Positions 1 to 64,000 of a stretch of 64,000 nucleotides of DNA are shown piece after piece. Position 1 is the stretch's first letter. The number at the start of each line of letters is the position of its first letter. The DNA comes from an uncultured Bacteroidota bacterium (lineage in GTDB: Bacteria; Bacteroidota; Bacteroidia; 2-12-FULL-35-15): positions 2,543 to 66,542 of the forward strand of contig CAINDA010000061.1 of NCBI GenBank assembly GCA_903847205.1, given 5' to 3'. Below the pieces are notes generated by a model. That model saw nothing but the letters and a program-made list of their open reading frames with translations, was not told the DNA's origin and did not search any database. The position numbers were made by a program, and so were the translations under genes.

Positions 1-2
1 TA

Positions 3-2411
3 AAAAAAGATAAGGAGGATACTCTTAAAGTAATCCGTTTTAATGATTTATGCAGGGAATATGCACAAATTGGTCTTTTCGATACTGCAATTCGGTATGT
101 TAATGCTTCATTGAAACTAGCTGAGCAATTATTACAGCGAAGTAAAAATTCTTCAGAAGCCGGAAGAGTTAAAATATTGATTGCTGATTCATATGGAAGC
201 ATCGGAATTATAAACCGAATAAGGGGCAATTATTCTCAATCATTAGAATATAATTTTAAGGCTCTGAATATTGATGAAGAACTTGGAAATAAAAACGATA
301 TTATAGCCAGGCTTGGCAATATAGGAAATGTATATTACGATAAAGGAGATTACCCTATTGCGTTGGATTATCTTTTCAAGGCCCTGAAGCTGGCTGCGGA
401 AATTAAAAATAAAAATTACATCTCAACCAACCTGGGTAACATCGGTAATGTATATTCCAGCCAGGGAAATTACCCCCAGGCGCTGTATTATCATTTGAAG
501 ACATTAGAAATGGATGAAGAACGGGGGGATAAAAATGACATTGCGGGGGATTTTTGCAACATTGGGGATATCTATGAAAGGCAAGCAGATTACTCTAAAG
601 CATTGAACTACTTCAATAAGGCTTTAAAATTAGGAAAGGAGATCGGAAATAAAACGTATATTGAAATATTTCTCGGCGACATAGGTAATGTTTATAAGCT
701 GCTAGCACAATTAATATTGACTCCAGCAAAGGCCGGATCTTCTGGAGCCCCCACAAAATCAGAGCTCTTATCCAAATCATTAGATTATTATTTCAAGGCA
801 TTGAAAATGGCCCAGGAGCTTGGAGACAAAAATGGAGTTGTAAGGCATCTCGACAACATTGGAACTGTTTATGCAGAACAAAAAGATTATCCCAAAGCAC
901 TTGATTATTTTTTCATGGGATTAAAGAGGGCAGAAGAAATTGGAGAAAAGGGCAGTATTGCCGACTGTCTGAACAATATTGGTTCTGCTTATAGCTCTTT
1001 AAAAAAATATAATGAGGCATTTAATTATACTTACAAAGCCTTAGCGCTTTCCGATAGCATTGGGGCAAAAAATAGTGTTAAAGATTGTTATTCCAATTTA
1101 AGCGATCTCTATAAACAAGCAAATGTTCCACTGCCAGACACCATTGGCAGTAAGCTTTTAACATTGGAGCAGATGCGCTTACGCTCACTTTATTATTTCA
1201 AAAGGTCTATTGAAATACGCGATACTCTTTTTAGCCAAGAGAACAAAAAACAATTGGTGCAGAGTGCAATGACCTACGAATTCGATAAAAAAGAACTCGC
1301 ATCCAAGGCTGAGCAGGATAAAAAAGATGCGATAACAGCTTCAGAAAGTAAAAAACAAAAAATCATTATCATATCAGTTGCCGGCGGTTTATTGCTGGTG
1401 ATGATATTTGCCGGCCTCATTTTCCGCTCCCTTCGGATAACACGGCGGCAAAAAAACATTATTGAGCTTCAGAAAAATGAAGTAATTGAACAAAAAAACG
1501 AAGTAACAAAACAAAAAGATATAGCCGACAGCCAGCGGATTATAGCTGTTGAGCTTCGTGAAATTGCTGAAAATCAAAAACACATTGTTGAAGAAAAACA
1601 GAAAGAAATATTAGATTCCATTACCTATGCAAGGCGCATACAAAGGGCTTTGCTTACCAGCGATGAGTATATTAAAAACAATTTCACGGCAGACCTCTCA
1701 AAAGGCGAAGGCGGAGCTTCCGAATATTTTATTTTGTTTAAACCCAAAGATATTGTAAGCGGTGATTTTTACTGGGCATTGCGTACACCGCCTCCTTTAG
1801 GGGAAACAGGAAGAGGGCTTTTTTATATCGCTGCCGCCGACTGCACCGGACATGGGGTTCCCGGCGCTTTTATGAGCATGTTAAACATTTCTTATTTTAA
1901 CGAAAATGTCATAGAGCGTGGTATCCGCCTGCCGCATGATATACTTAATGCCCAGCGCACTGAAATTATAAAGGCTCTCAATCCCCTTGGAAGCAAAGAG
2001 GTTTCTAAAGACGGCATGGACTGTATACTCTGCGCCTATGATCTTGATAAAAAACTTCTGCACTTCGCGGCAGCGAATAATCCTTTGTGGCTTGTGCGAA
2101 ACGGTGAACTCATAGAATACAAAGCGGATAAAATGCCGGTAGGGAAATATATGGATGATGTGGAGTCGTTTACCCTGCAGAAAATAGAACTCCAAAAAGG
2201 TGATATTATTTATACCTCCACTGATGGCTTTGCCGATCAGTTCGGTACCAACGGTAAAAAAATGATGAAGAAAACATTCAAAGAGGAGTTGCTAAAGATT
2301 CACCAGAGTCCAATGAAGGAGCAGAAAGAATACCTGAATAATTTTTTCGAAAGCTGGAAAGGCAATACTGAACAGGTGGATGATGTTTGTGTTATCGGGG
2401 TGAGAATATAA
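3..2411 (+). CDS. TPR-repeat membrane sensor with C-terminal SpoIIE/PP2C phosphatase domain (5'-truncated by window edge)
   Basis: The frame of ORF 111..2411 is open back to base 3 (KKDKEDTLKVIRFNDLCREY...). It has many TPRs (LGNIGNVY...ALDY), a TM helix (IIIISVAGGLLLVMIFAGLIF), a coiled coil and PP2C motifs PKDIVSGDFYW, ADCTGHGVPGAFMS, DGMD, TDGFADQFG and QVDDVCVIG. Confidence 0.9.
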   Translation, partial: KKDKEDTLKVIRFNDLCREYAQIGLFDTAIRYVNASLKLAEQLLQRSKNSSEAGRVKILIADSYGSIGIINRIRGNYSQSLEYNFKALNIDEELGNKNDIIARLGNIGNVYYDKGDYPIALDYLFKALKLAAEIKNKNYISTNLGNIGNVYSSQGNYPQALYYHLKTLEMDEERGDKNDIAGDFCNIGDIYERQADYSKALNYFNKALKLGKEIGNKTYIEIFLGDIGNVYKLLAQLILTPAKAGSSGAPTKSELLSKSLDYYFKALKMAQELGDKNGVVRHLDNIGTVYAEQKDYPKALDYFFMGLKRAEEIGEKGSIADCLNNIGSAYSSLKKYNEAFNYTYKALALSDSIGAKNSVKDCYSNLSDLYKQANVPLPDTIGSKLLTLEQMRLRSLYYFKRSIEIRDTLFSQENKKQLVQSAMTYEFDKKELASKAEQDKKDAITASESKKQKIIIISVAGGLLLVMIFAGLIFRSLRITRRQKNIIELQKNEVIEQKNEVTKQKDIADSQRIIAVELREIAENQKHIVEEKQKEILDSITYARRIQRALLTSDEYIKNNFTADLSKGEGGASEYFILFKPKDIVSGDFYWALRTPPPLGETGRGLFYIAAADCTGHGVPGAFMSMLNISYFNENVIERGIRLPHDILNAQRTEIIKALNPLGSKEVSKDGMDCILCAYDLDKKLLHFAAANNPLWLVRNGELIEYKADKMPVGKYMDDVESFTLQKIELQKGDIIYTSTDGFADQFGTNGKKMMKKTFKEELLKIHQSPMKEQKEYLNNFFESWKGNTEQVDDVCVIGVRI

Positions 2412-2504
2412 ATGGGAAAACAGCTCAAAATAGTTTTCCCGCTTATTCTTGCATCTGACACATAGTTCCAACGCATTCTAAATAGAGTGCATTGCTTAGA
2501 AGCC

Positions 2505-4733
2505 TTACCATTGTTTATTAAATTGCAGAATACCCCATGCCAGGGCATAAAACAATATACTGCATAGCAGCGCAGTGCTTAATCCATAAGTAAATGCGAG
2601 CAGCAGCACCAGTGAAGATCCGCCAACGCTGGCAATCCCGTTAAAGGCAAAACCCCAGTCAACAAGCTCTCCTACTCTCTTTACAGCAAACGGAAAAGGC
2701 ATGCCCATGAAAAAACCTAATGGCAGCAGAAAAATTACCGAAAGCGAAACACGCATTCCAAACTCCAGCGAGGATGCGGAAGACCGGATGTTCTTAAAAA
2801 CAAATACTTCTGCCAGTACCCATAGAATAATCAGAATGAAAGGAAAATATTCTTTTACCCTTCCCGAAAATTTGCTGCCGATTCCTGCGCCAACAAGCAA
2901 TGGGAGAAGTACTGTCATAAAGCTGTAAACAGACGCTCCAAGGAATAAAGTATAACGTTGAATCAATACTACTTCTATCATCATGAAACCGGCACCTATG
3001 GCAATAAAATACAAGCAAGCACTCAGGTTCAGCTTTCCGCCGCTTTTAAAAAAGAAAGACAGCAGGTACAGCAGCAAAAGAAGAACTATGCTCAGAGAAA
3101 GTAAAATGCTGACAATTATTTTTGAGAGCGGAAAACCATAAATTTCAAGCGGGATGATATGTTTCATATTTTCAGCGCTTAGGTTTTTCAACAGCCCCAT
3201 CTGTGCGATAAATGGGTGGTCATCTGTGGAGGGAGAAAGGTTTGTTTTTGATTCCTGCGCAACGGCCATCCAGCCTTTGGTAACAATCTGGTTTATTTTA
3301 TTTCCTGCAATAGAATCCACGGCAGGGTATACAAGGTGGGCAGAAGTATAGGTTTCAGGTGTAATTGCTCCAATTGCATTGTTCATCATTTCGGTGCTCA
3401 ATTCATTTTTTGAAAACAGCAGAACATGTCTATGCATCTGAGGCAGCGCAATAACCGCAATGTGTTTCTCCGGATTTTTAATTCCTTCTGCTTTCAAAGC
3501 ATCCAGGGCTTCTGTCACAGCACGGGGAATATAAAACTGGTGTTCCATTATTAATATTCCTTTGTCCGACAAGGCGCGATAATAATCCCTGAAAGCATCG
3601 GTAGTAAATACGTAAGTTTCCGACATTGCAAATGCACCTGAAACCATAGAAGCAAAAGTATTGGTACTTACTGAAATCATCAGGTCGAACGTATTGTTAA
3701 ACCTATGCACATAAGGCCTTACATCTTCTGTAATTACTTTCACGCGCGGGTCTTTGTAAATGTTTCCTGAAAAGGAAGACAGCTCACCAACGGTCATCAT
3801 TCGGTTTATTTCCGGAATCACTTCTACTGCGTGAACTTCTTTCGCCCCCAGGCTGAGCGCCTGCAATACATCAACTCCTCCGCCTGCGCCCATTACCAGT
3901 ACTTTTGCATTTGGTGTTTTGGTTAAAACATATTCAAAGTCGAGCAGAAAATTTTTCTTCAAAGAATCTTTCTGACTCCAGTCTCCATTAAAGCCAATTA
4001 CAGGGGCATTGGCAGCATTATCAATTTGTATTCCCCTATCGGCAGCGTCATATTCAAATACTTTCAGCTTTGCCATCGCATCCCAATGTTTTAAAATTAC
4101 AGGGGCATGTTCTTCTTTAACAGGATCAAGGAGCGTGTTTGAATAAAATGAAAAAACAAAAAACAGGGCGAGTAATAAAAACGGCACAATCCGCCATTTA
4201 TTAAAAGCAAAAAAGCAGGCGGCTATTAACGGCAGTATAATCAGGAAGGCAGCAATGGCAGTTCCAGCTATATTCATGGCCGCTACTGCGAACACCACAC
4301 CAATGCCGGCGCCGATAAGATCAGCCATATACAAGCTGTTCATCTCCGAATAATTTTCCCTGAAAAGTTTGGTGATGACAATTCCGCCGGAATAAAAAGG
4401 TAGCGATAGTAATACAATCAACCCTGAAAATTTCAACTGCTGCATGTGAGAAATATACAGTTTGGAAAAATCAAGGTTTAAGCGCATCGCAATAGACGGG
4501 CCGATAAGAGCAAATACAACTGTGAGAGAAAGCAGGAGAGGTGTTGTGTTTTTTTTTGCGAGAGCCTGGAAAATGCGCAGCGACAAGGCTCCGAGCCCCA
4601 TGCCGAAGATGGCCAAGGAAAGGATAAGAAAAGCAAATGTATAAAAATATTCAGCGGATAAAATACGCGTCCACGTTAATTCAAGTGACAGCAGGCTGAG
4701 AGAAAGAAGGGAAACAATAATTTTATTTTTCAT
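2505..4733 (-). CDS. Polytopic membrane protein with central spermidine-synthase-like class I SAM-binding domain
   Basis: N- and C-terminal TM bundles flank VLVMGAGGGVDV...VHAVEVIPEI...DPRVKVITEDVR...FDLMIS and PSTDDHPF. Confidence 0.8.
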   Translation of the reverse strand: MKNKIIVSLLSLSLLSLELTWTRILSAEYFYTFAFLILSLAIFGMGLGALSLRIFQALAKKNTTPLLLSLTVVFALIGPSIAMRLNLDFSKLYISHMQQLKFSGLIVLLSLPFYSGGIVITKLFRENYSEMNSLYMADLIGAGIGVVFAVAAMNIAGTAIAAFLIILPLIAACFFAFNKWRIVPFLLLALFFVFSFYSNTLLDPVKEEHAPVILKHWDAMAKLKVFEYDAADRGIQIDNAANAPVIGFNGDWSQKDSLKKNFLLDFEYVLTKTPNAKVLVMGAGGGVDVLQALSLGAKEVHAVEVIPEINRMMTVGELSSFSGNIYKDPRVKVITEDVRPYVHRFNNTFDLMISVSTNTFASMVSGAFAMSETYVFTTDAFRDYYRALSDKGILIMEHQFYIPRAVTEALDALKAEGIKNPEKHIAVIALPQMHRHVLLFSKNELSTEMMNNAIGAITPETYTSAHLVYPAVDSIAGNKINQIVTKGWMAVAQESKTNLSPSTDDHPFIAQMGLLKNLSAENMKHIIPLEIYGFPLSKIIVSILLSLSIVLLLLLYLLSFFFKSGGKLNLSACLYFIAIGAGFMMIEVVLIQRYTLFLGASVYSFMTVLLPLLVGAGIGSKFSGRVKEYFPFILIILWVLAEVFVFKNIRSSASSLEFGMRVSLSVIFLLPLGFFMGMPFPFAVKRVGELVDWGFAFNGIASVGGSSLVLLLAFTYGLSTALLCSILFYALAWGILQFNKQW

Positions 4734-4852
4734 ATTTATTTTTGAATAAATTATGTTTATCGGATTAAAAAAAATCCTGTAACAAGTTTACACATTTAAT
4801 TTAATCCGGTAAAACTGATGCGATTTAAGTGCTTTCGTCATTACGTTTTTTA

Positions 4853-4920
4853 TCTCACGCAGATGGCGAAGATTCGCGCAGATTAATAAACAGCTTTGAA
4901 AATCTTGTTGTCTGCAGAGA
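4853..4920. repeat. Degenerate REP-like element (CGCAGAT-type short repeats with partial inverted arm)
   Basis: tctcacgcagatggcgaagattcgcgcagatt ... aatcttgttgtctgcagaga, in a divergent intergenic region. Confidence 0.4.
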
Positions 4921-5047
4921 GCCTTAAACACCCCAAACAAATAATTGCCAAATCCCCGCACTTAATAAATAGAGAACCGCATACGATAAAACATCCGCTT
5001 GTTTGCTTTTTAATGCATGCACATTTGTGTCATAAATTATAAACCAA

Positions 5048-8000
5048 ATGAAAACTAAAAACAAAATCCAGCTATTATTATCAGCAGCTGTTCTGATCTT
5101 CATCACCCTGTTGAGCGCCTGTTACAGCTCCAGGCCGAAAATGATTAATCCTAACCCCGCTTTTGCGAAATACATTTCGGGTTATACTTCCGGTATGGTT
5201 TCCCGAAAGTCAAGCATCCGCATTGAGCTTGCGCATGGCTTGAATGAAAATCAGGCTGTGAAACCCGCAGTAAATTCAGTCGCTCCCGTTGCAAATGCCG
5301 CTGCTGCCCGCATTGCAGCACTGCCTGATTCATCTTTATTGAAAGATGCATTTTCTTTTGAACCAAAAATTAAAGGACACGCTATATGGATCAGCGACCG
5401 TGTCATTGAATTTATCCCGGCAGAGGAGCTTCCTTCTAATCAGTTTTATGATGTTGCTTTTAATCTTAAAAATGTTGCGACTGTTAAAAATGATTTGGAA
5501 ACATTCAATTTTCAGATGTCAACCTATCCGCAGAATTTATTTGTAAGTCTTGACGGCCTTCGCAGTTATGACAATGACGATATTGAATGGGAAAAATTAA
5601 CAGGAAAAATTACAACTTCTGACTTTGTTGATACCGCCTGCATCAGAAAAGTATTAACTGTTACACAGAATGGTAAACCCCTGCAGGTGCAATTAAGTTA
5701 TGCTTACAACAATGAGTTTTATTTTTTTGTTGACAGTGTGGAAAGAAAAGAACAGGCCGGAAAGCTTGTTGTCAGCTGGACAGGAGAGCCTATCAAAAGC
5801 ATCAGCTCAGGAATGCAGGAAATCTCTATTCCCGCACTTGGCAATTTTTCAGTATCAAATGCGCAGGTGATTGACGACGGTGACCAGTATGTAGATTTAA
5901 CTTTCAGCGATCCTATTCAGTACAATCAAAATTTTAAAGGGATTATCAATATTCAGGGAGAAGATAATCTGACCTACACTGCAGAGGTGAATCACGTAAA
6001 AATATTTTTGAAAAACCGCACTGTCGGCGATAAGCTGATAACAGTAACAACGGGCATCAAAAACTTTAAGGGATATAAAATGAGCCTTCCTTACAGCGAC
6101 AGCCTGCACTTTGAAGAACCGCATCCTTTAGTGCGCATCAAAGGAAACGGATGTATTCTTCCGAACTCAAACGGATTAATTTTTCCATTCGAAGCAATCG
6201 GCCTTAAATCAGCAGATGTACGCGTCATTAAAATTTTTGATAATAACGTGCACCAATTTTTACAGACAAATAATTTAGACGGTGAAGACGGATTAACCCG
6301 TGTAGGTAAGGTTGTTGCAAAGAAAAAAATTGCTTTGAATTATGATAAAAAAATGAATTTGAAACAATGGAATACATTTGTTATTGATCTCGGAAAACTC
6401 ATTGCCCCCGACCCGGGTGCTATCTACAGAGTAAGTATAAAGTTTAAAAAGAGCTATGCATTATGCGACTGCGCGGGAGTGGCTGATGAGGACGCCGGAA
6501 ATAATGATGAGCAGTTTCGTTTAGATGAGGCAGAGGAAAATAATAATGAACAAGCCCACGCTGCCGTGGAGAAAGACTGGAATGAAAATGACTGGAACCG
6601 ATACAGCTATTTCGACGGCGGTTATGAGCATTGGAACAATTATAATGACGGTTATTCCCCATGCAGTAAGGAATATTACAGAGGCAAAGGCGTAAGCAGA
6701 AATATTCTTGCATCCGATCTTGGTTTGATTTATAAGTTAGACGACAATAAAATGTCGCATGCTTTTGTGAGTAATATGATTACCGCCAAACCATTAGCTG
6801 GAGCCATAGTTGAATATTACGATTATACCAAACAAGTAATTGCTTCCGGAGTAACGGACGCAGAAGGCATGCTGGATATACAATTAAAACGCAAACCCTT
6901 TCTGATGCTTGCTAAATCTGGCAAACAGCGCGGTTATTTAAAGCTGCTGGACGGCAATGTAAATTCATTAAGCAAGTTTGATGTGGAAGGAGAAGTAGTA
7001 CAAAAAGGCGTGAAAGGCTTTATCTATGGGGAGCGCGGTGTTTGGCGTCCCGGCGATTCGCTGTACTTAAATTTTATTATGGAAGATAAAGACAAACGTC
7101 TGCCTCCAAATCATCCAGTGAAGTTTGAGTTGAAAGACCCTAACGGACAGGTTGTATACCAAACTACAAAAACAAAAAATGTAAACGGCAACTATGATTT
7201 CCGCACTGCAACAGCTGTTGAAGCGCCCACTGGAAATTATAATGCAACCGCAACTGTAGGTAACCGAATTTTTACTGAAGATTTTAAAATTGAAACTGTA
7301 AAGCCTAACCGTTTAAAAATTGCATTGAACTTTGATAAAGACACAACGGCTAAAATGGCTGTAAAGTGGCTTCACGGGGCCATTGCAAAAAATTTACACG
7401 CAATGGTAAGTGTAAGTGTAAACCAATCGAAAACTTCTTTCCCTAAATATAAAGCCTACGAATTCGATTCGCCGATAAGAAATTACAGCTCCAATACCGA
7501 AAGTGTTTTTGACGGAAATCTTGATGAAAAAGGAGAAGCTGAATTGGATACGAAGCTGAACACAGGGCAGACAGCCCCTGGCATGTTACGCGCAACTTAT
7601 ATTTCCAAAGTGTTTGAAGAAGGCGGTGATTTCAGCATCGACCGTTACAGTGTGCCTTATTCTCCTTACAAAACATACATAGGCCTGCATGCACCTGAAA
7701 CAAAGGGTTACGACAATGCATTTGAAACAGATCATGCTTATAAATTTGATGTGGTAACCATTGATGATAAAGGAACTTTGGTAAATGCCAATAAACTGCA
7801 GGTGAAAATATATAAAATGCAGTGGCGCTGGTGGTATGAAAAAGATCAGGAAGATCTTGCACATTATATTTCACGTTCAGGCACAATAGTATTAAAAGAT
7901 ACCACCATCAAGACAAACCAGGGCAGAGGCGAATTTAAATTTAAAGTTAATTATCCCGATTACGGACGTTATTTAATTACTGTTACTGACCCTATCGGCG

Positions 8001-10723
8001 GGCATCAGACAGGTAAAATAATTTACATCGACTGGCCTTATTGGAGCAGGGCAAACAGAAGCAGCAACGAAAATGCAAACATGCTCAACTTTGCCTGCAA
8101 CAAAGAAAAATATACTTCGGGCGAAAATGTAAAACTGTCTTTCCCTTCGCCATCCAATGGTATGGCGCTGGTGAGTATTGAAACAGGAACAAAAGTGGTG
8201 AAGAAATTCTGGATACCAACTAAAAAAGGCGAGACTGTTTATGAATTCCCGACAACGGCCGAAATGGCTCCCAATGCTTATGTTCACGTAACATTGATAC
8301 AGCCTCATGCAAATACAAAAAATGACCTTCCTATCAGGATGTACGGCGTTGTTCCTATTCTGGTGGATGAACCATTAACACATTTAGATCCGGAAATTAA
8401 AATGCCCGATGTTGTAAAACCAGAGTCCTTTACTTCAATAAAAGTAAAAGAAAAATCTGGAAGAAAAATGACCTACACGCTTGCTATGGTAGATGAAGGC
8501 CTGCTTGATCTTACCCGCTTTAAAACTCCTCAGCCCTGGAATACTTTTTATGCAAGAGAAGCATTGGGTGTAAAAACATGGGACATGTACGACCAGGTGA
8601 TAGGTGCTTTCGCCGGGAAATTAGATAAGCTTTTAAGTCTTGGCGGAGACGGTTCAGGAGCTGAAGGCAAAGGTTTGAAGGCAAACAGGTTTAAACCGAT
8701 GGTGAAATTTTTAGGCCCCTATACTCTTGAAGCAGGACAAGAGAAAACTCATACTATTCAAATCCCGAATTATGTAGGTTCGGTAAGGGTAATGGTGGTT
8801 GCTGAAAACAGCGGTGCTTACGGCTGTTCCGAAAAAGCTGTAGCTGTGAGGAAACCGCTGATGGTGCTTGCAACCCTGCCCCGCGTATTAGGTCCGGGAG
8901 AAGATGTGTATTTACCGGTTGATATTTTTGCGATGGAAAAGCATGTGAAGGATGTGAAGATTGACGTTGAAGTAAATGATTTTTTGACTATCAACGGCAG
9001 TCATCAGCAGAGCATGCACTTTTCTGAAATAGGAGATGAGGTGATTAATTTCAAATTAAATGTTGCACAAAAAGTGGGCATCGCAAAAGTGAAAATCACG
9101 GCCGTAAGCGGGAAAGAAAGATCTGTTCAGGAAATTGAACTGGATGTGCGCACGCCTAATCCTAAAGTTGTTGACGGACAGGATTTAGTTTTAGAGCCCG
9201 GAAAAGAAATGGATGCAGCTATTAATTTCACTGGCGTTGCCGGTACAAACAAAGCAACTGTTGAGTTGTCAAGCATCCCGTCAATGGGCTTGGAGAAACG
9301 TTTGGAGTATTTGATTGAATATCCTCACGGCTGCATTGAGCAGACAACCTCCTCGGTTTTCCCTCAGTTGTTTGTAAGCAATTTAACAGAGATTAAAGAA
9401 GCGCAGAAAAATAAAATATCTGATAATATCAAAGCTGGATTAAAACGCCTGCAGTTATTCCAGACAGCAAACGGCGGATTCTCTTATTGGCCGGGAGAAT
9501 CCGAAGACAGCGAATGGGGAAGCAATTATGCGGGTCACTTTTTTATTGAAGCAGAAAAGCAAGGTTACAGTCTGCCGGGAAACCTTAAATCAAGATGGCT
9601 GAAGTATCAGCAGCAGCAGGCAAAAAATTGGTATTCTAATAACGGAATTTATACGCATCCCCATGGATCCACTACAAATGAAGAGATACAAGCCTACCGT
9701 TTATTTGTGCTCGCACTTTGCAATAACCCGGAATTAGGCGCAATGAACAGGATGCGTGAAGAGAAAAATCTTTCGGCGGAAGCAAAATGGAGACTGGCCG
9801 CAGCTTATAAACTGGTCGGTCAGAAAGAAGCAGCAATGCAGTTAATTGCAGGTTTATCAACTGTTGTAGCTCCTTACAAAGAATTATCTTATAGTTACGG
9901 TTCTGATACAAGGGATGAAGCAATGATACTTGAAACGCTTAGTCTGTTAGATGAAAAAACAAAAGCAGGACAGCTTGCAAAAGAAGTTGCTAAAGGTTTA
10001 AGTTCAAATATTTGGATGAGCACCCAGGAAACTGCTTACAGCCTATTGGCAATGTGCGAATACACAGGCGTGAAGGAAAACAACCGTGAAATAAATTTTT
10101 CATATTCATTGAACGGGCTGGAAAACAAAGCACAGAACAGTAAAAAAACAATGGTGCAGCTGAAATACAACGACAAAGATTTTTCAAAAAAAGCGGGCAT
10201 CTCCTTAAAGAATAACGGCAAATCAACATTGTTTGCAAAAGTGATTGTGGAAGGAATTCCTTTGATAGGGGATAAAACGGCATCTGCAAAGGATTTAAAG
10301 ATGGAGGTGAAGTATAAAGATATGAAAGGAGAAGAAATAGAACCCGACAAATTACTTCAGGGAACTGATTTTACGGCTGAGGTAACCGTTACAAACCCCG
10401 GTACAAAGGGGTATTTGAAAGAGATGGCATTGAACCAGATATTTCCTAGCGGCTGGGAAATTCACAACTCCCGCATGGACGGCACCGGAAAAACAAATGC
10501 TGCGCGTTACCAGGATATCAGGGATGACAGGGTGTACAGCTATTATGAATTAGTTAATGCATCCACTAAAACGTTTGTGATTCAGCTTAACGCAACTTAC
10601 TTAGGCAAGTTTTATCTGCCTACTGTTTACAGCGAAGCTATGTATGACAATACCATCAATGCCCGTGTTCCGGGGCGCTGGGTAGAGGTGGTGAAGGAGA
10701 TACCTGCAGTGGCGAAAAAATAA
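5048..10723 (+). CDS. Bacterial alpha-2-macroglobulin family lipoprotein
   Basis: 1891 aa with lipobox LSAC, MG2 motif ERGVWRPGD, AMVDEGLLDLT, intact thioester motif YPHGCIEQTTS, FQTANGGFSYWPG and a C-terminal DIRDDRV...EAMYD. Confidence 0.95.
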   Translation: MKTKNKIQLLLSAAVLIFITLLSACYSSRPKMINPNPAFAKYISGYTSGMVSRKSSIRIELAHGLNENQAVKPAVNSVAPVANAAAARIAALPDSSLLKDAFSFEPKIKGHAIWISDRVIEFIPAEELPSNQFYDVAFNLKNVATVKNDLETFNFQMSTYPQNLFVSLDGLRSYDNDDIEWEKLTGKITTSDFVDTACIRKVLTVTQNGKPLQVQLSYAYNNEFYFFVDSVERKEQAGKLVVSWTGEPIKSISSGMQEISIPALGNFSVSNAQVIDDGDQYVDLTFSDPIQYNQNFKGIINIQGEDNLTYTAEVNHVKIFLKNRTVGDKLITVTTGIKNFKGYKMSLPYSDSLHFEEPHPLVRIKGNGCILPNSNGLIFPFEAIGLKSADVRVIKIFDNNVHQFLQTNNLDGEDGLTRVGKVVAKKKIALNYDKKMNLKQWNTFVIDLGKLIAPDPGAIYRVSIKFKKSYALCDCAGVADEDAGNNDEQFRLDEAEENNNEQAHAAVEKDWNENDWNRYSYFDGGYEHWNNYNDGYSPCSKEYYRGKGVSRNILASDLGLIYKLDDNKMSHAFVSNMITAKPLAGAIVEYYDYTKQVIASGVTDAEGMLDIQLKRKPFLMLAKSGKQRGYLKLLDGNVNSLSKFDVEGEVVQKGVKGFIYGERGVWRPGDSLYLNFIMEDKDKRLPPNHPVKFELKDPNGQVVYQTTKTKNVNGNYDFRTATAVEAPTGNYNATATVGNRIFTEDFKIETVKPNRLKIALNFDKDTTAKMAVKWLHGAIAKNLHAMVSVSVNQSKTSFPKYKAYEFDSPIRNYSSNTESVFDGNLDEKGEAELDTKLNTGQTAPGMLRATYISKVFEEGGDFSIDRYSVPYSPYKTYIGLHAPETKGYDNAFETDHAYKFDVVTIDDKGTLVNANKLQVKIYKMQWRWWYEKDQEDLAHYISRSGTIVLKDTTIKTNQGRGEFKFKVNYPDYGRYLITVTDPIGGHQTGKIIYIDWPYWSRANRSSNENANMLNFACNKEKYTSGENVKLSFPSPSNGMALVSIETGTKVVKKFWIPTKKGETVYEFPTTAEMAPNAYVHVTLIQPHANTKNDLPIRMYGVVPILVDEPLTHLDPEIKMPDVVKPESFTSIKVKEKSGRKMTYTLAMVDEGLLDLTRFKTPQPWNTFYAREALGVKTWDMYDQVIGAFAGKLDKLLSLGGDGSGAEGKGLKANRFKPMVKFLGPYTLEAGQEKTHTIQIPNYVGSVRVMVVAENSGAYGCSEKAVAVRKPLMVLATLPRVLGPGEDVYLPVDIFAMEKHVKDVKIDVEVNDFLTINGSHQQSMHFSEIGDEVINFKLNVAQKVGIAKVKITAVSGKERSVQEIELDVRTPNPKVVDGQDLVLEPGKEMDAAINFTGVAGTNKATVELSSIPSMGLEKRLEYLIEYPHGCIEQTTSSVFPQLFVSNLTEIKEAQKNKISDNIKAGLKRLQLFQTANGGFSYWPGESEDSEWGSNYAGHFFIEAEKQGYSLPGNLKSRWLKYQQQQAKNWYSNNGIYTHPHGSTTNEEIQAYRLFVLALCNNPELGAMNRMREEKNLSAEAKWRLAAAYKLVGQKEAAMQLIAGLSTVVAPYKELSYSYGSDTRDEAMILETLSLLDEKTKAGQLAKEVAKGLSSNIWMSTQETAYSLLAMCEYTGVKENNREINFSYSLNGLENKAQNSKKTMVQLKYNDKDFSKKAGISLKNNGKSTLFAKVIVEGIPLIGDKTASAKDLKMEVKYKDMKGEEIEPDKLLQGTDFTAEVTVTNPGTKGYLKEMALNQIFPSGWEIHNSRMDGTGKTNAARYQDIRDDRVYSYYELVNASTKTFVIQLNATYLGKFYLPTVYSEAMYDNTINARVPGRWVEVVKEIPAVAKK

Positions 10724-10732
10724 ATTTAATTT

Positions 10733-10815
10733 CCCCTGATAGGGCTTTAAGCTCTGTCAGGGGTTTATTACAATCATTTATTTTTACCTTTAACGGGTTT
10801 GTGCTCGTTAGAGGT
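10733..10815. repeat. Two REP-like hairpins (possibly also terminating the A2M transcript)
   Basis: cccctgatagggctt/aagctctgtcagggg at 10733-10763 and acctttaacggg/ctcgttagaggt at 10786-10815, both with G-U-type mismatches. Confidence 0.55.
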
Positions 10816-10882
10816 TTTATTTTAATTTATATTTACCCCTTACAGGGGAAGAAACCCTGAAAGGGAAAATCATATAAACATA

Positions 10883-11353
10883 ATGAAAGCACTAAAACAA
10901 TTGGCAGCTATATTAATCAGCATTTATCTGCTTACAAGCTGTAACAGCGGATCAGGTAATTCAACGCAGACGAATAATGCCGGTTCAATTAAAATCGATT
11001 CAGCCGCAAAAAAAGATTCGGCAAAAGAAAGTAAAGACCTCGTTGAATTAAAAGGTGAGGTTATAACAGAGCTTCATTACGGCCCTCCCGGATTTGGAGA
11101 GGATACTGTAAATGAAAAAGTTTATCCCTATATATTGCTTTTAGAAAATAAAATAGAAAACAAATGGGCTTCTGAAAGTGATGAAGAAAAATATGTTAAC
11201 AAAATTCAGCTTGCATTTCCTGAGGAATTAAGTGCGAAAGTGAAAAAATTAAAAAACAAAAAAGTGATTGTTAAAGGGGAATTATATCATTGGGATAACG
11301 GAACACAATATACGCCGGTTCTTATCTGGCTAATAAAAATTGACGAGCAGTAA
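10883..11353 (+). CDS. Lipoprotein with DUF4431-like OB-fold domain
   Basis: Lipobox LTSC; YGPPGFGE and KVIVKGELYHWDNGTQYTPVLI motifs. Confidence 0.6.
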   Translation: MKALKQLAAILISIYLLTSCNSGSGNSTQTNNAGSIKIDSAAKKDSAKESKDLVELKGEVITELHYGPPGFGEDTVNEKVYPYILLLENKIENKWASESDEEKYVNKIQLAFPEELSAKVKKLKNKKVIVKGELYHWDNGTQYTPVLIWLIKIDEQ

Positions 11354-11459
11354 GTGTAATCTTACCGGAGTTTAGAAAGTTTATTTTATTTTCGGCTCTG
11401 TAAGTAAAAATTTTAATTCCACAGTTAAGCTTTAAAAAACCAATTCAGAAAAACGGAAT

Positions 11460-12080
11460 ATGGAAAATCCAAACTCCCGGCTAGAAGCCTTTTGCGACGG
11501 CGTATTTGCAATAGCACTTACCTTGTTGATTATAGAAATTAAAATCCCTCCTCTGGAAAGTGTTCACACTAAAAACGAATTATGGGCGGCGTTTGCAAAA
11601 GCGTGGCCTTCCTGGCTGGCATTTTTAGTCAGTTTTATTACTATATTAATTTCATGGGTAAATCATTCACATGCCTTAAAATTAATCGGTAAGTACTCCA
11701 CTAAATTTACTTATTCGAACGGCTTATTGCTCCTGTCGATTATCATACTGCCTTTCCCTACGGCAGCTGTTGCCGAATATTTTCAAACTGATTTAGTGCA
11801 GCCAGCTGTTACATTGTATTGCGCTGTTTCTTTATTAAACAATGCCGGATGGCTGGTTCTGCAGCATGCAGCATTACATCCTAAACCATTATATAAATCA
11901 GGGATTGACAGCAATAAAATAAAAACAGCAGCTCATTACACCAGAATAGGATTTGTTTTATACGTTTTTGCTTTTGTCCTTTCGTTTTGGTTTCCGATAG
12001 CAGCTTTTTTGATTATTGGCTTTTCGTTTATCGCATGGCTGATACTGGGGATAATCCTAAAAGAGGAAGATGAAAATTAA
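11460..12080 (+). CDS. TMEM175 family potassium channel
   Basis: RLEAFCDGVFAIALTLL, SFITILISWVNH and LPFPT motifs; about 6 TM helices. Confidence 0.9.
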   Translation: MENPNSRLEAFCDGVFAIALTLLIIEIKIPPLESVHTKNELWAAFAKAWPSWLAFLVSFITILISWVNHSHALKLIGKYSTKFTYSNGLLLLSIIILPFPTAAVAEYFQTDLVQPAVTLYCAVSLLNNAGWLVLQHAALHPKPLYKSGIDSNKIKTAAHYTRIGFVLYVFAFVLSFWFPIAAFLIIGFSFIAWLILGIILKEEDEN

Positions 12081-12110
12081 AAGCAGATTGAAATTTCTTG
12101 TATATTTAGA

Positions 12111-13421
12111 TTGGTAATTAACCGAAAATTAAAATCAATGAGCGCAAATAACTATCTTGTATGTATTATGTTTATGGCCTCTTACTGCACTGCGCAGACA
12201 AAAGAGATTTCTTCGTCATTTAAATCGGTTAAAACAAATGAGATAATTTTCGAAAAATCGTCCTTCGAGGAGATTAAGGCAAAAGCCAAAAGGGAAAAAA
12301 AATTAGTATTTATTAATATTTATAATAAAGCCTGCATACCATGCAGGGAAATGGAAAAGAACGTATTTACAAATACCCGTGTGGCCGACTATTATAATCC
12401 TAGTTTTATTAACGCATCCTATGATTATGACGGTAAGGAAGGCCAGGAGATCTCGGAAATTTATCAGGTGCAGTGTTTTCCAAATTATTTATTTATGAAT
12501 GGAGACGGCAAAATTGTGTTTAGACGGGTTGGAGCGATGGGACCGGAAGATTTTGTGAAATTGGCGGAAACAGCTGCTGACCCGAAACAATGGCTATCAT
12601 ATTACGAAGAAGAGTATCCGAAAAAAAAATCTGATCCGGAGTTTTTATTAAAATACCTTCGGGTACTCGACAAAGCGAGCTGTATGAATCTTGTCAATTT
12701 TTTTCCAATCGAAAGCGAAATGGAACAGTTCAAAAAAAGAGACAGTTTATTAAAAGGATATTTTGCTTTACAGACAGATGAAATGCTTATCAGTAATGCA
12801 AATTGGAATGTAATAAAAGAGTTTACCTATGATTACAAAAGCAGAGAGTTTTCTTATCTGCTGAAGAATGCAGCCGCCTATAAAAAATTATATACTGCAG
12901 ATTCTGTTTCAATTAAAATTAAGGATGTACTTATAAATAGCAGAGGATTATTTTGCTTTAATAAGGGTTATACTGAGGCGAACGAAACGGCGTATATTAA
13001 TGAAGTTAAAAAGCTAAACTCATTGGAAGCTGAACCAGCTGTTTTTTGGCTTACGCTGGATTGTTATAAAGGGAGTAAAAAATGGCAAAACTATATCGGA
13101 TTAGTTGATGAGTCCGGGGATAAATATATCCTTTCTTCACAAGAAAAAGAAAGTGTATCAAAAGTAATTTATGAAAATATACATGATAATGCCTCTTTAC
13201 TAAAGGCAGAACAAATGATGAAAACTGCAGCTGAAAAGGATCCAAGCTGGCTGGTTTATGAGACGTATGCAAATGTATTGTATGAAGAAAATAAAAAAAG
13301 TGAAGCCAAATCAATAGCACTGAAAGCCTTGGAAACAGCCAAACAAATTGGAGCTAAGCCTAAAAATTATGAAAGCGTTAATTATCTATTGGAGAAAATA
13401 GAAAAACTAAAAACGCCGTAA
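12111..13421 (+). CDS. Exported thioredoxin-fold protein (CxxC) with helical/TPR-like C-terminus; likely start 12138
   Basis: Signal peptide, AKREKKLVFINIY..CIPCREMEKNVF, YQVQCFPNYLF, and a C-terminal YETYANVLY helical repeat. Confidence 0.75.
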   Translation: MVINRKLKSMSANNYLVCIMFMASYCTAQTKEISSSFKSVKTNEIIFEKSSFEEIKAKAKREKKLVFINIYNKACIPCREMEKNVFTNTRVADYYNPSFINASYDYDGKEGQEISEIYQVQCFPNYLFMNGDGKIVFRRVGAMGPEDFVKLAETAADPKQWLSYYEEEYPKKKSDPEFLLKYLRVLDKASCMNLVNFFPIESEMEQFKKRDSLLKGYFALQTDEMLISNANWNVIKEFTYDYKSREFSYLLKNAAAYKKLYTADSVSIKIKDVLINSRGLFCFNKGYTEANETAYINEVKKLNSLEAEPAVFWLTLDCYKGSKKWQNYIGLVDESGDKYILSSQEKESVSKVIYENIHDNASLLKAEQMMKTAAEKDPSWLVYETYANVLYEENKKSEAKSIALKALETAKQIGAKPKNYESVNYLLEKIEKLKTP

Positions 13422-13440
13422 AGCCTTGTGAACAATGAAT

Positions 13441-14184
13441 TTAAAGCTCCTCCAGCATTTTCATTACTTCAGGACGCTTGCGTGTAGAAACAGGTATTGT
13501 GCTTCCGTCGTTCATCAGCAAATAACCGCCGTCAGTTTTTATAAACTCTTTAATGAATTTTGTATTTAGTAAATGTGATTGATGAACGCGGTAAAAACCC
13601 TGGTCGTTCAGGAGATCTTCAAAATCTTTCAGCGTTTTCGTTACTAATAATTTTTTTCCTGTTGTAAAATAAAACTCAGTGTAGTTGACGCTGCTTTCAC
13701 AGCGGATGATGTCGCATATATTTACAATATGTATTTTATCCTGTGTGTGCAAAGCAATCCGTTCATGCGTTTTTCGATTGTTCTTCAGCGAATCATTGAG
13801 CAGTTTATATTTTTCATTTTCATTTAATTTCTGTTCTCTGAACTTTGTCAAAGCGCTTGTCAGTTCATCGGGGTCAACGGGTTTTAATAAATAATCTATG
13901 GCGGCATAACGGAAAGCTTTGATAGCATGTGCGTCCGATGCAGTAATAAAAATAATTTTAAAAGGAATATCTTTTAAAATATCAAGCAGGTCAAAACCGC
14001 TTCCGTCCTGCATTTGAATATCTAAGAACAAAATATCAGGCAGCACTGATTTTAATAATTTCGCGCCTTCGATTACGCCGTTTGCTTCTCCTATAACGGT
14101 CACATCAGGGGCATACACCTGCAGGTCTTTTTTCAGAGTGATGCGCGCCTGTTCAATGTCGTCGATTATTATTGCTTTTATCAT
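13441..14184 (-). CDS. LytTR family response regulator
   Basis: REC domain (IIDD, FLDIQMQDGSGFDLL, DYLLKP) plus LytTR domain (FYRVHQSHLLN, IPVSTRK). Confidence 0.95.
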   Translation of the reverse strand: MIKAIIIDDIEQARITLKKDLQVYAPDVTVIGEANGVIEGAKLLKSVLPDILFLDIQMQDGSGFDLLDILKDIPFKIIFITASDAHAIKAFRYAAIDYLLKPVDPDELTSALTKFREQKLNENEKYKLLNDSLKNNRKTHERIALHTQDKIHIVNICDIIRCESSVNYTEFYFTTGKKLLVTKTLKDFEDLLNDQGFYRVHQSHLLNTKFIKEFIKTDGGYLLMNDGSTIPVSTRKRPEVMKMLEEL

Positions 14185-14201
14185 TTGAGTATAATTATTT
14201 T

Positions 14202-17200
14202 TTATCCAATTGGTATTCTCACAATTACTTTAGTTCCAAGTGCATTCTGCTGTTCGTCATATAAATCAATGATCTCCAGCGATTTTATATTTTTATTTTC
14301 CTGCAGCAGATCAAGTCGTTCCTGAGTTACAATCAATGCAGTGGAGGTATGATACGTTTCTTTACTGCTTTTATTGAGCTCATCAGCTTTTATTCTGCCG
14401 ATGCCGTTATCCTTTACTGAACACTCTAGAACGTTGTTCTTCTCTGTAAAATCAACTTCAATCAATCCCCTTTTACCATCAATATATTTCAATCCGTGCT
14501 TGATTGCATTTTCAACAAAGGGCTGCAGCAGCATTGGAGGAATTTTTATATAATCTTTCTCGATAGCGGCATCAACATTAATTTTATAATCAAAGCGGTC
14601 GCCGTTACAGAATTTTTCTATCAGTAAATAATTTTCAAGAGTGTTCGCTTCTTCTTCCAAAGTGATTGCCGCATTTCGCGAGTTATCTAATATCTGCCTC
14701 ATCAGGCGGGAGAACTTCGCGAGGTAATACCTCGCAGATTGCTCGTTATCCGTTCCTATCTGAGATTGAATAGAATTCAATGCGTTGAAAATAAAATGAG
14801 GATTCATCTGCAGACGCAACGCTTTTTGTTCGAGTTCAACAACATCTTTTTCGAGTTGCAATTTCCGCTGTTCCTCAGCAGCCTTGGCTTTGAGGATGCT
14901 CTTCTGCTTGTTAAAAATAAAAAAGATACCGCCGGATGCAATAAGCAGCATTAACGTAATAAACCACCAGCGCTGCCATATTGCCGGAGAAATATGGAAT
15001 TGCAGCATAACAGGATTCTTGTTCCACACCCCATCTTCATTGCAGGCTTTAACCATAAAAGTGTATGCGCCTGCACCAAGATTCGAATATAAAATACTGT
15101 GATTATTGGATACTGGCGACCAGTCTTTATCGAATCCATCCAGCTTCCATTGATATTTCACAGCATCGGGATTGCTGAAATTAACAGCTGAAAAATCGAA
15201 TGTTAAATGGTTTTGGTTATACGGTAATTCAAGATGTGAAATAGTATTCCAATCTCCTGCGAAGTTTTTATACTTTGTATCTGCAATGCTTTCGTAAAAC
15301 AATTTTACATCGCCGATGCTTGTTACAGGCTCGTTTTCATTCTTCACTAAGTTTTCAGGATTGTATTTAGCCAGACCGTTGATGGTGCCGAACCACATGG
15401 TGCCGTCCGCATCTTTGAACACCGAATTCTGGCAGGTTTCAATTCCGGTAAAACCCTCACCTTTGCTGTAATGCTTTATTTTAGAGGGTGTGCGGTCTTT
15501 ATCAAGATATACATAATCCAAGCCCGTTTCGGTGCCTACAAATAAATTATTGTTTTTATCCATACTCATCAGATAAATATTTGAGGAGGTTAAACCGCTG
15601 CTGTGGTTATAAGAGCTCACCTTTATATCCCCTTGGTAGAGCGGGAATGAGGCTATACCGTATCCCGCAGTGCCTATCCATAAATAACCGCTTTCATCCT
15701 CCGTAATACAGCGGATGGTGTTGGAGGGCAGACCGTCTTTTTTACTGATGAATTTTTTTTGAACAGCATCAACTATTAAAAAACCTATGCCGTTATTTTC
15801 TGTGCCGTACCATAATCTTCCCTGCTTATCGCTGTGCAGGCAGGTTAAGCGGTTATGAAGGAGGCCTTCTTCTTCAGTGAAATGCTGCAGTTTTGTTTTT
15901 GATTTAGCACTACTGAGTTTATATAAACCATTGCCGGCTGTAGCAATCCATAAGCTGCCGGCTTTATCTTTTTCTATTGCACGGATATATTTTTTTGTTA
16001 ACCCTGCGAAAGGCTTGAAATCAATGCCGTTGAAAACAAATACTCCCTGCCCGTCGGTGCCGATATAAATATTTCCTTCGTTATCTTCATTCACAGCTTT
16101 TACTTTTACATCCTCGAAACCATTGTCAGCAGTGTAGTTGTGAAATTTCAAGCTGTCGAACACACACACTCCTTTATCGGATGTGCCTATCCACAAACGC
16201 TGCCGGCTGTCCCTGAAAATGCTGTAGATAAAGCTTCCCGAAAGGCCGGAAGATTTGTCGTAATTGATAAACTGTTTCCCGAAATAATTGCAGACGCCTC
16301 CACCTGAAGTTCCAAACCAGTAACTGCCGCTTTTATCCTGGATGATGCACTGCACATGGTTGTTGCTCAACCCCTCATTTTCTGTTAAGCGGTTAAATGT
16401 TTTTGCAGCAGTATTATACTGCACCACCCCGTTTGAAAGAGTTGCCAGCCATACATTGTCATGATGATCAAAATAAATATCTAAAACCGTCTGCTTGTAC
16501 AATTCCAAATGGAAATCTATTCTTGAAAATTTTCTGCTTTCGTATTTATAAACACCGTCGCCGTAAGTCCCGATCCACAAAGCACCTTTAGGATCTTCCT
16601 TGATAGAAGTAATTGAGTTGGTCATGAAGCCGGCAGCTTTGCCATATTTCGAGGAAGTGAACAAACCATTTTTCTCAGTAATTTTAAATAGACCTTCGCC
16701 GTTGCCGTACCAGATGCTTCCCGCTTTATCAACAAGAACAGCATTAATCACGGATCGGTTTTCTTTTAATAGGTCTGTTACATTGGTGAAAATATTATTG
16801 CTGTCGAGCATTAAAACGCCGATGTTTGTGGCCAGCCATTTTCTTCCTTTCAAATCAAAATCCAAATCCTGTATCCAGACTTGCGCAGAGTCATTTGCAG
16901 GCAGATAATTCTGAAATTTTATTCCGTTGTATTTCGAAAGCCCGTTATTAGTACCTATCCAGAGGTTATGCTTCTGATCTTCTTTTATGCAGAATACATA
17001 GTTATTTATCAGTCCGTCGTTGACAGTAAACGTTTTAAAATTTACTCCGTCAAATCGGGAGATTCCTCCTCCGCGTGTTCCCATCCATAAATAACCACGG
17101 CTGTCCTGAAGCAGGCTGTACACCTGCGATTGAGCCACACCGTCTTTTACAGAATAGTTGTGGAAATTATACTGCTGTGAAAAACCGGCAGAAATAATCA

Positions 17201-17237
17201 GGAAAAAATAAAGAAATGCGAATTGTGTTTTTTTCAA
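14202..17237 (-). CDS. Sensor histidine kinase (Reg_prop beta-propellers + Y_Y_Y + LytS-type His_kinase)
   Basis: Repeated DxxGxLWxGT blades, YSNLGAGAYTFMVKACN, TM WQRWWF, LRLQMNPHFIFNALNSI, LQPFVENAIKHG and DNGIG. Confidence 0.93.
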   Translation of the reverse strand: MKKTQFAFLYFFLIISAGFSQQYNFHNYSVKDGVAQSQVYSLLQDSRGYLWMGTRGGGISRFDGVNFKTFTVNDGLINNYVFCIKEDQKHNLWIGTNNGLSKYNGIKFQNYLPANDSAQVWIQDLDFDLKGRKWLATNIGVLMLDSNNIFTNVTDLLKENRSVINAVLVDKAGSIWYGNGEGLFKITEKNGLFTSSKYGKAAGFMTNSITSIKEDPKGALWIGTYGDGVYKYESRKFSRIDFHLELYKQTVLDIYFDHHDNVWLATLSNGVVQYNTAAKTFNRLTENEGLSNNHVQCIIQDKSGSYWFGTSGGGVCNYFGKQFINYDKSSGLSGSFIYSIFRDSRQRLWIGTSDKGVCVFDSLKFHNYTADNGFEDVKVKAVNEDNEGNIYIGTDGQGVFVFNGIDFKPFAGLTKKYIRAIEKDKAGSLWIATAGNGLYKLSSAKSKTKLQHFTEEEGLLHNRLTCLHSDKQGRLWYGTENNGIGFLIVDAVQKKFISKKDGLPSNTIRCITEDESGYLWIGTAGYGIASFPLYQGDIKVSSYNHSSGLTSSNIYLMSMDKNNNLFVGTETGLDYVYLDKDRTPSKIKHYSKGEGFTGIETCQNSVFKDADGTMWFGTINGLAKYNPENLVKNENEPVTSIGDVKLFYESIADTKYKNFAGDWNTISHLELPYNQNHLTFDFSAVNFSNPDAVKYQWKLDGFDKDWSPVSNNHSILYSNLGAGAYTFMVKACNEDGVWNKNPVMLQFHISPAIWQRWWFITLMLLIASGGIFFIFNKQKSILKAKAAEEQRKLQLEKDVVELEQKALRLQMNPHFIFNALNSIQSQIGTDNEQSARYYLAKFSRLMRQILDNSRNAAITLEEEANTLENYLLIEKFCNGDRFDYKINVDAAIEKDYIKIPPMLLQPFVENAIKHGLKYIDGKRGLIEVDFTEKNNVLECSVKDNGIGRIKADELNKSSKETYHTSTALIVTQERLDLLQENKNIKSLEIIDLYDEQQNALGTKVIVRIPIG

Positions 17238-17270
17238 TTTATATCTGGATATTCTTTACTAGCAGTGATT

Positions 17271-17340
17271 TTTTTTAACCACATAGAAACATAGAAAATT
17301 TTAATGGTTAAAAAAACTATGTTTCTATGTGGTTAAAAAA
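17271..17340. repeat. Perfect 24-bp inverted repeat, REP-like element
   Basis: ttttttaaccacatagaaacatag (17271-17294) and ctatgtttctatgtggttaaaaaa (17317-17340), with an internal 9-nt acatagaa repetition. Confidence 0.8.
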
Positions 17341-17461
17341 ACAGCGTTCATTTAACCGGCCCCTTAATCACTTAATCAAAGATAAAAAACACTTCCGATT
17401 AAAATGGCCGCGAATAATAAAATGGTTAATACAGTCAAAAGATGCCGCTTAATTTTGGTGT

Positions 17462-19867
17462 ATGAAAAAGTCAAAGCTTAATACTATTGCAATCTCAGCC
17501 CGGCAGGCATTTTCTAAATATGTCACAAGAAAAGTATTCAAAAAAATAATTGTTTTAAGCATTATCATGTTTACAGTTTGGTATGTAAACTGCCTTCCAA
17601 AGCGCCTTTTCCGCGATAACACCTCAACAGTACTTCTGGATAAAAACGGTGTTTTATTAGGTGCTAAAATAGCTCCTGACGGACAATGGCGTTTCAGTCC
17701 ATCCGACAGCATTCCTAAAAAATTTGAAACCTGCCTTATCCAATTTGAGGACAGAAACTTTTACAAACACCCCGGCATCAGTATTAACGGACTTAGCAGA
17801 GCTGTGGTTCAGAACTTTAAAAACCAAAGAATAGTAAGCGGAGGAAGCACACTTACCATGCAGCTGGCACGTATTGCAAGAAAAAATCCGCCCCGCACTA
17901 TTTTTGAAAAAGTTCTCGAAATGATTTTAGCAACACGCATGGAAATACGTTTTACTAAAAAAGAAATTCTGAATTACTACGCCTCTCATGCGCCTTTCGG
18001 TAATAATGTGGTTGGTCTTGAAGCTGCATCCTGGAGATATTTTGGAAGATCTCCTAACTCGCTCAGCTGGGCAGAGAGCGCTGCATTGGCTGTGCTGCCG
18101 AACGCTCCGGGACTAATCTATCCCGGCAAAAATCATCAGCGCTTATTGGATAAACGCAACCGTTTATTGAAACGTTTATACGACATAAAAACCTTAGATG
18201 AAACAAGCTATCAATTGGCGCTTTCAGAGCCCTTGCCTGATAAGCCTCTGAAACTGGCACAAAGCGCTCCGCATCTCTTGGATAAATTTATCAAAGAAGG
18301 TTTCAAAGGAAAAATAATCAGAAGTCCTATCGACAATAACCTGCAGTTAAAGGCTATGCAGCAGCTGCAGACGCACAGTGAACTGCTTCAGGAAAATAAA
18401 ATATTTAACGGAGCAATTATGATTACTTCCGTGAAAACTGGGCAGGTGCTGGCTTACGTTGGAAACACAGAGGCTTCAGGCGATGAGCACAGCTCTGATG
18501 TGGATTGCATTTCCGCTCCGCGAAGCACGGGAAGCATATTAAAACCTTTTTTGTATGCGAAGAGTTTGGAGGACGGATTAATTACTCCCTCAATGTTATT
18601 AGCAGATATCCCGACACAGTTCGGAAGCTTTTCCCCTAAAAATTTTTCGCAGCAGTACGACGGTGCTGTGCCGGCTAATCAGGCTTTATCAAGGAGTTTA
18701 AATATTCCGATGGTGAGGTTATTAAATGAATACGGCTTGGAAAAATTTTACCGCGATCTTAAAAATTACGGACTTACCACCTTAAATAATCCCGCCCGTT
18801 ATTATGGATTGTCGCTTATACTGGGCGGTGCAGAAGCAAAGCTCTTCGATTTGAATACTGCATATACTCAGATGGCTCAGGAATTAGAATTTGCTGAATC
18901 TATGCCGATTGAATTGACTTCAGAACCTCAGTCAGCTAAAAAAAAGAAAAACGAAGCGGCTGCATCGCATTATGCAATGAAAACCAACAGAGCCTGCATC
19001 TTCAGCGCTTTTGAAGCGATGGTGGAAGTGAACAGACCGGATGATGACGGTAACTGGAAAGCGTTTGCATCGGCACAGAAAATTGCATGGAAAACGGGAA
19101 CCAGCTTTGGTTTCAGGGATGCCTGGGCAATAGGCATTACACCCGATTATGTGGTATCTGTCTGGGTAGGTAATGCTGACGGCGAAGGGCGTCCGGGTTT
19201 AACAGGGATAAAAGCCGCTGCGCCGATATTATTTGATATGTTTGATCAGCTTCCGAAATCAGCTGCATGGTTTAGGGCGCCGGCTGAAGAGCAGTGTAAA
19301 GTATCAATCTGCAAAGAAAGCGGGCAGAGAGCTTCTGACCTCTGCGAAAATAAAGTTTCGGTATTGCTGCCTAAAACCTGCCTGAACACCACGTCCTGCC
19401 CCTATCATCAAACAGTTCATTTAACAAAAAACAATAAATTTCGTGTTGACAGCGACTGCGAATCGGTATATAATATGAAAAATGTTACCTGGTTTGTACT
19501 GCCTCCTCTAATTGAAAAGTATTATAAATTCAATCATCCGAATTATAAAGTGCTGCCTGATTTTAAACCGGAGTGCCTTGCTAAAATATCCGACAAGGCA
19601 ATAGCAGTAATGTATCCCAAACCTAACAGCAAAATTTATGTTCCTCTTGATATTGACGGCAGCATAGGGAGAACAGTATTTGAAGCCGCTCATAGGAATG
19701 TAAATACAAAGATTTACTGGCATTTGGATGATGAGTATATCGGCGAAACAAAAGAAATTCATCAGTTGGCTTTAAACCCTGCTGTGGGCAAGCATAAGCT
19801 GAAGCTGATTGATGAAAACGGGATTGCTGTAATGGTAAAATTTGAGGTGATGGGGAAGGAGAATTGA
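17462..19867 (+). CDS. pbpC: Penicillin-binding protein 1C
   Basis: DGQWRF, transglycosylase FEDRNFYKHPG and GGSTLTMQLAR, transpeptidase STGSILKPF / SLNIP / KTGTSFGFRDAW, and a C-terminal BiPBP_C-like domain (YWHLDDEYIGET). Confidence 0.93.
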   Translation: MKKSKLNTIAISARQAFSKYVTRKVFKKIIVLSIIMFTVWYVNCLPKRLFRDNTSTVLLDKNGVLLGAKIAPDGQWRFSPSDSIPKKFETCLIQFEDRNFYKHPGISINGLSRAVVQNFKNQRIVSGGSTLTMQLARIARKNPPRTIFEKVLEMILATRMEIRFTKKEILNYYASHAPFGNNVVGLEAASWRYFGRSPNSLSWAESAALAVLPNAPGLIYPGKNHQRLLDKRNRLLKRLYDIKTLDETSYQLALSEPLPDKPLKLAQSAPHLLDKFIKEGFKGKIIRSPIDNNLQLKAMQQLQTHSELLQENKIFNGAIMITSVKTGQVLAYVGNTEASGDEHSSDVDCISAPRSTGSILKPFLYAKSLEDGLITPSMLLADIPTQFGSFSPKNFSQQYDGAVPANQALSRSLNIPMVRLLNEYGLEKFYRDLKNYGLTTLNNPARYYGLSLILGGAEAKLFDLNTAYTQMAQELEFAESMPIELTSEPQSAKKKKNEAAASHYAMKTNRACIFSAFEAMVEVNRPDDDGNWKAFASAQKIAWKTGTSFGFRDAWAIGITPDYVVSVWVGNADGEGRPGLTGIKAAAPILFDMFDQLPKSAAWFRAPAEEQCKVSICKESGQRASDLCENKVSVLLPKTCLNTTSCPYHQTVHLTKNNKFRVDSDCESVYNMKNVTWFVLPPLIEKYYKFNHPNYKVLPDFKPECLAKISDKAIAVMYPKPNSKIYVPLDIDGSIGRTVFEAAHRNVNTKIYWHLDDEYIGETKEIHQLALNPAVGKHKLKLIDENGIAVMVKFEVMGKEN

Positions 19868-19876
19868 ACTGAAGTT

Positions 19877-20896
19877 TTATTTCTTCCGGTCCCCGCCTTG
19901 CCGTTCCAGCATCCAGCCGGGGTATTCAGGAGAAAGGCGGCTTACCTCATCCAGCCTTTTTAATTCATCTTCTGTAAGCATTACCTGCACTGCTTTAAGA
20001 TTATCCTCGAGTTGAGATAGCTCTTTTACCCCGATGATAACGCTTGTAACAGCAGGCTGATGAAGCAGCCACGCCAATGCAAGTTGTGAAGCGGTGGATT
20101 GTTTTTCTTCAGCAATTTTACACAGGACATCAATCACATCAAAAGCTTTTTCTTTATTTACTGGCGGGAAATCAAAGGATGCGCGCCTTCCGCCTGCTCC
20201 TGCTTCACCATTCCGTTTGTATTTACCGCTCAGCAAACCGCCGGCCAATGGACTCCAAACCATTAATCCCAGGTTTTGGTCTTTTAACAGCGGAATAATT
20301 TCCCGTTCCAAATCTCTTCCTGCCAAGGTATAATAGGCCTGCAGCGAAACAAATTTAGATAGGCGGTTATAATTTGAATAAGCCAATGCTTTCATTATAT
20401 GCCATGATGCAAGATTGCTGCATCCTATATATCGTACTTTACCGCTTTTGACCAATGAATCAAGCGTATCAATGGTTTCTTCAATGGGTGTAGATTCATC
20501 GTAACCATGAATTTTATACAAATCAATATAGTCGGTATTGAGGCGCTTAAGGCTGGCTTCTACTTCATGCAGAATGTGCTTACGGCTGAGGCCTGACCCA
20601 TTTGGCGTATCGTTCATTTTCCCGCGGACCTTGGTTGCAATTACCAGGTCATTTCTTTTTAATTCCAGATTACGAATTGCCCTGCCGGTCATTTCTTCGG
20701 ATACACCTTCTGAATATACATTAGCTGTATCAATAAAATTGATGCCGGAATCAACTGCTTTGCCAACAAGATTATCGGCAGACTGCTGGTCTAAACTGCC
20801 GATGGAAGTCCAAAATCCTTTCCCGCCGAAGGTCATAGTGCCCAGGCATAGTTCCGATACTTTGAGGCCGGTATTTCCTAATAGTTTATATTTCAT
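19877..20896 (-). CDS. Aldo/keto reductase
   Basis: LGNTGLKVSELCLGTMTFG, FIDTANVYS, IATKV, SLKRLNTDYIDLY, GKVRYIGCSN and WSPLAGGLLSGKY. Confidence 0.95.
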   Translation of the reverse strand: MKYKLLGNTGLKVSELCLGTMTFGGKGFWTSIGSLDQQSADNLVGKAVDSGINFIDTANVYSEGVSEEMTGRAIRNLELKRNDLVIATKVRGKMNDTPNGSGLSRKHILHEVEASLKRLNTDYIDLYKIHGYDESTPIEETIDTLDSLVKSGKVRYIGCSNLASWHIMKALAYSNYNRLSKFVSLQAYYTLAGRDLEREIIPLLKDQNLGLMVWSPLAGGLLSGKYKRNGEAGAGGRRASFDFPPVNKEKAFDVIDVLCKIAEEKQSTASQLALAWLLHQPAVTSVIIGVKELSQLEDNLKAVQVMLTEDELKRLDEVSRLSPEYPGWMLERQGGDRKK

Positions 20897-21009
20897 ACTG
20901 CTTTATATTTATAAAAATGAATGGACAAAGATTAATATTTAAAACCTTAAGACACATTTTAGATAAATTATTTCTACCACACAAATTTGAGCGTTTTACT
21001 TAGATTATC

Positions 21010-21861
21010 CTATTGGGGATTGCGTATTTTATTTCCGATAAAACTCACAGTAGCGTTGGGCGACATAAAAACAGGTATCTGGCCCCAGTCTTTATACTTT
21101 GCAGTAAGTTCATCTTTTTTAGTGCCGTCAATAGCGGCTGCTCTCATGTCAGTAAAGTATTGGCGGAAGCTGTCTATTATTTCTGTACCGCCTATGGCGC
21201 CGTGTCCCGGAACTATTTTTTGAATATCAAATAATTTAGGAAGCTGATCAAATGCTGCCATGTAGGCATCAGGGTCTGCGATACCCATAAGTACTGGACA
21301 CTGTTTGTTGAGTATTATATCTCCGGCAAATAACATTTTACGTTTATGCAGATACACCACTATATCACTTGCAGTATGGATATTTTTAGCCATGTTGAGT
21401 ACTGTTACTGTATCATCGCCTAATTGAATATCCATTTTAGCTTTTAACCATTCTGTAGGCATGGCATCTTCGCCGGCTTCGCCTTTCCAGAAGTCTTTGG
21501 TGTAGCTGCCGCCTGCAATAATTGTCGCGCCTTTGTATAGCTTATTGCCTTCGGTATGATCTGGGTGGGCGTGGGTATTAATAACTAAAATATGTTTTGT
21601 ACCTGCCAGCTCTTTCACCTTTTTGTAAAGCTGTTCGGCCGCTTCGCCCATTTTGGTATCAATGACAATAACCAGGCTGTCGGAAACCAATATGCCGCTG
21701 TTACCGCCGCCGCCTAAAACAATGGTAAGTTCTTTATCATACTGCACCGTGCTTGTTTCTTTCATCTTCTGAGTGAAGGGGCGGACATATATCAAATATA
21801 ATACATATGCTCCCGCCAGCGCGAGCAGCAGAACTATCCCAATCCATTTAAGTACTTTCAT
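21010..21861 (-). CDS. Membrane-anchored MBL-fold metallo-hydrolase (cyclase-like)
   Basis: N-terminal TM helix, GGNSG, NTHAHPDHTEGN (HxHxDH), HTASD, FAGDI and VPGHG. Confidence 0.9.
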   Translation of the reverse strand: MKVLKWIGIVLLLALAGAYVLYLIYVRPFTQKMKETSTVQYDKELTIVLGGGGNSGILVSDSLVIVIDTKMGEAAEQLYKKVKELAGTKHILVINTHAHPDHTEGNKLYKGATIIAGGSYTKDFWKGEAGEDAMPTEWLKAKMDIQLGDDTVTVLNMAKNIHTASDIVVYLHKRKMLFAGDIILNKQCPVLMGIADPDAYMAAFDQLPKLFDIQKIVPGHGAIGGTEIIDSFRQYFTDMRAAAIDGTKKDELTAKYKDWGQIPVFMSPNATVSFIGNKIRNPQ

Positions 21862-22107
21862 AATTTATTTTTTGTTTTTTTTTACGGGTACAAAATTAAG
21901 GTTTATAAATGAGTTTTGAGAAGGGTAGGAGAGGGGATTTAATTTAATTACGGGGATTAGAAGGGGAGGCAGGACCTAAAGTCTTTCTTTCTTCTTTGTT
22001 TTACTATGTAGTAAAGAATTTTCACTTCGCTTAAGGAATTTTATCCCGATTAAAAAAATTTATAGGGCATTTAAAAAATAAACAGGGCCTTTTCAATAAA
22101 AGAATAA

Positions 22108-22232
22108 TTCACTCAATTATATAAACAATTCACGCAGCAGTATAAACAGTTCGCGCATCTGTATAAAACTTCACGGAGCTATGTAAACAGTTCGCGGAAT
22201 GATGTAAATACTTCACTCAATGATATAAACAC
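22108..22232. repeat. Degenerate tandem array, 6 units, 21-bp period (one unit 20 bp)
   Basis: ttcactcaattatataaacaa / ttcacgcagcagtataaacag / ttcgcgcatctgtataaaac / ttcacggagctatgtaaacag / ttcgcggaatgatgtaaatac / ttcactcaatgatataaacac. Confidence 0.85.
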
Positions 22233-22456
22233 TGTAATGATAGTGTGTCTTTCTGCATTTTCTTATGCCGGATAAACTTTGCATTATCTCGGCAAATCCC
22301 CATCTACAGGAAAAGCAATGCGTCAGGTCAGGTTGTCGCTCATTGATATTAATTTCAGAACAATTGTATCTATTTTCAAAACAAAACGTATTCATCAGCC
22401 GAAATACAATAAAAAGGATATTTTTGAAAGCTGGTTTAACAAACAAATAGAACTAT

Positions 22457-23248
22457 ATGCGGCAGCTGCTCTTGTTTTATATTATGTCTTTTATAGTGCA
22501 GCCTGTATTTGCACAGCCTCTGGCTGTAAAGCCTGCTGCTGATGATGAAAAAAACTGGTCCTGGGATATACAAATTGACCAGCGGAATACTATTTATCTT
22601 AATAAAAATCTTTTAGGAACTGATGTTTCGGCAGGAGTAAGCGGTCTTGCAGCTGGCTTTACTTATCAAGATAGGTTTAGGTTTGGCCTGGGTGGATATT
22701 TCTCAAATGCCCAAAGCGCTTCAGCATCTTTTATAACCAATCAGCTTTATTTTGATAAAATAAAATTACTTGCACCTGGGGCAGTTACAATTACTAAAAA
22801 GGGAAAAAAGGGCTATCTGGTAAATACCACCTTAAACATGTATTATGTAACCCCGAGTTTTGAATATACTTTTTTTGAATCTAAGTGGCTTGATCTTAGT
22901 ATTCCTGTGGAAGCGGGTGTTGGCTTTAGCAAATTGGTGCGGACTGATTTTTTTAGTGATGCACCCATACCAATTATCAGCAAAACAGGCAAAGTACTTA
23001 AAGGAGGCGACATACTGCTTCCGGCAATGATAGGATTTACTGCTATGATCAATCTTTCGCCTGATGTAGGTTTTGCCGGTACAATAGGATACAGAAAAAT
23101 ACTTAAAGAAGTAGGTATCAGTCAAAATTTTGACGGTTTATATTATTCAGTAGGTTTAGCGCTTGTGCCGGAAAACATTATTGCTGCAATTAAGAAGGAT
23201 TTTAAAGACAGGAAAAAGAAAGGAAAAGATAAAGAGGCGGCTAAATAA
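22457..23248 (+). CDS. Exported hypothetical protein, probable outer-membrane beta-barrel
   Basis: Signal peptide (VFA-Q) and amphipathic strands (FRFGLGGY, YVTPSFEY, GFAGTIGYRK, GLYYSVGL). Confidence 0.6.
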   Translation: MRQLLLFYIMSFIVQPVFAQPLAVKPAADDEKNWSWDIQIDQRNTIYLNKNLLGTDVSAGVSGLAAGFTYQDRFRFGLGGYFSNAQSASASFITNQLYFDKIKLLAPGAVTITKKGKKGYLVNTTLNMYYVTPSFEYTFFESKWLDLSIPVEAGVGFSKLVRTDFFSDAPIPIISKTGKVLKGGDILLPAMIGFTAMINLSPDVGFAGTIGYRKILKEVGISQNFDGLYYSVGLALVPENIIAAIKKDFKDRKKKGKDKEAAK

Positions 23249-23306
23249 GTTTCTGAAAGTTGGGAAGCACTGCATCGGCATCTCAATATTCGCATTGGCA
23301 CCTTAA

Positions 23307-26000
23307 TCACTTTACAACAAAATTGCGCACCCCGCTGTAATTTTTACTTTTAATTTTAGCGTAATACATTCCTGAAGTAAGATTCAGTGTCTGGCTGTAT
23401 TTGCTTTGTCCGCTTAAAACAGCTGAATAAACAAGCCTTCCGGTAATATCAACAACTTCTAATTTAAAAGTTTCGCTGCTTAAGTCCGGTGAAACAGCCA
23501 GCGTGAATGAGCCGTTATTAGGCGAAGGAAATATGTCGAAATCAACATTATTATTTTTCTTCTCGCTGATACCTGCAGTATTAACAAGGCTTCCTTCCCA
23601 AACGCCTCTTCCGAAAGTAGAAATGTATACTTTATTAAGAGCAGTATTAAATTCAATATCGGTAGTAATTACATTGGGCAGTCCCTGGCTTTCGTTTATC
23701 CAGCTGGTTGTTCCGGCATCAAACCTGTAAATGCCCAAATCTGTTGCAAGCCATACATCGCCGGTAACAGGCTCTGTTTTAACACAGTTTACAGGTACAT
23801 TAGGGAGATTTAAAGAGATGTTCTGCCAGCTTGTTCCGCCGTTAATTGTTTTATATACCTTAATACCGGGAGTAAGTCCGGCCATTGAAACATAAGCAGT
23901 GTTTGCATCTGTCTGGCTTACATCCATGCTGGTGTAATACAAGCTGTCAGGCAGATTTGAGGTAATGTCTGTAAAGTTTACGCCTGCATCAATACTTTTG
24001 TATGCACCCGGAGGCGAGTTATAATCAAAGCGGATTCTACGGGCAGCATAGATTATATTAGGGTTTGAGTTAGATACAGCCACTGCCGAAATTTCATTGT
24101 CGTAGATGCCGTTAAACGGGAATGGATTTGAATTGCTCCAGTTTACGCCGCCGTCGGTTGATTTGGCAACATTTGTAAAACCGCAGTATAAAGTGCCGTA
24201 GTTAACGTAGTCTGCAGCGATGGGACTTGTCCATTCGGCAGGTTCGTTATTTACATTCGGGTATGAATTAATAGTGGAAACGGCGTTAGTCTGTGATATA
24301 TAAAAAGTCCCAAACTGGGATGAACCTATTACATTATTATCATCCACGGGGTCTAAATAATTATCCATGCCGTCTCCGCCGAAAACGGTATTCCATGTGC
24401 CGCCGTCGTAATACATACTGGCATTGTCCTGCGCGCCTGCTATAATCCTTCCGGTTACATTTCTTGAACTTGAAATGCGGTAAAAAGAAGAAATGGCTAA
24501 GCCGTTGCTTATTGTTGACCAGCTTGTAGGCCATGGAGAGCCGAGATTAGCTGCGGCCCATGTCTGCGATGTTATTCCGGTTGTTTTGTAAAGCCCGCCG
24601 TCGCTGCAAACAAAAATATTTCCGGTGTTTTTCTGTGTTTCAATAAAATGAATATCGCCGTGTATGGTAGGCCCGTATGATAATGTCCAATGGCTTACAG
24701 GATTAAAGGTCAGCGCTCCATCAGTAGAAGCCCATAAATTTACGCCGCCTGTATATACTGTGTTTTTATCAGCTGCATTCACAGTAAAGCCGAGATCATA
24801 AGTGCCTTGTCCGCCGGCAGAGGTGCCGTCTCCGGCTTCAAGCACATTTACCCCGGGATTAATAAACTGCCAGGCTCCGCCTGCATTAATAGATTTATAA
24901 ATACCCTTCATGCCCTCCTGCGCGTTCACTGCAAAGGCATAAATATAATTGGGGTCGGAAGGTGCAATAGCAAGTTTTATTCTTTGAATAGAATCTGAGG
25001 GCTGAATATTGGTTGGCAGCAAAGTCCAGGAAGCGCCGAAATTAGTCGATTTATATATTCCGGCAGTACCGATGCGGGCATACACAAGCCATCCAGTGGC
25101 AGCATATAAAATATTCGAATTCACCGGATCCTGCACCATGTCCCAGAATAATGAGTCAAGTGTATGCGTCCATGTAAGGCCCGCATTTGCTGAGGTATAC
25201 ATACCGCTTACGCCGCAGGCAACAAGCTGATTACTGTTTGCAGGATTTACAAGCACCTTGCGGATTAAGGATGCATCGCCGTTTGTTAACTGAAAACTTA
25301 ATCCGGTAGGAGCCCATGTTGTTCCGCCATCAGTAGTTTTATAAACGCCTAATCCGTAATGTGTATTCCGCTTTCTTCCATCCAGCTTCAGCGATACATC
25401 AATGTATTCAAAATCGCAGAGTGATATATACATCACATTGGTATTGTTGGGATCAATAGTAATATCGCTTACGCGGATGATAGGTAAATTATCCGTTAAA
25501 GGAATCCATGAAACACCGTTGTTTGTTGTTTTCCATACTCCGCCCTGCGCAACACCGACAAAATAAGTATTAGGGTCGGTAGGATGAAATGCAATGCAGT
25601 TGATGCGTCCGATGCCGTTCTGCATATATCCGGTTTCATTGCCTGGTAATGTAAATGGCCCTGCAGGCGACCATCCGATAGAATTAAATGATTTTGATTT
25701 TGCTTTATTATTTTTATCGTTTGCGACTTTTACTGCTTCATTAATATAAATGGCCGGATCGCCGGGTTCGCCTTTGCCATTGGTTTTAAACTGCATATCG
25801 TTTTCCCAGCGTTTATAGTATTTCCAGTGTTTTGTTTTTTTAAGATCTGTTGTTTTCGACCAGTCATCAAAACGTTTCTGCATTTCAACAAACGTTAATT
25901 TTTTTGCGGAGGTGTTTTTTTCAAGGAAAGCTTGAGCGCTGGAAAAGGTTATACAGAAAGCAGTTGCAGCGATAGTTAAATATATTTTTAATGCTTTCAT
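23307..26000 (-). CDS. T9SS-secreted BNR/Asp-box (sortilin/VPS10-like) beta-propeller protein
   Basis: GIGRINCIAFHP, repeated GVWKTTNNGVSW / SxDGGxxW boxes, STFGRGVWE and a type-A CTD (IFPSPNNG...GMYYAKI...FVVK). Confidence 0.88.
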   Translation of the reverse strand: MKALKIYLTIAATAFCITFSSAQAFLEKNTSAKKLTFVEMQKRFDDWSKTTDLKKTKHWKYYKRWENDMQFKTNGKGEPGDPAIYINEAVKVANDKNNKAKSKSFNSIGWSPAGPFTLPGNETGYMQNGIGRINCIAFHPTDPNTYFVGVAQGGVWKTTNNGVSWIPLTDNLPIIRVSDITIDPNNTNVMYISLCDFEYIDVSLKLDGRKRNTHYGLGVYKTTDGGTTWAPTGLSFQLTNGDASLIRKVLVNPANSNQLVACGVSGMYTSANAGLTWTHTLDSLFWDMVQDPVNSNILYAATGWLVYARIGTAGIYKSTNFGASWTLLPTNIQPSDSIQRIKLAIAPSDPNYIYAFAVNAQEGMKGIYKSINAGGAWQFINPGVNVLEAGDGTSAGGQGTYDLGFTVNAADKNTVYTGGVNLWASTDGALTFNPVSHWTLSYGPTIHGDIHFIETQKNTGNIFVCSDGGLYKTTGITSQTWAAANLGSPWPTSWSTISNGLAISSFYRISSSRNVTGRIIAGAQDNASMYYDGGTWNTVFGGDGMDNYLDPVDDNNVIGSSQFGTFYISQTNAVSTINSYPNVNNEPAEWTSPIAADYVNYGTLYCGFTNVAKSTDGGVNWSNSNPFPFNGIYDNEISAVAVSNSNPNIIYAARRIRFDYNSPPGAYKSIDAGVNFTDITSNLPDSLYYTSMDVSQTDANTAYVSMAGLTPGIKVYKTINGGTSWQNISLNLPNVPVNCVKTEPVTGDVWLATDLGIYRFDAGTTSWINESQGLPNVITTDIEFNTALNKVYISTFGRGVWEGSLVNTAGISEKKNNNVDFDIFPSPNNGSFTLAVSPDLSSETFKLEVVDITGRLVYSAVLSGQSKYSQTLNLTSGMYYAKIKSKNYSGVRNFVVK

Positions 26001-26217
26001 TTGGGGGAGAAGGTTTGTATTACAAATATAAAGAAATTTAAATAGGCGCTTTGGGGTTGGTTACGGCCAGCTGCCTTCCCGCAAAATTATCTTGCATGTT
26101 TATTCTCTGCAGTTCGAAATCATCTTATGAAAACGCGCGTGAGGCTTGAATAAACGCGATGCGGTTCTGCCCGTGGGGAGCAGCCGTTTGTTCTTGAAGG
26201 TCCAGCACCGGCTGACT

Positions 26218-26269
26218 CAAATGTGTCCCACACATTTGCCCTGTTTCTTTTGTATTAGGACAAAAGAAA
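26218..26269. repeat. Two adjacent hairpins in a structured intergenic element
   Basis: caaatgtgt-ccc-acacatttg (26218-26238) and tttcttttgt-attagg-acaaaagaaa (26244-26269). Confidence 0.6.
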
Positions 26270-26541
26270 GAATTAAACTTTTGAAGCGGAATCAAACAAA
26301 TAATTTAAATCCATTTTAATTTGTTTTACTATTCCGATTTTTAAATTTCCAATTAAAATCAATCCAAGCCCCAGTACTTGTGTTTAATTCCCTCGCTTCA
26401 AAATCATCTTTTGGAACCGCACTAAATCCATTTAATCAGTATAATTTTTAATTGGACGAAAGAATATAAATTTTAGTTTTGTAAAAAAGCGGCAAGGTTT
26501 ATGTTTTGCAATAAAAATCATAGCTAATCAGGTACTAACAA

Positions 26542-27600
26542 ATGCTTAAAATTATGAAACATTCAATTACAAATTATTTATCTGCCGGGGCAGTTCTTCT
26601 TCTGCTTTCATCCTGCAAAATGTCTTATGTCAGCATAAATGCAATGCGGCCTGCAGATATAACTGTAAGTGAGCACATTCAAAAAGTCACAGTTGCAGAA
26701 CGGATAAAACCTGCCAAAGGCTATAAGTTAGCCAATGCAGTTGAAGGGATTTTATCAGGAGAAGGCTTATTTGAAGACAGGGAAGCCGCCCCTGAGGCCG
26801 TGAGCGGTTTGGTGAATGCCCTAGTTACTACGCCAAGGTTTAAATGTACTATAATGCCCGGAGAATTATTAGGTACCGGAGGCAGTATTTTGCCGCCTGC
26901 ATTGGGCTGGGACGAAGTAAAAAGAATATGCTATGAAAATAATTCGGATGCCTTAATCACCTTAGATATATTTGATTCAGACCAATCCACAAGTATTATT
27001 GAGGGGACCAGAGAAACAAAAAATAAAGAAGGAGTTGTTAAAAAGGTTCCGGAGTTTACTGCCCAAATGAATATAACAGTAACCTGCGGCTGGAGAATTT
27101 ACGATACCTTAACCCAGACAATTGTTGATGAAGCAAGAAATGTAGATTCGAAAATGTTTGAAGCAAAAGGCGATACCAGGCGTGCCGCTGAAATGGGACT
27201 TCCATTAAAAAGAGAGGCAGTAAAACAAACCGGTTATTATTCAGGTAACAAATACGGCAGCCGGATTTCTCCTTCATGGATTGTTCTCACCAGAACATAT
27301 TACAAAAAAGGAACCGACAATTTTGTTATGGCAAAACGGTTTGTGCGGTCTCAAAACTGGGACAGCGCAGCTGAAGCATGGAAAAAAGAATTGAATAACC
27401 CCAATAAAAAATTGGGCGGATACGCAGCTTATAACATGGCCTTAGCTTCTGAAATACAAGGAAAAATAGACTTGGCAATTGATTGGGCGGATAAAGCGTA
27501 TGAGGATTACGGCAATAAAAAAGCAAATTATTATGCAGCGCAGTTAAGAGCACGTAAGGCAGATGAAGCCCTTTTAGATATACAGTTAAAAGGTAAATAG
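26542..27600 (+). CDS. DUF6340-like lipoprotein with C-terminal TPR-like helices (likely start 26554)
   Basis: Lipobox LSSC, MRPADIT, WRIYD and AAYNMALASEIQGKIDLAIDWA. Confidence 0.7.
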   Translation: MLKIMKHSITNYLSAGAVLLLLSSCKMSYVSINAMRPADITVSEHIQKVTVAERIKPAKGYKLANAVEGILSGEGLFEDREAAPEAVSGLVNALVTTPRFKCTIMPGELLGTGGSILPPALGWDEVKRICYENNSDALITLDIFDSDQSTSIIEGTRETKNKEGVVKKVPEFTAQMNITVTCGWRIYDTLTQTIVDEARNVDSKMFEAKGDTRRAAEMGLPLKREAVKQTGYYSGNKYGSRISPSWIVLTRTYYKKGTDNFVMAKRFVRSQNWDSAAEAWKKELNNPNKKLGGYAAYNMALASEIQGKIDLAIDWADKAYEDYGNKKANYYAAQLRARKADEALLDIQLKGK

Positions 27601-27709
27601 TCGTGTTTGAATTATATCTCGGGAAAATTGTCAGCGACTGAATGATGATTATACAAGTATCCGGATTTGAAAAACAGAAAAGAATTTTAAGTCTTCTATA
27701 TCTATAATA

Positions 27710-27744
27710 AAAAAGAGCGGCACCGATTCGGTGCCGCTCTTTTT
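27710..27744. terminator. Bidirectional intrinsic terminator
   Basis: aaaaagagcggcaccg-att-cggtgccgctcttttt between convergent genes. Confidence 0.85.
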
Positions 27745-27802
27745 GTTATTGAAAAACAATTTAATATTAAGCAGCCGGCTTTCTTTGCTTATGGAAGCCT
27801 TC

Positions 27803-28681
27803 TTACAATGCTCCTGCCCAAAAAGTATAGCTGTAATTGGCTGTTGCAAGAAACTCTGAGATGGAATTTTTGCTGGCTTGAGTAATTGTTAAGCTGTTAA
27901 TCGTAAGCAAAAACCCATGAGTATATTGGCTGACAGCAGCGGCACTCATCGATTGACCATTTATATCCATATATGAACAATACTGTTTAACAACATTAAA
28001 AACTTGTAAGCTGACCTTCCCTGCATTATAGAAATTAGTAAGCAAACCTACAGATGTTGTGCTGCCTCTTTCGGCAGAGGTAATAAAATTTACTGTGTTC
28101 AGGTATGAAGTTAAAGAGGGGTAATTTACTGCGGTGTAAAATCCTCCTCTTGCAAGTATATCTGCTTTTTGGGCCGGATAAAAAGCTGCAGCATTAAAGC
28201 CTGAAGTTGTGAATAAATTAGGGATAGTAAATGCTATATTACAATTACTATTATGCATAATGCCCCAATTGTTAAAGCCATTATTGGGATCAGGAGTTGG
28301 GTTAGGCCCATGATATACTGAGAACCATTGTCCCCATTTAAGATCTGCATACATAATTAATGTTGCGGCTCCCCCAGATTCCGGCCCGCCAAGACAGCCA
28401 ACGGCATCGGCCAGATAGCATCTTTTCAGCTCTGCAGTGGTGAGATCATGGCGATCAGAAGAATTAATTTCATTAGACTGCAAAAAACTTGCATTGTAAG
28501 TATTTATTTTTGACATATCTGCAGCACTTACATCTGCCGAATTTACATCCGCTGTTTCCATCCGAGGATTTACTAATGCTTCTTTTTTGCAGCTTGCAAA
28601 GGTTACTGTTAAACATACTAACACTGCACTTGAATAAAGCGCTAACCTTTTTGTTTCTGAGGTAACATTTTGAGTTTTCAT
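27803..28681 (-). CDS. Hypothetical lipoprotein
   Basis: 292 aa with lipobox FASC-KK; motifs LADAVGCLGG..GGAA, NNWGIMHN and ATANYSYTFW. Confidence 0.7.
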   Translation of the reverse strand: MKTQNVTSETKRLALYSSAVLVCLTVTFASCKKEALVNPRMETADVNSADVSAADMSKINTYNASFLQSNEINSSDRHDLTTAELKRCYLADAVGCLGGPESGGAATLIMYADLKWGQWFSVYHGPNPTPDPNNGFNNWGIMHNSNCNIAFTIPNLFTTSGFNAAAFYPAQKADILARGGFYTAVNYPSLTSYLNTVNFITSAERGSTTSVGLLTNFYNAGKVSLQVFNVVKQYCSYMDINGQSMSAAAVSQYTHGFLLTINSLTITQASKNSISEFLATANYSYTFWAGAL

Positions 28682-28738
28682 GGCTTTTGGTTTTTAATTG
28701 TTAATATTAATTGTGATTGTTAGTTTTAATTTCTACAA

Positions 28739-28827
28739 CAAATTTAAACCAAGAATAAACGCTCAATTTTAGAAAAGGGTGAACGCTGGGGAATATTTAG
28801 TTAACGTTTGAGAATTTATAGTTAACG
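28739..28827 (-). promoter_or_regulatory. Promoter of the 27803..28681 lipoprotein: three LytTR-type direct repeats spaced 21 bp apart plus a TAAATTTG -7 element
   Basis: On the + strand gtgaacg (28779), gttaacg (28800) and gttaacg (28821), i.e. CGTTCAC/CGTTAAC on the - strand. caaattta at 28739-28746 reads TAAATTTG on the - strand. A LytTR gene lies immediately upstream. Confidence 0.65.
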
Positions 28828-29014
28828 TTTTAAAGTTTGGAGAAAATCAAGGAAAATATGGATGAAAAAGGTAAGGCAGATATAATAATTGATATAAATT
28901 TGCACAGGAGCAGCCGATAAACACTATATCACAGTTGATTAATAGGGGTTTTAATAATTTGAACAAATTATTATTAGCGCTAAAACAGCTCATGTTTCAT
29001 TACTATGGAGAGTG

Positions 29015-29767
29015 TTAATGAAGGCCGGTCTCATTTATAAGCTGAATCAAAGCATCTTTTTTTCTTACAGATACAGGAATCATTTTCCCGTTTTTTAATA
29101 CCACACATCCGCCGTCCTCATTAGTATAGCGGGTTATAAATTTAAAATTTACTAAATGAGATTTGTGGGTTCTGAAAAAATGGTGATCGTGTAATATTTC
29201 CTCGAAATCTTTTAATGTTCTTGGAACAAGTATCCTTGTTTCATTTGCAAGATAAAACATTGTATAATTATCTTCGGCATCACAGCAAATTATATCGTCA
29301 AGATCAACAACATAAAGGTTGTTATGGGTTGCAAGTACAATCTTTTTTAAAGTGCCTTCCGGATGGTTCATTGTGTTTTCTAAAAAGTCGAGTTTTACAG
29401 CGCTGTCGGCTGCGGTTAATAATTTAAGTCTTTCAATAACAGTGAGCAATTCGTCAATGTCAATAGGTTTCAAAAGATAATCAAAAGCGCTGTATCTAAA
29501 GGCCTTTATTGCATACTGGCTGTATGATGTAACAAAAATTATTTTAAAGTCTATTTGTTTAAACCGCTTCAGTAAATTAAATCCGCTTCCGTCAGAAAGC
29601 ATTATATCAAGAAAAACAACATCGGGTTTATGCAGATTAATCGCTTGAAATCCCGTTTCTACGCTTTCGGCCTCGGCTGCAATATCTATTTCAGGACAAT
29701 AGGTTTTAATATAATTAGCTAACGTTATTCTTGCCTTTTCTTCGTCATCAATAATTATAACTCGCAT
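29015..29767 (-). CDS. LytTR family response regulator
   Basis: IIDDE, FLDIMLSDGSGFNLL, DYLLKPID, FFRTHKSHLVN and IPVSVRKK. Confidence 0.95.
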   Translation of the reverse strand: MRVIIIDDEEKARITLANYIKTYCPEIDIAAEAESVETGFQAINLHKPDVVFLDIMLSDGSGFNLLKRFKQIDFKIIFVTSYSQYAIKAFRYSAFDYLLKPIDIDELLTVIERLKLLTAADSAVKLDFLENTMNHPEGTLKKIVLATHNNLYVVDLDDIICCDAEDNYTMFYLANETRILVPRTLKDFEEILHDHHFFRTHKSHLVNFKFITRYTNEDGGCVVLKNGKMIPVSVRKKDALIQLINETGLH

Positions 29768-29912
29768 TGTTTACGGGGGTTCTAAAAAATTAAATTTAAT
29801 ATTAACAGAAGCCGAAGTAAATTCAAGTACAATCTTATTTGTAATCGGTTTTAGGCTTTACTCCAGCAGGTATAAAAATAATTAAAAATCAATACAAAGG
29901 CATACCGATATA

Positions 29913-31811
29913 TTAGATCTGTAATTGAAGTTTCATTTTTCTCAAAGGGATACTCAATTCAACTGTAGTTCCGATAGGAAGATTATTTTTATCTTCCACA
30001 TCTTTAATATCAGCACGAATATCAATATTCTCTTTCGCACTGATCAGTTCGAGCCTTTCATGAAGAATTGACATACCCATGGATTTATGAGTAAGCTCCG
30101 TCATTTTTTTGATTTCCATTGCCTTTTTTCTTCCAACGCCGTTATCACTGATTTTACAGATAAGCACATTGTTTATTATTTTAAATCCGATTTTGATTTG
30201 CCCATCATCATCTCTTCTGGGCGCAATGCCGTGTATAATAGCGTTTTCAATATACGGCTGAATAAGCATGGAGGGGATTTCTATTATTTCAGTATCAATT
30301 ATCGGATCGATTGAAATTGTATAACTGAATTTTTTACCGAAACGTAATTTTTCGAGTTCTAAATAATCTTCCAGCATTTTTATCTCAGACTCCAGTGAAA
30401 TAAAAGCATGATCAGAATTTTCGAGAGTTGCGCGAATAAGTCTGGCAAATTTTGATAAAAATTTAGCCGCAGATACCGAATCGTTTTGAGTCATAAAGCT
30501 TTGAATTGACGCCATGCAATTAAAAATAAAATGAGGATTCATCTGTGATCGCAAGGCTTTAAGCTCGGCATTAAACCATTTGCCTTCCAGTTCAAACTTC
30601 TTTTTTTCTGTGTCGGTTTTTTCCTGAAGCGATTTTATATTTTCCGTTTTCCTTCTTTGTATTAAAATCCAGATGATGGCACCGGCGAGCAATGCGAGAA
30701 ATACAAGTAATACATAAGCCGCTTTTTTTTCACTTCTCTCTCTTTGTAAACTAAGCTCTTTTATTGCCTGTTCGGTTTTAATAGCAGCTTCTTTTTTATC
30801 AAACTCATAATTCATTTCTTTACGCACCAATTGCTTTTTGTTTTCCTGGCTGAAAAGCGTATCCTTCAGTGCGACTGCTTTTTTAAAATGTAAGAGAGCT
30901 TCTTTGTGTCTCCCAATTGTATCGTACAGCTTTGAGAGCAGCTTTTCCGACTGCATTAAGTCATTCATAAAGCCGATGCTGTCATTCATCCTTAAAGCTT
31001 TTTTTAAATATTGTTCTGCTTCTTTAAATTTTCCGGTAGTAGTATAAAGTGAACCTATATTTCCTAATGTTGTGGCAATTTGATTTTTATTTCCGGCCTT
31101 TTCTGAGGCCTTTAAAGCTTGAAAATAGAAATCTAAAGCCTGCGGATAATCCTTCAGCTGATTATAGGCAGCACCGATATTGCCAAGCCAGATTTCATTT
31201 TTTTCCCTTTGTCCTTCAGACATTTTTAAGGCTTTGAAATAATATTCCAGTGCTTTGGGATAGTCGGATTGATCTGCATATACGCTTCCAATGTTGCCAA
31301 GCCAGGTTTCAATATTGTTTTTATCTCCAAGTTCTTTCGACATTTTCAAAGCCTCGAAATAATAATTCAAAGCCCTGGTATAATCGCTTTGATATAAATA
31401 AACATTTCCAATATTTCCGAGCCGGGTTGCTATTCCTTTTTTATTTTTAATGTCTTCGTCTATTCTCAAAGCTTTTAGATAAAAATCCAGAGCAAGCGGA
31501 TAGTCAGCCTGAAGACGATAAATATTTCCGATATTATTGCTTGCCTGCGCCGTACCTTTTTTAAAATCTAATTTGCCGGCAAGCTTTAATGCGTCTTCCC
31601 CGCATCGCAAACCTTTTTCAAAATTCCCTGTAAGCTGATATTCATGCGTTAATTGATAAAGGTGAATAACTTTGAGAGTATCCGGTTTTTCCGTTTTGAT
31701 AAGAGTTAGAAGTGAATCAATGTTTTTGTTTTGGCCAAAACAACTTAAAATTAAAAGTCCGGAATTTAAAATTGTGAGGAGAAGAAATTTTTTCATCAAT
31801 CTAAAATACAA
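29913..31811 (-). CDS. TPR-repeat sensor histidine kinase (LytS-type)
   Basis: Signal peptide, TPRs (LGNIGNVY), TM helix, ALRSQMNPHFIFN, IQPYIENAIIHG and DNGVGR. Confidence 0.93.
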   Translation of the reverse strand: MYFRLMKKFLLLTILNSGLLILSCFGQNKNIDSLLTLIKTEKPDTLKVIHLYQLTHEYQLTGNFEKGLRCGEDALKLAGKLDFKKGTAQASNNIGNIYRLQADYPLALDFYLKALRIDEDIKNKKGIATRLGNIGNVYLYQSDYTRALNYYFEALKMSKELGDKNNIETWLGNIGSVYADQSDYPKALEYYFKALKMSEGQREKNEIWLGNIGAAYNQLKDYPQALDFYFQALKASEKAGNKNQIATTLGNIGSLYTTTGKFKEAEQYLKKALRMNDSIGFMNDLMQSEKLLSKLYDTIGRHKEALLHFKKAVALKDTLFSQENKKQLVRKEMNYEFDKKEAAIKTEQAIKELSLQRERSEKKAAYVLLVFLALLAGAIIWILIQRRKTENIKSLQEKTDTEKKKFELEGKWFNAELKALRSQMNPHFIFNCMASIQSFMTQNDSVSAAKFLSKFARLIRATLENSDHAFISLESEIKMLEDYLELEKLRFGKKFSYTISIDPIIDTEIIEIPSMLIQPYIENAIIHGIAPRRDDDGQIKIGFKIINNVLICKISDNGVGRKKAMEIKKMTELTHKSMGMSILHERLELISAKENIDIRADIKDVEDKNNLPIGTTVELSIPLRKMKLQLQI

Positions 31812-32083
31812 TTATATTCTTAAATCGTTAACACAAATTTCTGCTGCTTGTTCTTGGCTTTGCCGGTGTTTTAGAATTTTTTTATAAAACAGCTGAACAA
31901 TGGCTGCCCGGCAATTTTTCTTTAATGAACCAGCTGAATAATCTAATTCAATTACGGATACAAATTTTCTATTACGCCAGCCTGATGTAATTAACTGACA
32001 GCCCATCACCTTCTAATAACAGCGTGCACTAAATTAGTTTTAGTGTAGCTTTTATATTTTAAAAAACTTAAATTTGTTTTAGG

Positions 32084-34219
32084 ATGAAACATTCATTAAA
32101 ATATCTGATACTTTTATTTTCATCGTTTCATTTTAATTTCAATTTTTCACAGACGCTGCATTTACCGCCCAGGGCTTCAAACGCTTTAACCGGAAGCCAG
32201 TTTGTTGTTACAATAAATTCCGGCAGTCTAAGCCTTTCTTCACGCGAAAATTTAATATTTTCTGAAATCAGTAACGGCAATGTTCCTGATTTTTACCGGA
32301 CCCTTATTCCTGTTACATCTACAGCGGTTATCGGCGGCATTACTCAAAGTGCCGTTTATTTTGTTATTCCTGATTACCTTGCTGTGGGCTGTGATACAGA
32401 TTATTTTCTCTGCCCGATGAGCCCGATGCTTGCGTCAGAGATAGGGGCTTTAGCCGGCTGTACGCTGCCAACCAGAAAAATGGTAAATGATATCTGGACA
32501 GCAGCTACAGTGCATCTCACCCCGTCGCCGATTCCTCCCAGCCCAAGCATGACAACCGTTCCGGTGTTCGATCAGCACAATACAACTGTGAAAGGACAGC
32601 GTGCGGGCTTTATTGCACAGCATCCATTAGGTGAGTTAGTCAGCGGTGATAAAAAAGATGTAATCATTTCGAATCAGATTTATTCCATCGCAAACCGCGT
32701 AATCATCTATGGATGGCTTCAAACAAACGGAACACCAATTCAGCCTTTAACCAATGTGCATGCGGATACTTATATGGATTACAGCCACGGCATACGCCTT
32801 GTTCAGGACAGCTGTATGCTCAATGGAACGACTCCTTCATCGGTGAAATCGATATTAAAGTCGGCATCATTAAATCCGATATTAAGTGATGAAGGGCCGA
32901 TTTCACAGCCATGGTATCCATACAACCAGCCTGTAACACAGCTTTCGAAACCTGTTTCATTTGCTGTACTGCAAAACACTTCTTCGTCATTAAAAATTAA
33001 AGCCGCAAATGATTTAGATGTCAGCGATTATAAAGTTTATACAAGTGCCGACGGATTAACATTTAATCCGCCTATTACACTTCCAAAAACAAATCTCATT
33101 GTAAACGGTTTAAGCACAAACACAATTTGTTATATTAAAATTGCTGCTTATAATACAGCGTATAATATTACTTCCTCTATGTCGGAAGTGCTTGCCGCTG
33201 TTCCTTCTGCAGTAAACGATAGTGTATTAATTGTGAATGGCTTCGACAGGGCTGTTACAGGCAACACCTATAATTTTATACGGCAGCACGGCTCTTCATT
33301 TTATAATAATCAGCATTATTATGAGTCCGCCACAAACGAAGCAGTAACGGATGGTTTGGTTAATTTAAGCGATTATAAAACGGTTGATTATATTTTAGGA
33401 AAAGAAAGTTCTGCTGATGAAACATTCAGCAATGCGGAGCAGACATTTGTTTCTGATTATTTAAAACAAGGCGGCCATTTATTTGTATCGGGCTCTGAGA
33501 TAGCCTGGGACCTCGATCATTTGGGAAGTGCAGCGGACAAAGCCTTTTTTAATAATTATTTAAAAGCAGCATATACGTTTGATGCTCCCAATAACTCAGC
33601 ATCCTCTTTTTACACCGCTTACAATTCAGGTATGAGCTCTTCTATATTCAATGGCATTGATTCTGTTAACTTCGATAATGGAAGCAGCGGCACTTACAAT
33701 GTTGATTATCCCGATGTAATAAATACTCTCAATGGCAGTAACGCTGATCTCCATTATGCCTCTAATTCAAATGATATTTCCGCAATACATTACCGGGGAG
33801 TGTTTACCGGAGGCAGTCAGGAGGGCCGGTTGGTATATTTATGTTTCCCTTTCGAAACCATTTATAATCAAGCTAAGCGCGATTCATTAATGAACCGCAT
33901 CATTTATTTTTTCGACAATCAACAGCTTACAACAGGTGTCGCAAGTATTGAAAACAGTGATGATTTTGGACTTGCCGTTTTTCCAAATCCAATAAATTCA
34001 AACGGAACCATTGATCTTAATTTTAATAAACAGGAGGCGGTATCTATTGATTTATATGACATTCAGGGCAATAAAGTGTTTTCAAAAACAAACCAGCCTT
34101 TTGACGCCGGCCGTCGCTTCATTTCTTTTAACGGATATGATTTAGCTTCTGGAATTTATCTCTTATCTGTCAAAACGAAAAACGCTGAAAAAAATATCCG
34201 GATAGCGATTATTAATTAA
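32084..34219 (+). CDS. T9SS-secreted multidomain protein (uncharacterised N-terminal domain + FN3-like + alpha/beta domain + CTD)
   Basis: Signal peptide; GDKKDV, IYGW..QPL..VH..Y.DYSHGIRLV; FN3-like segment; LIVNGFDR, GGHLFVSGSEIAWDLD, FPFETI; CTD VFPNP...GIYLL. Confidence 0.75.
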   Translation: MKHSLKYLILLFSSFHFNFNFSQTLHLPPRASNALTGSQFVVTINSGSLSLSSRENLIFSEISNGNVPDFYRTLIPVTSTAVIGGITQSAVYFVIPDYLAVGCDTDYFLCPMSPMLASEIGALAGCTLPTRKMVNDIWTAATVHLTPSPIPPSPSMTTVPVFDQHNTTVKGQRAGFIAQHPLGELVSGDKKDVIISNQIYSIANRVIIYGWLQTNGTPIQPLTNVHADTYMDYSHGIRLVQDSCMLNGTTPSSVKSILKSASLNPILSDEGPISQPWYPYNQPVTQLSKPVSFAVLQNTSSSLKIKAANDLDVSDYKVYTSADGLTFNPPITLPKTNLIVNGLSTNTICYIKIAAYNTAYNITSSMSEVLAAVPSAVNDSVLIVNGFDRAVTGNTYNFIRQHGSSFYNNQHYYESATNEAVTDGLVNLSDYKTVDYILGKESSADETFSNAEQTFVSDYLKQGGHLFVSGSEIAWDLDHLGSAADKAFFNNYLKAAYTFDAPNNSASSFYTAYNSGMSSSIFNGIDSVNFDNGSSGTYNVDYPDVINTLNGSNADLHYASNSNDISAIHYRGVFTGGSQEGRLVYLCFPFETIYNQAKRDSLMNRIIYFFDNQQLTTGVASIENSDDFGLAVFPNPINSNGTIDLNFNKQEAVSIDLYDIQGNKVFSKTNQPFDAGRRFISFNGYDLASGIYLLSVKTKNAEKNIRIAIIN

Positions 34220-34417
34220 TCCGCCAAAATCACCGCTCCAGCTCTTTATAGCAGCAATAAATACTTCTGAATAAGATTAAAATATACGGTAGAAATCCCA
34301 AACTCCGAAAGTGTGAATGATGCAGCTAGTTTCTGAAATTATGTAATGTATCCTGTTTAAAGAGCGGCCACCTTTGCACCCGCTATTTAGAACTCATTCA
34401 CACTTAAAATAAATCAC

Positions 34418-34708
34418 ATGAAAAAATTAATTTTTTTAAGCAGTCTGTCTGTGATGGCACTCTTCTCTGAAGGATGTATGCCTGCTTATATAAGCATAGT
34501 TCCCGAATACTCAGAGCCAGTAAGGCCTCTGCGTCCAAGCGACGACCATATCTGGATTGACGGCGATTGGGTTTGGAGCCGCCAGACACGCTCTTATACC
34601 AGGAGAACTGGCAGCTGGGAAGTGCCTCACCACGGGCGAACATATACGAAAGGGAGCTGGGAGAAAACACCTCGCGGCAGCCATTGGGTGCAGGGCCGCT
34701 GGCGATAG
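34418..34708 (+). CDS. YXWGXW-repeat small lipoprotein
   Basis: SEGC lipobox-like site; RPS..HIWIDGDWVW, YTRRTGSW, YTKGSW and HWVQGRW repeats. Confidence 0.8.
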   Translation: MKKLIFLSSLSVMALFSEGCMPAYISIVPEYSEPVRPLRPSDDHIWIDGDWVWSRQTRSYTRRTGSWEVPHHGRTYTKGSWEKTPRGSHWVQGRWR

Positions 34709-35072
34709 GATTACTGCAGTATGAACCCTGTTAAATTGGCTTTATGCTGATTTAATATGGCTCATGAACTTAAATTGTAGAAATAAGAAGCAATAAATTG
34801 AGCAGTTTCTCTTTCAGCTTTTTAAAAAATAATTGACCTTTCCTTTTAATTTTATGCAGCAATACTGCCACGGAAAATAAAGTATCGGTATTAATGTTTT
34901 TTTTCGCACCGAAACTTCCGATAATATTGAATAAGGTATCAGCAGGCAAAAAGAAAATGAGTCAAAAGACTTGATCTTCTTTGATTCCGAGCAGTCTATT
35001 TATGATCAGGAACAAAATAGTATATTTGCAGTCAGCGAATTATTTAATCACAAACAATTAAATTAAAACGAT

Positions 35073-35684
35073 ATGAAAAAAAAATTACTACAAATCACAA
35101 TTGCTCTTTTTGCAGGCGGGGTATTTACAGTTAATGCGCAATCATTTGTTAAAGGGCAGAAAGACCTTAACATTGGAATAGGTTTAGGCGGCGGTTATGG
35201 AAGCACCGTTTCGGGAACACTTTATGCCGGCGAAACACAAAGCTCTACTCCCCCTATCAGTGCCTCTTTAGATTTTGGAATAACGGATGCTATAAGTCTG
35301 GGCGGATACGTGGGTTATACAGGTACAAAATGGACATATACCGGTACTGATTTCTATAATGGAGCCTATGTTAATTATACAAATACTGAGTCGTGGACGT
35401 ATTACATTATAGGAGTAAGGGGCGCATACCACTTTTCTAAATTTATTTCAAATGAGAAAGTGGACTTATATGCAGGGATAATGCTTGGTGATGCAATTGC
35501 AACAAATACATTTACAACAACCGACCCTAACCCTTCTTATGTGCACACTACTTCAACTGGCGGCGGAGGTGTTTTTTCAGGATTTGCTGGCTGCAGATAT
35601 AGATTTAGTGACCATGTGGGAGCTTTTGGTGAGATAGGTTATGGGATTTCATATTTAAATTTAGGATTGAATTTAAAATTCTAA
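35073..35684 (+). CDS. Outer-membrane beta-barrel protein (about 8 strands)
   Basis: Signal peptide (VNA-Q), LNIGIGLG, IGVRGAYHF, CRYRFSDHVGAFGEIGYG and a terminal LNLKF. TATATTTG -7 element at 35021. Confidence 0.85.
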   Translation: MKKKLLQITIALFAGGVFTVNAQSFVKGQKDLNIGIGLGGGYGSTVSGTLYAGETQSSTPPISASLDFGITDAISLGGYVGYTGTKWTYTGTDFYNGAYVNYTNTESWTYYIIGVRGAYHFSKFISNEKVDLYAGIMLGDAIATNTFTTTDPNPSYVHTTSTGGGGVFSGFAGCRYRFSDHVGAFGEIGYGISYLNLGLNLKF

Positions 35685-35725
35685 ACCACCTCTTCTTAAA
35701 CCATTAATAAAATCTTACAGAATAG

Positions 35726-35753
35726 ACGTCCCGCAATATTGCGGGACGTTTTT
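35726..35753 (+). terminator. Intrinsic terminator
   Basis: Perfect palindrome acgtcccgcaatattgcgggacgt followed by a T-run, downstream of the OMP gene. Confidence 0.8.
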
Positions 35754-35828
35754 GTTTAGAAATTTCGGGATTAGGATTAAAAGTAAAGAACCCCATTTCC
35801 TTAGAGTAAAGAAATGACTCAGGAAAGT

Positions 35829-36143
35829 GAGAAATGGCTCCTCACACGTGAGAAATCGTATCTGACACTTGAGAAATTGCATCTCACGATTAAGAAATAG
35901 CTCCACACACCAGAGAAATGGCATCTGACACTTGAGAAATCGCATCTCACTATTAAGAAATCGCATCTGACACTTAAGAAATCGCTCCTCTCACCTGAGA
36001 AATGGCATTTCACTATCGAGAAACCACATCTGACACATGAGAAATCGCATTTGACACTTGAGAAATCGCATCGGACTATCAAGAAATAGTTCCTTGCACT
36101 TGGGAAATCGGATCTGACAAATGAGAAATTACCTCCTCCTACT
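35829..36143. repeat. Degenerate tandem array, 15 units of exactly 21 bp, consensus RAGAAATCGCATCTSACACTT
   Basis: Units start at 35829, 35850, 35871 ... 36123 with no indels, e.g. gagaaatcgtatctgacactt, gagaaattgcatctcacgatt, aagaaatcgcatctgacactt, gagaaatcgcatttgacactt. Confidence 0.95.
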
Positions 36144-36254
36144 AAATTGCAACAGAATATAAAAATAGTTTTGAACTCATTTGGAAAGGAGATAACCCAA
36201 AGAAAACAATACGCCGCAGAAAATTTGTTGAAAACTCTATTATTTAATCAGAGT

Positions 36255-36283
36255 TTTGACAAACGAAAAAAGCAGTACATTTG
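36255..36283 (+). promoter_or_regulatory. Candidate Bacteroidota housekeeping promoter (-33 TTTG / -7 TAnnTTTG)
   Basis: tttg at 36255-36258 and tacatttg at 36276-36283, upstream of the LTD/TBDR cluster. Confidence 0.45.
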
Positions 36284-36561
36284 AACTCCTAAAATCAGTA
36301 ATTTAAATTTTTATCGTAAAGCGGTGTTAATTAATTCTTAATCTCTGCTTAATTATTTTGCAGCATGCATTAATTAGTTTTGCTGAATATTATATTAAAA
36401 AAGTACTAATCTAAAAACAAAAATCTTTTCAAAAACAAAAAACGTATCATTCAGCACCCGAAACGAATACCCTGCAGGAACCGGCATCTCAAATGCCCTA
36501 AACAATCCGAAACCGTTTCTAATTAAAAATCAAAACATAAAAAAATCTTAACTTAAAAAAC

Positions 36562-37623
36562 ATGAAAAAACTTTTACTCTCTGCACTTACGTTATCTGCT
36601 TATTTAACTGTTAATGCACAATGCACTGAATTATTTTTCTCAGAATACCTTGAAGGCGGCGGAGAAAACCATGCCATAGAAATTTACAACCCCACAGCAA
36701 ATACTGTTGACCTTAGTAAGTACGTGGTGAGAAGATATTCTGACGGACACTCGTATTACACAGAAACGTTGCACTTTACCGACAGTAACCGTGTGGGAAT
36801 GCATACCACCGCGTTTATCCCGCCTTATGGAACGTATGTTATTGTAAGCGGTTTCCTAATTCCTCAAGGAAGTCTGCCGGCATGCGATACTATTTTAACC
36901 AATAAAATACTGCATGGCAGCCTCAATGGTATGCTTGATTCTTGCTGCCATAACGGAACCAATGTTGAACAGGCTGGTATCATGGTTTATAATGGCGACG
37001 ATGCCCTTACCATCGAAAAACATAACCAGGATGGTACCTTCACCAAAGTTGATATTTTTGGCTGCATAGGTGAAAGGCCTACGAATTCTGCGGGAGGTAC
37101 AAGCCCTACCGGCGGCTGGGTGGCTGCACCGCCTTTTAATAATGGAGTAGGAGGAAATTACCTTTCAAGAAATTACAGCTTGCGGAGAAAGGCCTCCATT
37201 AAAGCTGGTGTAACAACTAATCCGCTTCCCGGCACATTCAATATATTAGCTGCTTACGATACTGTTGCTTCTAATAATTTCGGTAATCCCCCAGTGTATA
37301 ACGAAAATTACACAGATTTAGGCCACCATACCTGCGATTGCAATCCAGCTGGTATTGCCGAAATTAATGGGGTGCGTGTAAATGTTAATGTTTACCCCAA
37401 CCCTTCCAACGGACAATCTATTGCGATATCAGCCATGGAAATTATTGAAAATATAGAAATTGTAAACCTTTTGGGTCAGCCGATATTACCGGTTGTTGAA
37501 GAGCGTCATACTACATTCGTAAAATACAGTTATGGTTCTTTTACAAAAGGAATTTATTTCGCTAAGGTTACTTTTAAGGATAAAAGCTACCAAACTGCAG
37601 TTAAGCGCATAGTAATTGAATAG
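36562..37623 (+). CDS. T9SS-secreted lamin-tail-domain protein
   Basis: ELFFSEYLEGGGENHAIEIYNPT..VDLSKY, YNGDDAL, VDIFG.IG and SLRRKASI; CTD VYPNPS...KGIYF. Confidence 0.85.
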   Translation: MKKLLLSALTLSAYLTVNAQCTELFFSEYLEGGGENHAIEIYNPTANTVDLSKYVVRRYSDGHSYYTETLHFTDSNRVGMHTTAFIPPYGTYVIVSGFLIPQGSLPACDTILTNKILHGSLNGMLDSCCHNGTNVEQAGIMVYNGDDALTIEKHNQDGTFTKVDIFGCIGERPTNSAGGTSPTGGWVAAPPFNNGVGGNYLSRNYSLRRKASIKAGVTTNPLPGTFNILAAYDTVASNNFGNPPVYNENYTDLGHHTCDCNPAGIAEINGVRVNVNVYPNPSNGQSIAISAMEIIENIEIVNLLGQPILPVVEERHTTFVKYSYGSFTKGIYFAKVTFKDKSYQTAVKRIVIE

Positions 37624-37775
37624 AGTAGTTCCAAAAATTCAAAAAAGAACTTAACCGCAAAGAACATAAAGAATGCGCAAAGCTCGCTAAGTAATGATTT
37701 CATTTATTTCTTTGCGAACTTTGCGTTTTTGTGTTTGCGGACTTTGTGGTAAAAAAATAATTTTTGGAACCGCCC
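37623..37775. mobile_element. Candidate MITE: imperfect terminal inverted repeats enclosing a CGCAAAG/CTTTGCG palindromic repeat
   Basis: gagtagttccaaaaatt (37623-37639) pairs with aatttttggaaccgccc (37759-37775) at 14/17. The interior reads ttaaccgcaaagaacataaagaatgcgcaaag ... ctttgcgaactttgcg...ctttgtggtaaa. Confidence 0.5.
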
Positions 37776-37809
37776 TTAAATTACTAAAGAAACTTTAATA
37801 AGGGAAAAA

Positions 37810-40800
37810 TTGAATAAACAAGTACCAATGAGTCAATTTAAAGATTTTAAAACGAAAAAAAACAGCAGTTTCAAAGTAACCTTGTTTTGCATATTACTTA
37901 TTCAGCTTTTGGCGTTCACAGCCTCATTCGCACAAACAACTCCAGCAGCCGAAACAACCCCGGCAGCCCCGGCAACGCAGATAGTAAAGGGCAGTATTAA
38001 AGACAATGCCACGGGCGAAACCCTTATCGGCGCCAATGTATTATATGCCGAAGGCAAAGGAGTAATAACCGATATTGACGGCAACTTTGAACTTAAATTA
38101 CCTGACGGCGATTACACATTAACAATTTCTTATGTAGGTTATGCCCCAATAACTCAAAAAATAAAAGTTGCCGGAAAGCCCGTCACTGTTCCGTCTTTAA
38201 GCATGGCGTCCACTACGCTGACAACTGTGGAAGTTGTGGCGGATATTGCTAAAGAACGTGAAACCCCCGTTGCCGTGAGCAGCGTAAATGCTTTAAAATT
38301 AAAAGAAGAATTAGCAGGCAGGGATATCCCTATGGTACTTAACTCCACGCCAGGTGTATATGCAACCCAATCGGGCGGCGGTGCCGGCGATGCCCGGATT
38401 ACTATCAGGGGATTCAATCAGGCAAACATTGCCGTGCTGATTGACGGTATTCCTGTAAACGATATGGAAAACGGTGCGGTATATTGGAGCAACTGGAGCG
38501 GCTTAGGAGGCATTACCAGAAGCATACAGGTGCAGCGTGGTTTGGGAGCTTCCAAATTAGCTATAGGGTCGGTAGGCGGTACTATGAATACAATAACCAA
38601 AGGTATTGAAGATAAAGCCGGCATAAGTGTTCAGGAAGACATTGGCAGTTTTAATTCCAACAAACAAACCTTTTCATTTAATACAGGGCGTTTAAAACAC
38701 GGCTGGGGAGTAACCGGTGCCGTATCTAAAGAAAGCAGCGACGGCTATGCCGATGAAACATGGAGTAAAATTACCTCCTATTTCTTTAAAGTTGAAAAAC
38801 AACTGGGTAATCACATGCTGAGCTTCAACACCAGCGGTGCGCCTCAGAGTCATGGGCAGCGCTCATCTGCCATGCCGGTGCAGGTGTACGATAAAAAATT
38901 TGCCGCACAGCACGGAGGCGATACTGTTACTTATGCTGCATCATCCAGCCTTAACACGGTAGAAAGAGGTTTGAAATTTAACCAGGATTGGGGCTATGCC
39001 GGACTGGGCGTGGTAAACACCAAAGTAAACAAGTTCTATAAGCCTCTTTACAGCCTGCGGGATTTTTGGACAGTCAATGATAAACTGTATATCTCCACAG
39101 TTGCCTATGCGTCTTTCGGTACGGGAGGAGGGACAAGCAACGCCTTTACCACCAATTCTTTAGGGGATTTTGATAAAAACGGGCAGCAAAATTATACCTA
39201 CTCCTTTCAAAAAAACACCGGCTCTATACCCGGAACAACTGCCATAGATCAAACCTACAGCCCTACCCTGAATAAAAGCACCAATTATATTCAACTAGCG
39301 GAAAATAATCATAAATGGTTTGGTGTTTTATCCTCGGCCAACTATAAGATAAACAGTAATCTTACCTATACCGGGGGACTTGATTTGAGAACCTATACAG
39401 GATACCATGATTACAGGGTTTATAACCTTATCGGCGGAGATTATGTGGTGGATAGTAAAAACAAGAACATGCCCCAGTTAACATATACATTAAATCCGGA
39501 TGGAACCTACAGCTATCAAAATGCAAGCTACGTTATGAAGCAGGTGGGTGATAAAGTTGGAAGCACTTATTATACGGATTATGAGGGACATGTAAACTGG
39601 GCAGGAGTCTTCAATCAATTGGAATATAAAAAGGATAAATGGAGTGCTTTTATTACGGCTTCTTTTTCCGAAACAGGTTATATGCGTGTTGACAATGCAG
39701 CCAGGAAAGATTTACAATTAGACAACGGCAACAATTATTATCAGGCTCTTGGCTGGGGCGATACGGCCTATTATGACGCCTCAAAAAATAAATTAGTAAT
39801 TAATGCTTTCAATAAAACAGCAGGAACGCTTGCAAATACTCATTACACTAATGTGCATACTATCGGCGACACCACTTACATCGGTACTCAAAAATTATAT
39901 AAAGCGCAAACGTATACAGGCAGCTCTAAAGAAGCCAAAACATCAGCCAGTAAATGGAACTATTATTTGGGATATGTAATAAAAGGCGGAGCCAACTATA
40001 ATATAAATAAGATGATGAACGTGTACGCCAATTTTGGCACTATAAGTAAAGTACAGCCGTTCAATAATGTTTTCGGCGATTACAACAAACCCCTCGCAGA
40101 CGTTAAAAATCAGAACATTATGTCGGTTGAAGTAGGATATGGAGCAAGATACAAACTCTTCGCAGCCAATGTAAATACCTATTATACCAAATGGCTTAAT
40201 AAACCATTGGACTTTCCGGGTACTTTTTCTACATCCGATGCTTCTTATGCCTACAACATCAACGGTTTAACTGAAATTCATAAAGGCATTGAGGCAGATA
40301 TTGCTTATAATCCGCTCCCTAATCTTACCATCGAAGGCTTGGCATCCATTGCCGATTGGCGTTATGCTTCAGCCGATTCAGTAAAAGCTTATGATGCTAA
40401 TGGAAACAGGGCAGTAACCTTGTATTACAGCGCTATAGGGGTGCATGTGGGAAATGCCGCGCAATTGCAATACGGAGGAAGTGTGCGTTATACTATTTTT
40501 AAAAATTTCTGGGTAAAAGCCCAGTATGTTTACTTTGATAAAAATTATGCTGCATTCAACCCGGTAGGTACCGCTGGTCAGGCGCTCACCAATTCACAAC
40601 CGTCTGCCGATATATCGAAACTCATTCCTTTAACTAACCAGCAGGGTGCACTGATTGACAATAGAAACAGGGATTCATGGAGGATGCCCGGTTACGGCAT
40701 TTTAGATTTACATGCAGGATACAGCTTTAAGTTTCAAGGAGCTAACCTTACTTTGATGTTACATGTGCTGAATGCTTTAAATACTGTTTATATAGCGGAT

Positions 40801-40920
40801 GCTACAAATAATTATTATCCTTCAAGAGTTGGAGGCAACTATGATTTCAGTATTAATAATGCATCCGTATTTTTTGGCTTACCCCGGAGATACATGGCTT
40901 CTATAAGAGTAGATTTTTAA
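37810..40920 (+). CDS. TonB-dependent receptor with N-terminal carboxypeptidase-regulatory-like domain (likely ATG start 37828)
   Basis: GETLIGANV..TDIDGNF, plug ERETPVA...TPGVY...ITIRGFNQ.NIAVLIDGIPVND, QVQRGLGASKL, a barrel and a terminal F (PRRYMASIRVDF). Confidence 0.93.
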   Translation: MNKQVPMSQFKDFKTKKNSSFKVTLFCILLIQLLAFTASFAQTTPAAETTPAAPATQIVKGSIKDNATGETLIGANVLYAEGKGVITDIDGNFELKLPDGDYTLTISYVGYAPITQKIKVAGKPVTVPSLSMASTTLTTVEVVADIAKERETPVAVSSVNALKLKEELAGRDIPMVLNSTPGVYATQSGGGAGDARITIRGFNQANIAVLIDGIPVNDMENGAVYWSNWSGLGGITRSIQVQRGLGASKLAIGSVGGTMNTITKGIEDKAGISVQEDIGSFNSNKQTFSFNTGRLKHGWGVTGAVSKESSDGYADETWSKITSYFFKVEKQLGNHMLSFNTSGAPQSHGQRSSAMPVQVYDKKFAAQHGGDTVTYAASSSLNTVERGLKFNQDWGYAGLGVVNTKVNKFYKPLYSLRDFWTVNDKLYISTVAYASFGTGGGTSNAFTTNSLGDFDKNGQQNYTYSFQKNTGSIPGTTAIDQTYSPTLNKSTNYIQLAENNHKWFGVLSSANYKINSNLTYTGGLDLRTYTGYHDYRVYNLIGGDYVVDSKNKNMPQLTYTLNPDGTYSYQNASYVMKQVGDKVGSTYYTDYEGHVNWAGVFNQLEYKKDKWSAFITASFSETGYMRVDNAARKDLQLDNGNNYYQALGWGDTAYYDASKNKLVINAFNKTAGTLANTHYTNVHTIGDTTYIGTQKLYKAQTYTGSSKEAKTSASKWNYYLGYVIKGGANYNINKMMNVYANFGTISKVQPFNNVFGDYNKPLADVKNQNIMSVEVGYGARYKLFAANVNTYYTKWLNKPLDFPGTFSTSDASYAYNINGLTEIHKGIEADIAYNPLPNLTIEGLASIADWRYASADSVKAYDANGNRAVTLYYSAIGVHVGNAAQLQYGGSVRYTIFKNFWVKAQYVYFDKNYAAFNPVGTAGQALTNSQPSADISKLIPLTNQQGALIDNRNRDSWRMPGYGILDLHAGYSFKFQGANLTLMLHVLNALNTVYIADATNNYYPSRVGGNYDFSINNASVFFGLPRRYMASIRVDF

Positions 40921-41123
40921 TCCAAGAATAATCAGGAATAAATATAATATTCCAATATTAAACAACTTATTTTCGGGTTAAGGAAAACGTTCAAATTAAA
41001 CGGCCTCGAATTAAGCTGACGAGGTATTAAACAAAAGCTGACACTGAAATTATAAAACAGCAAAGTGTTTTATAAAAAAGGAATAGGATTACGAACCGCT
41101 TTTATCAGGGACAAATATATACA

Positions 41124-42356
41124 TTGAAAACAAAATTACTCTTAGCAGCATCCCTGACTTTCAATCTTTGCCTTGAAACGCATAGTTCTTTCGCTCAATT
41201 CAGTTTTGTTCATATTTCCGACCTCCACGTTTCCAGTGTTGCTTCTTCAGTAAATGCATGTGACCTTCATGGTTTAAAGGCCCAGTGTTATTTGAAAGAA
41301 TTTGCTCAGATCAATCCTAAACCGGCTTTTGTGCTTGCCACAGGAGATATTTCAAATGTAGGAAACAGCAATCCTGGGATGTATAATGTGCTTACTCAGT
41401 TTTTATTCCCGTCAGCTGTTGTCAATCCAAGTCCTGGCGCTTATTTTATTGATTCGGCGCAGACGGTGCCAATTTATTTTACACCCGGCAACCATGATTA
41501 TTATACCACACTTTATCCTCCGGGCAGCCTCACTCAGTTAAATCATGTAAGCAATTATGCCCAATACATTGCACCAGATACTGATTATGCGGTTACAACA
41601 AACATCTCTGTTATTTTATTTGTGCGGTCGGGATACGATATACCTTATTGGAGTCAGCCAGACCCAATAACTCCTGCAGGAGCAGGGATTACGAATGCAC
41701 AATGCAGCTGGATCAGAAATCAGCTGAGCCAGAACAGCAGCAAAAGAAAGATTATTGTAATGCATCATCCCGCAGTAAACATTGCCGGTACAAACTGTGA
41801 TGGAACAGCTTATACAACCGAAACTATTTTAAGCCCTTCCGCGGGCACCTGGCTGGCTAATAGAACTGCATTTCTTAATATCTGCGATTCAAACCAGGTA
41901 GATGTGGTTCTGGCAGGGCATCAGCACCAAAACGTAGTTGCCGACAGGGCAGGAAATGTGATTAATGAAAATTGTACCACCTGCGGCACCCGCTATGTTC
42001 AAACGGGTGCGGCATTTAATGGCTGCTTCCGGGTTATTACTGTTGACTCATCATTTATTAATGTAAGTTCTCCATTACAAAGCTGTGCAGCCGTGGCAGG
42101 AGTGGACGAATTGAGCAATTCATTGAACATTACTGTTTTCCCAAATCCGTCCGGCGGAGAATTGAATTTAACTATGAGTCAATCGGGAAGCGTGCCCATG
42201 AAAATTTACAATGTACTTGGAGAATGCATTCAACAGAATACTGTTACAGCTTCAAACTTTAGAATTGATTTAAGTTCTCAGCCGAACGGGGTTTATTTTA
42301 TGCACCTGCAAACTGAATACGGCAGAGTTATTAAAAAAATATTCATTAATAAGTGA
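41124..42356 (+). CDS. T9SS-secreted calcineurin-like metallophosphoesterase
   Basis: HISDLH, ATGDI, PGNHD, MHHP and LAGHQH motifs; CTD VFPNPS...NGVYF. Confidence 0.9.
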   Translation: MKTKLLLAASLTFNLCLETHSSFAQFSFVHISDLHVSSVASSVNACDLHGLKAQCYLKEFAQINPKPAFVLATGDISNVGNSNPGMYNVLTQFLFPSAVVNPSPGAYFIDSAQTVPIYFTPGNHDYYTTLYPPGSLTQLNHVSNYAQYIAPDTDYAVTTNISVILFVRSGYDIPYWSQPDPITPAGAGITNAQCSWIRNQLSQNSSKRKIIVMHHPAVNIAGTNCDGTAYTTETILSPSAGTWLANRTAFLNICDSNQVDVVLAGHQHQNVVADRAGNVINENCTTCGTRYVQTGAAFNGCFRVITVDSSFINVSSPLQSCAAVAGVDELSNSLNITVFPNPSGGELNLTMSQSGSVPMKIYNVLGECIQQNTVTASNFRIDLSSQPNGVYFMHLQTEYGRVIKKIFINK

Positions 42357-42484
42357 CCTGTTTATTTTTAGATAATCAGCCGGGGCGCAAACATAGTTGA
42401 CGGATATTAAAAATTAAAGAATACATTAGATTTAATAAATAATAAGCAATAGTAAAAACCAATAGTAAACAACAAATAAAACAA

Positions 42485-44740
42485 ATGAAAACCAAATTAC
42501 TTACACTAACGGCAGCAGCATGTTTTGCGATTCAGCTGAATGCCCAAACAATCGCAACGGAAAGGGCTGCAGCAGTAGGCAGTACAGTAACAATTAAAGG
42601 CATTGTGCTCAACGGCTCTGAATTAGGAAATATAAGATATGTGCAGGATGCTACAGGAGGTATTTCTCTTTATGGCACCAATATGTCAACTGTTAACAGA
42701 GGCGACTCCGTTAATTCAGTTGGAACCCTTACCAGTTATAGTAATTTGTTGGAAGTTTCTCCGGTTACTACTGTAGGTGTTATATCATCCGCACACGCAC
42801 TTCCTACACCTGCACTCATCACTCCAAATCAAATGGGCGAAACTTATGAAGGGGAGTTGATAAAGCTTAACGGCTGTACTTTTGCTTTGGGCGGAGGTAC
42901 TTTCACCGCTAATACTTCTTATACCTTCACCAGCGGAGGTCAGACAGGAACAGTGTTTGTTTCAAACACTAACCTTTTGATTGCCGGAACAATCATTCCG
43001 AGCACTCCGGTTAATTTAGTCGGAATTATGTCTCAGCACTGCACAACCCCTGCAACAGGCTGTACAACAGGTTACCAAATGCTGTTAAGAGACCCTAATG
43101 ATATCCTTAATACTGCTTCTATATATTTAACTGCTCAGCCTTCGCCGGCAAATATTGCAGCAACAAGCATTGACATTAACTGGACTACAAACATTGCCGG
43201 TTCAGGAATTTCGTATATTAAATACGGTAAAACACCGGCTTTAGAATTAGGTACTCTTACAGCTACCAATTCAACAGTTAACCACACTGCTACTATTACA
43301 GGTGCAACTGCAGCAACTATTTATTATGCACGTGTATATTCAATTAACCTGCCTGATACTGCAAGTTCTGCTGTAAAAGTATTTTGTACTAAATCTAACT
43401 CAACAGGTACTATTAAAGCCTTTTTCGACCGCAGTGTTAATCTTGCTGTTTCAAGCGGACCCAGCAATAACGCTTCATACTTAAGCAACGGCACTATTGC
43501 AGATACTATTGCTGCATATATTAACCGCGCTCATGCAACATTAGATATTGCAATTTATGACTGGGACAATGCAACAGGAGGGGCTAAAATAACTACGGCA
43601 GTAAATGCTGCAGCCACCAGAGGCGTTAAAGTAAGAGTTGTTTATGACGGATCTACAACACAATCTGGCTCAGCGGGATTAATTGCAGCGGTTAAAAAAG
43701 TAGCAAGTCCGCAGGGGGTAAGCTACACCATTATGCATAATAAATTTATTATTATTGATGCGAATTCATCCAACCCTAATCTTCCTTTCGTTTGGACAGG
43801 TTCAACTAACTGGACAAGCAGCCAATTAGCAACTGATGCCAACAACGCAATTGTTTTTCAGGATCAAAGTATGGCACGCGGATATAAATTAGAATTTGAC
43901 GAAATGTGGGGAGATACCAGCCAGACATCAAGTGCTAATACTACACTTGGTAAATTCGGGCAGTTTAAAGCAGATAATACTCCTCATGAGTATATGGTAG
44001 GTTCAAAGAGAGTTGAATCATATTTCAGCCCTTCTGACGGAACTACAACACATATAATCGCAACTATCGGAACAGCTAATTCTGATTTTGAATTTGGTTC
44101 GATGTTAATTACCCGCTCTGATATTGCAAACAAAATTGCAAGCCAGACAACAACAATCGGCGTTGGTAATTCAAAAGGAATTGTAGATGACACAGCTGCT
44201 GCAAGTTCACAATGGTATATTATGCATAATGTGATGGCTGCCAATGTTATAATAAGCCAATTTTCCTGGATATTCCATCATAAATACCTAATTGTAGATC
44301 AGTCTAACACAGCTTCTGACCCAACAGTATTAACAGGTTCTCATAACTGGTCAACTGCAGGTGAAACTAAAAATGACGAGAACACCGTTATTGTTCATGA
44401 TGCAGCCATTGCGAATCAGTATTACCAGGAGTTTTCTCAGCGCTGGATTGATGAAACCACTACCGGAATTAATACTTATAATTACGAAAATTTGAATGCA
44501 GTAATTTATCCTAACCCAAACAATGGTTCGTTTATGTTAAATTATACTGCTAAACAAAATGAAAAAGTAAGTGTAAAATTATATGACCTTATCGGCCATT
44601 TAGTTTATGATAATGAATTAAAAGTAAACAGCGGTTTTAACCCGATTGAAATGAATATACCAAACCTGAATAAAGGAATCTATTTATTCGAAATGGTAAC
44701 AGAAAACGGAAGACAGACAAATAAGCTGGTGATTCAATAA
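42485..44740 (+). CDS. T9SS-secreted phospholipase D/nuclease superfamily protein (OB-fold N-terminus, FN3-like domain, two HKD motifs)
   Basis: YVQDATGGISLY..RGDSV (OB-fold), YEGELIKL, FN3 WTTN..YG, MHNKFIIID...WTGSTNWT and HHKYLIVD...TGSHNWS; CTD IYPNPNNG. Confidence 0.9.
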   Translation: MKTKLLTLTAAACFAIQLNAQTIATERAAAVGSTVTIKGIVLNGSELGNIRYVQDATGGISLYGTNMSTVNRGDSVNSVGTLTSYSNLLEVSPVTTVGVISSAHALPTPALITPNQMGETYEGELIKLNGCTFALGGGTFTANTSYTFTSGGQTGTVFVSNTNLLIAGTIIPSTPVNLVGIMSQHCTTPATGCTTGYQMLLRDPNDILNTASIYLTAQPSPANIAATSIDINWTTNIAGSGISYIKYGKTPALELGTLTATNSTVNHTATITGATAATIYYARVYSINLPDTASSAVKVFCTKSNSTGTIKAFFDRSVNLAVSSGPSNNASYLSNGTIADTIAAYINRAHATLDIAIYDWDNATGGAKITTAVNAAATRGVKVRVVYDGSTTQSGSAGLIAAVKKVASPQGVSYTIMHNKFIIIDANSSNPNLPFVWTGSTNWTSSQLATDANNAIVFQDQSMARGYKLEFDEMWGDTSQTSSANTTLGKFGQFKADNTPHEYMVGSKRVESYFSPSDGTTTHIIATIGTANSDFEFGSMLITRSDIANKIASQTTTIGVGNSKGIVDDTAAASSQWYIMHNVMAANVIISQFSWIFHHKYLIVDQSNTASDPTVLTGSHNWSTAGETKNDENTVIVHDAAIANQYYQEFSQRWIDETTTGINTYNYENLNAVIYPNPNNGSFMLNYTAKQNEKVSVKLYDLIGHLVYDNELKVNSGFNPIEMNIPNLNKGIYLFEMVTENGRQTNKLVIQ

Positions 44741-44758
44741 TAAAACAGCATCATTGCT

Positions 44759-44796
44759 AAAAAGCCGGCAGTCCTGAAGGACGGCCGGCTTTTTTT
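44759..44796. terminator. Bidirectional intrinsic terminator
   Basis: aaaaagccggcagtcc-tgaa-ggacggccggcttttt between convergent genes. Confidence 0.85.
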
Positions 44797-45751
44797 ATTT
44801 TGTTTCATCTCTTAATGAAAGCGGTGTTTTTCCATCGGTTATAATAACCTTGGTATTCGGCGAGGCCGACAGCGCTTTTAATGCATCAATTGATTTGTAT
44901 TGTATCAGCAGAGGTGTAAGTGAGGGGGCAATAAGTTCCTGCGCCTTTTTAGCGGCTTCCGCTTCCATGATTATCCGCTCCGATTCCTTTTTTTGTTTTT
45001 CTATTGCAAAATCAACCTGCATGCGCTCCTGCTCAATGGCTGCCGATTTTGACCGCTTTTCTTTTTCAAAGTTAAATTCCATTTCCAGTCTCTGTTTTTC
45101 TATTGATGCCTGTGTTTTTATTTTCTCAATCTGATTATCTACCTCCTGCTGTTTAGCTTCCTGCTCTAGGAACACTTTCTTTTCAATGGCGCGGTCAATG
45201 GTATCGGGCACATCAATATCGCGCACCAATACTTGGTCCATCACAAAACCGTAACGCCCAATATCGGTATTCATATTATCGAAAATGGCTTTCTCCAATG
45301 AATCGCGCTGCACCATCAAATCCATGGCCTTATAGTTTAAACAGGTTTCCCTGGCTGTCGCTTCAAAGTTGTTTTTTACGATGGCGTTCTCATAATTTAA
45401 GCCCAGGGTTTGATAAATATCATGTATTGCATCGGGTTTGATGTGATAAAGAAGAGTAATGTCTGCTTTAGCCTCCAAACCTTCCTTTGTGGGCAGAGTC
45501 ATTTTTATAGAAAGCTCTTTGATACGGATATTAAACTTAACATAGTGCATTCCTATGCCTGAATAGTGCCAGCCTTGAGCATAAACCCCGGATTTCAGTT
45601 TTCCGTGAACAACCTTTAGTCCAAGTTCACCCGGCCGGATGGTGGAGCAGCTCTCAATCGTAAGTAATGGGATAGTGAATGCAAAAAAGATTAGTACTGC
45701 TCCGGCAGAATCTTTGATTCTTTTTCGGATAAAGGGTAACGCTGTTTCCAT
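44795..45751 (-). CDS. SPFH/prohibitin family protein (start placed at METALPF; the ORF track extends to 45811)
   Basis: TIRPGELGL, LPTKEGL, VLVRDIDVP..IDRAIEKK, a coiled coil and SPNTKVII. Confidence 0.88.
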   Translation of the reverse strand: METALPFIRKRIKDSAGAVLIFFAFTIPLLTIESCSTIRPGELGLKVVHGKLKSGVYAQGWHYSGIGMHYVKFNIRIKELSIKMTLPTKEGLEAKADITLLYHIKPDAIHDIYQTLGLNYENAIVKNNFEATARETCLNYKAMDLMVQRDSLEKAIFDNMNTDIGRYGFVMDQVLVRDIDVPDTIDRAIEKKVFLEQEAKQQEVDNQIEKIKTQASIEKQRLEMEFNFEKEKRSKSAAIEQERMQVDFAIEKQKKESERIIMEAEAAKKAQELIAPSLTPLLIQYKSIDALKALSASPNTKVIITDGKTPLSLRDETK

Positions 45752-45794
45752 GGTTTTTAAGAATTTAAGGAAGATGAAATTAATTGTATTAAAA

Positions 45795-46214
45795 TCATCC
45801 CTCTTAATCAAAAAACCGGAGGGAGAATTTTATAAACTGATACCATCAATCCCTAAGCCGTTGTTCTTAAATAAAAAAAGCTTAACAAATATTAACGCTT
45901 TAATTGGTTTTATAATGCATCCAAATGGTTTTGGAAAGTTTCCGGATGGTTTTTTTATAAAACCATTTGGCCGAATTCATAAACCAGCGGGCACAGCTGT
46001 TTTATCAACTGTTTTTATAATAAAGCCATTTGGTTTTATTATAGATACGGCTGTATTTATAATAAATCCGATTGGTTTAAAAGCAGAGCCGGTTGTTTTT
46101 ATTTAATATCCGATTGGTTAAATAATAAATCCCGTTGTTTTTATTTAGAATCCAAATGGTTTTATAAAGAAACCATCAGGCATTATATTAAAACCAATCA
46201 TTCGCAGGGCTTTG
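45795..46214. repeat. Degenerate 21-bp-period tandem array of palindromic units (consensus CCRWTTGGTTTTATAATAAAW), about 20 units, core 45900-46214
   Basis: In-phase units at 45921, 45942, 45963 ... 46194, e.g. ccaaatggttttataaagaaa, ccatttggttttattatagat, ccgattggttaaataataaat. Weaker in-phase units at 45816 and 45858. Confidence 0.9.
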
Positions 46215-46215
46215 G

Positions 46216-46536
46216 TGTTCAAAAAAGCTTCCGTGTTGATCAGTTATGAGTTTTTGAGGATCATTTTTGAATGAATGATAATCCTCTTACTGATTCTGCT
46301 TTTCAGAATCAGTGGGATGATTAACGGGCTTATTAAATTTTCGGCACAAAGTATGTTTATGTTCATTGAATTCAAGAATTGATTCATCAGCAAAACAATA
46401 AAAAGAAACATTATTTGTTTTCCTATAAGCATCGGCTATTAGCGGCGCATAAAAAATTCAAGGGACATGATAATAAACCTACACAGTATAAAAACAATAA
46501 ATAATTTATTAATCAGCAGCGGATAGTTTTTGTTCA
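46216..46536. repeat. Highly degenerate second 21-bp-period tract (TNATCA-like motif in phase)
   Basis: tgttca 46216, tgatca 46237, ggatca 46258, taatcc 46279, ttttca 46300, tcatca 46384, taagca 46426, tgataa 46468, taatca 46510 and tgttca 46531, all at multiples of 21. Confidence 0.55.
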
Positions 46537-46594
46537 AAGGTGTATCCGGAATAGTTTAGATTAAAACATTTTCGCTGCGCTAAAAACAAAAGCT

Positions 46595-47218
46595 ATGAAA
46601 AATTTAATTAAAACACGGTTCAGTCATTATTCTGCTGTTAAATTATGGGCATTGAACGACAAGGTTATTAAGTGCATGACAGATAACCCTGATTTTGCTG
46701 GTTGCCAGGACGCCCTTATTCCTCTTAAAAAGGCAGGGGGTGAATTAAGTGGTGCCATTTCAGATGCAAAAGGCGGAGGAACCAAGGAAACGGAGATTCT
46801 GAAAAATAAAAAAGCAGCGATTATTCCGCTTCTTGATAAACTTGCATCTGATGTTGAATTCATCTGCAAAGGAGACCGGGGGAAAGCTATTGGTTCGGGC
46901 TTCGATATGACAAAAGAAAAGGCCGAAAAAAAGGGAAAAACCGAAAAGGTACTAGGTGTGGAAGCCGAGGCGAATAGAACATCGGGCATTATTGATGTAA
47001 GCTGGGCCGAGGATAAAAACAGGGTAATGTATCTTATCGAAAAGGCTGTTGTTATTGAAGGTGCCATTCCTCAATTTGTTACAGCCGGCTTCACCACCTG
47101 CATTAAATTCAAAGTAAAGGGGCTTACCCCCGGTTTGATTTATCAATTCAGAATAATTTCAATTAACAATCTTGGATTAAGTGATCCCAGCGATATTGCA
47201 ACAGCAATGAGTTTGTAA
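46595..47218 (+). CDS. Cytoplasmic protein with N-terminal helical domain and C-terminal fibronectin type III domain
   Basis: No signal peptide. Helical region MTDNPDF...LDKLASDVE...SGF; FN3 IDVSW...YLIE...VKGLTPGLIYQFRIISIN..G.SDPSD. Confidence 0.8.
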   Translation: MKNLIKTRFSHYSAVKLWALNDKVIKCMTDNPDFAGCQDALIPLKKAGGELSGAISDAKGGGTKETEILKNKKAAIIPLLDKLASDVEFICKGDRGKAIGSGFDMTKEKAEKKGKTEKVLGVEAEANRTSGIIDVSWAEDKNRVMYLIEKAVVIEGAIPQFVTAGFTTCIKFKVKGLTPGLIYQFRIISINNLGLSDPSDIATAMSL

Positions 47219-47269
47219 AACTATTCCAATAATTATACAAGAGTGATTTTTTCAGCCGAATAATTTACT

Positions 47270-48421
47270 CTACTCTTTAATAAACTTCTGCACTGCTTTA
47301 GAATCACTGGAAGTAAGCACAACAAAATAAATCCCTTTCGGCAGCATCGAAACATCGTTGTCTGCATTGTTTTCCAATGAGGCAATTGTTTCGCCCAAAA
47401 CATTTTTCAGTTCAATACTTTTTATTTTTTCTTTCGGGACAGAACTGGAGAAGTATATAAAATCATGCGAAGGGTTTGGATAAACAGAAATAACATTTTG
47501 GCTGCCTGAAATTTCTTTGATGCCGTTCGGGTTCATATTCCAGCCTATATCTTTTAAAATTCCTATACATATAGGCCCCGGGTTATGCAGTGAATAGCCG
47601 GTGGAGCCATTCGGAGTCATAAGCTCATTCGGATTTCCATCGGGATAAGTTGCTTCATTCAAATGTGTGATGCTGGAGCCCAAAGAAAAAGCTCCGGGAG
47701 CATTTATTCTTGGCTTTACTCCTGCGTTTGCTGCCATTGCATTAGGGCCGTTGAAATAAACGGCGTTGCTGATAAACTTTGAACCTAGCGTTACTGAAGG
47801 ATTTGGAATGGTATCTAATGTCTGCCCGGTATTAGTAACCAAATAGCGGTCGAAAGCCGAAGGCATTGTATCCAGATTCGGCCATGGGTAAGAAGTAGTG
47901 AGCGGTGCAAAGTCAGATGCAAGAAGCATCCCGAATGAACCGGAAGTACCCGTCCTTTTTGCAAGGCTTATAAAGCCGAGCCCGTGACAGAGCTCATGTA
48001 TTGCAATTGTTGCAAAATCGTACTGGCCTGCAGGTACTGTTCCTGTTGAATCGAAATACCACGCAACTGTACTGTTGAGATACATTTCAATATCCACTTC
48101 GCCGGTATTCAGTTCATGCCCTGCAATAGCATTCGCAAGCGCTGTGGAATACCATGTATCAGTGAGCGGGGCGCCTGCAAAATTCTTTCTTCCATTCGGA
48201 AAAGTAATGCCTAATAAACCCGATGGAAGAGGTGTATAATGTACGAGAACTTTAATTGGAACAGTTGACACAAGAGTGTTCGCCCATACGCCGGCAGCGT
48301 ATTGATAAGCGGCCTGTGCCTGTGCTGTAAAGCCGGTATTGGTAATAGTGAAAGAAGCTGTCTGCGCATTTGCGGCGATTGAAAAACAAAAAATAAACAG
48401 GGACAGGTATAATTTCTTCAT
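47270..48421 (-). CDS. T9SS-secreted zinc-dependent metalloprotease-like protein
   Basis: YDFATIAIHELCHGLGF (HExxH), GSSITHLNE, LMTP and ILKDIGW; CTD VYPNPS...KGIYF...KFIKE. Confidence 0.85.
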   Translation of the reverse strand: MKKLYLSLFIFCFSIAANAQTASFTITNTGFTAQAQAAYQYAAGVWANTLVSTVPIKVLVHYTPLPSGLLGITFPNGRKNFAGAPLTDTWYSTALANAIAGHELNTGEVDIEMYLNSTVAWYFDSTGTVPAGQYDFATIAIHELCHGLGFISLAKRTGTSGSFGMLLASDFAPLTTSYPWPNLDTMPSAFDRYLVTNTGQTLDTIPNPSVTLGSKFISNAVYFNGPNAMAANAGVKPRINAPGAFSLGSSITHLNEATYPDGNPNELMTPNGSTGYSLHNPGPICIGILKDIGWNMNPNGIKEISGSQNVISVYPNPSHDFIYFSSSVPKEKIKSIELKNVLGETIASLENNADNDVSMLPKGIYFVVLTSSDSKAVQKFIKE

Positions 48422-48496
48422 GAGATTTTTTTTAATGAAATTAGCAATAAATTTCGGATTTGTAAATAACAGTTCAAATAGTACAAGGCTGTACCA

Positions 48497-50650
48497 TCAA
48501 TTATTAACTTCGCTGTACTGCCCGTTCTTCTCCAGATAAGCCAATGCCAGCCTTATTTTATGATAGTCAATCTGGCCATTTAAAAAATCAAAAACCGTTT
48601 TCAGTTTCTGAACTTTCCCGATACTTTTTAAAGTAGTTTTTACATGGTTGATTTCTTCCATGCTCACAAACTGATCAATACTTGTAATGTCGCCGTTCAT
48701 GTATAGATGAGCTATGTGAGAATAAATAGTTGCCGCACTTAAATTCCGTTTCAGTGCAATCTGCCCGGGAAGAAAATGCTGCTTGTAAAGCTGAAGTGTT
48801 TCTTCGTAAGTGCTGGCTTTAGGCGCTTTTGCCGAAATGCCGTAACACATTTCATGAATAAGCGTCAGGAAGGCCTGCCCGTATTTTTCAAATTTATGCT
48901 GCCCTACTCCGGAAACGGCAAGCATCTCTTCTTCTGTTAAAGGCTTCTCCGAAGCCATTTCTCGCAATGTTGCATCACTGAAAATAATATATGCAGGCAG
49001 TTTTTCTGCGTCGGCAAACTGTTTACGAAGTTTGCGAAGTGCTTCAAACAGATTGCTGCCAGCGCCTGATTCAGCGTGAAGCTCTCGTTTTGATTTATGT
49101 GTTGCAGCAGGCTCAATAGTTTCAATTTTTTTAACCTGGGGCTGCACCAAATCAATTTTATGTTTACCCGATAATACTTCTTTACCCGGTTCGGTTACCT
49201 TTAAAGTGAATCCTTCATCGTAGGCAATTTCAATTAAACCAAGGTTCAGCATCTGCAGAATATACTGTTCCCAGTTTGCAAAGCTTACATCGGCTCCGGC
49301 ACCGTAAGTTTTTATTTTATTGTAGCCATGTTCAATCAGTTCGCCTTTTGTTGAACCTCTCAGAACATCTATCAGCATTGTTGTGCCGACCTTTTCTCCC
49401 ATACGCATCAATGCGGATAATGCTTTTTGAACAAGTATTGTCCCATCGAAATGTTTGCGCGGATTTTGGCAGACGTCGCAGTTACCGCAGTTTTCCTGCG
49501 GTGTTTCACCAAAATAACTCAGCAGAATTTTTCGCCTGCACATGTCTGCTTCAGCAAACTGCTGCATGCGTTTCAGCTTTTCTAAATTTATTTTAGCAAG
49601 ATTTCCTTCCTGCGCAAACTTGGTTAACAAAACCAAATCAGCAATGTTATAATAGAGTATTGTATCGCTGTCAACGCCGTCGCGCCCGGCTCTGCCGATC
49701 TCTTGGTAGTAGCCTTCAATATTTTTAGGAAGGTTAAAATGGATCACCCAGCGCACATTCGATTTATCGATACCCATTCCAAAAGCCACTGTAGCGCAGA
49801 CTACCAGAAGTTTGTCATTTATAAAATCGTCCTGTGTTTTGCTGCGCTCTTCGCCGGGCAGACCTGCATGATAACAGCCGGCTTTAATACCTTTTGCACG
49901 GAGTGCTGCTGCAACTTTTTCGGTTGTCTGCCTGCTCAGGCAGTATATAATTCCCGCTTCATTTTTGCGCCTTGCAATAAATGAAATAATATCTTTAATA
50001 CGCTCTTTCGGTTTTATACCCGCCTTAACGGAAAGGCTTAAATTAGGCCGGTTGAAGGATGCAACAAATATTTCAGGGCTGGGTAAATTGAGCTGTTTAA
50101 CAATATCCCGCCGTGTAGTTTTATCGGCAGTAGCTGTTAAAGCAATTACAGGAATTGCAGGAAAATGTTCTTTTAATAATTTCAGCTGTGTATATTCAGG
50201 CCTGAAATCATGCCCCCAGGAAGAGATACAGTGTGCCTCATCAATAGCAAATAAATGAACAGGTAGTTTTTTCAGCAGGCGGTTCATTTCCTGCACCATC
50301 CTTTCGGGAGAAATATACAACAGCTTTATCTGCCCCTGGAGGCAGCGCGTAATAATATTTTCTTCTTCGCCGGAACTCAAACTGCTGTTGAGATATGCTG
50401 CAGGAATATCATTGGAATTAAGCGCATCCACCTGATCTTTCATCAATGAAATTAAAGGAGAAACTACAATACATAATCCGGGTAATATCAATGCCGGTAT
50501 CTGAAAACAGACTGATTTTCCTCCGCCAGTAGGCATAAGCACAAGCGCATCTTTATTATCCAGCACACATTGAATTACTTCAGCCTGCATAGGGCGGAAC
50601 TTATCATAACCGTAATGTTTTTTGAGTAAAGACGCTGCCTGCGAAATCAT
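48497..50650 (-). CDS. recQ: ATP-dependent DNA helicase RecQ
   Basis: MPTGGGKS, AIDEAHCISSWGHDFRPEY, ALTATAD, YYQEIGRAGRDG, Zn/RQC region CRR..CGNCDVC, HRDC domain (PAYIIFSDATL) and a C-terminal HTH. Confidence 0.97.
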   Translation of the reverse strand: MISQAASLLKKHYGYDKFRPMQAEVIQCVLDNKDALVLMPTGGGKSVCFQIPALILPGLCIVVSPLISLMKDQVDALNSNDIPAAYLNSSLSSGEEENIITRCLQGQIKLLYISPERMVQEMNRLLKKLPVHLFAIDEAHCISSWGHDFRPEYTQLKLLKEHFPAIPVIALTATADKTTRRDIVKQLNLPSPEIFVASFNRPNLSLSVKAGIKPKERIKDIISFIARRKNEAGIIYCLSRQTTEKVAAALRAKGIKAGCYHAGLPGEERSKTQDDFINDKLLVVCATVAFGMGIDKSNVRWVIHFNLPKNIEGYYQEIGRAGRDGVDSDTILYYNIADLVLLTKFAQEGNLAKINLEKLKRMQQFAEADMCRRKILLSYFGETPQENCGNCDVCQNPRKHFDGTILVQKALSALMRMGEKVGTTMLIDVLRGSTKGELIEHGYNKIKTYGAGADVSFANWEQYILQMLNLGLIEIAYDEGFTLKVTEPGKEVLSGKHKIDLVQPQVKKIETIEPAATHKSKRELHAESGAGSNLFEALRKLRKQFADAEKLPAYIIFSDATLREMASEKPLTEEEMLAVSGVGQHKFEKYGQAFLTLIHEMCYGISAKAPKASTYEETLQLYKQHFLPGQIALKRNLSAATIYSHIAHLYMNGDITSIDQFVSMEEINHVKTTLKSIGKVQKLKTVFDFLNGQIDYHKIRLALAYLEKNGQYSEVNN

Positions 50651-50770
50651 GATTATGTTTTAATTCCAATGATTATTGGATTAATAAATTATAGAATTAC
50701 AAAGTTAAAAAATTATGGGGGATGAGGCTTGGATTAGAGATCAAATATTCTTATTGACCCATATAACAGC

Positions 50771-50805
50771 TAGACCTGACAGGTTTTTAAAACCTGTCAG
50801 GTCTA
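50771..50805. repeat. REP-like perfect inverted repeat
   Basis: tagacctgacaggtttt-t-aaaacctgtcaggtcta (17-bp arms). Confidence 0.8.
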
Positions 50806-50852
50806 ATAGTAAAACACTTCGCCCCTCATAAAAAACAATTGCGAATTTTATT

Positions 50853-52064
50853 TCATTGCTTTATGTCATTCAAATTTTTCGCCAGGCAATAACCCATGCT
50901 GAAACATCCCTGAAGCAGATACCCTCCTGTAGGAGCGTCCCAGTCAAGCATTTCACCGATAACATAATGATTAGGCATTTTTTTTAATTGAAAAGTATTG
51001 TCAATTTCCTTCAATGAAATTCCGCCGGCAGTTGAAATGGCTTCATCAATAGGTGCTGCGGAGGTGACAACAAGAGGAACGCTTTTAATTTTTTCAGAAA
51101 GCAGATCTATGCTGGTAAACTCCTGCTTGTTCAAAATAGCCTTGAGCAGGGCTGATTGGACTTTGTTGATGTTCAATACATTTTCCAGATGGCTGCTTAA
51201 TGATTTATTTCCTTTGCCGTTTATTTTATTTTTTATTTCCAAAACAGTAAGCGAAGGTTTCAAATCTAAAAACAATTCAGCACTTCCATTTGCATGCAGC
51301 TGTTTCCTTATTGCGGGACTCAAAGCATACACCGCTCCGCCTTCCAGGCCGAATTTTGTAATTACGAGTTCGCCTTTTTTTTCGCGATCGCCGCATTTTA
51401 AGGAAATATTTTTTAATGATTTCCCTTCAGCAATTGCGATAAATTCTTTGCTCCATTTTATTTCATAAGCGCAGTTAGAGGCTTCAAAGGGTGTGATTTC
51501 AACATCTTTATTTTTAAAAAACTCAGTCCAGCTTCCGTCAGAACCTGTTACTTTCCAGCTGGCACCGCCTAAAGCAAACACAGCTACATCTGCTTTTACC
51601 GCTTCAGTTTTATTATTTGTTTCGAAAACAAGTTTATCAGCATCCCAGCCTTTCCAATTAAATTGTGTTTTTAGCAGAACATTTTTTTTCTTCAATTCAT
51701 TTAAAACAGCATTCAGCACATCAATTGGTTTTATGCCCTTAATGGGAAATACACGTTTGCTGCTTCCGATAAATGTTTCAATGCCTATCTTCGACAGCCA
51801 GCTTCGCAAATCATTATTCGTAAATGATGAAATTATATTTTCAAAAAAAGAAGAGGGTGTATAACGCGAAATGAACTGCTCCGTATTTTCTGAATGTGTT
51901 AAATTAAAACCACCGTCGCCGGCTACTAAAAATTTTCTGCCTGCTGAAGCATTCTTTTCGTAAATGGTAACATCAAACTTTTGCTCATCGAGGTTTGCGG
52001 CAAGCATCAGTGCTGCTGGCCCGCCTCCTATTATTGCGATGGATTTCTTTGTTTTATTTTCCAA
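50853..52064 (-). CDS. HI0933/BaiN-family NAD(P)/FAD-dependent flavoprotein (TIGR03862-like)
   Basis: IIGGGPAALM, GRKFLVAGDGGFNLTHSE, GSSKRVFP, ALGGASW, EAISTAGG and GEMLDWDAPTGGYLLQGCF. Confidence 0.92.
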   Translation of the reverse strand: MENKTKKSIAIIGGGPAALMLAANLDEQKFDVTIYEKNASAGRKFLVAGDGGFNLTHSENTEQFISRYTPSSFFENIISSFTNNDLRSWLSKIGIETFIGSSKRVFPIKGIKPIDVLNAVLNELKKKNVLLKTQFNWKGWDADKLVFETNNKTEAVKADVAVFALGGASWKVTGSDGSWTEFFKNKDVEITPFEASNCAYEIKWSKEFIAIAEGKSLKNISLKCGDREKKGELVITKFGLEGGAVYALSPAIRKQLHANGSAELFLDLKPSLTVLEIKNKINGKGNKSLSSHLENVLNINKVQSALLKAILNKQEFTSIDLLSEKIKSVPLVVTSAAPIDEAISTAGGISLKEIDNTFQLKKMPNHYVIGEMLDWDAPTGGYLLQGCFSMGYCLAKNLNDIKQ

Positions 52065-52120
52065 TTGGCATTAATCAGATTTTGGTGTTTTTTTATTAAC
52101 GGTTTTGTACTTTTTTTATT

Positions 52121-52217
52121 TCAGGGCTAAAGCCCTTTATCAGCAGGTTTTTGAATAACCCCGCCTTTAAAGGCGGGGTTACATCGAAACCAAGAACAGG
52201 GGGACTTTAGTCCCTGA
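52121..52217. repeat. Compound REP-like element (outer GGGCTAAAGCCC-type arms around a perfect inner palindrome)
   Basis: tcagggctaaagccc ... taaccccgcctttaaaggcggggtta (52156-52181) ... gggactttagtccctga. Confidence 0.75.
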
Positions 52218-52339
52218 GCGTAAAAAATACCGAACCATTTTTTATCGCAATTGCACTTAAACTAATCTTTGAGAATAACTTTCAGTTTTAAAATATTTGT
52301 AAAACAGTTTATAGTCAATCAAGGTGAAACGGCTCTGTT

Positions 52340-55222
52340 TTATTGATAATAAACGCAGTTAAACTCTTTCAGAAAAACATTTTTTTTCGTCTGATTCATT
52401 ATAAATAATTTAATTTCATCACCCGGAAAAATACTCTTTTCAGTTTCAAAAAAGCAGAAAACTTTTTGATAGGTATTGTCTTCTATTAAATATTTGTTGA
52501 GGGCAAAATACTTCTGCTCTTCCCTGCCGTCTTTGTGTTTTATAGAACATACTGCAACCGCATTAGCCCCTTTTGCGGTTCTTAATTTTACAAAACCGTA
52601 AATGTTTTTTTTCATAAGTTTTATAGGATCTATCAATTCTGACTTTGAATAAGGATTCTGTTTTGAATTTAAGATCATTGAATAATCATTGTTTGTAGTG
52701 TCGATGAACTTCTTATCAGGAAATACGGAGTTATAAAGATCGTCAAAAAGCAATTTTGTGACGGGTTTATTCATATTGCTTATACTCATACTTCCTGATT
52801 TAACAGATTGCACTTTGTCTGCGCTGTTATAATTTATTGAATGTAAAAATTCGGGAGAATTATAAAAATTTCCCCATGAATAATTTAGAATAACCGGCTG
52901 AATTGTGTCGCACAAATTCCAGAAATCTCTATAGTTAGATTTACTGCTAAAGTCAGATTTGAATTGTTTTGTTTTTTGATTTTTATCTGTAAATGTAAAC
53001 GTGTTTTCACTTGTAGAATTAGTGTGTTGAGCGTTTGTTTTCATTAAAAACAGAAGGGATATTGAAAACAGGGTGAGAAAAACACATAATAAAAGTTTTT
53101 TGCTTTTAAGTAAGCGGCATAAAAAAACTAAAGTAATAAGTATGATAAACAAGGCACCATAACTTATCATTAACGAATATTCAAATACAGGATCAGCATA
53201 AATAAATTCGACAGTGTGTTTTCCTTTTGTCAGCTCCACCGACATTAATAATGATGCATTCCATAATAAAGCAGCTGGCTTGCTGTCAATTTCGGCACTC
53301 CAGCCATTGTAATAGCTTTGCTGCAGATTTAAAACAAGATCTTTTTCGGCATCACAATGAACAACTATATGAGTTGGATTATACTCTGAATATTTATATT
53401 CAGCCTCGGCATTTCGAAAGTGAAATGAGCTTTCAAGCCTTTTTACCGTAGTATCAATATCTGATTTGATTAGATACTCTTCCGCATTTTGTTTCGAGAA
53501 ATATATAAAAGGATAACTTATTAAACTGTCTTTTAAATTAGGGCGATAATCACTCAAGGTATTATAATTGATAAAAGAAAAGGAGGTGTATTCATCATCG
53601 GGCATAGCTTGCTTTTTAAAGCAACCAGTGTTTTTCCAAAAGCCATTGACATAATTAAATTTTACTTTGTTAGCAGCAATGGCGTCTTTCGACGGTGCCG
53701 GGAAATAGGGTTGAAGTTTATTGAAATTCTCCTGATAAACGCCCGGTTTTACATTTGAAAAGGCTGTATATTGGCCATATATCAGGATAGTACAAGCCAT
53801 TTCAATGAAAGTGATCAGGTATAATCTTTTGCAGAATAATTTGAAATTTATTTTTGTATTGAGCAGTAATAAAGTCCCAGCTAAAATGGCAACTTGAAAA
53901 AGGCCGAAATAAAAGGCAATTTCATAAGGAGAGCTTTGGGTTATTCTATAGTTAAAGCTTTCGCTTTTAAAACCAAAAAAAGAAAAAGCCGGAGTTTTAC
54001 TAAATGAGAATATGGTTAAACACAGGGTTGTTAACAAGAAGCCGCCAAGCAGCTCCAGTTTTATTTTTTGATTATAAAACAATTGTTTAAGAGAATATTT
54101 CCAGCTGCCCGCAAAATAAATTATAAGACATAACATTGCCGCAATCCTTATTAAGGAAGGGAAACGGAACAGATTAAAACCAGGAAAGACATAGTATAAA
54201 ATTTCCCTGACAGGGGTGTAATCGCCGAAAGAAGCGAAAAGAAAAAGTCCGGCGAAAAATAACAATACATACTCGTAAGCTGTTTTGTTTTTTTTTAATA
54301 ATGAAATGATAATTAACATTAATGGGATTAAGCCCATAAACAAGTTCCGCATACTCACATCGGTTTTAAATAAAGCATCATTCCCAATTGTTAGTATTGG
54401 ATTAATGCACGATACTAATGAAAACGGCGGGAACGGTTTAAACATAACATCCTCAAGAGATAAGCCGTTTAACCGCGAAACAAACGGCCTTGATTGTAAT
54501 TGAGAAATTAAAACAGGACTAAGCAGCAGCACTATAGAAATTATGATTAGGCAGCCAAACAGAATATGTTTTTGTAAAAGCCGCCTCTCTTTTTTCTTAA
54601 AATTTTGAATCAGCTTTAATACTAATAAACAGAAAAATACCGGCAGTATCATAAAGGCAAAAGCCTGATAGCCCATTGTAAACAATAAATAGAAAAAAAC
54701 AGCTGTCAGTAAACTTGTTTTGAGAGATGGCTCATCTAACCATTTTAGAAAGTATAAAATGACGTATGGCAGCCAGACTAATCCTAATATTGTTACTAAA
54801 GATTGGGAATGTGCTGTAAATAAACCGGATAAGATATAAACTGTTGCGATGTAAAAAGCAGGAAGAGAATTTTTTGAAACATATTTGATAAGCAGAAACA
54901 TTCCCAAACTTCCGAGATACAAATAGAACATATAAAGAATATGCAGTGTGGCGTAATCATAGCCCCGGGTTAAGCCGATAATGAATACTTCAATGTTCCA
55001 ATTAGTATATTGTAAATCGGCATGAGCAGGAAAACCAAATATTTGATATGGGTTCCACAATGGGAGCATACCATTTTGCAGACAGGAGCCTGCAAAATAT
55101 TTAGTCGGAAGTGCAACGTCAATGTTATCATACAATAAGGCGCTATGGAAGAATGTAAATGGCCAATAACAAAGCAGTACAACAAAAAGTAAATATATTT
55201 GAAATTTGTATTTTTGAAACAT
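52340..55222 (-). CDS. YfhO-like GT-C membrane glycosyltransferase family protein
   Basis: LPLWNPYQIFGFPAHAD, many TM helices, FNLFRFPS and SYYNGWSAEID...GKHTVEFIY. Confidence 0.8.
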   Translation of the reverse strand: MFQKYKFQIYLLFVVLLCYWPFTFFHSALLYDNIDVALPTKYFAGSCLQNGMLPLWNPYQIFGFPAHADLQYTNWNIEVFIIGLTRGYDYATLHILYMFYLYLGSLGMFLLIKYVSKNSLPAFYIATVYILSGLFTAHSQSLVTILGLVWLPYVILYFLKWLDEPSLKTSLLTAVFFYLLFTMGYQAFAFMILPVFFCLLVLKLIQNFKKKERRLLQKHILFGCLIIISIVLLLSPVLISQLQSRPFVSRLNGLSLEDVMFKPFPPFSLVSCINPILTIGNDALFKTDVSMRNLFMGLIPLMLIIISLLKKNKTAYEYVLLFFAGLFLFASFGDYTPVREILYYVFPGFNLFRFPSLIRIAAMLCLIIYFAGSWKYSLKQLFYNQKIKLELLGGFLLTTLCLTIFSFSKTPAFSFFGFKSESFNYRITQSSPYEIAFYFGLFQVAILAGTLLLLNTKINFKLFCKRLYLITFIEMACTILIYGQYTAFSNVKPGVYQENFNKLQPYFPAPSKDAIAANKVKFNYVNGFWKNTGCFKKQAMPDDEYTSFSFINYNTLSDYRPNLKDSLISYPFIYFSKQNAEEYLIKSDIDTTVKRLESSFHFRNAEAEYKYSEYNPTHIVVHCDAEKDLVLNLQQSYYNGWSAEIDSKPAALLWNASLLMSVELTKGKHTVEFIYADPVFEYSLMISYGALFIILITLVFLCRLLKSKKLLLCVFLTLFSISLLFLMKTNAQHTNSTSENTFTFTDKNQKTKQFKSDFSSKSNYRDFWNLCDTIQPVILNYSWGNFYNSPEFLHSINYNSADKVQSVKSGSMSISNMNKPVTKLLFDDLYNSVFPDKKFIDTTNNDYSMILNSKQNPYSKSELIDPIKLMKKNIYGFVKLRTAKGANAVAVCSIKHKDGREEQKYFALNKYLIEDNTYQKVFCFFETEKSIFPGDEIKLFIMNQTKKNVFLKEFNCVYYQ

Positions 55223-55307
55223 AAAGGTAGAAATTGAAATTAAATAAGTTGTGGTTCTTTAATTAGCAGCGTCAGATTCAAATTGTAAATTCAATGATGC
55301 CCATTTC

Positions 55308-56054
55308 CTATCCCTCAATATTGTCTTCTAAATACGAAGCCTCTTCGGTTTTAACAGAATCAGAAACTAAATTATTAATTATTTTTATTTCATCACTTGT
55401 CAAATAACGCCATTTCCCGCTGGCAATACCATCCAACCCAATATTCATAATCCGTATCCGTTTCAGCTTAGTAACATTGTATCCCAGCACTTCACACATT
55501 CTCCTGATCTGCCGGTTTAAGCCCTGCGTTAAAATTATTCTGAATTTGTTTTTATCAAGCGGTTCAACAAAACATTTTTGAGTTACTGTTTCTAATATAG
55601 AAACACCTTTTCCCATTTTTTTTATGAATTCATCCGTTATCGGCCTGTCGACAATAACTACATATTCTTTTTCATGATTGTTGCCGGCGCGTAAAATTTT
55701 ATTTACAATATCACCGTCGTTAGTTAAAAAAATTAATCCTTCTGAAGGCTTGTCTAATCTGCCGATGGGAAATATTCGTTTGGGATGGTTGATAAAATCA
55801 ATGATATTATCTTTATCTTTTAAATCAGTGGTGCAGGTAATGCCGGGCGGTTTATTAAAGGCTAAGTAAAGAGCTTCTTCTTTTGATTTTAAAGGACGGC
55901 CGTCAATTTCAACTTTATCTTCAGGGCTTACTTTTGTTCCCATCTCCGGCTTCTGCCCATTAATAGTAACTCTTCCGGCTTCTATCAGTTTGTCGGCCTC
56001 TCTGCGTGAGCAAAAGCCCGTTTCGCTGATAAATTTATTTATTCGTTTCTGCAT
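55308..56054 (-). CDS. rluF: 23S rRNA pseudouridine synthase F (start placed at MQKRINK)
   Basis: S4 domain [70 protein letters not shown] and [14 protein letters not shown]. Confidence 0.9.
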
Positions 56055-56174
56055 ATATTCAAAACTAATAAAATTTTGCACATTAAATATTTTTACGAAT
56101 GTTCAATATTTTTTTAGTTCATATTAAACCTTATTAATATTCATTGGTCACAGATGCAAACAAAAAAATAAACC

Positions 56175-56594
56175 ATGAAAAAAATAATTTTAATTTCATT
56201 TGCAGCAGCACTTGTCTGCGCAAATAGTTTTTCCCAGGAAAAAAAAGCAGGACCGAAAACAGCCGAACAGCGGTCAGATCAGATGTTCGCGAAACTCGAC
56301 AATGAGTTATCATTTAATAATGATCAGAAAGTAAAAGTAAAAGAAGTGATTCTGAAACGAGAGCAGCAACGCGATGAGCTTCGAAAACAGTTTAAAAACA
56401 GCCATGATGAATTCAAGACTGCAAACAGGAAAAACATGAAGGAATCCAACGATGCACTAAAAGCCATGCTGACTTCCGATCAGAAAGCAAAGCTGAAGGA
56501 ATATAGAAAGGCCGCCAGACAGGAGCGGAAAAACAAAATGGGAAATTCTTCACCAGCCCCTAATGGACAAGACGCGCAGCCGAAAACTAAATAA
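56175..56594 (+). CDS. Periplasmic helical protein (Spy/CpxP- or DUF4890-like)
   Basis: Signal peptide; LSFNNDQKVKV and MLTSDQKAKL (LTxxQ motifs); highly charged. Confidence 0.7.
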   Translation: MKKIILISFAAALVCANSFSQEKKAGPKTAEQRSDQMFAKLDNELSFNNDQKVKVKEVILKREQQRDELRKQFKNSHDEFKTANRKNMKESNDALKAMLTSDQKAKLKEYRKAARQERKNKMGNSSPAPNGQDAQPKTK

Positions 56595-56628
56595 CGCAGC
56601 CTCTTACTTATTTTGATTATAATTTTTT

Positions 56629-56665
56629 AAACGTCCTGCCTGTTAATTCGGGCAGGACGTTTTTT
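56629..56665 (+). terminator. Intrinsic terminator
   Basis: aaacgtcctgcctg-ttaatt-cgggcaggacgtttttt. Confidence 0.75.
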
Positions 56666-56686
56666 GTATTAAATTCGCAGATAACT

Positions 56687-58798
56687 ATGTCGAGCCATTT
56701 TTTAAATTCACCTGTCGAATACATTAAAGGCGTTGGTCCTTCAAAAGCGGAGCTTCTTAAAAAAGAGCTTCACATTTTTAAATACTCCGACCTGCTCAGC
56801 TTTTATCCTTTCCGTTATGTTGACCGCACAAAGTTTTATAAAGTAAAAGAAATAAATGCTGATTTACCTTTTGTGCAGCTGCGCGGAAAAATTACGCACA
56901 CAAAAATGATCGGTGAAAAACGCTCTCAGCGCTTTACTGCAATTTTTGCAGATGAAACCGGAACCATTGAACTGGTGTGGTTTCAAGGTGCAAAATGGAT
57001 GGGTGAAAAAATAAAACCGCATGTAACAAATGAATACATAGTGTTTGGCAAGCCCGGTGTTTTTAACGGGCACTTTAATATTTCGCATCCCGAAATTGAT
57101 TTGGTGACAGAAGAGAACACCACATTTGCCAGTGTATTGCAGGCCGTTTACAACAGTACGGATAAGCTGCGTACAAGAGGGCTCGACACGAAAGGGATCT
57201 CACGGATTCAGAAAGTTTTGGTTTCATTAATCAAAAATAATATCCCCGAAACCCTCTCTAATATTATCCGCGAGCGGTTTCAAATGATTTCGCGTGAAGA
57301 AGCCCTTAAGCAGATTCATTGTCCGAAGAGCCCGGAACTGCTGAAGAAGGCAGAGTTCCGGTTAAAATTTGAAGAATTATTTTTTATCCAGCTTAAATTA
57401 TTAAAGCAGAAAGGCCTGCGCGAAAAGACATTCCGGGGTTTTGTGTTTTCGAAAGTAGGCGATTACTTTAATACTTTTTACAACCATCATTTGCCATTCC
57501 AGCTTACAAATGCTCAAAAGCGCGTGATCAAAGAAATTCGGCTTGACATGGGCTCCGGAAGGCAGATGAACCGCCTCCTGCAGGGCGATGTGGGCAGCGG
57601 TAAAACAATGGCTGCCTTAATGAATATTCTTATTTGTCTGGATAACGGATTTCAAGCCTGCCTGATGGCACCCACCGAAATCCTTGCCAATCAGCATTTC
57701 GAAACGATTTCTAAATTATTAAAACCTTTAAATATTAATGTAGGCCTGCTCACCGGTTCTAAAAAAGTGAAAGAGCGCAGGGTAATTCATGAGCAGCTGC
57801 AGAATGGCGAAATGCAGGTTTTAATCGGCACTCATGCCCTGCTGGAGGATGTGGTGCAGTTTAAAAACATCGGCTTGGTGGTTATTGATGAACAGCACCG
57901 GTTCGGAGTAGCACAGCGCGCTAAAATGTGGAATAAAAATACGCTTGCCCCGCACATGCTTATTATGTCTGCAACACCCATCCCGCGCACGTTAGCAATG
58001 ACGCTCTACGGCGATTTAGATGTCAGCGTTATTGATGAGCTGCCACCGGGACGAAAGCCGATACAAACCATTCACCGCTTCGACAGCCACCGGGACAGGG
58101 TGTTTGGTTTTATAAAAGAACAGATTGCCAAGGGCAGACAAATTTATATTGTGTATCCGCTGATCAAAGAATCGGAAACAATGGATTATAAAGATCTGAT
58201 GGATGGCTATGAAAGCATAACCCGCGCATTTCCGCTGCCCCAGTATAACGTAAGCATTGTTCATGGTCAGATGAAGGCGGATGCCAAGGAATACGAAATG
58301 CAGCGTTTTGTAAAAGGCGATACAAATATTATGGTTGCCACTACTGTGATTGAAGTAGGCGTGGATGTTCCGAATGCGAGCTTGATGATAATTGAAAGTG
58401 CAGAACGTTTCGGCTTATCCCAGCTGCATCAGCTGCGCGGGCGTGTGGGCAGGGGAGCGGAGCAGTCGTATTGTATTTTAATGACCTCTCATAAATTAAG
58501 CAGCGACGGCAAACTTCGCATGGAAACAATGTGCAGAACAAACGATGGTTTCGAAATTGCTGATGTTGACCTTAAACTGCGCGGTCCCGGTGATATGGCA
58601 GGCACTATGCAGAGCGGCGTTCTTGATTTGAATATTGCAGATTTAGCAAAAGATTCGCAGATTTTGCATGCTGCGCGCAACATGGCGATTGAATTATTAT
58701 CTGAAGATCCGAATCTTGAAAAGCCCGAAAACAGCAACATTGCATATCAATTTGCTTTAACCAATAACAGCAGATCTGACTGGAGCAGGATATCATAG
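56687..58798 (+). CDS. recG: ATP-dependent DNA helicase RecG
   Basis: IKGVGP, wedge domain, MNRLLQGDVGSGKT, MAPTEILANQH, IDEQHRFGV, MSATPIPRTL, QLHQLRGRVGRG and DLKLRGPGD. Confidence 0.97.
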   Translation: MSSHFLNSPVEYIKGVGPSKAELLKKELHIFKYSDLLSFYPFRYVDRTKFYKVKEINADLPFVQLRGKITHTKMIGEKRSQRFTAIFADETGTIELVWFQGAKWMGEKIKPHVTNEYIVFGKPGVFNGHFNISHPEIDLVTEENTTFASVLQAVYNSTDKLRTRGLDTKGISRIQKVLVSLIKNNIPETLSNIIRERFQMISREEALKQIHCPKSPELLKKAEFRLKFEELFFIQLKLLKQKGLREKTFRGFVFSKVGDYFNTFYNHHLPFQLTNAQKRVIKEIRLDMGSGRQMNRLLQGDVGSGKTMAALMNILICLDNGFQACLMAPTEILANQHFETISKLLKPLNINVGLLTGSKKVKERRVIHEQLQNGEMQVLIGTHALLEDVVQFKNIGLVVIDEQHRFGVAQRAKMWNKNTLAPHMLIMSATPIPRTLAMTLYGDLDVSVIDELPPGRKPIQTIHRFDSHRDRVFGFIKEQIAKGRQIYIVYPLIKESETMDYKDLMDGYESITRAFPLPQYNVSIVHGQMKADAKEYEMQRFVKGDTNIMVATTVIEVGVDVPNASLMIIESAERFGLSQLHQLRGRVGRGAEQSYCILMTSHKLSSDGKLRMETMCRTNDGFEIADVDLKLRGPGDMAGTMQSGVLDLNIADLAKDSQILHAARNMAIELLSEDPNLEKPENSNIAYQFALTNNSRSDWSRIS

Positions 58799-58867
58799 AG
58801 GACAATATGAGTGTTAAAATGGCCGAATGAAGCGGGAATCGGCTTTTATATTAATGAGCGGATTGAA

Positions 58868-59362
58868 TTATTCCTTCGGAGCCTCTGCTGCGGTTTTTCC
58901 TTCTTCACTGATAGGCTTCTCAATATTTGGAACAGGTTTTTCGGTATCAGTAAGCGGTTTGCCATCATTTGTAATTCGTTTCTTAGAATCGGTAAGTGCA
59001 TTTTCAGCATCAGTTGCAGCTTTGCTGGATTCTGTTTTTCCGCCTTCAGCAATCGTTTTCCCGGCATCGTTAATAGTCTGCGATACATCACCGATCTGGC
59101 GTTTCATGCTTTGTCCGGCTTGTTCAAACTCACTCTGCATGCCCGAAACATGTTTTTCTATTTCCTCTTTTATACCGCTGGTGCTTTTTTGAATTTCATT
59201 TTGAATCTGGGCCTTTGCTTCATTAATCTCCCTTAAGCCTTTGCCAAGTCCTCTTGCAAGTTCGGGCAGTTTGTCTTTCCCGAAAAGCATGATAATCACC
59301 AGCACAACCATAACAACTTCACCTCCGCCGAGATTTAAAAATAAAAAAATTGAATCAATCAT
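58868..59362 (-). CDS. Twin-arginine translocase TatA/TatB family subunit
   Basis: FLNLGGGEVVMVVLVIIMLFGKDKLPELARGLGKGLREINEA followed by a long low-complexity tail. Confidence 0.88.
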   Translation of the reverse strand: MIDSIFLFLNLGGGEVVMVVLVIIMLFGKDKLPELARGLGKGLREINEAKAQIQNEIQKSTSGIKEEIEKHVSGMQSEFEQAGQSMKRQIGDVSQTINDAGKTIAEGGKTESSKAATDAENALTDSKKRITNDGKPLTDTEKPVPNIEKPISEEGKTAAEAPKE

Positions 59363-59485
59363 TGTAATAAATATTATGATACAAAGTTACGTAAAAAGAA
59401 AAGCCCGATGAAGAAAAAACACCGGGCCTTAGTTGGAAAACAAACTGCAAACTTTAACAAATCAACGGCAACTATAAAAAACTAA

Positions 59486-59728
59486 TTAATTTCTGATTTT
59501 ATCTAAAAGCAGATTCAACTGCATAATTTCATTCTCATCTAATGTGCTAAGGCGCCTACCCATCCGCTCATTTTCTTTATCTATTTCGCCCAATAAATAA
59601 AGCCCCTTCTGGGTGATAATAATATCCATCTTACGTCTGTCTGTCTCGCGCTCTGTTCTTTCAACAAAACCTTTTTTTCGAGCAGTTCAAAAATTCTTGA
59701 GGTATTGCTCATGCGGTCAAGCAAGCAT
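59486..59728 (-). pseudogene. Truncated, doubly frameshifted MarR-family regulator (not in the ORF track)
   Basis: The - strand reads ML/DRMSNTSRIFELL/KKGFVERTERETDRRKMDIIITQKGLYLLGEIDKENERMGRRLSTLDENEIMQLNLLLDKIRN*. This needs removal of a duplicated GCTT near 59722 and one extra base near 59680. The N-terminal helices are missing. Confidence 0.75.
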
Positions 59729-59758
59729 TTTACACTCTCTTATACGAACCGACGGCCC

Positions 59759-59810
59759 CCAACAAAAACCCCTCACAAACTATTGGTCTGTAAGGGGTTT
59801 GGGCTGTTGG
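59759..59810 (-). terminator. Hairpin + U-tract immediately downstream of the tRNA 3' fragment
   Basis: aaaaacccctcacaaac-tattg-gtctgtaaggggttt; on the - strand the stem is followed by ttttt. Confidence 0.65.
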
Positions 59811-59812
59811 CA

Positions 59813-59835
59813 GAGGTCCCGAGCGGAACTGAACC
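59813..59835 (-). other. Isolated tRNA 3'-end fragment (probably tRNA-Cys), putative att site
   Basis: The - strand reads GGTTCAGTTCCGCTCGGGACCTC. It resembles a T-arm plus acceptor strand (recalled Bacteroidota tRNA-Cys end GGTTCGAATCCGCTCGGGACCTC) with a disrupted T-loop. There is no D or anticodon arm next to it. Confidence 0.65.
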
Positions 59836-60034
59836 CTTCCTTCCAAAGCCGTATTCAGCAAGCATTTCAATAATTGTAATTTTGAAAACGAAACTAAAGC
59901 GAAACAATTTTGGTGTTCGAAATCAGAGTAATTTAATTGGTTATATTCAAAGTCGTGCCTATAAACATCAACCTTACAATGCAGGAACAAGAAAAATATT
60001 TCAATACATTTGTTCATAAAAGTAAGGGAAACGA

Positions 60035-60616
60035 TTGAATAAAACAATAATAAAAAGTATTATGGCCATCAAGAAAACAATTAGGGAACAAAGCATTGAA
60101 GAGTTGCTTCCTCACCTGCTTGCATTGGGAGACGGCGCACTAACAAAGCTGGAGCAAGCACTTTTAGAGGAAATCCTTATCAATAACAATACCTTCACTG
60201 ATCTCACTAAATCTATTCAGCTGCCCACTCTTCGCCAAAAAACTGTTTTTGGCAATGCTATTAAACAATTAATCAAAACTCTACATGTAGCGAAGGATAG
60301 GGTAAACACTTTCAGCATATTGGAGAAAGAACTTGTTACCACCAAAAGGAAACTCGAAGCTTTGGAGGAAACTATTAACCGAAAAAATAAACTTTCTCCA
60401 GAAGTAAAAGAGCTGCTGCCTATTAAAATTGATACACTTGGGTTTTCATCAAGATTATTAAACATTTGTTTAAATGCCAATATTAACAAGGTTTCCGATC
60501 TTGTATGTCACTCCAGAAGGGGTTTTCTTAATAGTCGTAATTGCGGTAAATTAAGTATTGATGAAGTGGATACGTTTTTTAAGAAGAATGGACTTGAATG
60601 GGAAATGAAAATCTGA
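60035..60616 (+). CDS. Protein with C-terminal RNA polymerase alpha-CTD-like domain and a degenerate sigma-70 region-4-like HTH
   Basis: LLPIKIDTLGFSSRLLNICLNANINKVSDLV...FLNSRNCGKLSIDEVDTFFKKNGL matches the alpha-CTD pattern. The N-terminal LTKLEQALLE...TFTDLTKSIQLPTLRQKTVFGNAIKQL is region-4-like. Confidence 0.75.
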   Translation: MNKTIIKSIMAIKKTIREQSIEELLPHLLALGDGALTKLEQALLEEILINNNTFTDLTKSIQLPTLRQKTVFGNAIKQLIKTLHVAKDRVNTFSILEKELVTTKRKLEALEETINRKNKLSPEVKELLPIKIDTLGFSSRLLNICLNANINKVSDLVCHSRRGFLNSRNCGKLSIDEVDTFFKKNGLEWEMKI

Positions 60617-60646
60617 ATAAAAACAAGTGTTTTAAAGTTTGATGTT

Positions 60647-60964
60647 TTAAGCACCTACCTGCTTAGCAATAATAGTAAGTGTTTCAGCTTTGCATTTATA
60701 AAATCTTCCAAGATCATCCGCTTCTCCTTCTAAATAAAAATTGAGGTCGTTACTGTATTCAATAATTCTTTTTCCAGCTTCTTTATCTGATTGACCTATC
60801 AATTTACCTGCTTCATGCAGAAGCTGTTGGAGAAAACCGCTGTTGGCAGAATCTGAGTGTAAATTTTGAATTTTCTTTTGAATCCCGACAAGAATAATTT
60901 TGTGATTAGCGGGCATTGGCTTTACAATACTTCCGTTAGGTGTATGGAAATCTCTGTCAGTCAT
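60647..60964 (-). CDS. Hypothetical protein
   Basis: 105-aa ORF with ATG start and natural composition, filling the gap between neighbouring genes. Confidence 0.55.
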   Translation of the reverse strand: MTDRDFHTPNGSIVKPMPANHKIILVGIQKKIQNLHSDSANSGFLQQLLHEAGKLIGQSDKEAGKRIIEYSNDLNFYLEGEADDLGRFYKCKAETLTIIAKQVGA

Positions 60965-61047
60965 TATTCTTTTTTTCTGTTCGTAAATTTAGGAACATTA
61001 ACCATTACAAAAAAGAATTAATGAATTTTTTAATATTGCAAGGTGCG

Positions 61048-61281
61048 TTATTTCAAACCTTTAAAAAATTCCTCTAAAGTAAGTTTATGTATATCCAATA
61101 CCCTCAAAAGACTGGCAAGGGTTATGTTTGCTCCTTTTTCCATCCTTCCGTACTGTACGCGGTTTAATTCATTATCAAAAGAAAAATTCTCATAAGATTT
61201 GTATCCAGCTCCTTTCCGGAGTTCTCTGAGCTTATCTCCAATCTTTATAAGCCTTTTTTCATTCTTTGCTGAAAGTTCCAT
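61048..61281 (-). CDS. XRE-family helix-turn-helix regulator (start placed at MELSAK)
   Basis: KIGDKLRELRKGAGYKSYENFSFDNELNRVQYGRMEKGANITLASLLRVLDIHKLTLEEFF. Confidence 0.85.
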   Translation of the reverse strand: MELSAKNEKRLIKIGDKLRELRKGAGYKSYENFSFDNELNRVQYGRMEKGANITLASLLRVLDIHKLTLEEFFKGLK

Positions 61282-61325
61282 AATTAATTTATGGGCTAAA
61301 GTCCAGCTTTCACCTATTATTATGC

Positions 61326-61380
61326 ACCGCATATATTAGGGTTATTATATGCGGTTTGTCGTAAATATTTTATAAATTTG
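61326..61380. promoter_or_regulatory. Perfect 10-bp inverted repeat (candidate XRE operator) abutting a -33/-7 promoter
   Basis: accgcatata-N10-tatatgcggt (61326-61355), with tttg at 61355 and taaatttg at 61373-61380. Confidence 0.6.
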
Positions 61381-61400
61381 GTTTCACAAAAAATCTAAAA

Positions 61401-63164
61401 ATGAAAAAACGTAAACTAATTATTGCACTATTATTTGTAGCATCATTTGCAAATGCACAATACACCAAGCTGCTTGATTTCAATGGTACCGCATTTGGTT
61501 CACAACCATTAGGTGATCTTATTTCTGATGGAACCTTTCTATATGGAATGAACCAGCTGTCAGGCATAAACGGGAATGGAGTTATATTTAAAATAAAGCC
61601 TAATGGAACGGCATGTACCAAATTGTTCGATTTCGATATTTATGGTGGTTTGAACGGAAGAGAGCCTTACGGGAATCTTATCTCTGCAGGCATCTTTCTT
61701 TATGGTATGACGTCAGCTGGCGGTACTAATGATAAAGGAACCATTTTTAAAATAAAGTCCGATGGGACAGGTTATGCTAAAATATTCGATTTTGCAACCA
61801 ATGCAAATGGGACTTCTCCTCTCGGTTCTCTTATTTCTGTAGGGACTTTTTTATATGGAATGACGGAAGTGGGCGGAACCTATAGTGATGGAGTACTCTT
61901 TAAAATAAAGCCTGATGGAACGGGATATGTAAAAGTACTTGATTTTGCAGGCACAGCAAACGGTCGCAATCCTTGGGGCAATCTTATTTCTGACAGCACC
62001 TTTTTTTATGGAATGACAAAGTATGGTGGCATAAATGATAGTGGAACAGTTTTTAAAATAAAACCCGATGGTACAGGGTTTGTAAAATTGACAGATTTCT
62101 CAGGTGCCGCAAATGGTAAATGTCCTCAAGGCTCTCTTATTTCCGTTGGAACTTTTCTTTATGGAATGACTTCTGCTGGTGGCACAAACAATATGGGAAC
62201 AATTTTTAAAATAAAGCCAGACGGAACGGGGTATTCTAAGTTACTTGACTTTTCAGGAGTTTCCAATGGATATACCCCGTTGGGCTCACTTATTTCTGAC
62301 GGAATCTTTCTATATGGAATGACTCGTAATGGTGGTATAGGCACTTCTTGTGGATCAGTGGGTTGCGGAATTGTCTTTAAAATAAAGCTCGATGGAACAG
62401 GGTATTCCAAACTATTAGATTTTACAAGCAATGCAAATGGAGGTCGTCCAGATGGCTCTCTTATTTCTGACGGAACATTTCTCTATGGAATGACATCTGA
62501 GGGTGGCATCGGTGCTGGAACAGTGTTTAAGTATTGTATTACTCCAATTACATTTACCCAAACTCCTACTATATGTGCTGGGCATAGTTTAATTGTTGGT
62601 ACTCATACTTATAGTGCCAGCGGAATCCATACTGACACAATAATTTCTTTTCATGGCTGTGATAGTATTGTAACCACTAATTTAACAGTAAATACAGCAG
62701 ATACTTCTGTTTCTGTTACAAATACAACTTTAACATCAGGCACCTCAGGCGCATCATATCAATGGATAAACTGCTCTGGAAATACAGCAATTGCAGGGCA
62801 GACTAATCAAAGTTTTATTGCATCAACCAGCGGAAACTATGCAGTTGTTGTAACACATAATAGTTGTATTGATACTTCATCCTGCCATCATATAACAGTT
62901 ACTGGTGTCCTTGAAAATAATTTAACTGCGGGTATTACAATTTCTCCAAACCCATTCAGCTCTCAAACCACCATTACTTTTAATAAAGAACAAAAAAACA
63001 CTATTGTTAAAATAATGGACGAATCGGGTAAAGTAATAAAAACAATAAACTTTACGGGCAAAGAGCTGATCATTGAAAAAGGAGATATGAAAACTGGAAC
63101 TTATTTTATGCAAATAACTGACGGCAATAAGAATGTGGTTAATAGAAAAATAGTGTTGCAATAA
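61401..63164 (+). CDS. T9SS-secreted protein with seven Gloeo/Verruco-type (GloVer) propeller repeats
   Basis: Seven repeats of about 51 aa: P.G.LIS.GTFLYGMT..GG....GT(I/V)FKIKPDGTG(Y/F).K(L/I).DF; GCDSIVTTNLTV; CTD ISPNPFS...GTYFMQI. Confidence 0.9.
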   Translation: MKKRKLIIALLFVASFANAQYTKLLDFNGTAFGSQPLGDLISDGTFLYGMNQLSGINGNGVIFKIKPNGTACTKLFDFDIYGGLNGREPYGNLISAGIFLYGMTSAGGTNDKGTIFKIKSDGTGYAKIFDFATNANGTSPLGSLISVGTFLYGMTEVGGTYSDGVLFKIKPDGTGYVKVLDFAGTANGRNPWGNLISDSTFFYGMTKYGGINDSGTVFKIKPDGTGFVKLTDFSGAANGKCPQGSLISVGTFLYGMTSAGGTNNMGTIFKIKPDGTGYSKLLDFSGVSNGYTPLGSLISDGIFLYGMTRNGGIGTSCGSVGCGIVFKIKLDGTGYSKLLDFTSNANGGRPDGSLISDGTFLYGMTSEGGIGAGTVFKYCITPITFTQTPTICAGHSLIVGTHTYSASGIHTDTIISFHGCDSIVTTNLTVNTADTSVSVTNTTLTSGTSGASYQWINCSGNTAIAGQTNQSFIASTSGNYAVVVTHNSCIDTSSCHHITVTGVLENNLTAGITISPNPFSSQTTITFNKEQKNTIVKIMDESGKVIKTINFTGKELIIEKGDMKTGTYFMQITDGNKNVVNRKIVLQ

Positions 63165-63188
63165 TTTTACAAAAACAAAAATTCAACT

Positions 63189-64000
63189 ATGAAAACAACT
63201 ATTGGAAATTATTTAATGATTATACTTTTTATTTCTGCTAAAGCTTTTAGTCAAAACTCCGAAGACGAAAGTGACAAATATACTCAGCTTGGTGCTGGGT
63301 CTTTCGAAAATAAAGATTATAGTAATGCGATAATTTATTTTAAAAAAGCACTTGGAACCGCTTATGATTACAAGGCCTATAATAATATAGGACTTGCATT
63401 CTATTGGTCAGATAATATCGACTCGGCAATATTTTATTCCAGAAAATCTTCTACGCTAAACAAAGACTATTATAGTGCATGGGGGAATTTGTATCAATGT
63501 TACTACGACAAAGGTGACATTAAACATTTTGTAGAATGTTATGGCGAAGCTTTAAGATTAGATCATACAAAAACAATTGAAAGTAGCACCGATGTGAGCC
63601 ATGATTATGATGCAATGAAAGAAATTGTACAAAATCCAACTGCAAAAAATTCTTATGAATTAGGTGATGTATATTTCAACAAAGAGGACTATATCAAAGC
63701 GAAAGGCCTTTATGAACAAACATTAAAAATCGACCCTAATTATGGAAAGGCCTTATTCCAAATGGGTATAATAAATCTACAATTCACTAAAGCACCAAAT
63801 TTAGATAAGGCACTTGGTTACTTCAAAAAAGCATCTTTAGCTATGAAATCAGACCTTGATAATGTATACGAAAATATAGGATTGTGTTATGAAAAAAAGA
63901 AAGATTACACTAATGCTATTGCTAATTATAAAAAAGCTCTCACTTTCGACCCTGGTGATTTTGGAAAAAGTATCTTTTATAAATTGGGAAGAACTTACGA
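63189..64000 (+). CDS. Exported TPR-repeat protein (3'-truncated by window edge; not in the ORF track)
   Basis: ATG at 63189: MKTTIGNYLMIILFISAKAFSQ...YSNAIIYFKKAL...AYNNIGLAFY...AWGNLYQCYY, with further TPR-like repeats running to the window edge. Confidence 0.85.
   Translation, partial: MKTTIGNYLMIILFISAKAFSQNSEDESDKYTQLGAGSFENKDYSNAIIYFKKALGTAYDYKAYNNIGLAFYWSDNIDSAIFYSRKSSTLNKDYYSAWGNLYQCYYDKGDIKHFVECYGEALRLDHTKTIESSTDVSHDYDAMKEIVQNPTAKNSYELGDVYFNKEDYIKAKGLYEQTLKIDPNYGKALFQMGIINLQFTKAPNLDKALGYFKKASLAMKSDLDNVYENIGLCYEKKKDYTNAIANYKKALTFDPGDFGKSIFYKLGRTY

What the first reader, a model, noticed from the sequence alone, without database searches (positions are those of the whole stretch)
45795..47218. 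About 750 bp of 21-bp-phased DNA (two motifs, palindromic units) leading into a cytoplasmic helical+FN3 gene: best candidate for an undescribed system
Seen: almost the whole spacer between the divergent SPFH and FN3 genes keeps a 21-bp period. Part A (45795-46214) is built of dyad units ATAAAACC-N4-GGTTTTAT, so both strands translate as PxGFIIK heptads, and both of those frames contain stops. It can also fold as a long hairpin: 45942-45970 matches the reverse complement of 46152-46180 at 27/29, and there is a local 14-bp stem centred near 46050. Part B (46216-46536) has a TNATCA-like motif in 21-bp phase and ends about 60 bp before the ATG. The gene encodes a Lys-rich helical domain plus FN3 with no export signal, which is atypical for bacterial FN3 proteins. 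Inference: array plus protein form a unit, for example a protein polymerising on phased sites or binding a repetitive structured RNA.
Basis: partly seen in the sequence, partly recalled or inferred. Interest (0 to 1): 0.75.

Follow-up and report, generated by a model that had tools for sequence, protein, structure and literature searches.

The report
Gene-linked 21-bp DNA repeat arrays
A small protein gene of unknown function sits beside a stretch of DNA repeated every 21 bases, and this gene-plus-repeat pairing recurs dozens of times in this and related Bacteroidota genomes with different repeat sequences each time, which points to an undescribed protein-and-DNA-array system.

Summary
The 21-bp array is real but shorter than claimed. 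The core is 45904-46197 (14 units). A decayed block runs to 46330. Nothing from 46331 to 46536 is periodic.

The 207-aa protein (three-helix bundle plus FN3) belongs to a family of about 26 genes in this genome. 23 of 26 lie within 510 bp of a 20-21-bp array, and every array has an unrelated unit. In other genomes, 17 of 23 homologous loci carry an array too.

The array is one of 133 intergenic arrays of this kind in the genome. A second, unrelated 330-aa family always carries true 42-bp arrays. Three congeners without the family gave one weak array in 890 kb. Two genomes rich in the family gave 36 in 800 kb.

Paralogues that are 82-88% identical have unrelated units, so simple sequence-specific pairing is in doubt.

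Best reading (about 0.4): a double-stranded DNA platform on which the adjacent protein assembles in helical phase. Binding is not shown. No RNA data were available.

This scan noted a similar gene-plus-21-bp-array module before in other genomes (e1-4866716, e1-1201623). I found no description in print.

The parts
45904..46197 (.). Core tandem array: 14 units of 21 bp (consensus near TTGGTTTTATAATAAATCCGA). Units alternate between two variants, giving a 42-bp super-period. Dyad symmetry spans unit junctions.
   Evidence: Lag-21 identity 0.553, z 9.6. 10 copies in register. TRF period 42 and 21. Stacked units.
46198..46330 (.). Decayed second block of about 6 units in the same 21-bp register, with a recurrent (GA)TCA at the unit start.
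   Evidence: Lag-21 identity 0.438, z 4.0, p 0.004 corrected over lags 4-60. Stack.
46331..46451 (.). A+T-rich spacer with no significant periodicity. It is only weakly alignable among the four closest paralogous loci.
   Evidence: 46331-46536: z 1.8, corrected p 0.87. Alignment A3.
46452..46594 (+). Conserved leader, presumably promoter and 5' UTR, shared with three paralogous loci. It starts at a CATGATnAT motif about 128 bp before the ATG and holds an inverted repeat GCAGCG...CGCTGC.
   Evidence: blastn 73-78% identity to C45:1185-1309, C52:76509-76650 and C62:99120-99223. Alignment A3. Motif positions. No Rfam family reached its gathering score; only two chance microRNA matches far below theirs.
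46595..47218 (+). Gene for a 207-aa protein: N-terminal three-helix bundle (residues 14-99), linker, C-terminal FN3 domain (122-205). It is a member of a fast-evolving family of about 26 genes in this genome.
   Evidence: AF2 pLDDT 90.4. FN3 match Z 15.2, rmsd 1.4 A over 88 residues to 3f7q_A. Foldseek E 4.5e-8. Pfam fn3 20.1 bits, below the cut-off of 25. Paralogues. dN/dS 0.18-0.30 in six paralogue pairs.

Best explanation
The array is a cis-acting element of double-stranded DNA. The protein encoded next to it is a non-enzymatic three-helix bundle plus FN3 domain. It assembles on the array with one subunit or pair per repeat unit. The unit is 21 bp, two turns of the helix, so all units face the same side. 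The result would be a phased nucleoprotein stretch beside the protein's own promoter, which most likely represses or insulates that promoter. Sister arrays elsewhere may be bound as well.

Shown:
- The gene and the array are adjacent.
- The period is fixed while the unit sequence is free.
- The period depends on the gene family.
- Arrays and families occur in the same genomes.
- The units are enriched in dyad symmetry and show no strand bias.

Inferred:
- That the protein binds the array at all.
- The stoichiometry.
- That the fast-evolving helical domain reads the DNA.
- Any regulatory consequence.
For: 1. Adjacency. 23 of 26 family genes in the own genome lie within 510 bp of an array, 18 with the array on the 5' side and 5 on the 3' side. 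About 3% is expected from the array coverage (my arithmetic). In other genomes 17 of 23 strong-match loci have an array within 1.5 kb, 16 of them on the 5' side. Among 5 weak FN3-only matches, 0 have one.
2. Family-specific period.
   - FN3-family arrays have lag-20/21 identity of at least 0.5 in 21 of 25 cases in the own genome.
   - In other genomes 11 of 16 arrays (from 15 loci; arrays of at least 80 bp within 700 bp of the gene, so not the same set as the 17 of 23 loci of point 1) are 21-type and the rest 42 or 63.
   - The unrelated 330-aa family has true 42-bp arrays, with lag-21 at background. This holds for 8 of 8 arrays in the own genome and at 8 of 10 loci elsewhere; the other 2 loci have none.
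   - Fisher p 0.002, but the genomes are kin and not independent.
3. Genome-level co-occurrence.
   - Samples of three family-free congeners gave 0 arrays in 318 kb, 0 in 384 kb and 1 short 41-bp array in 189 kb.
   - Two family-rich genomes gave 20 and 16 arrays in 400 kb each.
   - The 330-aa family is found in 7 of 41 genomes, all of them FN3-family carriers with high copy numbers.
4. DNA-level features.
   - 118 of 133 arrays have period 21, 10 have 20 and 5 have 22.
   - 32 of 77 consensus units hold a perfect inverted repeat of at least 5 bp, against 9.1 in shuffles (maximum 20 in 200 shuffles).
   - Folding energy is equal on both strands.
5. Sister arrays. In all 7 unit families that include a family-adjacent array, exactly one member is family-adjacent. 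9 of those 11 pairs share no flank homology.
6. The genes are under purifying selection (omega 0.18-0.30). The helical half evolves faster than the FN3 half in 4 of the 5 pairs that could be computed.
Against: - Paralogues that are 88% and 82% identical have units matching at only 11/21 and 10/21 positions, which is the background level of 10.4. Over 231 pairs, protein identity does not predict unit similarity (Spearman -0.01).
- Paralogue homology covers about -130 to +70 around the coding sequence and stops before the array.
- Only 24 of 147 arrays touch a family gene. Many arrays lie beside ordinary genes such as ndk, efp, tig, yebC and porV.
- No known DNA-binding domain was found in Pfam, NCBIfam or PHROGs.
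- pI is mixed: 14 of 24 members are above 9, and 10 lie between 6.1 and 7.8.
- The helical domain was never searched on its own for fold relatives.
- No binding, expression or footprint data exist.
Confidence: 0.4

Rival explanations
1. The arrays are by-products of how the gene cassettes move or of local replication slippage. Examples are stacked target-site duplications or footprints of fixed length left by repeated insertion and excision. Under this reading the period reflects an enzyme's cutting stagger and the unit is whatever sequence lay at the site.
For: - The period is fixed while unit sequences are unrelated.
- Paralogue homology ends just short of the array.
- Closely related genes have unrelated arrays.
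- Family copy number ranges from 0 to 31 matches within one genus, which looks like bursts.
- Arrays are found only in sampled genomes that carry the families.
Against: - No recombinase is linked to the loci.
- Flanking inverted repeats are no better than chance: mean 7.89 against 7.93.
- The same unit occurs at loci with unrelated flanks, which local duplications would not give.
- Two gene families would need two mechanisms with steps of exactly 21 and 42 bp.
- Units are enriched in dyad symmetry.
Confidence: 0.2
2. The arrays are generic upstream control or insulator elements read by a host factor that senses helical phase, not sequence, such as a nucleoid-associated protein. Under this reading the small gene families are merely the commonest genes placed under such control.
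For: - Arrays favour 5' regions: 31 lie in divergent, 47 in tandem and 8 in convergent gaps, against a background of 486:2688:486.
- The median distance to a gene start is 218 bp.
- Many arrays precede ordinary genes.
- Unit sequence is irrelevant to protein relatedness.
Against: - The period is specific to the gene family, 21 against 42 bp.
- One FN3 subfamily has its array after the stop codon in 5 of 5 genes.
- There is no A-tract phasing at 10.5 bp, so intrinsic curvature is not supported: harmonic 2 of A/T content has z -4.0.
- Sampled congeners without the families lack arrays, so any such factor would have to be gained and lost together with the families.
Confidence: 0.15
3. The array is transcribed into a repetitive, hairpin-rich RNA that the protein coats or that acts on its own.
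For: - Arrays fold more stably than shuffles: -24.2 against -16.8 kcal/mol per 100 nt, Wilcoxon p 6e-5.
- The units are palindromic.
- The long inverted repeat lies in the window's array.
Against: - There is no strand preference. The sense strand is more stable in 12 of 27 arrays, p 0.17, and there is no base skew on the gene's strand.
- The array lies upstream of the conserved leader.
- No Rfam family reached its gathering score.
- Only 32 of 77 units are clearly palindromic.
Confidence: 0.1
4. The array is the remnant of a gene for a heptad-repeat protein, since 21 bp equals 7 codons.
For: - 21 is a multiple of three.
- Both strands of the window's array read as KPxGFII heptads.
- 101 of 147 arrays are open in at least one of six frames.
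Against: - Stops occur in both heptad frames here.
- 10 arrays have period 20 and 5 have period 22.
- The units are palindromic.
- Array ORFs have no start context or non-repeat flanks.
- An open frame is expected by chance for any 21-bp repeat.
Confidence: 0.03

Closest known systems
Plasmid partition centromeres with their binding proteins. sopC/SopB of plasmid F has 12 direct repeats of 43 bp, each with a 16-bp inverted repeat (PMC3177203; I saw only the start of the abstract in the search listing). parC/ParR of R1 and pSK41, with 10-11-bp and 20-bp repeats, is recalled and was not checked.
   Same: - A tandem array of direct repeats with dyad cores.
- A period near an integral number of helical turns (20-21 or 42-43 bp).
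- A position next to the gene of the presumed binder.
- Array sequence that differs between systems.
   Different: - No ParA/ParM/TubZ partner gene lies beside the locus.
- No HTH or ribbon-helix-helix domain was detected.
- There are 133 arrays spread over chromosomal contigs, not one per replicon.
- Near-identical proteins have unrelated units.
Operators with 21-bp phased half-sites: LytTR regulators (AgrA, ComE) and AraC I1-I2.
   Same: A 21-bp centre-to-centre spacing upstream of a promoter.
   Different: - These operators have two or three sites abutting the -35 region. Here there are 6-25 units, ending 30-520 bp from the start codon.
- No LytTR or AraC gene is adjacent to the window's array, and none was seen among the 60 array-side genes scanned.
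- Units are often palindromes, not direct half-sites.
REP/BIME arrays of enterobacteria (recalled)
   Same: Hundreds of intergenic arrays of palindromic units per genome.
   Different: - REPs share one sequence family per genome and alternate in orientation.
- Here 41 of 77 well-defined units are singletons, the copies are head-to-tail, and the period is rigid.
Earlier notes of this scan: e1-4866716 (21-bp arrays upstream of an unnamed family of small Bacteroidota genes) and e1-1201623 (unknown gene plus 22-base repeats beside integron sites)
   Same: The same kind of gene-plus-array module in Bacteroidota. Its authors also called it undescribed.
   Different: - These are other genomes, and a sequence look-up with the 207-aa protein found no shared stretch, so identity of the gene family is not shown.
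- The link to attC sites was not tested here.

Membership tests
Fibronectin type III domain (Pfam PF00041) | Seven-stranded beta-sandwich of FN3 topology | tested here: met
   AF2 model residues 114-207. VIA-align Z 15.2, rmsd 1.4 A, 88 residues aligned to 3f7q_A. Foldseek E 4.5e-8 to 7jgu.
Fibronectin type III domain (Pfam PF00041) | Sequence score at or above Pfam's gathering cut-off | tested here: inconclusive
   The window protein scores 20.1 bits against a cut-off of 25. 7 of 24 family members match at E <= 0.01, best 1.2e-7.
Partition centromere plus centromere-binding protein (ParABS, ParMRC, TubZRC) | Tandem repeats with dyad cores next to the binder's gene | tested here: met
Partition centromere plus centromere-binding protein (ParABS, ParMRC, TubZRC) | Partner NTPase gene (ParA, ParM or TubZ) in the same locus | tested here: not met
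   The neighbours are an SPFH gene and a T9SS-sorted protein. Among 60 array-side genes, one ParA-like ATPase was found, on contig C10 only.
Partition centromere plus centromere-binding protein (ParABS, ParMRC, TubZRC) | Binder with a ParB-type HTH or ribbon-helix-helix fold | tested here: inconclusive
   No such domain in Pfam, NCBIfam or PHROGs. The model shows a three-helix bundle. The helical domain was not searched alone for fold relatives.
CRISPR array | Repeats separated by unique spacers of similar length | tested here: not met
   The units are head-to-tail with no spacers.
REP/BIME | One conserved palindromic unit family across the genome | tested here: not met
   41 of 77 units are singletons, and the largest unit family has 5 members.
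LytTR- or AraC-type phased operator | A cognate LytTR or AraC regulator, and two or three sites abutting the promoter | tested here: not met
   There is no such gene beside the window's array and none among the 60 array-side genes scanned. There are 6-25 units per array.
Integron gene cassette (lead from earlier notes) | An attC recombination site at the 3' end of the cassette | not tested
   No attC model was run. After the stop codons of three of the four closest paralogues (C45, C62, C52) only a terminator-like hairpin is seen; the window's own copy has only a weak one. Flanking inverted repeats around arrays are at chance level.

The most novel reading that the evidence does not exclude
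This is a bacterial analogue of satellite DNA with its binder. Families of non-enzymatic proteins built from a helical bundle plus a beta-sandwich coat DNA with a fixed pitch, 21 or 42 bp depending on the family. Because replication or repair slips in register with the bound protein, the proteins imprint that pitch on whatever sequence lies beside their gene. Over a hundred arrays per genome would arise this way, and the system would spread between genomes as a self-propagating pair of protein and repeat.
Probability: 0.12. Interest if true: 0.92.

Novelty: categorically new. Interest (0 to 1): 0.8.

Why it matters
If the reading holds, free-living Bacteroidota carry a widespread, multi-copy class of chromosomal protein-plus-DNA-array modules. 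The arrays alone make up about 0.75% of this genome, and the modules match no described regulatory, partition, defence or mobile system.

The rule is a rigid period of two or four helical turns with a free unit sequence, where the period is set by the neighbouring gene family. That gives a directly testable handle on how proteins and repeat geometry co-evolve in bacteria.

There are also practical consequences. The arrays break assemblies, since several contigs of this genome end in them. They also spawn spurious repeat ORFs in annotation.

Tried and rejected
- **RNA evidence.** The look-up of sequencing runs listed no RNA holder for 45300-47500, so expression could not be examined and read laying was not used.
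- **Self-association.** Complex prediction with two copies of the protein gave 'no answer', score 0.03 against a mark of 0.42. This is not evidence either way.
- **Whole-library profile search.** The search with A1 was swamped by giant multi-FN3 proteins: 42,175 hits, and the 150 best, the only ones listed, are all long proteins matched through the FN3 part. It said nothing about the helical domain.
- **Word-indexed search.** It found only 3 proteins, including the query itself.
- **The search for related loci.** It failed on the wide alignment because no conserved stretch was available. With a narrow alignment it found no relative in genome contigs.
- **Fold searches.** PDB by Foldseek, BFVD and PDB by VIA-align returned only FN3 matches.
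- **Insertion boundaries.** These could not be mapped. The SPFH neighbour has only one weak orthologue (40% identity) among 40 congeners.
- **Intrinsic curvature.** Rejected, because there is no 10.5-bp A/T phasing.
- **Invertible segment or MITE.** Rejected, because flanking inverted repeats are at chance level.
- **Rfam.** Only two chance microRNA matches, far below their gathering scores, in the window region. Nothing in seven paralogous loci.
- **Literature.** Searches (21-bp or intergenic tandem repeats, Bacteroidetes/Bacteroidota, helical turns, fibronectin type III) returned nothing that describes such arrays. This covers only the open-access library that was searched.
- **A sigma-54-like GGCAC-N5-ATGT** seen by eye in two leaders was not followed up.
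Full report
**1. What is at the coordinates**

The gap between the SPFH gene and the 207-aa gene is about 840 bp. The SPFH gene is on the minus strand and most likely starts at the ATG at 45751. The 207-aa gene occupies 46595-47218 on the plus strand.

The core array:
- 45904-46197 is a head-to-tail array of 14 units of 21 bp. Lag-21 identity is 0.553, z 9.6 against 1000 dinucleotide-preserving shuffles.
- 10 copies lie in register.
- Units alternate between two variants, which gives the 42-bp period that TRF reports.
- The dyad ATAAAnCC-N4-GGTTTTAT spans unit junctions.
- Both strands read as KPxGFII heptads with stops.

The flanking blocks:
- A second, decayed block at 46198-46330 keeps the same register (z 4.0, p 0.004 corrected over lags).
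- 46331-46536 is not periodic (corrected p 0.87).
- The phased tract is therefore about 430 bp, not 750 bp.
- The last 143 bp before the ATG are a leader conserved at 73-78% nucleotide identity with three other loci of the genome.
- No Rfam family reached its gathering score.

**2. The protein**

- AlphaFold2, run with an alignment of 24 paralogues, gives mean pLDDT 90.4. The model has a three-helix bundle (helices 14-28, 32-58, 63-91), a linker and an FN3 sandwich at 122-205.
- The FN3 part matches solved FN3 domains at Z 15.2, rmsd 1.4 A over 88 residues and Foldseek E 4.5e-8.
- No search said anything about the helical part.
- Pfam gives only a sub-threshold fn3 hit. NCBIfam gives one weak chance-level hit in one of 24 members, and PHROGs gives only weak hits through the FN3 part.
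- The ESM Atlas neighbours are 'hypothetical protein' clusters, mostly from Bacteroidota.
- No column of the family alignment is invariant, so an enzyme is unlikely.
- Six paralogue pairs give dN/dS 0.18-0.30, so these are real genes under purifying selection. The helical half changes faster than the FN3 half in 4 of the 5 pairs that could be computed.

**3.

Own genome (5.49 Mb in 72 contigs):
- A profile of the family finds 26 open pieces that carry the helical domain.
- 23 of these lie within 510 bp of a tandem array of period 20-22 bp or a multiple. 18 have the array on the 5' side. 5, all from one subfamily, have it just after the stop codon.
- The unit sequences are unrelated from locus to locus.

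Other genomes:
- In 40 related genomes the family is patchy, with 0 to 31 matches within one genus.
- 17 of 23 strong-match loci from other genomes have such an array within 1.5 kb, 16 of them on the 5' side. Among 5 weak FN3-only matches, 0 have one.
- The prediction 'recurrent lag-21 peak with unrelated unit sequences' is therefore met.

**4. The wider picture**

Array census:
- TRF finds 555 repeat rows in the genome. 97 have period 21, 81 have 42, 51 have 63 and 24 have 84.
- Merged, these give 147 arrays totalling 41.5 kb. 14 lie inside long ORFs and are ordinary coding repeats: collagen-like proteins and a 21-residue coiled-coil repeat in sensor kinases.
- Of the other 133, the best period is 21 in 118, 20 in 10 and 22 in 5.

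Array properties:
- G+C equals the genome's. There is no strand skew and no 10.5-bp A/T phasing.
- 32 of 77 well-defined units contain a perfect inverted repeat of at least 5 bp, against 9.1 in shuffles.

Array positions:
- Arrays favour 5' regions: 31 divergent, 47 tandem and 8 convergent gaps, against a background of 486:2688:486.
- In tandem gaps they sit a median 104 bp after the upstream gene and 198 bp before the downstream start.
- Only 24 arrays touch an FN3-family gene.

Neighbouring genes (60 genes that have an array upstream):
- 27 have no Pfam family at E <= 1e-4.
- These include further multi-copy families: a 330-aa family and a 215-aa family.
- Two further genes (312 and 318 aa) give only sub-threshold CarboxypepD_reg matches in their C-terminal part; their N-terminal part looks helical by eye but was not modelled.
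- The rest are ordinary genes such as ndk, efp, tig, yebC and porV.
- These counts rest on a crude ORF call (ATG starts only, at least 80 aa).

**5. Three results that bear on mechanism**

*(a) The period depends on the gene family.*
- Arrays beside the 330-aa family have a true 42-bp period, with lag-21 identity at background (0.16-0.32). This holds for 8 of 8 arrays in this genome and at 8 of 10 loci elsewhere; the other 2 loci have none.
- FN3-family arrays are 20/21-type in 21 of 25 cases here. In other genomes 11 of the 16 arrays of at least 80 bp within 700 bp of the gene are 21-type and the rest 42 or 63.
- The low-confidence model of the 330-aa protein (pLDDT 65, built from four sequences) shows about 230 helical residues followed by a beta-sandwich.

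*(b) Arrays and families occur in the same genomes.*
- Samples of three family-free congeners held 0, 0 and 1 array in 318, 384 and 189 kb. The single one is a 41-bp repeat of 2.6 copies.
- Two family-rich genomes held 20 and 16 arrays in 400 kb each.
- A genome with a single family match held 0 in 141 kb.
- The contigs sampled from the rich genomes were picked because family hits had shown them to be long. Even so, the arrays far outnumber the family genes on them.
- The 330-aa family occurs in 7 of 41 genomes. All are FN3-family carriers with high copy numbers.

*(c) Unit sequence is uncoupled from protein relatedness.*
- Paralogues that are 88% and 82% identical have units matching at 11 and 10 of 21 positions. 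Background is 10.4. Spearman is -0.01 over 231 pairs.
- Their nucleotide homology runs from about -130 to +70 around the coding sequence and ends before the array.
- Yet the same unit can recur at two to five loci. 22 of 31 such pairs share no flank homology.
- In all 7 unit families that include a family-adjacent array, exactly one member is family-adjacent.

**6. Reading**

Several features together point to recognition of double-stranded DNA by something tied to the neighbouring gene family. The period is an integral number of helical turns. It is family-specific. The units are enriched in dyads. Folding is symmetric between strands: the sense strand is more stable in 12 of 27 arrays. Arrays and families co-occur at genome level.

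The simplest candidate is the encoded protein itself, assembling in phase on the array. The main difficulty is result (c). Either a few residues of the faster-evolving helical domain set specificity, or the protein reads pitch and not sequence.

Rivals:
- Arrays as scars of cassette movement or slippage.
- Arrays as generic phase-sensing control elements.
- An RNA scaffold.
- A decayed heptad gene.

The first two remain open. The RNA scaffold has no support. The heptad gene is contradicted by the 20- and 22-bp periods, the stops and the palindromes.

**7. Comparison with what is known**

The nearest described things are plasmid centromeres with their binding proteins. One example is sopC/SopB, with 12 repeats of 43 bp each holding a 16-bp inverted repeat (PMC3177203; I saw only the start of the abstract in a search listing). 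Operators with 21-bp phased sites are also close (recalled).

Defining features of these systems are missing here:
- There is no partner NTPase.
- No known DNA-binding fold was detected.
- There is not one site per replicon.
- There are not two or three sites at a promoter.

The arrays are not CRISPR, REP/BIME, or an invertible or MITE-like element. Four literature searches found no description. This covers only the open-access library that was searched.

Earlier notes of this scan describe similar modules in other genomes. My sequence look-up did not connect them to this family. Their suggested link to integron attC sites was not tested here.

**8. Verdict**

The gene-array unit is supported. 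It belongs to a genome-wide system of several gene families, apparently undescribed, whose mechanism is still inferred.

Noticed in passing
window 35828-36129: A second 21-bp array in the window: unit near TGAGAAATCGCATCTGACACT, about 14 units. It lies 433 bp upstream of a T9SS-sorted lamin-tail-domain protein gene (window 36562-37623). No FN3-family gene lies beside it.
   Followed up: partly
window 22120-22231: A third, weaker array (consensus score 0.63). It lies between a metallo-beta-lactamase-fold gene and a 263-aa gene with no Pfam family.
   Followed up: no
own genome, e.g. G000:C56:1594-1834 with gene C56:1930-2922; loci L083, L096, L104, L108: A 330-aa family with no Pfam match and 12 matches in this genome. 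It always sits 42-209 bp downstream of a true 42-bp array. It is found only in genomes rich in the FN3 family.
   Followed up: yes
G000:C14:25919-26566, C24:149421-150068, C67:46684-47343; C20:6673-7611, C33:40234-41190, C34:71659-72561: Two further array-linked gene sets: a 215-aa family (no Pfam family), and a group of three roughly 300-aa genes, two of which give a sub-threshold CarboxypepD_reg-like match in the C-terminal part (the third gives none). Their arrays are of the 21-bp type. Whether they share the helical fold of the FN3 family was not tested.
   Followed up: partly
G000 contig ends: C23:1-162, C54:1-447, C24:1-239; also C15:102-446, C27:102-392 and C8:777-1219, which lie near contig starts: Three contigs begin inside very homogeneous arrays (up to 99% matches) and three more have one within about 100-800 bp of the start, so these repeats probably break the assembly. 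The true array count and lengths are probably higher.
   Followed up: no
G000:C52:76653-77272 (L003): The closest paralogue on C52 is split by an in-frame TAA into two pieces. It keeps its leader and its 21-bp array, so it is probably a recent pseudogene. Further family fragments lie beside arrays at C22:69964-70275 and C50:13652-13816.
   Followed up: partly
window 46452-46594 and paralogous leaders (L001, L002, L003; a second leader type in L004-L007): Two leader types of about 120-130 nt both start with a CATGATnAT motif. Each holds a long-range inverted repeat (GCAGCG...CGCTGC, or CAGGTGT...ACACCGTG). They are more conserved than the proteins they precede. No Rfam match. They may be a structured 5' UTR or a protein-binding site.
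   Followed up: partly
window 41124-44740 and 47270-48421: Three genes for T9SS-sorted secreted proteins flank the locus: a metallophosphoesterase, a PLD-like protein and a protein with no Pfam family apart from its sorting domain. The divergent SPFH gene (44795-45751) has only one weak orthologue among 40 congeners, so this neighbourhood is variable.
   Followed up: partly
G000:C56:110902-113034, 123770-128821, 143099-147022: Sensor-kinase-like genes with long runs of a 21-residue (63-bp) coiled-coil repeat, ELIIANKELAFQNEEKEKRAA. These are genuine coding repeats and are unrelated to the intergenic arrays.
   Followed up: no
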